From an uncultured Megasphaera sp. (lineage in GTDB: Bacteria; Bacillota; Negativicutes; Veillonellales; Megasphaeraceae): a DNA stretch of 35,704 bases. How positions within the stretch are numbered: the stretch's first letter is position 1; every line of letters begins with the position of its first letter. The notes below the pieces were generated by a model. It had not been told where the DNA came from. It did not search any database and was given only the letters and a program-made list of their open reading frames with translations. The stretch is from positions 1 through 35,704 of the forward strand of contig CALBLM010000192.1 in assembly GCA_937895695.1 (NCBI GenBank), given 5' to 3'. Positions 1 through 35,704 of this stretch are shown piece by piece. Position numbers and translations under genes: made by a program.

Positions 1-770
1 ATGACAACATGACGATACGGATCTTGTCCTTCACTTTCAGTCCGCACATGTTCTTCATTTTGTAAGGCCACATGAATGATCTTGCGTTCATAGCCATTCA
101 TCGGTTCTAAAACAACTTTTTCGCCACTTCGTTTAACCCGGCCAGCCAAGCGTTCTGCTAACTGCTTCAATGTTTCTTCCCGACGATGACGGTAATTTTC
201 TACATCAAGCATAATGAAATGACGAGTTTCCTGCCCTTGATTGGTTGTAAGATTGGTCAAATATTGGAGGGCATCCAACGTCTGTCCATGTTTTCCAATC
301 AAAATGCCTAAATTTTTGCCATGAAGATGAAGGATAATTTTATCTTCTTTAATCATCTTTTCAATCATAACATCAATGCCCATATTCTGTAAAACTTCCA
401 ATAAAAAGTCTTTTGCTTTAGTTGCTGCTTCTTCGGCAGTATATGTTTCTGTAACAGTTGCCGATTCCGTTGAAGCAACATCATCAGTTGCATCCGCATT
501 GGATGGGGCAGAAACCATCGGCTGTTCTTTTTTTACAACAGCTTCCGATTTCGTTTCTTTTATGTGTTCGGGTACAGCAGATACTGGCTGGGCAGATTTC
601 GTTTTTTCCGTAAGACGAACAACAGCCGGCTTACTTCCAAATCCCAAAAAACCGCTTTTAGGTTCTGCTAATACCTCAATATTTACTTCTTCTTTAATTT
701 TCCCGAGACGAACCAAGCCGGAACGAATGGCATCTTCAATTGTCTTACCTGTTGCTTCAATGCTACTCAT
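1..770 (-). CDS. jag: Jag/EloR (KhpB) RNA-binding protein, 3' end outside the window
   Basis: ATG at 770 overlaps the yidC TGA (ATGA). Translates MSSIEATGKTIEDAIRSGL...KSGFLGFGSKPAVVRL (Jag_N), then KH (GIFIGKHGQTLDALQYL) and R3H (LEPMNGYERKIIHVAL) motifs. Canonical position after yidC. Confidence 0.93.
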   Translation of the reverse strand, partial: MSSIEATGKTIEDAIRSGLVRLGKIKEEVNIEVLAEPKSGFLGFGSKPAVVRLTEKTKSAQPVSAVPEHIKETKSEAVVKKEQPMVSAPSNADATDDVASTESATVTETYTAEEAATKAKDFLLEVLQNMGIDVMIEKMIKEDKIILHLHGKNLGILIGKHGQTLDALQYLTNLTTNQGQETRHFIMLDVENYRHRREETLKQLAERLAGRVKRSGEKVVLEPMNGYERKIIHVALQNEEHVRTESEGQDPYRHVV

Positions 771-1462
771 GCCTGCGCTCCTCTCTTCTTTTTACCATGA
801 AACATGATAATCTGCTGTACCCATTGGAATACATTGGAAATAACCCAATAAATAACCAATCCGCTTGGGAAGCTTAAGCTAATCCAGCCAATAAACAACG
901 GCATAATAATCTGCATAATTTTTTGTTGTTTAGCCTGGGCATCAGAAGCGGCTACTTGAGCACCGCTCATCTGCTTTTGAATACCAAACGTAGAAATTGC
1001 AGACAACACCGGCATAATATATGTTGGATCTGCCTGGCCTAAACTTGGCAGCCACAAAAATTGTGCAAAGTTAGGATCATACGGATATTCCCGCAATGCC
1101 CAGAAAATAGAAATCAAGAATGGCATTTGAATCAGAATAGGTAAACATCCAGACAATGGATTTACTCCAGTTTCTTTATAGAGTTTAGCCATTTCTTCTT
1201 GCATCTTTTTCTGATTGCCTTTATATTTCTGCTGCAATGCTTTAATTTTCGGCTGTAAGGTCTGCATGCCTTCCATCGACCGAATCTGTTTAGCCGTAAG
1301 CGGTGACAATATTAACTTAATAATAAGCGTCAGCATAATGATAGCCAAGCCGTAGCTAGGATATCCGATATGTTGCGTGAATGCATAACAGTAATCCATG
1401 AAGGTTGTCATAATCTGCGTCAGGATATCTGCTATTCCACTAAAAAATCCCAATACTCTCAA
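767..1462 (-). CDS. yidC: Membrane protein insertase YidC/SpoIIIJ (short form)
   Basis: Motifs GVNPLSGCLPILIQMP, FLWLPSLGQADP, PSGLVIYWVISN; synteny. True start may be the TTG at 1453, downstream of AGGAG. Confidence 0.95.
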   Translation of the reverse strand: MRVLGFFSGIADILTQIMTTFMDYCYAFTQHIGYPSYGLAIIMLTLIIKLILSPLTAKQIRSMEGMQTLQPKIKALQQKYKGNQKKMQEEMAKLYKETGVNPLSGCLPILIQMPFLISIFWALREYPYDPNFAQFLWLPSLGQADPTYIMPVLSAISTFGIQKQMSGAQVAASDAQAKQQKIMQIIMPLFIGWISLSFPSGLVIYWVISNVFQWVQQIIMFHGKKKRGAQA

Positions 1463-1517
1463 CTCCTGTCGGGTAAAAAAATACGTTCAGCCAGCCTTTA
1501 TTTCATCTGACCGAATA

Positions 1518-1727
1518 TTACGGTACAGGATCATATCCGCCTTTATGAAAGGGATGGCATTTCAAAATGCGCCTTATTGCTAAATAACTCCCTTTCACAG
1601 CACCGTATTTCTGCAGCGCTTCCAGCGCATATGCAGAACAAGTAGGGTAAAACCGGCAGCATGGCGGTTTTAATGGTGATATACAGGTTCGATAAAACTG
1701 TATAAGGATGATAAGAAACTGTTTCAT
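1518..1727 (-). CDS. yidD: Membrane protein insertion efficiency factor YidD
   Basis: [10 protein letters not shown]...[17 protein letters not shown] signature. Confidence 0.95.
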
Positions 1728-1733
1728 GCATCA

Positions 1734-2087
1734 TCACTTCTTTTGCAATACCTTAGCATGCCGGAAGAGCTGCATAATGCTGCGTTCAGCCTGTTCATAT
1801 CCAGCATATTTTAATTTACTGCGTCCAATAAGGATTAAATCAACGCCTTGAATGAGTTCGAATTGATGAAGACGATATACTTCCTTCATCAATCGCCGAC
1901 AACGATTACGTTCTACGGCACATCCAATTTTTTTGCCCGTTACAAACCCCATACGGGCAGGCTGTTTAGGAGAACGGGGTAATACGTATAAAACAGCCAG
2001 TTTATTTACATAAGACCGGCCATGTCGATATACAAATTGATATTCCCGATTCTTAGTCAGTCGTTTTTCTTTTTTTAGTTCATACAT
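1734..2087 (-). CDS. rnpA: Ribonuclease P protein component
   Basis: GFVTGKKIGCAVERNRCRRLMKEVYR (RNR motif); synteny. Confidence 0.95.
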   Translation of the reverse strand: MYELKKEKRLTKNREYQFVYRHGRSYVNKLAVLYVLPRSPKQPARMGFVTGKKIGCAVERNRCRRLMKEVYRLHQFELIQGVDLILIGRSKLKYAGYEQAERSIMQLFRHAKVLQKK

Positions 2088-2112
2088 TCATTTTGTCCTA
2101 AAAATGCCAGAA

Positions 2113-2146
2113 AAACAGAAAAATTCCATGATGGAACTTTTCTGTT
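2113..2146 (-). terminator. Hairpin between rpmH and rnpA (partial terminator or mRNA stabiliser)
   Basis: aacagaaaaattccat-g-atggaacttttctgtt inverted repeat with one mismatch, followed by a short U-run on the minus strand. Confidence 0.5.
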
Positions 2147-2159
2147 CATCTTGTAATGA

Positions 2160-2294
2160 TTAAGCGGAGAGTTTCTTTCTGCCTTTCATACGACGTTTTT
2201 TCAAAACCATGCGGCCGCCTTTTGTTTTCATTCTTTCACGGAAGCCATGTGTTCTTTTTCTCCACAATTTATTCGGCTGATATGTCTGTTTCAA
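2160..2294 (-). CDS. rpmH: 50S ribosomal protein L34 (below ORF-track cutoff)
   Basis: Manual translation from [60 protein letters not shown]. Confidence 0.97.
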
Positions 2295-2351
2295 TATAGA
2301 CACCTCCTTTGTCTCAATAGACAGTCAATGAATTTACACCATAACAGCATA

Positions 2352-2380
2352 ATTATAGTAAAAAAGAAATATGCTGTCAA
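2352..2380 (-). promoter_or_regulatory. SigA promoter of the rpmH operon
   Basis: Perfect TTGACA-17 bp-TATAAT on the minus strand. Confidence 0.85.
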
Positions 2381-2504
2381 TTACTTTTTTTAGCTTTCTC
2401 AATATGCGTATCCTATACTATGCTTTTTTCGCATATTAAGTACTATACCTCTGATAATTAATTTTAATAAATCTTCTTCCCATGCGTATCGTTTTGTTGT
2501 AAAA

Positions 2505-2669
2505 TGTGGATAGATGTGAGTGTGGATAAAAAATGAGTCTATCAACAGGTTATCCACACTTTGTGGATAACCTGTTTAACAGTCGGAAATTCGATATTTA
2601 TCGTATTTCCGCTTTTTTCAACTCTTAATTATGCACTTATCCACAAAACGATATATCAACATATCCACA
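2505..2669. other. oriC DnaA-box cluster upstream of dnaA
   Basis: Perfect TTATCCACA/TGTGGATAA at 2521-2529, 2550-2558, 2562-2570 and 2637-2645; near-matches at 2505-2513 and 2661-2669. Confidence 0.92.
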
Positions 2670-2694
2670 ATATATACGACAGGAAGGATGCATT

Positions 2695-4212
2695 ATGGAA
2701 TCAATGGAGTTAGCCACGTTATGGACAGGCATGCTTGCGGAACTAAAAAAATCTCTCCCCCTACTTTTATACATGAATTGGTTTGAATCATCACTCATAC
2801 CGCTTTCATATAAAAACAATGAATTAGTTTTAGCAACAACACAACAATTTATTCTTACTTTTATAAACAAAAACTATGTCACCTTATTAAATGACGTAGC
2901 ACAAAAAGTAACGGGACAACCTATAAAAGTCCATATTAGCTTAATGAATGACCCTGCAGTCATGCCATCTGCATCACCATCATCTGCATCAATCCCTGCA
3001 GATGACCTATATGAAACAGTTCATATAAAAGATGCATCCACACAAAAAAAAGTAGAATGGGTACAACCAGAACTACCGGTAACAGAGACTTCATCATCTA
3101 TGCAGCAACCAACATTGTTTACAGTAAAACAAGCAGAAAAAATCACGCCACCATCAGATATTCATCAAGAAACAAATTTAAATCCCAATTATACATTTGA
3201 AAATTTTATTGTCGGCAATAGTAATCGCGTTCCTTACACATTTGCAACAACAGTTGCCGATGCGCCGGCCCAAAAATATAATCCATTATATATATATGGC
3301 GACAGTGGTTTAGGAAAAACCCACTTGATGCATGCCATTGGCAATCGAATTTTACAAAAATTTCCACACATGCGTCTTCGCTGCATAACCAGTGAAGATT
3401 TTGTTAACGATTTTATTCAATCTATCCAAGATAAAAGTACAGAAAACTTCCGACAGCAATACCGAAATATCGATGTACTTCTTGTCGATGATATTCAATT
3501 TTTAGGATTTGGCGAAAAAGACAGTTCCAAAGAAGAATTTTTCCATACCTTTAATAAGCTGTATCAAGGACAAAAACAAATGATTTTTACCAGTGATAGA
3601 GCTCCTCAGGATATCAATAAACTGGAAGATCGGCTTCGTTCCCGATTCCAAAGCGGAATGGTTACTTGGATAGATCCGCCTGATTTAGAAACACGTATTG
3701 CAATCTTACGAACATGGGCACAAAAACAGGGTATTACGATTGAAAACGAAGCTATTACGTATATTGCTACGAATGGTAGTGAAAATATCCGTGAATTATC
3801 GGGAGCATTTAACAATGTCGTATATTTAGCCTCTGTAGAAGATGCACGTACGATAACTGCAAAACATGCTCATCGTGCTTTGCAATATTTAGTAAAAAAT
3901 AAAGAAGAAAAGAAATATATTACGATTGATGAAATTACGACAGCTGTATGTTCGTTTTATAATGTAAATTATAAAGAATTAATGGGTAAGAAAAAAACGA
4001 AATATATTGCCTTGCCACGGCAAATAGCGATGTACTTATGTCGTGAATTAACAGGTAATACGTATCCTCATATTGGAACTGCTTTTAATGGTCGAGATCA
4101 TACAACGGTTATGCATGCTTGTATGAAAGTCATGAAATTAATGGAAAAAGATAGTAATTTTAAAAAATCGATTGAAGATCTGCAAAATAAAATTAAGGGT
4201 GTGGATAAATAA
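2695..4212 (+). CDS. dnaA: Chromosomal replication initiator DnaA
   Basis: YNPLYIYGDSGLGKTHL (Walker A), LLVDDIQF, RLRSRF, GRDHTTVMHAC. Confidence 0.99.
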   Translation: MESMELATLWTGMLAELKKSLPLLLYMNWFESSLIPLSYKNNELVLATTQQFILTFINKNYVTLLNDVAQKVTGQPIKVHISLMNDPAVMPSASPSSASIPADDLYETVHIKDASTQKKVEWVQPELPVTETSSSMQQPTLFTVKQAEKITPPSDIHQETNLNPNYTFENFIVGNSNRVPYTFATTVADAPAQKYNPLYIYGDSGLGKTHLMHAIGNRILQKFPHMRLRCITSEDFVNDFIQSIQDKSTENFRQQYRNIDVLLVDDIQFLGFGEKDSSKEEFFHTFNKLYQGQKQMIFTSDRAPQDINKLEDRLRSRFQSGMVTWIDPPDLETRIAILRTWAQKQGITIENEAITYIATNGSENIRELSGAFNNVVYLASVEDARTITAKHAHRALQYLVKNKEEKKYITIDEITTAVCSFYNVNYKELMGKKKTKYIALPRQIAMYLCRELTGNTYPHIGTAFNGRDHTTVMHACMKVMKLMEKDSNFKKSIEDLQNKIKGVDK

Positions 4213-4400
4213 GATGATAGTCTGTAGATAATTTGTGGATATTTTAAAATTCCAAAAAAAAAGTGGATTTGTGGATAAGAAAAAACAATTTATCCACAAG
4301 TTATACACATTTGTGGATAGCTTAAAATTGCTCCTTTTATCCACTTATCCACAAATCCACAGCCTCTACTACTATGACTACTATTTTTTTAATTTACTTA
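4200..4400. other. oriC unwinding region (DnaA boxes + DnaA-trios + AT-rich tract)
   Basis: DnaA boxes or near-matches at 4200, 4223, 4234, 4270, 4290, 4301, 4312 and 4345. TTATCCACA-AATCCACA-GCCT is followed by CTA CTA CTA TGA CTA CTA (4366-4383) and a T-rich run. Confidence 0.92.
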
Positions 4401-4436
4401 AACTAAAAAACTAAGCGCAGAAAAGGGGATACATCA

Positions 4437-5552
4437 ATGAAACTGAAACTAAAAAAAGAAGACTTAAACAAGGGCTTACAAACAGTCCAAAAAGTAGCTC
4501 AAAACAAAAGCAATAATCTATCTTCTGAAAATGGACTACTAATTAAAGCAATCAATAATGTCATCGAATTTCAAGCAAACGATTATGATATGGGCATCAA
4601 AACAATCGTCCCTGGAATTATTGAAGAAAGCGGTGAAGCATTTATCGCTAATCCGTATTTAATGGAACTAACAAGAAAACTACCCAGCGATGAAATTGAA
4701 ATTATCAAAGAAGATGCTGATACACAATTAATCATCAAAGGCGGAAAGTTAAAATTTGAATGTCTAACAATGAATCCTAATGATTTTACAGAAGTAGAAA
4801 TCGTCGAAAATGGATATGCCCATTTTCAAACAACTAGTGTTATTATGAAAGATCTGATTGATAATACTTCCTACGCTTGTGCAACCGATGTAGCTCGTCC
4901 TATTTTTATGGGCACTTTTTTAGATGTACAACATAATACGATGTCAATGGTTGCTACCGATACCCATCGATTGGCTTTAAAATCTGCTTCGTTAGAAAAA
5001 CCACTGGAAACAGCTCTTCAAGCAGTGATTCCCAGTCGGTTGTTAGCTGAAATTTCAAGGCAATTACCAACAGATATTCCAGAAACTGTTGAAATTACAG
5101 CGGTTCGTAGTTATTTAGCGATTAAATTTGGTAATGTATACATTCGAACTCGGTTAATCGAAGGAGAATTTCCGAATTATCGCCGCGTTATTCCGACGGA
5201 TTTTCAATGTACCCTTACCATTGACCGGGCAGCATTTACAGGTGCTGTTGAACGAGCATCAATTGTAGCTAAAGATGCACAGTATAATGTAATCAATTTT
5301 GTGATAACGGAAAATGAAATTAAATTAATGAGTCAGCATCCGGATTATGGAACCATAGAAGATTCTGTTCCTTGCCAAATGGAAGGAGAACCTTTGGATA
5401 TTTCCTTTAATGGAAAATTTATTTTAGATATGTTAAAACATTGTCATGATGATGAAGTTGTTTTAAAATTACGTAAAAACAGTCCAATGTTAGTACAAGA
5501 TAAGGGACAAACGGATTGTGTATTTGTTGTAACACCAATGAGGACTAAATAA
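4437..5552 (+). CDS. dnaN: DNA polymerase III beta sliding clamp
   Basis: VATDTHRLA, RLIEGEFPNYRRVIP, C-terminal TPMR; synteny. Confidence 0.98.
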   Translation: MKLKLKKEDLNKGLQTVQKVAQNKSNNLSSENGLLIKAINNVIEFQANDYDMGIKTIVPGIIEESGEAFIANPYLMELTRKLPSDEIEIIKEDADTQLIIKGGKLKFECLTMNPNDFTEVEIVENGYAHFQTTSVIMKDLIDNTSYACATDVARPIFMGTFLDVQHNTMSMVATDTHRLALKSASLEKPLETALQAVIPSRLLAEISRQLPTDIPETVEITAVRSYLAIKFGNVYIRTRLIEGEFPNYRRVIPTDFQCTLTIDRAAFTGAVERASIVAKDAQYNVINFVITENEIKLMSQHPDYGTIEDSVPCQMEGEPLDISFNGKFILDMLKHCHDDEVVLKLRKNSPMLVQDKGQTDCVFVVTPMRTK

Positions 5553-5768
5553 ATGGAAAAAATAAAAATTGAAACCGATATGATACAGTTAGACCAATTT
5601 ATGAAATGGGCCAGTATTTTGCAGAGTGGCGGAGAAATTCGATTTTTACTAGATGAGAATAGAATTTATATTAATGGAACTTTATGCAACGCCAAGCGCA
5701 AAAAGCTTTACCCAGGAGACATTGTGGAAATTAAAGACGTAGGTACATATGAAATAGTTGGTGCATAA
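5553..5768 (+). CDS. yaaA: S4-domain RNA-binding protein YaaA
   Basis: IQLDQFMKWASILQSGGE...KRKKLYPGDIVEI; lies between dnaN and recF. Confidence 0.92.
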   Translation: MEKIKIETDMIQLDQFMKWASILQSGGEIRFLLDENRIYINGTLCNAKRKKLYPGDIVEIKDVGTYEIVGA

Positions 5769-5770
5769 AT

Positions 5771-6940
5771 ATGAACATACAGTCCATTCGTCTTCACCAA
5801 TTCCGGAACTATAAACAAGAAGAAATATCATTTCCAAAATCTATTATTATCCTTTATGGAAAAAACGGACAGGGAAAAACGAATTTACTGGAAGCGTTAT
5901 ATATGGGAGGAATTGGTAAATCCTATCGAGGTATAGCTGATTCAGATTTAATCCAATGGGATTGTCATGATGCTAGCGTTATTATTAATTTTTTTCGCAA
6001 TGGCGTAGAACAACAGATAAAAATTATTATATCTAAACTCGCTAAAAAAGAGTTGTGGATTAATGAAACCAAGGTGTCTCAGCGGGAGCTGGTGGGCACG
6101 TTAAACGAAGTCGTATTTTCTCCGGAAGATTTGCAGCTTATCAAAGGAAGCCCTTCTTTACGACGCCGTTTTATGGACATGGAAATATCCCAGGTAAATC
6201 CTACATATTATCGAGAATTGCTGCAATATAATCGGGCTATTTCTCAACGCAATCTATTGTTAAAAAAAATGAAATATGAAGGCCCGTTTTCGATAGAAGA
6301 ATGGGATCATCAGATTGCTTCTTTTGCTGCAGCGATTGTAAAAAAAAGAATAGCAGCTCTTCATAAAATCAGTTTTCTTTCCGGCGTGATTCATCGACGC
6401 CTTACCAAAGGCAGAGAGAGTCTGACCATGTCGTATATACAGCCTTATGATGGTATACATGATGCCAAGAAGGATTATCGCTGTGATGCATCATGGTATT
6501 ATCAATTGCTGCAGGAACACTTAATGGAAGATATACATCGTATGTCAACGTCCATAGGACCTCATCGTGATGATTTGGGATTTGCTGTTGATGGGGCAGA
6601 TTTAAAAAAATTTGGATCTCAAGGACAGCAGCGTACGGCTGTATTGGCTTTAAAACTGTCGGAGTTGGAGTATGTGAAGTCGGAAACAGGAGAATATCCG
6701 GTATTATTGCTCGATGATGTCATGAGTGAGCTAGATGCGGTACGGCGTGAGGCCTTATTGGAATTTGTTCGTGAGCGTATTCAGACATTTATTACGACAA
6801 CGGAGCCAATTATTTTTGAATCCATACCAGGATATCATTATCTCTGTATTGAAAAGGGTCGGGTAAAAGACAATGAACGAACGGACACATACATTGGAAA
6901 AAGCGGGAATGGCGATTCCGAAAATACTAGAAGAACATAA
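5771..6940 (+). CDS. recF: DNA replication/repair protein RecF
   Basis: GKNGQGKTNLLEA, GPHRDD, GSQGQQR, PVLLLDDVMSELD. Confidence 0.98.
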   Translation: MNIQSIRLHQFRNYKQEEISFPKSIIILYGKNGQGKTNLLEALYMGGIGKSYRGIADSDLIQWDCHDASVIINFFRNGVEQQIKIIISKLAKKELWINETKVSQRELVGTLNEVVFSPEDLQLIKGSPSLRRRFMDMEISQVNPTYYRELLQYNRAISQRNLLLKKMKYEGPFSIEEWDHQIASFAAAIVKKRIAALHKISFLSGVIHRRLTKGRESLTMSYIQPYDGIHDAKKDYRCDASWYYQLLQEHLMEDIHRMSTSIGPHRDDLGFAVDGADLKKFGSQGQQRTAVLALKLSELEYVKSETGEYPVLLLDDVMSELDAVRREALLEFVRERIQTFITTTEPIIFESIPGYHYLCIEKGRVKDNERTDTYIGKSGNGDSENTRRT

Positions 6941-7784
6941 ACTGCTGACGCCGTATAAATTGTATCAAGCCAAGCTTTCGTGGTCGTCTATTGTGGGAGT
7001 GCAAATAGCAAAATACTCGTATATACAGCAATTTGATGAACATACTGCTGTGATTGCTGTACTCAATTCAGTTTGGATGAATCAGCTGTTTATCCATAAA
7101 AAAGATTTGATTGAAAAAATAAATCGATTTATTCACGAAGAATATATTCGAGATATACGATTGGTTCGCAGCGGCAAAAAGCCAGCAAAAATTATATATG
7201 AAAAATTGGATGGCGAAGAGGAAGCGTTGTTTCCAACGGAAGATCCGAAACAGATTTTATTATCAAAAGATGTAGTACAGAAAATTGTGCAAGATACAGC
7301 TCATTTGCCAGCGGCTCTGCAGGAACGAATCAGGCAGCTTCGTTTTATACAGGAAAAACGAAAATTAATGTATACGCAGGCTGGGCGAGGAACATGTCCG
7401 CATTGCGGTAGATTTTTGCAGCCTGGAGAGCATATTTGCTATTTATGCCAATTGGAAATCAGACAACAAAAGAAAAAACAGCTTCATGATGTATTAATCA
7501 AAATGCCGTGGCTAACGTGGGAAGAACTAATACAGCATGGCTATATTCCGTCACAAGAAAAACTGTATATGGAGTTATATAATGAAATTCGTCGTGATTG
7601 TATTTATCGGTATATCGAACGAATTCATTATGATTGTGATACGGCAGAAGATGATATGATGCTAGCATTGTTTGTAACTCGTAAAAATCCTACGGAAATG
7701 ACCGATTCGTTTATTCATAATTTAACCGAAAAATATAGGAGAAAAGCAAATGTATCTACACATCGGCGGCAACCAAATGATTGA
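6873..7784 (+). CDS. dciA: DUF721/DciA-family helicase-loading protein with Zn-ribbon extension
   Basis: N-terminal WSSIVG...AVLNSVWMNQL...LIEKIN...IRDIRL (DciA-like); CPHCG...CYLC Zn ribbon; located between recF and gyrB. Confidence 0.8.
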   Translation: MNERTHTLEKAGMAIPKILEEHKLLTPYKLYQAKLSWSSIVGVQIAKYSYIQQFDEHTAVIAVLNSVWMNQLFIHKKDLIEKINRFIHEEYIRDIRLVRSGKKPAKIIYEKLDGEEEALFPTEDPKQILLSKDVVQKIVQDTAHLPAALQERIRQLRFIQEKRKLMYTQAGRGTCPHCGRFLQPGEHICYLCQLEIRQQKKKQLHDVLIKMPWLTWEELIQHGYIPSQEKLYMELYNEIRRDCIYRYIERIHYDCDTAEDDMMLALFVTRKNPTEMTDSFIHNLTEKYRRKANVSTHRRQPND

Positions 7785-8025
7785 TATACGACAGATTGTA
7801 GCTATATTTAAAGCCCATCCGCGTAAAGCAAGCAAATCAAATCCGCTGCGACAGTATTACAAGCCTCTTCGGTATGTATCTGAACATAACGAAGGCCCTG
7901 TTCGCTGCTACGTTGTTACAGAAGAAAAAATTTATGCTACGCCTATTACAGTAGAAACACTGATAGAACGATATAAAAAATTGTTTGTAAGGTCCGGGTT
8001 TACCTTAGCGTCCTCTACAAAATAA
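7750..8025 (+). CDS. remB: DUF370/RemB (YaaB) family protein
   Basis: MYLHIGGNQMIDIRQIVAIF...YVVTEEKIYATPITVETLIERY; canonical position before gyrB. Confidence 0.85.
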   Translation: MYLHIGGNQMIDIRQIVAIFKAHPRKASKSNPLRQYYKPLRYVSEHNEGPVRCYVVTEEKIYATPITVETLIERYKKLFVRSGFTLASSTK

Positions 8026-8029
8026 TTAA

Positions 8030-10006
<1,977 letters not shown>

Positions 10007-10033
10007 AATATACGTGTACAGGAGGAACGTCTT

Positions 10034-10789
10034 ATGAAAGTTTGGCGTATATGTATGATAACCCTGTTGTGTTGCTTGAGTATACAAGCATGCAGTTTAG
10101 CAGCTGATACAACCAAAATGGATATGCAGTCCATCGATCCTTCTATACAAATGAAAAATTTAGAATCCTATTATATTACGTCAGGACGTACATATGATAA
10201 AATTGCAGCATTATTACAAAGTATTCCGGCTGATAAAACAGGATTAGTTGGAGACTATTATTTTCGTATTGACAAAAAAGTAACCAGTAAGTATTTTTAT
10301 CACGTTAACGCATATGATACAACGATGCATACCCTAAAAAGCAGCTATTTTGTGGCCAAAGACGAATCATGCGTATGGCGGCTTTATGGTGAAAAAGATG
10401 CAGAATTGATTTTTGGCAATACGGAATCAATGTTAAAAAAAACAGAAGTAGTTGTATATCCTAAACGAATTCCCCTGGGAAGTTATGGAATTATTCGAGT
10501 TCATGTACCGGGAATGATTCCTTATGATATTAAGGCAACTAGTTTGAATGCACATGTAGCAACGATTTCAGATAAAATGAATATCGCTCCAGCTGCGGTG
10601 GGAACAACCAGTATCGTTGTTGATATTAAAATAGGAAATGCTGAAAGAACATTTACGCGAGATATTGCCGTAGTCGATACAGCGGATACCCAGGAAGCTC
10701 ATCGGCGCAGCCCTAATGTAAGCGTAGGGATTGGTGTAGGATGGCATCATCACGGCGGTATTGGAATAGGTGTGGGGCCTTGGTGGTAA
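10034..10789 (+). CDS. Exported hypothetical protein with Ig-like region and Gly/aliphatic C-terminal tail
   Basis: RBS AGGAGG; signal peptide (SLA-AD cleavage or IQAC lipobox); SLNAHVATI...AVGTTSIVV resembles Big_2 (inference). Confidence 0.7.
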   Translation: MKVWRICMITLLCCLSIQACSLAADTTKMDMQSIDPSIQMKNLESYYITSGRTYDKIAALLQSIPADKTGLVGDYYFRIDKKVTSKYFYHVNAYDTTMHTLKSSYFVAKDESCVWRLYGEKDAELIFGNTESMLKKTEVVVYPKRIPLGSYGIIRVHVPGMIPYDIKATSLNAHVATISDKMNIAPAAVGTTSIVVDIKIGNAERTFTRDIAVVDTADTQEAHRRSPNVSVGIGVGWHHHGGIGIGVGPWW

Positions 10790-10805
10790 AGAATAATGTA
10801 CGTAC

Positions 10806-10836
10806 AACAGGCATGCTCTCGGCATGCCTGTTTTTT
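10806..10836 (+). terminator. Rho-independent terminator
   Basis: aacaggcatgc-tctcg-gcatgcctgtt followed by a T-run. Confidence 0.85.
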
Positions 10837-10848
10837 ATATGATAAAAC

Positions 10849-10877
10849 TTGTTATACCAGGTAAAACCATGTATAAT
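10849..10877 (+). promoter_or_regulatory. SigA promoter
   Basis: TTGTTA-17 bp-TATAAT upstream of the CNNM gene. Confidence 0.6.
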
Positions 10878-10925
10878 AAATCCTAAAAAAGTATGGTTAT
10901 TGTATAAAAGGAGACGTGATTCGTT

Positions 10926-12287
10926 TTGGAATTTTCCCTAGGAAAACAATGTTTAGTAATTGTCTTGCTTATTCTTGGCAATGGTATTTTTTCTATGCTG
11001 GAAATGTCGATTGTTAGTTGCAGGCAGGCTCGGCTGGAAGCAATTGCCGAAGATGGAAATAAGTCTGCCGAAATTGTTCTAAAATTGCGGGAAAACCCAA
11101 ATAAAATGTTCTCTGCTGTTCAGTTTGGCATTACCTTATTAGGGCTGCTGACTGGTGTATATGGCGGTACAGAAATGGCCCAGCCTATGTCTAAGTATGT
11201 GGCCATGATACCGGGAATGGAACAATATGCCTATACCGTTAGTTTAACGACAATCGTAGCCATTGTTACTTATTTGAGTATTATCTTTGGTGAAATTGTG
11301 CCCAAGCGGATAGCCATTGATAATCCTGAAAAATTATCCTGTATGCTAGCACGGCCGATGCTGTATTTTTGCACCTTATGTACGCCGCTGATATGGGTTT
11401 TATCGGCGTCAACAGCATTAGTTACCAAAGTGATTGGCGTATCCAAGCCGGAAGTACATCCCGTAACAGAGGAAGAAATCAAACTGTTATTGGAGCAAGG
11501 GGCGGAATTAGGCGCGTTTGAAAAAGAAGAACCAGAATTAGTTGACCGTGTATTTCGTTTGGCTGATATGAATGTCAGTGATATTATGACCAATCGTACG
11601 CAAGTAGCTTGGATTGATTTAGAAGATAACGAAGATGTCATGATGAAAGAGATTATTTCTTGTAATCATGTACATTTGCCTGTAGGCCGTGGTTCATTAG
11701 ATGATTTTTTGGGCATGATAACGGTCAATGAAGTTTTTCAGAAGTATTATGAGGCCGTGCGGCAAGGAAAATCTGTACAGCTGCGCACATTGGTAGAAGA
11801 ATGTGTTAGTAAGCCTGTTTTTGTACCGGAATCGATGGATATTATTAAAGTAGTTTCCGTATTTCGGGAAGAAAGCGTTCATGAAGCGGCTGTTTTGGAT
11901 GAATATGGAAGTTTGACAGGCATATTGACGTTACATGATATATTAGAAGAATTAGTAGGTACGATGCCGTCAGGCGAAGAAGAAAAGAAAGAAAATGCCA
12001 ATCGTATTATTGAACGAGGACCGAATCAATGGCTGATGGAAGGATTACTAACGATAGAAGAATTTAAAGATTTCTTTAAAATTGAAGACGAACTTCCAGA
12101 TGAAGAAGAAGATTTATATAAAACATTAGCGGGATTCGTAACCTATGGTGTAGGGAGGATACCGAAAGAAACAGATACCTATACGTGGAAAGAATTTACT
12201 TTTGAAGTCATGGATATGGATAATCTGCGTGTAGATAAAATACTCGTAACACGTCATCCCATTGAAACGGAAATAGCAGAACAATAA
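10926..12287 (+). CDS. HlyC/CorC (CNNM + CBS + CorC) family transporter, probable Mg2+ exporter
   Basis: NGIFSMLEMSI, IFGEIVPKRIA, VLDEYGSLTGILTLHDILEELVG, TLAGF...GRIP. Confidence 0.92.
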   Translation: MEFSLGKQCLVIVLLILGNGIFSMLEMSIVSCRQARLEAIAEDGNKSAEIVLKLRENPNKMFSAVQFGITLLGLLTGVYGGTEMAQPMSKYVAMIPGMEQYAYTVSLTTIVAIVTYLSIIFGEIVPKRIAIDNPEKLSCMLARPMLYFCTLCTPLIWVLSASTALVTKVIGVSKPEVHPVTEEEIKLLLEQGAELGAFEKEEPELVDRVFRLADMNVSDIMTNRTQVAWIDLEDNEDVMMKEIISCNHVHLPVGRGSLDDFLGMITVNEVFQKYYEAVRQGKSVQLRTLVEECVSKPVFVPESMDIIKVVSVFREESVHEAAVLDEYGSLTGILTLHDILEELVGTMPSGEEEKKENANRIIERGPNQWLMEGLLTIEEFKDFFKIEDELPDEEEDLYKTLAGFVTYGVGRIPKETDTYTWKEFTFEVMDMDNLRVDKILVTRHPIETEIAEQ

Positions 12288-12291
12288 AAAT

Positions 12292-12324
12292 CATGCCGAA
12301 CCAAGAATTGCTTGGTTCGGCATG
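12292..12324. terminator. Hairpin between convergent genes
   Basis: Perfect 14-bp stem catgccgaaccaag / cttggttcggcatg. Confidence 0.75.
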
Positions 12325-12338
12325 TATCGTATATAGCG

Positions 12339-13298
12339 TTATTCGGTTTTAGTCGTTCGTAAAAATAAACGACGCAATACGTCTTGTGGATTTTGATGTT
12401 GTTGAATAATCGCATAGACTGCCGCTGTAATAGGCAGTTCGATATGATGCTGGCTGGCGATATCCATAAGTGCTTCTGTGGTATAGACGCCTTCGGCTAA
12501 TTTATGAAACGGTTTTCCCAACATAAAATCTTCGCCAAAACGACGATTATTGCTGTGTGATGAAAATAACGTTGCTTCATAGTCGCCAAGATGGCTTAAT
12601 CCATATACAGTCATTTCATTACCGCCTAAGGCTTTAATGAGTACGGATAATTCATGCGTTCCCCGTGCCATCAGTGCGCCTTTCAGACTGGTTAGATGAG
12701 CACCATCCAGCATACCTGCAGCAATACCCATAACATTTTTTGCAGCCGCACCAATTTCAATGCCTAATAAATCCTGGCCGTAATAAAAGCGGATGAGCGG
12801 GCTAGTAAATATATCTACCAGTTTGTGTGTTAAAGTAGTGTCCTTAGAGGCCATGACCATACAATTTGGCATGCCCTTTATAAAATCCTGCACATGTCCT
12901 GGTCCTACCCAGACAGCTGTTTGTATATCTTGGCCAAGTTCTTCTTCTATAACCGTAGTCAATCGTTTGCCGCTTCCTATTTCTAAGCCTTTCATTGCCA
13001 AAACAATAGGCATAGTCATCGGAATAGCCAGTTCATGAAGTTGTTTGGCAAATGAACGGACTTGTTGGGCACTGATAGAAAGAATACATACATCAGCGGA
13101 AGTAATGGCTTTTTTTATGTCTGAAGTTAATGTAATAGAAGTTGGAAGTGTTACATATTCATTTTTTCGTGTGGCAATTAATTCTTTTATATGTTGTGAA
13201 CTGGCCCGTCCCCAAAGTGTTACAGTATATCCGATATGATCAGCGTACCAAGCATGAAACGCCCCCCAGCGGCCGCAGCCTAAAACGGTTATATTCAT
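12339..13298 (-). CDS. gpsA: NAD(P)H-dependent glycerol-3-phosphate dehydrogenase
   Basis: VLGCGRWG, KGLE, EIGAAAKNVMGIAAG, GLSHLGD...SNNRRFG, AEGVYT. Confidence 0.93.
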   Translation of the reverse strand: MNITVLGCGRWGAFHAWYADHIGYTVTLWGRASSQHIKELIATRKNEYVTLPTSITLTSDIKKAITSADVCILSISAQQVRSFAKQLHELAIPMTMPIVLAMKGLEIGSGKRLTTVIEEELGQDIQTAVWVGPGHVQDFIKGMPNCMVMASKDTTLTHKLVDIFTSPLIRFYYGQDLLGIEIGAAAKNVMGIAAGMLDGAHLTSLKGALMARGTHELSVLIKALGGNEMTVYGLSHLGDYEATLFSSHSNNRRFGEDFMLGKPFHKLAEGVYTTEALMDIASQHHIELPITAAVYAIIQQHQNPQDVLRRLFLRTTKTE

Positions 13299-13386
13299 AA
13301 TGTCATCTCCTTTGTAGTTGATACGACTATATACAATAAAAATAACAACTAGTATACATTGTTTTTTAGGACTTGGTATACGCTGG

Positions 13387-13872
13387 TTATTTTGTTAATA
13401 GGTTTAAATATACTGTCAGTACGTGATAGAATGTGTCTAATTCTTCAACAGAACAGTGTTTGAGCAGTTCTGATGTTGTTGAGGTGATATCATTAATATC
13501 GAAAATTTTGTGAGCTTGAGATATATGTTTTCCCTTTTCTGTCACAAATAAAAGTAAATTTTTTTTATTATTTCCTTCTGTTTGTTTATAAATATATCCT
13601 GCTTTTTCGAGGGATTTTACGGCTTGTGATAATGCAGACGTTGTGCGGTTGCGCTGAGCAGCTAATTCTGTAATCGTAAGACCGGGATGTTCTTCAATGG
13701 TAGTTAAAATATGAGCTAACGGAGCAGTGAGATGATCACCAGTTCCATAATCTCTGGGAATCATCATATATTTATGATAATAATATACAAAGTCGTAGAG
13801 TTTTTCCGCCCTTTTGTCGAGTTTTCGAAATAAGATATCTATTGAATGAAGATCTTGTTCTAATGATTCCAT
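13387..13872 (-). CDS. MarR-family transcriptional regulator
   Basis: PGLTITELA...TTSALSQAVKSLEKAGYI...LFVTEKG winged HTH; divergent from the patB-like operon. Confidence 0.9.
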   Translation of the reverse strand: MESLEQDLHSIDILFRKLDKRAEKLYDFVYYYHKYMMIPRDYGTGDHLTAPLAHILTTIEEHPGLTITELAAQRNRTTSALSQAVKSLEKAGYIYKQTEGNNKKNLLLFVTEKGKHISQAHKIFDINDITSTTSELLKHCSVEELDTFYHVLTVYLNLLTK

Positions 13873-14063
13873 ATATACGTCCTCCTTTAATAGCCTATTT
13901 ATATTATTATATCATATGTGCTGGACATACATATATAATAAAGCTAATTAACTATATATGTAAAAAAGTAAATATGATTAAAAATAATTTGCATCCCAAA
14001 TGATACTAAATAAATAAATAAATATAACAAATATTATTAAAATATAAAATAATATCAAAACGA

Positions 14064-14092
14064 TTGACTAATAAATTATAAAATATTATAAT
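14064..14092 (+). promoter_or_regulatory. SigA promoter of the PatB-amidohydrolase-YfcC operon
   Basis: TTGACT-17 bp-TATAAT. Confidence 0.8.
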
Positions 14093-14163
14093 CTAATCAA
14101 TCGTTGATATCAGCAATAAATTATACATTTAATAGTTAAGCTACTTAATAAAAGGAGGACATC

Positions 14164-15351
14164 ATGACAACACAAGAATTTATCAAACAATATAGCGTAG
14201 AAAGACATGGTACCAATTCATTAAAATGGGATGATTTACAAGCTCGTTATGGAGAAACAGATCTTATTTCGATGTGGGTAGCAGACATGGAATTTAAAAC
14301 GAGTCACTATATTACAGATGCGATGAAAAAACGAATTGAACATGGTGTATTTGGATATTCGCGTATTGATGATGAATATTTCCAGGCTTTCTCCGATTGG
14401 ATGACGCGCCGTTTTGGATGGCCTATTGAAAAAGAATGGATTCGGTTTTCACCAGGTGTTGTGACGGCTTTGTACTGGATGGTAAATTGTTTTACAAAAC
14501 CGGGTGACTCCTGCATGATTTTAACTCCCGTTTATTATCCATTTCATAATGCGATTAAAAATACGGGACGAAAATTAGTTACTGTAGACTTAACCTATGA
14601 TCGTGGATACTTTACGATGAATTTTGAGGCCATTGAAAAAGCGATTATAGATAATAACGTTAAATTATTTATTCAATCTTCACCACATAATCCGGCAGGC
14701 CGCGTTTGGACAGAACAAGAATTAGATACGATTCTTTCTATTTGTCATCGTCATCATGTTCTTGTTATTAGCGATGAAATTCATCAGGATATCGTTACTG
14801 GCGACAAGAAACAAATTCCGGCGGCTATCGTTCATGGTGGAAAATACCTTGATAATTTAATCGTTTGCTCTGCGGCTTCTAAAACCTTCAATCTCGCGGG
14901 GGTATTGCATTCTCATATTATTATTCCGGATAAAACATTACGTGATATTTATGACGAATATGCAAAAACAGTGAATCAAATTGAAGTGAATATTATGGGC
15001 ATTGTGGCAACGCAAGCCGGATATGAACATGGTGAACCTTGGTTGGAACAGGTATTACAGGTAATACGTCAAAATTATGAATATGTAAAACATACATTGG
15101 CTGTCGGTGCACCGAAAATAACAGTTACATCGATGGAAGGAACCTATTTATGTATGCTTGATTTACGAGAATATGTATCAGAAGATGAAATTAAAGCATT
15201 TATTCAGGGAAAATGTCGATTGGCTGTTGATTATGGTGAATGGTTTGGTGAACACTATAAAGGGTTTGTTCGTTTGAATTTAGCAACTGATCCTAAATAT
15301 GTTCAAAAAGCCATGAATAATATTGTTAAGGCAGTTCAAGAACTAAAATAG
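14164..15351 (+). CDS. patB: MalY/PatB-family PLP-dependent C-S beta-lyase
   Basis: MWVADMEF, HGVFGY, SPHNPAGRVWT, SDEIHQD, SKTFNLAG (PLP Lys), FVRLNLAT. Confidence 0.9.
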   Translation: MTTQEFIKQYSVERHGTNSLKWDDLQARYGETDLISMWVADMEFKTSHYITDAMKKRIEHGVFGYSRIDDEYFQAFSDWMTRRFGWPIEKEWIRFSPGVVTALYWMVNCFTKPGDSCMILTPVYYPFHNAIKNTGRKLVTVDLTYDRGYFTMNFEAIEKAIIDNNVKLFIQSSPHNPAGRVWTEQELDTILSICHRHHVLVISDEIHQDIVTGDKKQIPAAIVHGGKYLDNLIVCSAASKTFNLAGVLHSHIIIPDKTLRDIYDEYAKTVNQIEVNIMGIVATQAGYEHGEPWLEQVLQVIRQNYEYVKHTLAVGAPKITVTSMEGTYLCMLDLREYVSEDEIKAFIQGKCRLAVDYGEWFGEHYKGFVRLNLATDPKYVQKAMNNIVKAVQELK

Positions 15352-15354
15352 GCG

Positions 15355-16548
15355 GTGAAGACTATGGATGCAAAAACGATACATCAATTAGTAGATGAAC
15401 AACGTGCGTATGTTGTTGCTATGCGTCGTGAATTTCATGAATATCCAGAAATTTCCGGTAAAGAAATGCATACACGTGCTGTATTGGTTCGAGAATTGGA
15501 AACAATGCATATCCCCTATCAATTGCTTGATGGCACAGGAATTATCGCTGTCATTCATGGCGGTAAACCGGGAAAACATTTATTGTTGAGGGCAGATATT
15601 GACGCTTTGCCTGTACAAGAAGATACGATGAATTTAAAACAGAAAAAACAATGTATTTCCCATATACCCGGTGTTTGTCATGCCTGCGGTCATGATGCTC
15701 ATATGGCTATGTTACTTAGTACGATGCAGGCATTAGTCAGCGTACAGGAGCAAATTGCTGGCGATGTTATTTGCTGTTTTGAAGAAGGGGAAGAAAAAAA
15801 TTGTGGTATTGATACCATGATTAAGGCTTTGCAATCGTATGCAATAGACGAATGTTTTGCGTTGCATGTTTATAATGGATTAGATGCCGGAAAGGTTAAT
15901 ATTGTTTCAGGACCTCGCATGGCAGGAAATGTCGGAATTGGTATTCATTTACATGGGAAATCCGGACATGGTTCACGACCAGATCAAGCTATTAGTGCGA
16001 TTATTCCTGCAGCACATATTGTAACAGCATTAAATTCAGCGTTTATGAATCAACTGAATGTTGAAGAAACAGTTACGTTAGGATTTGGCGTATTGTCAGC
16101 AGGTACGGCGACGAATGTTATTCCTGATGAAGCATATATCGGTGGGACGGCTCGCTTTTTTGATAGTCATGAAGGAGAAAAAGCACTACAGATTATCGAT
16201 GATATTACAGAACATATTGCATCGGCGTTTCACTGTACAGTGACATATGAAAATCGACATAATATTAGCCCCAAAGCTGTCATTAATGATCCTGAAGTTA
16301 CGGCACGTATTTGTCGAGGAATGGAACAGTTTGGAGGAAGTCAATATTTAGGAAATTGCGCGCATTGGTTTGCATCGGAATCATATAGCGCATATTTGGA
16401 TCTTTGTCCTGGTGCATTAGGAATGTTAGGAATTCGAAATGAAACTTTGGGAAGCGGCGCAGCTCATCATAATGGAAAATTTGATATTGATGAATCGGCC
16501 TTGCCATTAGGAATATTAGCTGAATTGAGTTTTGTTTTTGGTGAGTAA
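15355..16548 (+). CDS. M20D (AcyI/HipO-like) amidohydrolase
   Basis: RREFHEYPE, LRADIDALP, HACGHDAH, EEGEE, HH..KFDIDE. Confidence 0.9.
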   Translation: MKTMDAKTIHQLVDEQRAYVVAMRREFHEYPEISGKEMHTRAVLVRELETMHIPYQLLDGTGIIAVIHGGKPGKHLLLRADIDALPVQEDTMNLKQKKQCISHIPGVCHACGHDAHMAMLLSTMQALVSVQEQIAGDVICCFEEGEEKNCGIDTMIKALQSYAIDECFALHVYNGLDAGKVNIVSGPRMAGNVGIGIHLHGKSGHGSRPDQAISAIIPAAHIVTALNSAFMNQLNVEETVTLGFGVLSAGTATNVIPDEAYIGGTARFFDSHEGEKALQIIDDITEHIASAFHCTVTYENRHNISPKAVINDPEVTARICRGMEQFGGSQYLGNCAHWFASESYSAYLDLCPGALGMLGIRNETLGSGAAHHNGKFDIDESALPLGILAELSFVFGE

Positions 16549-16583
16549 CTGAATTACGTTTTATTTTTGATGCATAAAGGAGC

Positions 16584-18002
16584 ATGATGACAATGAAACA
16601 AGATACGAAAACGTTTAAAATGCCCCATCTTCTTTGGATTATGTTAGGAATTATTTGTATTGCCTGTGCTGCAACGTATGTTGTTCCAGCTGGTCATTTT
16701 TTATTGGACAGTAACGGGCAAATGGTAGCAGGTCAATTCCAGTATCTAGGCTATCAAACGCCGGTTAGCCCTTGGGATGCTTTGATGTTAATGAAAGGCG
16801 GCTTAGTCGGAGCCTCGTCCATTATGTTTGTTGTCATGATTTCAGGTGCGAATGTGAATGTTATTCTAGACACAGGCGCCATGGATGACTTAATGAAATG
16901 GGCTATTTACAAATTAAAAGATAAAGGGACATCCATGTTGATTGCTCTGATGATGATTCTCATGGCATACCTTGGTGGATTTGGTGGAACCGATGCATTA
17001 ATAGCTGTCGTTCCGATTGGTATCCTATTTGCTAAAAAACTTGATTTAGATCCTATTTGTGCATTAGGTGTTACAACGTTTGCAGCGTTAGTCGGATTTG
17101 GCACAGGGCCGGCTCAACAGGCAACGACGCAAATGTTAATGGGCGTTATTCCCTACTCAGCTTTTTTTACACGCTTACTGATTATGAATTTCTTTTTAGC
17201 GGTAGCTATCTTTTTTGTCATTTCCTATGCTCATAAAATTCAAAAACATCCGGAAAAATCATTAATGGCTTCTGAAGGATGGCATCCTGGTGAAACCGTA
17301 TCGGATCAATCAGAAGCAGAACTGGTACAAAAAGTTGAAATAAGCTGGCGCAAATTGGCAGTTATTGCTATTTTTATTTTGCAGTATATTGTGATTGCAG
17401 TATTTCCTTTGATTGGCGGCGATCCGGATAAATCCTTTGATTTTATGATAGCCGTTATGTTGTTCACCATGATTATTGTGGGATTTATTGGAGGAATGAA
17501 TGCGGAAACGTTAGCAAAAAGTTTTGCTAAAGGATTAGGGTCGATGGCATTTGTTGCTTTTGTTATTGGATTAGCAAAAGTGATTTCATTGGTATTGGCC
17601 AATGGAAATATCATCCATACGATTGTATACGTTTTAACAATGCCATTATTACATTTGCCACGTTCTGTATCGAGTATTGGATTAACGATTGTTGTATCGA
17701 TTATTAATCCTATCATTCCTTCGGCAACTTCTAAAGCGGCTATTTTAGTTCCGATTATGAAGCCTGTATCAGAAGCATTAGGATTACAGCCGAATTTAGC
17801 CGTTGTAGCGTATCAAATGGGAGATAGTTTTACCAATCTCGTTTCGCCGCTTTTAGGCTGGACCGTTGGTTCTTGTGCAATGGCTAAAGTTCCTTTTCCC
17901 AAATGGTTTGCTTGGGTATTTCCTAAGGTACTATTCTTTATCATATTAGCTTGTATCATCGTATTTATACTGACTGCAAGTGGGTGGAGAGGGGTGATTT
18001 AA
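16584..18002 (+). CDS. YfcC/DcuC-like (C4-dicarboxylate anaerobic carrier family) transporter
   Basis: KMPHLLWI...TYVVPAGHF at the N-terminus; PSATSKA, AYQMGDSFTNLVSP; many TM segments. Confidence 0.82.
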   Translation: MMTMKQDTKTFKMPHLLWIMLGIICIACAATYVVPAGHFLLDSNGQMVAGQFQYLGYQTPVSPWDALMLMKGGLVGASSIMFVVMISGANVNVILDTGAMDDLMKWAIYKLKDKGTSMLIALMMILMAYLGGFGGTDALIAVVPIGILFAKKLDLDPICALGVTTFAALVGFGTGPAQQATTQMLMGVIPYSAFFTRLLIMNFFLAVAIFFVISYAHKIQKHPEKSLMASEGWHPGETVSDQSEAELVQKVEISWRKLAVIAIFILQYIVIAVFPLIGGDPDKSFDFMIAVMLFTMIIVGFIGGMNAETLAKSFAKGLGSMAFVAFVIGLAKVISLVLANGNIIHTIVYVLTMPLLHLPRSVSSIGLTIVVSIINPIIPSATSKAAILVPIMKPVSEALGLQPNLAVVAYQMGDSFTNLVSPLLGWTVGSCAMAKVPFPKWFAWVFPKVLFFIILACIIVFILTASGWRGVI

Positions 18003-18028
18003 TATCATAATATAATATGTAACAATAC

Positions 18029-18080
18029 AAAACGATGGGATACTAATATGGCTGGGTATTCCATCGTTTTTTGTTTTTTT
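18029..18080 (+). terminator. Terminator of the PatB operon
   Basis: aaaacgatgggatac / gtattccatcgtttt followed by T-runs. Confidence 0.75.
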
Positions 18081-18098
18081 GTATTGCCTAAGAGATAA

Positions 18099-18140
18099 AT
18101 AAAAAACGCTCTGAAATATGATTTCTAGAGCGTTTTTTAT
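18099..18140 (-). terminator. Terminator of the citrate synthase-icd operon
   Basis: ataaaaaacgctct / agagcgttttttat inverted repeat. Confidence 0.75.
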
Positions 18141-18157
18141 GTGTAAATAGATAGATA

Positions 18158-19153
18158 TTATAATTTTGCGATGACAGCATCACGATATTCTTCTGTTGTA
18201 GCTTTGCCACCAAGGTCTGGTGTGAGATGTTGTTTTTCAGCGAGGACATTGTCAACGGCTTTACGGATATTGGCGGCGATTTTCGTTTCGCCGATATATT
18301 CCAACAGCATGCAAGCAGACCAGAGAAGAGCCGTCGGATTGGCAATATGTTTACCGGCAATATCCGGTGCACTGCCGTGTACAGCTTCAAACATAGCATA
18401 GTCATCACCGATATTCATGGAAGGCATGAGACCTAAGCCGCCGATAAGGCCACTCGTAAGATCGGAAAGAATATCGCCGTAGAGATTGGGCGTAACGATA
18501 ACATCCATGGTTTCCGGATGCATGACGAGCTGCATGCACGTATTATCGACGATTTTATCATCACTTTCAATTTGCGGATACTCTTTGGCAATGGCTTTGA
18601 AAATATCGAGAAACATGCCGTCTGTCATTTTTAAGATATTGGCTTTATGAACACACGTTACTTTTTTGCGGTTGTGGGAAACGGCATATTCAAATGCCGC
18701 CCGAATAATGCGTTCACTAGCTTTGCGTGTAATAATTTTAATGGCATGAACAGTATCTTCGTTGATTTTATATTCAACGCCGACATACAAGCCTTCTGTG
18801 TTTTCACGGAATGTGACAATATCTACATTAGGAAACGGTGTTGGTACAGCTGCATTCGATTTAGCTGGACGGATATTGGCATATAGGTCATATTTTTTAC
18901 GCAATGTGACGTTTAATGAGCGAAATCCTTTGCCGATAGGTGTGGTAATCGGGGATTTTAATAATAAGCGAGTTTTTTCAAAAGATTGAAACGCTTCATC
19001 CGGAATAAGAGCACCATTTCGTTCATATTCAGCAGCACCGACATTGAAAAATTCATAGGAAAGAGGTGCTTTAGCGGCTTTTAAGATTTCGATGACAGCG
19101 TCTGTAATTTCAGGGCCAATGCCGTCACCTTTAAATACGGTAATTGTTTTCAT
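18158..19153 (-). CDS. icd: Isocitrate dehydrogenase (IDH3/LeuB-like family)
   Basis: [54 protein letters not shown]; in an operon with citrate synthase. Confidence 0.88.
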
Positions 19154-19154
19154 G

Positions 19155-20498
19155 TTATCGTTCCTCCAAAGGTATATAATCCATTAAATCGCCAACATAT
19201 TTTGCTGCTGGACGAACAATGCGATTATCATACAGTTTATGTTCAATATTATGAGCTAACCAGCCGACCATACGACTGATAACAAAAAGCGGCGTATATA
19301 AATCACGAGGAATACCGAGCATATGATAGGCAAAGCCGCTGTAATAATCGACATTGCTGCAAATATCCATGCCCGTTTTTTCGGTCAGTTCTTTAACGGC
19401 AATACGTTCAAACCGATTATAGAAATTAAATATATCTTCCATTCCTTTTTCTCTGGCCAGTTTACCGCAATAATGACGCATAATTTCTGCACGCGGATCG
19501 GATAATGTATATACAGCATGACCAAAACCGTATACTAGTCCTTCCGGGTTATCTTTAAATTGTTTATTGACAATTTTTCGAATCACGTTTTTTATTTGCG
19601 TATCCGTAGCTTTCAAGCCGATGATATTCATAATACTTTCCATCATCATAGACACGCGGATATTTGCGCCGCCATGACGGGGGCCTTTTAATGCCCCAAC
19701 AGAACTTGCCATGCTGGAGTATATATCCGTATTGGTGGAAGATACGACGATATTTGTAAATGTAGAGTTTGTGCCGCCGCCATGATCAGCATGAAGAAAT
19801 AGCAGTAAATCGAGAAGTTGAGCTTCTTGTGCTGTAAATTTGCTATCAGGACGAAGCATCGATAAAATATTTTCTGCTGTTGAATAATCTTTTCGTGGAT
19901 AATGGATGACTAAACTTTTACGATGATAATAATGAACTTTAGACATATAGGCGTATACTGCAATGGAAGGCAGTTTGCTCATAATATTTAAGCCCTTGCG
20001 CAATGTCTGATATACATCCGTATTATCTGGATCAGGATCGTAATTATATAATGTGAGCAACGCATGCTGTAATTTATTCATTAAATTCTTCCCAGGAAGA
20101 CGGAGCAAATTCATTTCCAAAAAATCGTCGGGAAGATCGTAACTATCCTGCATGACTCGACAGTATGCATTTAGTTCTTCACGAGATGGAAGATAGCCGA
20201 ATAATAAGAGGAAACAGGCTTCTTCATATAAATAGCCAGTATCGGCATCTCGTTTTACTAAGTCACGGATATCTACACCGCGGTAGTATAAAATGCCATC
20301 ACAGTTTACTTTATTACCGGATCCATCACGCTGATAGCCGACAACATCGGCGATGCGAGTTAAGCCGATAAGTACCCCTGTATGATCTTCATTACGTAAG
20401 CCTCGTTTTACACCGTATTTTGAATACCATTCACGGGGAATCTGGGTGTAATTCTGTGATTTCCCATAAAATTGGGCTAAGTAGATATTTTTGTCCAA
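19155..20498 (-). CDS. gltA: Citrate (Si)-synthase family enzyme
   Basis: LYYRG, ADHGGGTNST, LKGPRHGGAN, YGFGHAVY..SDPR, NVDYYSG; TTG start. Confidence 0.92.
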   Translation of the reverse strand: MDKNIYLAQFYGKSQNYTQIPREWYSKYGVKRGLRNEDHTGVLIGLTRIADVVGYQRDGSGNKVNCDGILYYRGVDIRDLVKRDADTGYLYEEACFLLLFGYLPSREELNAYCRVMQDSYDLPDDFLEMNLLRLPGKNLMNKLQHALLTLYNYDPDPDNTDVYQTLRKGLNIMSKLPSIAVYAYMSKVHYYHRKSLVIHYPRKDYSTAENILSMLRPDSKFTAQEAQLLDLLLFLHADHGGGTNSTFTNIVVSSTNTDIYSSMASSVGALKGPRHGGANIRVSMMMESIMNIIGLKATDTQIKNVIRKIVNKQFKDNPEGLVYGFGHAVYTLSDPRAEIMRHYCGKLAREKGMEDIFNFYNRFERIAVKELTEKTGMDICSNVDYYSGFAYHMLGIPRDLYTPLFVISRMVGWLAHNIEHKLYDNRIVRPAAKYVGDLMDYIPLEER

Positions 20499-20804
20499 AT
20501 TGATTCCTCTCTTTCCTGCAAGGATAAATGTCCATTGTTAATTATTCCGTGATATTCATAAAATGTCTTGCGAATATTACGGTGCTTCTTCTTGCAAATT
20601 ATAAGTTATTATAGCATAGTTAAGACAAAAATAAAATAAAAATAATGCAGAAAAAGAAATATGCAAGGCTAGTCATGGGGAGAATAATTATGATATAATA
20701 TGAGAAGAATGTGAAAAAATTTTACAATATGAAATTTATTTGCATAAAATTTTACATTTTAATTACTACTATACATGTATGCGATTGTGCAGAGGAGGCT
20801 ATTC

Positions 20805-23087
20805 ATGATTCAATTATATAAGGGCGGTGCGTATTTGATTCATGGTACAGATATTGTACCAGAACAAGAAGCGGTCAAGGTAGAACAACTTACTGGAAAG
20901 AAGCCTAATCGGGATGAAGCCCGTAAAGGAACGATTGCCTATTCGATTTTAAAAGCTCATAATACATCGGATACTATGGAGCATTTAAAAATTAAATTTG
21001 ATGCAATGGCATCCCATGATATTACCTTTGTCGGTATTATTCAGACAGCCAAAGCGTCTGGAATGGAACGATTTCCTCTGCCTTATGTACTGACAAACTG
21101 CCATAATTCTCTTTGTGCTGTCGGTGGTACGATTAATGAAGATGACCATGTATTTGGCTTATCGGCAGCTAAAAAATATGGTGGCATTTTTGTTCCGCCT
21201 CATGTTGCTGTTATTCATCAGTACATGCGTGAAAAAATGGCAGGATGCGGAAAAATGATTATTGGTTCCGACAGCCATACTCGCTATGGCGCACTGGGCA
21301 CGATGGCCGTAGGTGAAGGCGGCGGTGAACTGGTAAAACAGTTACTGTGTGATACGTACGATGTAGCATATCCAGGCGTTATCGGTGTATACTTAACAGG
21401 CAAACCCAATCCGGCTGTTGGTCCCCATGATATTGCCATTGCTATTGTCGGTGCTGTATTTAAAAATGGGTACGTTAAAAATAAAGTTATGGAATTTGTA
21501 GGCCCCGGCGTTGCGTCTATGTCTACAGATTATCGTAATAGTGTTGATGTTATGACTACAGAAACGACGTGTCTGTCATCTGTATGGCGGACCGATGAAG
21601 ATACGAAAGCCTATTTAACACAACACGGTCGTCCTCAGGATTATAAAGAATTAAATCCGGCTGATGTTGCTTATTATGATGGCATGATTTACATTGACTT
21701 GAGTACTATTAAGCCGATGATTGCTATGCCAATGCATCCGAGCAATGCTTTTACGATTGATGAATTAAATGCGAATTTGGAAGATATTTTGCATGAAACG
21801 GAAGAAAATATTAAAAGCCGCATGAGCAATACAGATATTCCGTTTAGTTTAACGGATAAGATTGTGAACGGTAAATTACAAGTACAGCAAGGGATTATTG
21901 CTGGTTGTGCCGGTGGTAATTATACGAATGTCATGGCAGCAGCACATATTTTGAAACATGCCAGCTGTGGAAATGGCGTATTTACATTAGATGTATATCC
22001 GTCATCTATGCCGGTATATATGGATTTGGTGCGTAAAGGGGCAGCAGCTGATTTAATGGCTGCCGGAGCCATTATGAAGACAGCATTCTGCGGACCCTGT
22101 TTTGGTGCCGGAGATACACCGGCGAATAATGCCTTTAGTATTCGTCATACGACGCGTAATTTCCCGAATCGTGAAGGTTCTAAACCGGGCAACGGGCAAT
22201 TTTCGGCAGTAGCCTTGATGGATGCTCGGTCTATTGCAGCAACAGCTGCGAATGGCGGTGTCTTAACATCTGCTGACGGCTATATGGATGATTATACAGA
22301 AGCACCTTATGAATACGATAATACAGCTTACGAATCCCGCGTATACCAAGGATTTGGAAAAGCCGAAGAAAATGCTTCCTTAGTATATGGCCCGAATATT
22401 AAAGACTGGCCGTCCATGGAAGCATTGGCAGATAATATTTTATTGAAAGTTTGCTCTAAAATCATGGATCCCGTTACGACGACAGATGAATTGATTCCGT
22501 CGGGAGAAACGTCTTCCTATCGTTCTAATCCGTTGGGATTGGCTGAATTTACGTTATCACGCCGTGACCCAGATTATGTGGGACGGGCGAAAGAAATCGA
22601 TAAGGCTGAACGGGCACGCATGGCTGGACAATGTCCGGCAGCTGTGGAACCACAACTTAAAGATGTTTTTGCAAAATTAAAGGAAACATTTGCCGATGCC
22701 GATATGTCTCAAGTGGAAATTGGCAGTATGATTTATTGTGTAAAACCGGGAGATGGTTCAGCCCGTGAACAAGCAGCCAGCTGCCAGCGTGTCTTGGGCG
22801 GATTGGCAAATATCTGCAAAGAATATGCAACCAAACGATATCGTTCCAATGTGATTAACTGGGGGATGTTGCCATTCCAAATGAAAGAAGATGCATCTTT
22901 TGAAGTCGGTGATTACATTTATGTACCGCATGTAAAAGAAGCGTTAGATGGTGATATGAAAGATATCAAAGCCTACGTCGTAGGGGATACAATTCGAGAA
23001 ATCTCGTTATATATTACGGATATGACAGAAGATGAAAAACAAATCGTTAAAGCAGGATGCTTAATTAATTTTAACCGCAACAGATAA
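20805..23087 (+). CDS. Aconitate hydratase (YbhJ-like subfamily)
   Basis: [29 protein letters not shown] (Fe-S Cys), [17 protein letters not shown]. Start moved to ATG 20805 behind GAGGAGG. Confidence 0.9.
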
Positions 23088-23123
23088 GAATAGGATAGTA
23101 TAAAAAATACAAAGCCCATGCTC

Positions 23124-23975
23124 TCATTCGAGAAGATGGGCTTTTGTCATATGTGGAACGCCTTTTTTGGGCGATTGACCATATTGTTTTTTCCATGCTC
23201 TATAAAATGTAGAATATTGTTTGAAACCACTGTCATAGCAGATTGTCGTAAGCGGAAGTTGTTGTTTCATGAGCTCGCGAGCCAATAACAGACGTTTCGT
23301 TGTAATATAAGTGCCCAAGGTTTGCCCTGTTTCTTCTTTAAATACATGCATTAGATAATCGGGACTCATATAAAATTGACTGGCAATCACCGGAATAGAT
23401 AGATTTTCAGTAAGATGATTGTGAATATATTGCAGGATCCGTAATATTTTTTCATTCTGGTTGCCCGTTTTTACATACCCAATATGATGCGTTTCCAAGG
23501 CATCGGCTAAATAAAGTAAAAACTCTAAAAAAAGCGTTTCTTCCAATACGTGATGACGAGAAGTTTTATACTGCGTACTGCATACTTGTCGTAAGCGGCT
23601 GGAAACGCCGTACAGAGATCCTGTTTCCGGTGGCTGTCGTAAAACTGATGAAGAAGATTTAAAAATAGATGCTAACTGGCAGCCTTTATGATCATATTGT
23701 TGTAAATAGTCTGAAGAAATATACGCAATAATACGTTCGTATACTGCATCGTCATGAATTATTGGACGATGCATCTGACCGGCTCGAACAACAACAATAT
23801 CGTATGGTTGCAGGGAATAGGATTTTCCCTCTATTTCATATGTGACATGGCCTTGTAAAAACAGTGTGATTTTGTCAAAGCCATGATAATGATAGGGACA
23901 TTCCCATTCTTTTTTATCGATGACATAAAAAATCTTTAGAGGTTCTTTTAAATATCCCGTTGGTTTTTTCATCAT
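23124..23975 (-). CDS. AraC-family regulator with cupin sensor domain
   Basis: YHYH...HRP cupin; YIHNHLTE...FKEETG...SGFKQYSTFYRAWKK. Start moved to ATG 23975 behind GGGAGG. Confidence 0.92.
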   Translation of the reverse strand: MMKKPTGYLKEPLKIFYVIDKKEWECPYHYHGFDKITLFLQGHVTYEIEGKSYSLQPYDIVVVRAGQMHRPIIHDDAVYERIIAYISSDYLQQYDHKGCQLASIFKSSSSVLRQPPETGSLYGVSSRLRQVCSTQYKTSRHHVLEETLFLEFLLYLADALETHHIGYVKTGNQNEKILRILQYIHNHLTENLSIPVIASQFYMSPDYLMHVFKEETGQTLGTYITTKRLLLARELMKQQLPLTTICYDSGFKQYSTFYRAWKKQYGQSPKKGVPHMTKAHLLE

Positions 23976-24104
23976 ATATCCTCCCAATATAACAGGATTT
24001 GCAATAAGTATAGCATTTTTTTTATATAATCGCTATTTTCCGTTGTATATAATAAGAAATGAAAGACGTATTTGTTTGTTGTTCCCATAAAGGAGGACGC
24101 GAGT

Positions 24105-24944
24105 ATGAAGTTTGTAAAAATGCATGGCTTAGGCAATGATTTTGTATTTATTGAAGATAAAGAAGGAGCCAATAAAGATTTTTCTCAGTTGGCAGTTAAA
24201 ATGTGTGCACAGCATACCGGTGTTGGTGCAGATGGGTTAATCGTGATTGTTCCTAGTGAAAAAGCGGATGTACGGATGCGCATTATCAATGCAGATGGCA
24301 GTGAAGCTGAAATGTGCGGCAATGGTATTCGTTGCTTTGCTAAATACGTATACGATCATGGAATTATTACAAAAAAAGAATTTGCTGTCGAAACGTTAGC
24401 AGGTATTATGAAACCGAAAGTTACTGTAGGTGATGATGGTAAAGTCAGCTTAGTTACGATTAATATGGGAAAACCCTTTACAGACAGAGCACAAATTCCG
24501 ATGGAAGGGCCTGCGGGACCGGTTATTGATGAACCGATTGAAATTGATGGCAAAACATATAAAATTACGAGTTTGTTGATGGGTGTGCCCCATACGATGA
24601 CCTATGTTCGTAATGTAGATGATGTCAATCTGCGTGAATTGGGACCGAAATTTGAAACTTATAAAGCCTTTCCGCGTAAAACGAATATGAACTTTATTCA
24701 AGTTATTGACAATCACACGATTAAAGTCCATACATGGGAACGAGGAGCTGGCGCAACGCTAGCCTGCGGTACCGGATCGTGTGCCTGCGCTGTTGGTTCG
24801 TACCTTAATGGATTTACAGGACGCAGTGTCGATGTACAGTTATATTTGGGTACTCTTCATATTGAATATAATGAAGAAGATGGCAATGTATATATGACTG
24901 GTCCAGCAGCCGTTACTTTTACAGGAGATTGGCTCGAAGAATAA
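24105..24944 (+). CDS. dapF: Diaminopimelate epimerase
   Basis: KMHGLGNDF, NADGSEAEMCGNGIRC, WERGAGATLACGTG. Start moved to ATG 24105 behind AAAGGAGG. Confidence 0.97.
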   Translation: MKFVKMHGLGNDFVFIEDKEGANKDFSQLAVKMCAQHTGVGADGLIVIVPSEKADVRMRIINADGSEAEMCGNGIRCFAKYVYDHGIITKKEFAVETLAGIMKPKVTVGDDGKVSLVTINMGKPFTDRAQIPMEGPAGPVIDEPIEIDGKTYKITSLLMGVPHTMTYVRNVDDVNLRELGPKFETYKAFPRKTNMNFIQVIDNHTIKVHTWERGAGATLACGTGSCACAVGSYLNGFTGRSVDVQLYLGTLHIEYNEEDGNVYMTGPAAVTFTGDWLEE

Positions 24945-24957
24945 GCGTATAATAGTC

Positions 24958-24989
24958 ACTAGGCGTGTGAAAACACGCCTAGTTTTTTT
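24958..24989 (+). terminator. Rho-independent terminator after dapF
   Basis: actaggcgtgt-gaaa-acacgcctagt followed by a T-run. Confidence 0.9.
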
Positions 24990-25010
24990 GTAAAAAAATA
25001 AGAAAAATTA

Positions 25011-25037
25011 TTAGCACTCCATTGACAAGAGTGCTAA
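25011..25037. promoter_or_regulatory. CIRCE element (HrcA operator)
   Basis: Perfect TTAGCACTC-N9-GAGTGCTAA upstream of the Hsp20 genes. Confidence 0.96.
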
Positions 25038-25050
25038 TGGGACATATAAT
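25022..25050 (+). promoter_or_regulatory. Consensus SigA promoter of the hsp20 operon
   Basis: TTGACA (inside the CIRCE spacer)-17 bp-TATAAT. Confidence 0.9.
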
Positions 25051-25171
25051 GTATATGTAATCGGAAAGAGGTTACAAAGAAGATATGCTTAAAAGTCAAA
25101 AGAATAAAAAGACTAAAGAACAAACTTCTTACCGATGTTATTTTTAAGTATGTATTTGAGAGAAGGGTTTT

Positions 25172-25615
25172 ATGATGAAAAGCTTATTTCCAGTAACAAA
25201 CAATGATTTCTTATTTCCAGATCATGTATTTAACAGCTTCTTCAATGATTTCATGAAACCGTCTGATGGTTCCTATAGCATTCCTAAAGTTGATATTGAA
25301 GATACTGATAAGGCCTACGTTTTAACAACGGATTTGCCGGGTATCGCTAAAGAAGATATCAACGTTACATATGATAATAATGTCTTGACCTTGTCTGCTA
25401 AACATGAAGAAAGTAAAGAAGAAAAAGATGCGAAAGACAAGAAAAATTATATTCGTAAAGAACGTAGCAGCAATGTGTTCTGCCGTCAATTTAGTGTACA
25501 GAATATTCAAAAAGAAGGTATTCAGGCTAACTTTAAAGACGGTGTTTTGACGATTGTTATGCCGAAAGAAGATCCTAAGAAAGTAGCAGAAAGTCATCGA
25601 ATTGCTGTTCAGTAA
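25172..25615 (+). CDS. Hsp20/alpha-crystallin small heat-shock protein (copy 1)
   Basis: PKVDIED...DLPGIAKEDI...YIRKER...FKDGVLTIVMPK; C-terminal IAV motif. Confidence 0.95.
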   Translation: MMKSLFPVTNNDFLFPDHVFNSFFNDFMKPSDGSYSIPKVDIEDTDKAYVLTTDLPGIAKEDINVTYDNNVLTLSAKHEESKEEKDAKDKKNYIRKERSSNVFCRQFSVQNIQKEGIQANFKDGVLTIVMPKEDPKKVAESHRIAVQ

Positions 25616-25662
25616 TTGATAATTATATATAGTTTGTATAATGAAAAAAGAAGGTATGCGTT

Positions 25663-26097
25663 ATGACTAGCTTATTTCCTGTTGTAAATACAAATGACTT
25701 TGCTGTTCCTGATGTTTTTGATAATTTCTTCAACAACTTTATGTGGCCGGCAGATAGCTCGTATAACGTACCTAAAGTTGATATTGAAGATAAAGGTGAT
25801 GCATATGTGATGAAAGCAGATATGCCGGGCGTTGCTAAAGAAGATATTAACCTGACCTATGATAATGATGTCTTGACATTATCTGCTTCTCATGTGGAAC
25901 ACAAAGACGAACAAGATGAACAGAAAAATTATATCCGCAAAGAACGGATGAGCACGTCATTTTGCCGTCAGTTTCCGGTCAGCGGTATTCAAAAAGAAGG
26001 GATTCAAGCAGCCTTTGAAAACGGTGTCTTGACCATTACTCTTCCTAAAGAAAAAACACAGACTACAGAACCGCAGCACACGATTGAAATTCAGTAA
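25663..26097 (+). CDS. Hsp20/alpha-crystallin small heat-shock protein (copy 2)
   Basis: PKVDIED...DMPGVAKEDI...YIRKER...FENGVLTITLPK; C-terminal IEI motif. Confidence 0.95.
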   Translation: MTSLFPVVNTNDFAVPDVFDNFFNNFMWPADSSYNVPKVDIEDKGDAYVMKADMPGVAKEDINLTYDNDVLTLSASHVEHKDEQDEQKNYIRKERMSTSFCRQFPVSGIQKEGIQAAFENGVLTITLPKEKTQTTEPQHTIEIQ

Positions 26098-26144
26098 GTA
26101 ACTATTCTCAAGTGACGAATCGTATTCTCTGATTTCTCCTGCAG

Positions 26145-26176
26145 ACAGCCGGACCTACCAAGGTTCGGCTGTTTTT
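26145..26176 (+). terminator. Terminator of the hsp20 operon
   Basis: acagccggacct-acca-aggttcggctgt followed by a T-run. Confidence 0.8.
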
Positions 26177-26217
26177 GCTATACTACATATAACATTCAGT
26201 AAATAAAGGATAAAAAA

Positions 26218-27357
26218 ATGAAACGAAATCAAACACTTTATCAAGGGTATTTTATAGATAGACCGAATCGGTTTATAGCGCATGTAGAACTCGATGGCAA
26301 TATTGTTGTTTGTCATATGCCCAATCCGGGCCGTATGTGGGAATTATTATTTCCCCGTGTTCCCGTATACCTTCGCAAAGCTGAACAACCAGGCAGAAAA
26401 ACAGGATATGATATCGTAGGAATTGAACGGGATGGAATGCCTGTGTTATTAGATACACAATATAATAATGATACAGCAGCTTGGTTGGTACAGCAGCATC
26501 TGATTTCTGGTTGGGAAGATTGGAATTTGCTGCGGCGGGAAGTAACCGTAGGCGACAGCCGGTTTGACTTATTGCTTTGCCGTCAAGAAGAATTGTTTTA
26601 TGTCGAAGTAAAATCATGTACATTGTTTGGAAAAGAAGGAGCCATGTTTCCCGATGCAGTAACCGAACGAGGAAGAAAACATATTTTAGAATTAGCATCT
26701 ATGCATCAACGTGGAATTCATACAGGCGTGTTATTTTTAGTCCATTGGGACAAAGCACAATGGTTTTTACCGGACTATCATACAGATCCGGCATTTGCTA
26801 GTGCGTTTGCCGATGTGGCTCCTATGCTGGATTGGAAGGCCTTGGCAGTGCGTTGGGATGCGTCCTTTACGACACCGACGCCGGTACGATTGTTAGCATA
26901 TCCGGAAACAATTCTTCGACAAGAAAATGAAGATCGTGGCGATTATATGATTGTCATGTACCTGGAACAGGATGCAGATATAGAGATTGGTGCCTTGGGA
27001 AGCAAACATTTTCCACATGGATATTACGTATATACAGGCTCAGCTAGAAAAAATATGTCGGCACGAATTGCACGGCATCAGCGAAAACGGAAGCGCATGC
27101 ATTGGCATATCGATTATTTACGACAGCAATGCCAAGTGACAGCTGTGATTCCCATTCGAACAGCTGCTGATTTAGAGCATAACCTAGCGCAGGCTGTTGA
27201 TCGTATTGCTCCATGGCATATTCGAGGGTTTGGCTGTACGGATTGCCGTTGTGTGTCCCATCTCTTTGGATTTCATGATAATCCGATTCATTGTCGGGAT
27301 TTTATGAAACTAGTAGAAGATTTTCGCATGAATCGATTGACTGCATTGATAAAATAA
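26218..27357 (+). CDS. sfsA: SfsA nuclease fused to DUF123 (GIY-YIG/Uri) domain
   Basis: RPNRF...HMPNPGRM...SRFDLLL...EVKSCTL...FPDAVTERGRKH (SfsA), then IGALG...GYYVYTGSA...RIARH...HWHIDYL...GFGCTDCRCVSHLF (DUF123). Confidence 0.88.
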   Translation: MKRNQTLYQGYFIDRPNRFIAHVELDGNIVVCHMPNPGRMWELLFPRVPVYLRKAEQPGRKTGYDIVGIERDGMPVLLDTQYNNDTAAWLVQQHLISGWEDWNLLRREVTVGDSRFDLLLCRQEELFYVEVKSCTLFGKEGAMFPDAVTERGRKHILELASMHQRGIHTGVLFLVHWDKAQWFLPDYHTDPAFASAFADVAPMLDWKALAVRWDASFTTPTPVRLLAYPETILRQENEDRGDYMIVMYLEQDADIEIGALGSKHFPHGYYVYTGSARKNMSARIARHQRKRKRMHWHIDYLRQQCQVTAVIPIRTAADLEHNLAQAVDRIAPWHIRGFGCTDCRCVSHLFGFHDNPIHCRDFMKLVEDFRMNRLTALIK

Positions 27358-27365
27358 GCATCAAA

Positions 27366-27428
27366 ATCATACCAAAAAACACCAATGATACCTTATAGCC
27401 GGTTCATTGGTGTTTTTTTGGGTATGAT
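27366..27428. terminator. Bidirectional terminator
   Basis: atcataccaaaaaacaccaatga / tcattggtgtttttttgggtatgat between convergent genes. Confidence 0.8.
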
Positions 27429-27444
27429 GATTCAATAGTACTAA

Positions 27445-27666
27445 TTATAATACTTCAAAGGTAATGATAAAAATAACCATCAACAGTATCCCTAGTCCTA
27501 AAGAATAGGCGCAAAGCTTTTTTTCAATAGGCTGCAGTTCAAAATATTCGTCTGCATCATTGTCAAGCTGTGTTTGGTTGGTTTGTTTGCTGATTTGATT
27601 ATTTGTATGTTTGTAGTAATATTCATCGGCTGTAGATGCTGATGAAGTAATCGAATTCGTAGCCAT
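27445..27666 (-). CDS. Small single-TM protein co-transcribed with the transporter
   Basis: RBS GAAAGGAGA; acidic segment then LQPIEKKLCAYSLGLGILLMVIFIITF TM helix. Confidence 0.75.
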   Translation of the reverse strand: MATNSITSSASTADEYYYKHTNNQISKQTNQTQLDNDADEYFELQPIEKKLCAYSLGLGILLMVIFIITFEVL

Positions 27667-27699
27667 AACACATATCTCCTTTCAGAGTAAAACCATAGA

Positions 27700-29175
27700 T
27701 TAAACAGTTGGCGGTACAATACCGTGATAGAAAATATACGAAATAATGAGACCGACCCAAATAATAAAACCGACAAGAGCAATGGCATATACGCCGACGA
27801 CTCTGCCAAGACCGGCATTCCATAATTTGCGAATATTGGTTACTAAACCAATAGAGAAGAAGCAAAGACCAAAGAAAATAGCCCGCAGCAGATTTGCTTG
27901 TCCGGCACCGGCTTTGGCAGCACCGACAATATCCGGATTCGCATAGCCGGCCAAGAAAATAATGACGAGGGATGCAATAAAACCGATAATGAATTTTGGA
28001 AAGCGATCCCAAATTTCTCGCTTAGAAATTTTATCATTCGTGTTGGCAGTGGCAGTACGGCTGTTGAGGTGATATACAGACCAAACAATGGCCAAAATAA
28101 AAGACCAGACGCCGATGAAGACATCGATGAATACTTTGGAAGTCGTCGTAGCCATGAGAATCCAGCCTTCTTGATAATTAACACCAAACTGTTGCAGCGC
28201 GCTGTTGCGAATTAATGTGTCGGCAATGGCACCGGAAGCAACGGCACCGCCATCGCTTTTAACGACCAAGCCGAGCCAAGAACCGGCTACCATCGGTTCA
28301 CTAGGCAGAAAATATGCGGCAGCAAACGGCAGAATCAGCAATTCGACAGCAACAAAAACGATAATAACAGAAGCTAAAATCGTAGGAATAATTTGACGTG
28401 CTCGAATAGCGCTACCTGTAGCGATGGCAGCAGCGACACCGCAGATAGAAATACCGGAAGCCATTGGCGCAGCCCATTCAGGCGTAAATTTAAAAAACTT
28501 ACGGGCAATAAAGTATACGATAGGCCAATAAATCAGATAGGCTTCTACTACAGCACACATACCGCGAATAATTACGGTACTTGCCAGATTCATGGCACTA
28601 ATGGCTTGAATGCCAATGTTCATGCCTAAAATGACAATGCCTGTTTTGATATACCATTCCGGTTTAGCAGCATCCGAAAGAAATTTAGTAGCTTTCGGGA
28701 AAAAGTTGCCAATAATAAGGCCGGCGAGTAACGCAAATACAAAGCCTAATTCGCCTAAGCTGAGTGACCAGCCGATGTGGAAGGCTTCCCGTTTATTAGG
28801 AGTTGCAGCTAAATATGCATAATTGCCAAAAATATTTGTTAAAATAGTAATCCAATAAATGACGGTAAACCCTAAGGCAAATTTCTTTATTTTATTTCCC
28901 ATAAAATAAGCGCCGATAGAAGTAATAATTAATGTGAAAAGATACGTTGCAATCACAGAACCTGCGCCGCCGAGCCAGTAAAAGCTTTTGGAATTAGCAG
29001 CTACTGCTTTAGAGGGATCGATCCATACGCCGAATGATGTGACCCAGCCGAGTATATCTAGATTCCAAATTTTGCCTGCACCTAATGCAAAGATGAATAG
29101 TCCTAACCATACGGCCCACCAATCTTCGCTTTGCAGCAGGCTGGAACGATGTACTGTTGTTGTTTCCGTTGCCAT
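27700..29175 (-). CDS. UPF0324/YeiH-like 'putative sulfate exporter' family transporter
   Basis: SEDWWAVWLG, EWYIKTGIVILG, SGISICGVAAAIA, WDRFPKFIIGF; RBS GAGGTG. Confidence 0.85.
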   Translation of the reverse strand: MATETTTVHRSSLLQSEDWWAVWLGLFIFALGAGKIWNLDILGWVTSFGVWIDPSKAVAANSKSFYWLGGAGSVIATYLFTLIITSIGAYFMGNKIKKFALGFTVIYWITILTNIFGNYAYLAATPNKREAFHIGWSLSLGELGFVFALLAGLIIGNFFPKATKFLSDAAKPEWYIKTGIVILGMNIGIQAISAMNLASTVIIRGMCAVVEAYLIYWPIVYFIARKFFKFTPEWAAPMASGISICGVAAAIATGSAIRARQIIPTILASVIIVFVAVELLILPFAAAYFLPSEPMVAGSWLGLVVKSDGGAVASGAIADTLIRNSALQQFGVNYQEGWILMATTTSKVFIDVFIGVWSFILAIVWSVYHLNSRTATANTNDKISKREIWDRFPKFIIGFIASLVIIFLAGYANPDIVGAAKAGAGQANLLRAIFFGLCFFSIGLVTNIRKLWNAGLGRVVGVYAIALVGFIIWVGLIISYIFYHGIVPPTV

Positions 29176-29214
29176 AAAAGAACACCTCGCGTTTTTATTA
29201 TGAAAATAAGCACT

Positions 29215-29242
29215 AAAAAAGCGCCACCTATACAGATGGCGC
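29215..29242 (-). terminator. Riboswitch-controlled intrinsic terminator
   Basis: Minus strand GCGCCAUCU-GUAU-AGGUGGCGC-UUUUUU. Its 5' arm CAUCUGU is complementary to ACAGAUG at the aptamer 3' end (antiterminator). Confidence 0.85.
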
Positions 29243-29276
29243 GTATATAAACGGGCAAAGAGATACTTTGCATGCT

Positions 29277-29377
29277 GCTCATCTGTCAGGTAAAAAATCC
29301 TGCTGGAATTGGCACCGTTCCTATAGGAGGTTGCCGCAGCGTCATTAGGCCAGTCCTTCAGCTGCTCTGGATGATGA
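29277..29377 (-). ncRNA. SAM-I (S-box) riboswitch aptamer
   Basis: Minus strand UCAUCCAGAGCAGCUGAAGGACUGGCCUAAUGACGCUGCGGCAACC...GGUGCCAAUUCCAGCAG...CUGACAGAUGAG follows the S-box core, including the CUGGC/GCCA pseudoknot. Confidence 0.93.
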
Positions 29378-29413
29378 AGTGTGCAGTTTAAATTATAACT
29401 TCTTTTGTAGATG

Positions 29414-29485
29414 TTATCCGTGATGCTTGCTGCACATTCGCTGGCAGCAACAACACATGATGGTCAAATTTTTTAAGTACCCCAT
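29414..29485 (-). CDS. Putative Cys-rich leader peptide MGYLKNLTIMCCCCQRMCSKHHG
   Basis: Manual translation; RBS AAGGGGT 7 nt upstream of ATG; codons ATG TGT TGT TGC TGC; lies between the promoter and the SAM-I aptamer. Confidence 0.7.
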   Translation of the reverse strand: MGYLKNLTIMCCCCQRMCSKHHG

Positions 29486-29563
29486 AGTGAAAACCCCTTG
29501 AATATATTGTGTAATCAATAAAAACATAGAAACTAAGTAAATCACATTGCAATGTTGTAATGA

Positions 29564-29592
29564 ATAGTACAGGAATTAGATGTATTTGTCAA
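29564..29592 (-). promoter_or_regulatory. SigA promoter of the leader/riboswitch/transporter transcript
   Basis: TTGACA-17 bp-TACTAT on the minus strand. Confidence 0.75.
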
Positions 29593-29695
29593 GTGATTTC
29601 ACAAAAAAGAATACAAAAATAGTATTGTTTATACCAGCCGGAATATACTCTGTCCTCTGCAATACATAAAAAAAGAGATGTTCCTGCAGGCTATA

Positions 29696-29746
29696 TAAAA
29701 TAAACAGCGTTCCTAAAGCAAGTGAAATAATTTAGAAACGCTGTTT
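29696..29746 (-). terminator. Probable terminator after the YadA-like gene
   Basis: aaacagcgtt(c)ctaaa / tttag(a)aacgctgttt inverted repeat followed by a U-rich tract. Confidence 0.65.
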
Positions 29747-29777
29747 GTATGTAATAGGGGTGCGAGCTTGTTATTTA

Positions 29778-30941
29778 TTATTTTTGCAAAGCGGCTAATT
29801 GTGCTTTGAGTTCTTCATTTTCCTGCTTTAAGGACGATACGTCGTTAGCCAGTGCATTTACTTTTTGAAGCAAAGCATCGTTGGCAGCTGTCGGCGAGCT
29901 TTGTGTACTGCCGGCACCGATGCGGAAGGTGGCACCGATGTTGGCTGCTGATTTATGATTGTTGAAGGAACGGGAAGCGGCAAAGGAGAGGAGGACGTCT
30001 TTATTGGCATTATAAAAACCGCCGAGAGCTGCCGCTTTTTTGCCGTCATAGTTACCGGCAGACGCAGCCAGCTGGAATTTGGAGCCCGTGCCGTCATAAT
30101 TTAATGGATGCAGGCCGGCTAACGCTGCAGACAGGGCGCCGACATTGTCAATTTCTTGGCCTAAGGCAGCACTGGCAGTGTCTATTTTTGCATTTAAAAA
30201 TGTATCGGCAGCCGTACGTGCTGTTTGTTCCGTATACATTTGATTGCCTGTTGTCACTTCATGGGAATCAGCAGCAATACTTCCGTCTGCTACGTTAGTA
30301 AGGGTGCGATAGGTATTGGAAGTACTGTCACCAAAGGATACTTCATTAGCTTTTGTGGCGATGCTGTTGGCCCCAATAGCTACTGCATTAGCAGCAGTGG
30401 ATGTGACTTTGGAATTGGTACCGATGGCAGTACTATTATCAGCACCTTTTTCTACAGTCGCACCATATCCTAAGGCATTAGACTGAGAGGCATTGGCTGT
30501 AGTATGCGCTCCGATAGCTGTACCGGAGCCGCAGGCAAAGGCACCATAGCCAAAATCAGAACGGTTGCCGACAATAACTACTCTTGCTTTATCATAGGCT
30601 GGTTTGATGTTGCCAAAATCATAAGGTTGTTTACCTGCATTTTCAGATTTTTTAGCTTCAGCGTCTAATTTTTCCTGATCGTATGTACCATCAGCATTTT
30701 TACATTTTGAAATATCGTAGAAGGCAGCACGTGCACTAGGTCCATTGGTAATCATAACACTAGCGCCTGTTGTACCGTCCAGTTTCCCATTTACTGGGCT
30801 TGTAGCAATATTCACATTTGTGTTAGAACCAATTTCACCAGTTCCGCTATTTGTTACAGTAGCAAATACAGCTCCTCCTGCCATACTTATTGCTATACAT
30901 GTGCTTAGGATGGCTTTGCTTTTTTTTGTAATCAATTTCAT
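29778..30941 (-). CDS. Short YadA-like trimeric autotransporter adhesin
   Basis: Signal peptide; TAIG/NALG/VAIG head repeats; neck NEVSFG...RTLTNVADG...TGNQM; anchor VGALSAALAGLHPL...IGATFRIG; C-terminal coiled coil. Start moved to ATG 30941 behind AGGGGG. Confidence 0.9.
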   Translation of the reverse strand: MKLITKKSKAILSTCIAISMAGGAVFATVTNSGTGEIGSNTNVNIATSPVNGKLDGTTGASVMITNGPSARAAFYDISKCKNADGTYDQEKLDAEAKKSENAGKQPYDFGNIKPAYDKARVVIVGNRSDFGYGAFACGSGTAIGAHTTANASQSNALGYGATVEKGADNSTAIGTNSKVTSTAANAVAIGANSIATKANEVSFGDSTSNTYRTLTNVADGSIAADSHEVTTGNQMYTEQTARTAADTFLNAKIDTASAALGQEIDNVGALSAALAGLHPLNYDGTGSKFQLAASAGNYDGKKAAALGGFYNANKDVLLSFAASRSFNNHKSAANIGATFRIGAGSTQSSPTAANDALLQKVNALANDVSSLKQENEELKAQLAALQK

Positions 30942-31506
30942 TATAGATTCCCCCTGCATTTATTTTGATATTGCCTTTTATATGATTTTCATTTTCATAT
31001 AATGCGTGCATTTTGGGATACGACAACAAAACTAGAATGTATACCGGTAACGCTGCTCAATGTTGATACAATTTTTTAATGGCCTATTATAAATATGTTT
31101 GTATCAAGAGTTTGAGCACATAACAATGATAAAAACGATAATGGATATCAATAAAAATCACATTTATATTTAATCACTGCACTAAAAATTTGTCAATATA
31201 TTTTAATAATTAATTTCATATTAAAATTCATATATCATACATCATATTTACGTGAATTTTTTGATAGATTGATAGGAATATATCATACTGCATGCTATAA
31301 AATTTGAAAGCAATAGTTAAAATAAAAGAAATAAAAAACGTTATGGATATGGAAAGGATTTATAAGCAGTTGGTATCTGTATTTTTGCTGTTTTATGAGG
31401 AAATAGTACAAAAAAAGGTTGTTTTGCAATGAAATGAGTTTTCAGATTTTATTTATATGCTATAATAAGCTATATCTTTTAGATGGATATAGGGGGTACT
31501 TAAAAA

Positions 31507-32094
31507 ATGGACAGAACAGAAGCGTTACAGTTATTGCAGAAATATAATAAAGAACCGTTTCATATCATGCATGGACTTACCGTAGAAGGTGTAATGTGCT
31601 GGTATGCCAATGAATTGGGTTATGGCGACCAAGCTGCGTATTGGGGTCTTGTCGGCTTATTGCATGACGTAGATTTTGAAATGTATCCCGAACAACATTG
31701 CAAAAAAGCTCCGGAACTTTTAAAAGAAATAAATGCCAGTGATGAATTTATCCATTCTGTTGTTTGCCATGGCTATGGCATTTGCGTAGATGTTGCTCCG
31801 GAACAGGAAATGGAAAAAGTGTTGTTTGCAGCTGATGAATTAACCGGATTAATTTGGGCAGCTGCTAAGATGCGGCCGTCTAAAAGTACGAAAGATATGG
31901 AAGTTAAAAGCTTGAAGAAAAAATTTAAAGATAAAAAATTTGCTGCAGGCTGTTCCCGAGATGTCATCAAACAAGGTGCTGAAATGCTTGGATGGGATTT
32001 GAATGATTTGTTTGAAAAAACTATTTTAGCTATGCGCTCCTGTGAAGATAGCGTACGTAAAGAATGTTTGGAACTTACAGGCGTAGAAGAATAA
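31507..32094 (+). CDS. HD-superfamily (HDIG) hydrolase
   Basis: HGLTVE...GLLHDVDFE...LFAADELTG...KSLKKKFKDKKFAAGCSRD. Confidence 0.88.
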   Translation: MDRTEALQLLQKYNKEPFHIMHGLTVEGVMCWYANELGYGDQAAYWGLVGLLHDVDFEMYPEQHCKKAPELLKEINASDEFIHSVVCHGYGICVDVAPEQEMEKVLFAADELTGLIWAAAKMRPSKSTKDMEVKSLKKKFKDKKFAAGCSRDVIKQGAEMLGWDLNDLFEKTILAMRSCEDSVRKECLELTGVEE

Positions 32095-32128
32095 ATATAT
32101 CCTATTTTTTACGAGGAGGGTTACGACG

Positions 32129-32545
32129 ATGAATAAAAAAATAATGACAGTGGTTATGGCCGCAGCTATGACGATTGGAACGATGGGTTCTACATTTGCT
32201 GCCGGATTAGGTACGATTGATTTGTCTGCAGTATTACAGAGCCATCCTAAATTTCAACAAACGATGACAACATGGCAAAAGGATGTTCAAAAAGTACAAA
32301 AAGACTTCCAAGATGAAGCTAAGAAAACGACCGATAAAAAGGCACAGGAAGAATTAGTACAAAAATACAATATGAAATTAAATAAACAGAGAATTGCCTT
32401 GTTTAGTCCGTTAGAAAAAGATATATTAGAAAAAACGAAACAAGTAAAACAAGAAAAAAATCTGGACTATGTTGTTTTGAAAGGATCTGTCGTAGATGGA
32501 CAATCTCAGGATATTACGGCAGATGTAGCAGCTAAACTCAAATAA
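32129..32545 (+). CDS. OmpH/Skp-family periplasmic chaperone
   Basis: Signal peptide; GTIDLSAVLQSHPKF; coiled coil; KNLDYVVLK...DITADV. Confidence 0.8.
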   Translation: MNKKIMTVVMAAAMTIGTMGSTFAAGLGTIDLSAVLQSHPKFQQTMTTWQKDVQKVQKDFQDEAKKTTDKKAQEELVQKYNMKLNKQRIALFSPLEKDILEKTKQVKQEKNLDYVVLKGSVVDGQSQDITADVAAKLK

Positions 32546-32571
32546 TCGGCAGAAAAATTCCATACATAGGC

Positions 32572-32614
32572 AAAAAGACCTTTATCACATTCGAGTAGAT
32601 GAAGGTCTTTTTTT
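32572..32614 (+). terminator. Rho-independent terminator
   Basis: aaaaagacctttatc / gatgaaggtcttttt followed by Ts. Confidence 0.8.
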
Positions 32615-32869
32615 GAGTATGTATCAATGTATTACAAACACAAGTATATCATAAAATTACCAATATATGTGTAATAATAACGAATATATACCCTTTGAGT
32701 TCGATAATGGATGTATTTCGTAAAAAACTATGGAATTCCAAGAATGACATAGTTGGGAAAAATAGCAATAAAGGGCAAGACATTGGTCTTTTATTCACAA
32801 TCTCCTTTCGGTATGATGAATACATGGAATACACGTTATGAAAAAAATATAAAAAAGGAGAGTGTTTGT

Positions 32870-34267
32870 ATGGAAATTGTTGCAATTGTTTTAAGTTTAT
32901 TTTTACTGGTAACATTTGCGTATAAAGGGTTTTCTGTTATTTTATTTGCACCAATATTCGCATTGTTTGCCGCTAGTTTTTCTGGACTGCCGATTTTACC
33001 GGGGTATACAGAATTATTTATGGCTAAAGCCGTAACATATATCAAATCCTTCTTCCCTGTATTCCTTTTAGGAGCTGTATTTGGTAAAGTTATGGAAGAA
33101 ACGGGCATGGCTCGCAGTATTGCCATGAAAACAATTCAGTTAATTGGTAAAGATAGAGCTGTATTTGCTGTTGTATTTGCCTGCATGATTCTTTGCTATG
33201 GCGGTATTTCCATGTTTGTTTGCGCGTTTGCTGTATATCCCTTTGCGGCTGCATTGTTCCGTGAAGCGGATATTCCAAAACATTTGATTCCGGCTTGCTT
33301 TGTTGCCGGTGTATTTACGGCTACAATGGACTGCTATCCAGGTTCGCCGCAGATTCAAAATATTATTCCTACCATTTATTTAGGTACGACGACATTTGCT
33401 GCACCGATTTTAGGACTTATTTGTGGTACCATTTTAATTGTTCTTTGCTTAGCTTATTTGGAATGGCGTCGTAAAACATTTAAGAAAAATGGTGAAGGAT
33501 ATGGTAATCATACGATTAATGAAACCGTCATTGATCCTAACGCTAAATTGCCACCGTGGCAGTTGTCTATTGTTCCATTAATTGTTGTATTAGCCATGAA
33601 CTTCTATTTCTCTATGGTTTTCCAATGGGATAATGCACTACTAGCTCCCTTCAAAGCGATGAATTTACCGCTTGTTGCAAAAGACGTTCATAATGTAGTT
33701 GCTATTTGGGCACTGGTTTTAGGCCTTCTTGCTGCGATTATTATTGCCTGCATTACCGGTAAAAAATTCTTATCTAAAAATACCAGTGTAAAAGCCGCAT
33801 TAAATGCTGGTGCGTTAGGCTCCTTGCTGGCCATTATGAATACAGCATCTGAAGTCGGATATGGCAATGTTATTTCTTCACTGCCCGGTTTCTTGGAAGT
33901 AGCTGATGCATTATTAGGAATTGGCGATGGTATGCCTCTTTTCAATGTAGCCTTGATGGTTAATATTTTGGCTGGCATTACTGGTTCTGCTTCCGGTGGC
34001 TTGAGTATTGCACTTGATATTTTTGGTAATCATTTCTTAGCAGAAACAGCGGCTGTAGGTATTCCGCCTGAAGTAGTTCATCGTATTGCTGCGATGGCTT
34101 CCGGTGGCATGGACAGCTTGCCGCATAATGGCGCTGTTATTACAACGTTGGCTATCTGCGGTTTGACCCATAAAGAAGCATATAAGGACATGTTTGCTAT
34201 TACGCTGTTAAAAGTTGTCGTTGCATTCTTTGCTGTATTCTTCTATATGCTGACAGGGATATGCTAA
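32870..34267 (+). CDS. GntP-family permease (YxjC / hydroxybutyrate-permease-like)
   Basis: FLLGAVFGKVME, YGGISMFV, PGSPQIQN, GITGSASGGL, DSLPHNGAV. Start moved to ATG 32870 behind AAGGAG. Confidence 0.88.
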   Translation: MEIVAIVLSLFLLVTFAYKGFSVILFAPIFALFAASFSGLPILPGYTELFMAKAVTYIKSFFPVFLLGAVFGKVMEETGMARSIAMKTIQLIGKDRAVFAVVFACMILCYGGISMFVCAFAVYPFAAALFREADIPKHLIPACFVAGVFTATMDCYPGSPQIQNIIPTIYLGTTTFAAPILGLICGTILIVLCLAYLEWRRKTFKKNGEGYGNHTINETVIDPNAKLPPWQLSIVPLIVVLAMNFYFSMVFQWDNALLAPFKAMNLPLVAKDVHNVVAIWALVLGLLAAIIIACITGKKFLSKNTSVKAALNAGALGSLLAIMNTASEVGYGNVISSLPGFLEVADALLGIGDGMPLFNVALMVNILAGITGSASGGLSIALDIFGNHFLAETAAVGIPPEVVHRIAAMASGGMDSLPHNGAVITTLAICGLTHKEAYKDMFAITLLKVVVAFFAVFFYMLTGIC

Positions 34268-34293
34268 TATAATCATTATTTCTTAATTTATGG

Positions 34294-34329
34294 AAAAACC
34301 ACTCTTCTGGTCAGGAAGAGTGGTTTTTT
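34294..34329. terminator. Bidirectional terminator
   Basis: aaaaaccactcttc / gaagagtggttttt, giving U-runs on both strands. Confidence 0.85.
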
Positions 34330-34455
34330 AGTGGGTGTGTACATAGACTGTATGTTGGGATGGGAGCCCATCATACAATGTCATTATTATCGAGAAGAAA
34401 AGACTTGTACACTATTTAGATTTGAAGAGTGTAGTAAAAAAGATACTACTTAGAA

Positions 34456-34476
34456 ATAATTCGTAATAAAAATTAT
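34456..34476. promoter_or_regulatory. Putative MarR operator, copy 1
   Basis: ataattcgtaataaaaattat; 18/21 identical to 35135-35155; imperfect palindrome. Confidence 0.6.
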
Positions 34477-34485
34477 TTCATACAA

Positions 34486-34514
34486 ATAATACCATGATTT
34501 ATAAAAAGGGTCAA
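34486..34514 (-). promoter_or_regulatory. Orphan SigA promoter
   Basis: TTGACC-17 bp-TATTAT with extended -10 (TG-G-TATTAT). Confidence 0.7.
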
Positions 34515-34639
34515 GTGATAAATCGCAGTACAAGGTAGGAAAAATAAACTTGGAAAAATAGGATAGGATGAGGCAGAATAGTTGTTGAAATATAGGTAAT
34601 GGATGAGGATGTAAGTTTATGCTATGCACAGTACTGACA

Positions 34640-34686
34640 ATAGTGAAATAGGACTGCCGTTATATGCGACAGTCCTATTTCACTAT
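34640..34686 (-). terminator. Long hairpin at the marR 3' end
   Basis: Perfect 17-bp arms atagtgaaataggactg / cagtcctatttcactat overlapping the stop codon. Confidence 0.7.
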
Positions 34687-35111
34687 GATTGTTCTAATTG
34701 TAAATGACCGATTCGTCCTAATAAAGAAAGAATTTCTTCGCGTTCTTGTGGTGAAAAATTACGAAGAACCAAGTCATTTAACTCTTCAATCTTTTTTTGA
34801 ACCGGTTCTTTGAGAGCCAAGCCTTCTTTTGTGGCTCGGACACTAATGCTGCGACGATTATTGGGATTTAAAATGCGATCAATGAGTCCTCGTTTTTGCA
34901 TTCGGTCTAATACACCGGAAATAGTAGAATTTTCTACACGCAGGATGTTGGCGATTTCCTTTGGTGTCAGTGTTTCATCCTTCCAAAGACAGGCTAATAC
35001 ACCGTATTGCCCAGGCGTAATACCGAATTTCGAGAGGTTTTCTGAAAATACAAGAAAAACTTCATGCTGGGCAATGGTCAATAAAAAGTTGATACATTTT
35101 GTGTACTCCAC
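34683..35111 (-). CDS. MarR-family transcriptional regulator
   Basis: GITPGQYGVL...TPKEIA...STISGVLDRMQKRGLIDR...NRRS...TKEG; GTG start. Confidence 0.92.
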   Translation of the reverse strand: MEYTKCINFLLTIAQHEVFLVFSENLSKFGITPGQYGVLACLWKDETLTPKEIANILRVENSTISGVLDRMQKRGLIDRILNPNNRRSISVRATKEGLALKEPVQKKIEELNDLVLRNFSPQEREEILSLLGRIGHLQLEQS

Positions 35112-35134
35112 GACAATGCTTCCTTTCCATTACA

Positions 35135-35155
35135 ATATTTCGTATTACAAATTAT
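35135..35155. promoter_or_regulatory. Putative MarR autoregulatory operator, copy 2
   Basis: atatttcgtattacaaattat imperfect palindrome just upstream of the marR RBS. Confidence 0.6.
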
Positions 35156-35476
35156 TATATATAGTTTACCATATTATGAACCATCGTGCCATAAAAAAGG
35201 ATTATAATTTGTGAAAAAAATATCAGACTTCAGAATATATCCGTCAACATCTTTTTTGGGCAATCGTTTTTTGTCTTGTTGCGTCTAAGCTGTATTGTGT
35301 TCAGTCGTTTCTTTTCTTAATAAAAAATAGCAATGTGAAATTACAAATACCTATTTATAATACGTTACATATTGATACGTCATATGAGATAGATATCTTA
35401 TTAGAAATAGATTTTATAGAATGAATGACGTATAATTAAAACGGTATTATGAGAACGATATGATATGGAGCAGGTC

Positions 35477-35704
35477 ATGAGACAGAAAAAAATATTTGGT
35501 TTTGATTATACGAATAATGAATATATGAAAATTTTTATGTATTTACTAGTCGGCGGTTCCGCGGCACTGTTGGAATGGGGACTGTTTTTTGTGTTTTTTA
35601 GTGTTTTGATGCATGCAAGTATATTTTCACTGCAGACGCAGACTGTTTTAGCGGCGACGACGCTGGCTTTTGGCACGTCTACGCTGTATCATTATTTTTT
35701 ATGC
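35477..35704 (+). CDS. GtrA-family membrane protein, 3' end outside the window
   Basis: Manual translation MRQKKIFGFDYTNNEYMKIFMYLLVGGSAALLEWGLFF...ATTLAFGTSTLYHYFLC, open to the window end; RBS GGAG. Confidence 0.75.
   Translation, partial: MRQKKIFGFDYTNNEYMKIFMYLLVGGSAALLEWGLFFVFFSVLMHASIFSLQTQTVLAATTLAFGTSTLYHYFLC

Follow-up and report, generated by a model that had tools for sequence, protein, structure and literature searches.

A candidate cysteine-codon leader peptide in tandem with a SAM-I riboswitch upstream of sulfur genes in Megasphaera

The trp and his attenuators of enteric bacteria consist of an open reading frame led by a Shine-Dalgarno (SD) sequence, a run of cognate codons, two alternative pairings (1:2 and 2:3) between which the ribosome selects, and an intrinsic terminator. 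The leader described here originates from an uncultured Megasphaera sp. (assembly GCA_937895695.1, contig CALBLM010000192.1, positions 1-35,704, the whole analysed stretch of 35,704 nucleotides being referred to as the window) and is located at 29215..29592 on the minus strand. It resembles the trp and his leaders in its short SD-led open reading frame (sORF), its cognate codons, its overlapping 1:2 and 2:3 pairings and its read-out by a terminator. However, segment 3 of the Megasphaera leader does not form a terminator, but abuts a riboswitch aptamer whose P1 helix would serve as the anti-antiterminator, and the amino acid that is presumably sensed is cysteine. With SAM-I (S-box) riboswitches (RF00162), the leader shares a full-length aptamer, an antiterminator and a terminator that overlap the 3' strand of P1, and the association with sulfur-metabolism genes. 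In contrast to plain SAM-I leaders, it contains a putatively translated sORF with a run of Cys codons and a P1-abutting hairpin 5' of the aptamer, and the linker behind the aptamer is complementary to the sORF start. The genome of the host, a Negativicute, also contains 20 T-box matches, 14 of which score above the cut-off.

Runs of cysteine codons have been described in mycobacteria. According to that report, leaderless polycysteine sORFs are located upstream of cysteine-metabolism operons, where stalled ribosomes remodel the mRNA, and several such loci form a regulon; their effect is translational, through exposure of the ribosome-binding site downstream (bioRxiv 10.1101/834739). As far as they are described there, the mycobacterial and the Megasphaera sORFs have in common that they contain Cys-codon runs, are unannotated and occur at several loci. 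Unlike the leaderless sORFs, the Megasphaera sORF is led by an SD sequence and by a predicted 5' stretch of about 70 nt; its read-out would be an intrinsic terminator, and a SAM-I aptamer is built in. Predicted leader peptides with Cys codons are also found in two surveys, namely the uORFC-8-2 motif before cysS in Rhodobacterales (PMC8632094) and the cys leader peptides before cysteine-related genes in Actinobacteria (PMC1262725); as presented there, both lack a riboswitch and belong to other taxa and genes.

In the mgtA leader of Salmonella, the switching region includes the sORF mgtL, and termination depends on Rho. This leader is described as a combination of a Mg2+-sensing RNA and the proline-codon sORF mgtL, in which the speed of translation selects between stem-loops, so that two inputs are read (PMC6460261). 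The Megasphaera leader likewise combines a ligand-sensing RNA and an sORF, which may act jointly on one decision; it differs from mgtA in ligand, codons and phylum, in the upstream position of the sORF and in its intrinsic terminator. A further precedent is the ubiG-mccBA operon of Clostridium acetobutylicum, which is controlled by a Cys T-box and an S-box-controlled antisense RNA (PMC2566862). In both cases, signals for cysteine (charging of tRNA-Cys) and SAM would be integrated at the RNA level on a sulfur operon; in ubiG-mccBA, however, the sensors reside on convergent transcripts, and cysteine is sensed by a T-box instead of a ribosome. A hybrid of a Cys leader peptide and a SAM riboswitch was not found described in the literature, although supplementary lists of riboswitch and sORF surveys may include such leaders. 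Judged from the sequence, the parts, a leader-peptide attenuator and a SAM-I riboswitch, are known, and what appears to be new is their union in one leader.

The features of the leader are compiled in the table. A preliminary description of this DNA had proposed the order promoter, SD sequence, 23-codon sORF, spacer of about 36 nt, aptamer, terminator and transporter gene, and all of these elements were recovered where it had placed them; the gap between the stop codon of the sORF and the aptamer measures 36 nt.

Table. Features of the Megasphaera leader and its downstream gene (coordinates of the window)
Feature	Coordinates	Strand	Remarks
Predicted sigma-70 promoter	29564..29592	-	TTGACA-17-TACTAT, 10/12 consensus matches
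Palindrome ACATTGCAATGT	29544..29555	-	predicted 5' end of transcript
SD sequence of sORF	29494..29499	-	AAGGGG, 8 nt 5' of ATG
Leader sORF	29414..29485	-	23 codons + stop, MGYLKNLTIMCCCCQRMCSKHHG, 5 Cys and 3 Met
GGGGUACUU	29474..29482	-	sORF codons 2-4, complement of AAGUAUCUC in post-P1 linker
Four-Cys-codon run	29444..29455	-	TGT TGT TGC TGC, proposed stall site
Segment 2	29430..29439	-	GAAUGUGCAG, 5' arm of hairpin P0, overlaps GCAGCAA (29433-29427)
Segment 3	29376..29386	-	CUGCACAcUUC, 3' arm of P0, abuts or overlaps first P1 bases
SAM-I (S-box) aptamer	29276..29377	-	RF00162, 85.8 bits (gathering score 44.4), E 3.7e-19, model positions 1-108
Linker, P1 3' strand to terminator	29243..29275	-	pairing with sORF start/Cys region: E -21.3 vs null -12.6, z -2.95, p 0.01
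Intrinsic terminator	29215..29242	-	9-bp stem (6 GC pairs; stem 29242-29221), then T run
Putatively regulated gene	27700..29175	-	491-aa membrane protein, YeiH-like transporter, distant PF03601 member, E 1.5e-18

The transcript would start near 29557, 5' of the sORF, as predicted from the promoter hexamers, which are kept among the orthologous leaders; across the region, promoter-like sites are not enriched (7 observed vs 7.0 expected). Four public sequencing runs were compared with the locus, three of which are probably DNA; because all consist of contigs, they give neither the start nor the level of a transcript, and uncovered parts carry no meaning. A metatranscriptome contig of 163 nt spans 29381-29543 and is a weak hint of RNA, its source library possibly containing DNA. 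The transporter reaches 26.1 bits with TIGR00698, far below the cut-off of 232.6, and has orthologues in Acidaminococcus, Selenomonas, Desulfosporosinus and others. Among cultivable Megasphaera, the locus is found in, for instance, M. hominis and M. cerevisiae.

By its full-length model score, the aptamer is a SAM-I riboswitch, for which SAM binding is predicted; it is one of ten SAM-I aptamers in the host genome (2.0 Mb). Its P1 helix comprises just five contiguous standard pairs (UCAUC 29374-29370 with GAUGA 29283-29279). The SAM-I expression platform is present: an intrinsic terminator sits between the leader and the transporter gene, and CCAUCUG of its 5' strand can pair with the 3' strand of P1 and form an antiterminator, which reaches a probability of 0.76 when the ligand-free target leader is truncated at the decision point.

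The conservation of the sORF and its Cys run had been named beforehand as one of the checks that could overturn the proposal, and the sORF is kept in seven of the ten orthologous loci (L002-L007 and L009 among L002-L011). The run is followed by a fifth Cys codon at 29434-29432; TGT and TGC are swapped between orthologues within the run, and the L009 sORF differs by one whole codon. All 35 sORFs of the wider family contain at least two Cys codons (CC or CxC) and are preceded by an SD-like motif, which is likewise found in the Acidaminococcus forms, but both properties were built into the scan. At least six distinct N-terminal contexts, including those of Acidaminococcus and of the sister genus, provide an SD sequence and an ATG whose frame is that of the Cys run. 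With a stricter Cys motif, the 2.0-Mb genome contains 12 SD-preceded ATG sORFs of 6-45 aa, four of which are located directly 5' of four of the ten SAM-I aptamers, three of these being paralogues of the target sORF. Variable sites are distributed over the codon positions as 3, 4, 5 and 0, 2, 2, which is no excess at the third position; therefore, the case for coding rests on frame and context rather than on the substitution pattern. Taken together, the comparison indicates that the sORF is more than a chance frame.

When 222 genomes of the order were searched, the pattern TAAAA-N3-16-ATCATNTGTTG gave canonical matches in the genus only; the matches beyond it look like chance and were discarded, reversed-pattern controls being non-zero as well. 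Distant transporter orthologues (L171, L196, L208, L219, L223) are also preceded by sORFs with Cys codons, which were treated as chance because none is accompanied by a riboswitch or by conservation. Seven genomes of another genus (g4) each have one SAM-I riboswitch, upstream of metK, and no sORF.

It had further been suggested to scan upstream of RF00162 matches for such sORFs. In a riboswitch-first sample of the genus, a Cys-run sORF precedes 21 of 78 SAM-I aptamers; since the leaders share ancestry, this and the other counts of leaders overstate independence. The distribution depends on the gene: the sORF is found before 8/8 cysK-like and 3/5 YeiH-like genes of this sample, and before 0/20 metN-like genes and 0/4 metK genes. 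Further genes linked to the sORF encode SBP_bac_11, two NMT1-type binding proteins, ThiS, Prismane, Aminotran_3, P-II, DUF2292 and PALP proteins. The binding proteins are of the sulfate and sulfonate type, and Aminotran_3 is a class-III aminotransferase. Since the sORF is restricted to genes for sulfur uptake and cysteine synthesis, a single leader probably reads the supply of both cysteine and SAM.

The two mutually exclusive pairings named in the preliminary description are present in the minus-strand sequence, and folding reproduced the proposed switch between them upon stalling. In ribosome-free RNA, RNAfold returns pairing 1:2, in which UUGCUGC of the Cys codons (29450-29444) binds GCAGCAA (29433-29427). 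When a ribosome footprint is imposed so that its A site holds Cys1 or Cys2, segments 2 and 3 pair instead and form the hairpin P0. Counted from the first base of Cys1, segment 2 begins to pair at a distance of about 17 nt, just beyond the footprint of the stalled ribosome. The P0 of the target has an energy of -13.1 kcal/mol (z -2.46, 1/100 shuffles), and compensatory variants occur in L009, L053 and L007. Complementarity of the P0 arms averages z -2.59 in leaders with the sORF (27/35 below -2) vs -0.12 in those without (4/58), which suggests that the hairpin is specific to sORF leaders. In 31 of 35 leaders, its 5' arm begins 9-17 nt past the Cys1 codon (the others at +2, +3 and twice +6), independent of the location of the stop codon (+9 to +36), and its end is found 0-14 nt from the aptamer in all leaders and 0-6 nt in all but six. 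For ten leaders of the target class, RNAalifold returned the 1:2 hairpin alone, with U-A replaced by C-G in three sequences and a C.A mismatch in two; P0 pairs were not counted on this alignment because MAFFT had misaligned the 3' arm of L009. As in described ribosome attenuators, a short SD-led sORF is conserved in the leader among relatives, a cognate codon run (four consecutive Cys codons and one more) precedes cysteine and sulfur genes, and the pairings would be chosen by the position of the ribosome, the downstream arm lying beyond the stalled footprint. A 3:4 pairing that is itself the terminator was not found; segment 3 lies outside the terminator and contributes at most an extension of P1.

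Complementarity is also found between the 5' part of the leader and the linker. AAGUAUCUC (29268-29260) is the complement of the sORF start region, CCCGUU (29255-29250) that of the SD sequence, and the linker together with the terminal GCA of the aptamer contains GCAG (29278-29275), the complement of segment 3 or the Cys codons. The linker partner of the start region differs between orthologues (AAGUGCCUC, AAGUACCUC, AAGUACCUU), the pairing being maintained. The start/Cys region reaches z below -2 against the linker in 16 of 31 sORF leaders vs one of 46 leaders without the sORF. Compared with the target, values are -3.5 to -4.65 in L002-L006, -1.76 in L007 and 0.03 in L009; complementarity is close to zero in L009, L026, L025, L068, L031, L038, L111 and the C121-type cysK leaders. 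From these counts, the complementarity appears to be specific to sORF leaders, and a pairing of the start/Cys region with the linker is, as a second buttress of P1 that the preliminary description had not named, better supported than the CUGC:GCAG extension of P1.

Based on these observations, we lean towards the view that the sORF is a real leader-peptide gene, which gauges charged tRNA-Cys and shares the P1/antiterminator/terminator platform with the SAM-I aptamer. When cysteine is ample, the ribosome would pass the Cys codons and segment 2, reach the stop codon and depart. The freed 5' part of the leader (SD sequence, start and Cys codons) would then pair with the linker 3' of P1 and, where the sequence permits, segment 3 with the first linker bases. 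These pairings would lengthen the short 5-bp P1 and keep its 3' strand from the antiterminator, so that termination is set by SAM. When cysteine is scarce, the ribosome would stall with Cys1-Cys3 in the A site and cover the 5' part of the leader, and segment 2, just beyond the footprint, would form P0 with segment 3. P1, devoid of its buttresses, would lose more often to the antiterminator, and the transporter gene would be transcribed. An identical design before sulfur-acquisition and cysteine-synthesis genes throughout Megasphaera would amount to a cysteine regulon superimposed on that of the S-box. The gate may follow the logic "low Cys OR low SAM", with AND logic as the alternative.

When the leader is masked from the SD sequence through Cys1+14, the balance moves from P1 to the antiterminator in 19 of 31 leaders by more than 0.5 kcal/mol and in one more by +0.5; all eight leaders of the target class are shifted in this direction (+0.6 to +4.8 kcal/mol). 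For the target, the effect is +1.4 kcal/mol, which is reached by 4/30 shuffles, and an effect beyond shuffles is missing in 8 of 19 leader classes. Global minimum-energy folds with ribosome masks cannot discriminate because aptamer plus terminator wins in all states, and the shifts caused by a single ribosome are inconsistent in sign between close orthologues: in the target, a ribosome at the stop codon gives +3.3 vs +1.9 for the stall at Cys1, whereas L002 and L004-L006 (-1.7 to -2.8) and L007 (-0.3 to -1.0) move in the opposite direction. The energy model is therefore weak for the target leader, and the nearly equal antiterminator probability of its free and stalled ligand-free ensembles (0.76 vs 0.79) fits an alternative in which sORF and aptamer are independent modules in series that do not interact structurally. 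Both signals would be required for expression (AND logic), and the effect of cysteine would come from the coupling of ribosome and polymerase, from mRNA stability or from protection of the long leader. The small energy effects for the target and the classes without a masking effect agree with this; however, neither a terminator nor a U tract is located between sORF and aptamer, P0 always ends close to the aptamer, the complementarity to the post-P1 linker distinguishes sORF leaders from controls, and A. fermentans retains the sORF along with the P1/terminator platform although its aptamer has decayed, all of which makes independence unlikely. Quite unlikely, too, is the explanation that segment 3, by toggling between segment 2 and the CUGC:GCAG extension of P1, constitutes the entire mechanism. 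This extension had been part of the preliminary description, and the minimum-energy fold of the full target leader contains it. In Acidaminococcus, segment 3 pairs with the linker over 9 bp in A. fermentans (z -3.72, 0/300 shuffles) and reaches z -1.83 and -2.04 in the other two leaders. In Megasphaera, however, segment 3 matches the linker no better than shuffles do (mean z 0.10, 0/31 below -2, target 0.24), and the 4-bp extension is absent from L002 and L004-L006, whose linkers lack GCAG despite transporters that are 94-99% identical to that of the target. The extension was therefore rejected as a family-wide feature of Megasphaera and stands in A. fermentans.

The remaining alternatives dispense with the Cys codons as a sensor. 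The conserved stretch might be an untranslated RNA or DNA element, for instance a protein site or a long-range closing helix, with Cys codons present by coincidence. Its nucleotides are highly conserved at the three codon positions alike, and the 5' part of the leader pairs with the linker; GGGGGTACTTAAAAA is found a second time at 31488-31515 on the plus strand of the window, where it is an ordinary translation start region. Nevertheless, the SD sequence and the in-frame ATG recur with the Cys run in unrelated N-terminal contexts, one orthologue carries a whole-codon indel, the element is linked to cysteine and sulfur genes only, and the position of P0 fits a ribosome footprint, so that we regard an untranslated element as improbable. 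The five Cys within 23 residues, and the core MCCCCQRMCS common to Acidaminococcus, could instead belong to a functional Cys-rich micropeptide, either metal-binding or the precursor of a modified peptide, which is merely co-transcribed. This seems very improbable: the family sORFs encode 9-26 residues with unrelated C-termini and have nothing but I-[IM]-C-C in common, they all lie in the leader 22-58 nt 5' of an aptamer, and the shared QRMCS codons double as the 5' arm of P0. For a Cys-codon leader peptide that works with the SAM-I riboswitch, as originally proposed, comparative support is strong and comes from conservation, restriction to certain genes, attenuator geometry and persistence in Acidaminococcus.

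The Acidaminococcus orthologues offer what may be a natural experiment, in which the sORF appears to outlive the decay of the aptamer. Their sORFs differ from the target in the N-terminus and share its core. Although two of the three orthologues have an aptamer that is either degenerate, at 29.6 bits, or not detectable, sORF, P0, P1 strands and terminator are retained, and the start/Cys region is complementary to the linker (z -2.73 to -3.46) with different sequences. These variants suggest that riboswitches and leader-peptide attenuators may be interchangeable on a common platform. In a broader, tentative reading, in which belief and doubt are nearly balanced, a cysteine "ribulon" has been grafted onto the S-box riboswitches of Megasphaera and Acidaminococcus, P1 is the shared target of ribosome and SAM in a natural two-input RNA gate that parts sulfur and cysteine genes from methionine genes, and the Acidaminococcus leaders are living intermediates between a riboswitch and a pure leader-peptide attenuator with a reused platform. 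If true, a ribosome-based amino-acid sensor and a metabolite aptamer would converge on one helix as a natural RNA device, and two-input logic within a single leader would become directly testable. The split of the S-box regulon would also be explained, with methionine genes under SAM-I alone and sulfur-uptake and cysteine-synthesis genes under SAM-I plus a Cys leader, and the poorly known YeiH-like transporter would likely have a role in sulfur supply.

The palindrome that the predicted transcript carries at its 5' end is conserved in the transporter leaders of Megasphaera and Acidaminococcus, and it may be an operator or a 5' hairpin. The sequence CATTGCAATG occurs four times in the genome, the copy in the leader being the sole intergenic one as judged from flanking sequence rather than ORF calling.

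The leader of the YeiH-like transporter gene joins a short reading frame with a run of cysteine codons to a SAM-I aptamer and a terminator. The preliminary description had proposed a dual sensor of cysteine and SAM, in which the Cys codons (segment 1) pair with GCAGCAA, or the overlapping segment 2 pairs instead with segment 3 (CUGCACAcUUC), which adjoins P1, the 5-bp closing helix of the aptamer. All of its coordinates proved exact on the minus-strand sequence, both alternative pairings included.

Features of the transporter leader and its flanking genes
Feature	Position	Strand	Basis
Promoter TTGACA-17-TACTAT	29592-29564	-	consensus-like, predicted
Palindrome ACATTGCAATGT	29544-29555	-	directly 3' of the -10 box, at the predicted transcript start
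SD AAGGGG	8 nt 5' of the ATG	-	sequence
Leader frame, 23 codons, MGYLKNLTIMCCCCQRMCSKHHG	29485-29414	-	sequence
Spacer, 36 nt	frame stop to aptamer	-	sequence
SAM-I aptamer, full length	29377-29276	-	RF00162, 85.8 bits vs gathering score 44.4
Linker, 33 nt	between aptamer and terminator	-	sequence
Intrinsic terminator, then T run	29242-29221	-	sequence
Membrane protein gene, 491 aa, PF03601/YeiH family	29175-27700	-	profile match
Flanking gene, 393-aa YadA-like protein	29778-30959	-	weak head-repeat and membrane-anchor matches
Flanking gene, 379-aa fusion of SfsA (N-terminal OB and RE domains) with DUF123	26218-27357	+	domain matches

A metatranscriptome contig of 163 nt spans 29381-29543, from the pre-P1 bases to a point 14 nt 3' of the predicted start; it gives a weak hint that the transcript begins 5' of the frame, as such libraries can contain DNA and contigs give no transcript ends. 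The palindrome is kept in the transporter leaders of Megasphaera and Acidaminococcus and in some other leaders with short frames (L026, L031), and could act as an operator for a repressor or fold into a 5' hairpin. Four copies occur in the genome, and only the copy in this leader was read as intergenic when the flanking sequence was inspected by eye.

The genome comparisons reveal a conserved, SD-led Cys-run frame, a predicted leader peptide gene, joined to SAM-I leaders that precede sulfur and cysteine genes. In the same genome, four of the ten SAM-I aptamers have on their 5' side a short SD-led frame whose core is I-[IM]-C-[CY]-like: MGYLKNLTIMCCCC... in the transporter leader, MRYLKNLNIMCCTI 5' of a cysK-like gene, MIIMCYCTERGLLA and MQIIYCMSYNMKT; a stricter Cys motif occurs in only 12 SD-preceded ATG frames of 6-45 aa genome-wide, these four included. 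A search of 40 other genomes gave orthologues of the transporter in 11, all of the same genus, one being a weak match of 24% identity. Alignment of ten orthologous loci revealed that the frame is kept at seven (L002-L007 and L009, the last with MTYVKNYIMCCCSS, shorter by one codon), that L008 and L010 carry a promoter immediately 5' of the riboswitch and no frame, and that neither frame nor aptamer could be found at L011.

Across 36 genomes of the genus, RF00162 has 212 matches, of which 69 loci were fetched and analyzed together with the ten of the own genome; aptamers were placed by nhmmer, and the 260 nt 5' of each were scanned for SD-led ATG frames with CC or CxC. Exclusion of loci reached via the transporter protein left 81 leaders, 78 of them with at least 150 nt of upstream sequence. 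The Cys frame is present in 21 of these 78. By first downstream gene, it precedes cysK-like genes in 8/8 leaders and YeiH-like genes in 3/5, metN-like ABC ATPase genes in 0/20, metK in 0/4 and metQ-like lipoprotein genes in none; the calling of first ORFs was crude, and about 30 leaders ended in single 'other' rows. Further frame-linked genes, assigned by Pfam, encode an SBP_bac_11 protein, two NMT1-type binding proteins, ThiS, a Prismane/hybrid-cluster protein, a class-III aminotransferase, a P-II protein, a DUF2292 protein and a PALP enzyme. SBP_bac_11 includes sulfate- and thiosulfate-binding proteins, and the sulfonate and taurine binders belong to the NMT1 type. Together, gene counts and Pfam assignments indicate that the Cys frame marks genes for sulfur acquisition and cysteine synthesis, and methionine transport and SAM synthesis genes carry the riboswitch alone. 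Two tandem arrangements were observed: two SAM-I aptamers, each with its own terminator, flank MQIIYCMSYNMKT upstream of a P-II-like gene on contig C271 of the same genome (7517-7985, plus strand), and two complete units of Cys frame, SAM-I and terminator precede an NMT1-type binding protein gene at L031.

Frame-bearing leaders also have RNA structure of their own. The stretch 3' of the first Cys codon (Cys1) shows complementarity to the 20 nt that lead into the aptamer, giving the hairpin P0 of segments 2 and 3 (mean z -2.59, 27/35 below -2; leaders without frame, mean z -0.12, 4/58 below -2), which has an energy of -13.1 kcal/mol and z -2.46 in the transporter leader. Arm sequences change from one leader class to the next (GAAUGUGCAG/CUGCACAcUUC, AUCGUAUUGU/ACAAUACGA, GGAAUUG/CAAUUCC and GGAGAUUG/CAAUUUCC) and vary compensatingly within the class of the transporter leader (GUGUAC/GUACAU in L053, GUGUGC.GAU/AUCGCACAC in L009). 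P0 lies at footprint distance from the Cys codons: its 5' arm starts 9-17 nt past the Cys1 codon in 31/35 leaders (in the remaining four at +2, +3, +6 and +6), whether the stop codon is 9 or 36 nt past Cys1, and thus a ribosome stalled on the first Cys codons would leave the arm free. A free arm beyond the stalled ribosome is the geometry of trp-type attenuators, and a ribosome advancing past the Cys codons must unwind P0. The start region is in turn complementary to the linker: pairing of the SD/start/Cys region with the linker just 3' of P1 reaches z < -2 in 16/31 frame leaders and in 1/46 leaders without frame, with z -2.95 (p 0.01) for the transporter leader, -3.5 to -4.65 for L002-L006 despite differing linkers and -1.76 for L007. 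The signal is about zero in L009, L026, L025, L068, both L031 units, L038, L111 and the C121-type cysK leaders. When no ribosome occupies the RNA, GCAGCAA is paired with the Cys codons; RNAalifold returned this hairpin from ten leaders of the class, with a U-A pair changed to C-G in three sequences and to a C.A mismatch in two. As the leaders are mutually related, the counts given for them here and in the survey overstate independence.

A scan of genome contigs for transporter orthologues kept 80 loci, 74 of them with at least 250 nt of upstream sequence. SAM-I precedes the transporter gene at 14 of the 74, together with the Cys frame at 11 of these 14. Among Megasphaera relatives (L158, L161, L163, L165 and L167) the control region differs, with SAM-I alone at three loci and neither riboswitch nor frame at others, such as L165 and L167. 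In two of three Acidaminococcus orthologues the frame persists without an intact aptamer. Its three transporters are 78-80% identical to that of Megasphaera, and their leaders keep the palindrome, an SD-led frame with an MCCCC(Q/C)RMCS core, the P0 arms, the P1 strands and the terminator. The aptamer is intact in L222 (79.8 bits), degenerate in A. fermentans (L164; 29.6 bits, under the gathering score, without the AGAG of J1/2) and gave no match at E 0.1 in L166. Pairing of start region and linker is present with other sequences (UCAUGGAG:CUCCGUGA and AUCAUGGG:CCCAUGGU; z -2.73 to -3.46). The frame can therefore stay coupled to the platform of P1, antiterminator and terminator while the aptamer decays; SAM sensing has probably been lost in the decayed leaders, and L164 and L166 may represent a riboswitch turning into a plain leader-peptide attenuator.

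Whether the frame is translated has arguments on both sides, and it is regarded here as a predicted leader ORF. In favor of translation, an SD and an in-phase ATG precede the Cys run in six or more distinct N-terminal contexts (long and short forms of Megasphaera, L009, L031, MESITKIICC of a sister genus, and MGILNMCCCCC and MENR[FY].FVCMCCCC of Acidaminococcus), one orthologue has a whole-codon indel, the Cys codons alternate between TGT and TGC, the frame has a functional tie to cysteine genes, and the next hairpin lies at a footprint-matched position. Against it, an excess of third-position changes is absent (variable sites 3, 4, 5 in long and 0, 2, 2 in short forms), and the frame bases are constrained as RNA too. 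Furthermore, the long form of L028, a cysK leader in a close relative, has an in-frame TAA at codon 4, with the TTG/ATG 3' of it and the Cys codons left intact; a sequencing error, decay of the leader or use of the inner start could account for it. The string GGGGTACTTAAAAA, codons 2-5 of the long frames and the SD-spacer of the short forms, recurs in the start region of an ordinary gene (GGGGGTACTTAAAAAATG, 31488-31515, plus strand), which makes the inner TTG a possible second start of the long forms. At L135, a locus of a sister genus of the same family, a homologous frame (MRYLKNLTIIMLHTT) with the shared N-terminus and no Cys codons lies about 85 to 35 nt 5' of a SAM-I aptamer, followed by a PLP enzyme of the Cys/Met family (MRFETDCIHGGY...).

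In the proposed mechanism, stalling on the Cys codons would keep the 5' part of the leader covered and lock segment 3 into P0, thereby removing helices that otherwise prolong the 5-bp P1, so that the antiterminator would form. With ample cysteine, the freed leader would zip onto the linker and, where the sequence permits, segment 3 would pair with the linker's first bases; termination would then track the SAM level, and the gate would be of the OR or the AND type. Folding was modelled on transcripts cut at the terminator loop, taken as the decision point. Without ligand, the antiterminator dominates the ensemble of the transporter leader regardless of a mask on the frame (0.76 vs 0.79 masked). 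The balance was further assessed by comparing P1-forced with antiterminator-forced ensembles under a mask from the SD to Cys1+14, representing a stalled and a queued ribosome. This mask shifted 19/31 leaders by more than 0.5 kcal/mol toward the antiterminator, one more by +0.5 and 5/31 in the opposite direction; all eight leaders of the transporter class shifted toward it (+0.6 to +4.8 kcal/mol). Against 30 shuffles of the masked stretch, 11/19 leader classes ranked in the top 5 of 30 (the transporter leader 4 of 30), and eight classes showed nothing. A single-ribosome mask gave inconsistent signs (+1.9 for the transporter leader, -1.7 to -2.8 for L002 and L004-L006, -0.3 to -1.0 for L007), and a ribosome at the stop codon shifted the transporter leader by +3.3. 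Taken together, the energies lend weak support, and to the direction of the proposed effect alone.

An extension of P1 by CUGC:GCAG, drawn from segment 3, had also been proposed. It appears in the minimum-energy fold of the transporter leader, but does not hold across Megasphaera: GCAG is absent from the linkers of L002 and L004-L006, and pairing of the pre-P1 segment with the linker is at shuffle level (mean z 0.10, 0/31 below -2, transporter leader 0.24). In A. fermentans, however, segment 3 forms 9 contiguous bp with the linker right after P1 (z -3.72, 0/300 shuffles; -1.83 and -2.04 in the two other Acidaminococcus leaders), and the extension is thus strongest where SAM sensing has probably been lost. 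The core of the earlier interpretation, a Cys leader joined to SAM-I, is supported, and its mechanism in part.

The transporter is a distant PF03601 member (67 bits with Pfam; 26 bits with TIGR00698, far under the cut-off of that model), and sulfate- and sulfite-reducing Firmicutes and Deltaproteobacteria frequently carry an orthologue of it. YeiH is reported to be linked to sulfite resistance in Salmonella (10.1101/2025.07.27.662810). Predicted control by cysteine and SAM argues for a putative role in sulfur supply.

Each part of the leader is of a known kind. Actinobacteria (PMC1262725; 10.1101/834739) and, 5' of cysS, Rhodobacterales (PMC8632094) have Cys leader peptides that were predicted or shown, a ligand-sensing leader is joined with a sensory short ORF at mgtA (PMC6460261), and cysteine and SAM signals are combined in C. 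acetobutylicum, on separate transcripts (PMC2566862). Full-text searches of open-licence PubMed Central papers and bioRxiv returned no account of a Cys leader peptide attached to a SAM-I riboswitch. His-leader attenuators were proposed for some Firmicutes, but for Megasphaera HisR sites were reported, not leader peptides (PMC9413887). With 20 T-box matches in the own genome, 14 of which exceed the gathering score, the organism makes wide use of T-boxes but would read cysteine by predicted leader peptides.
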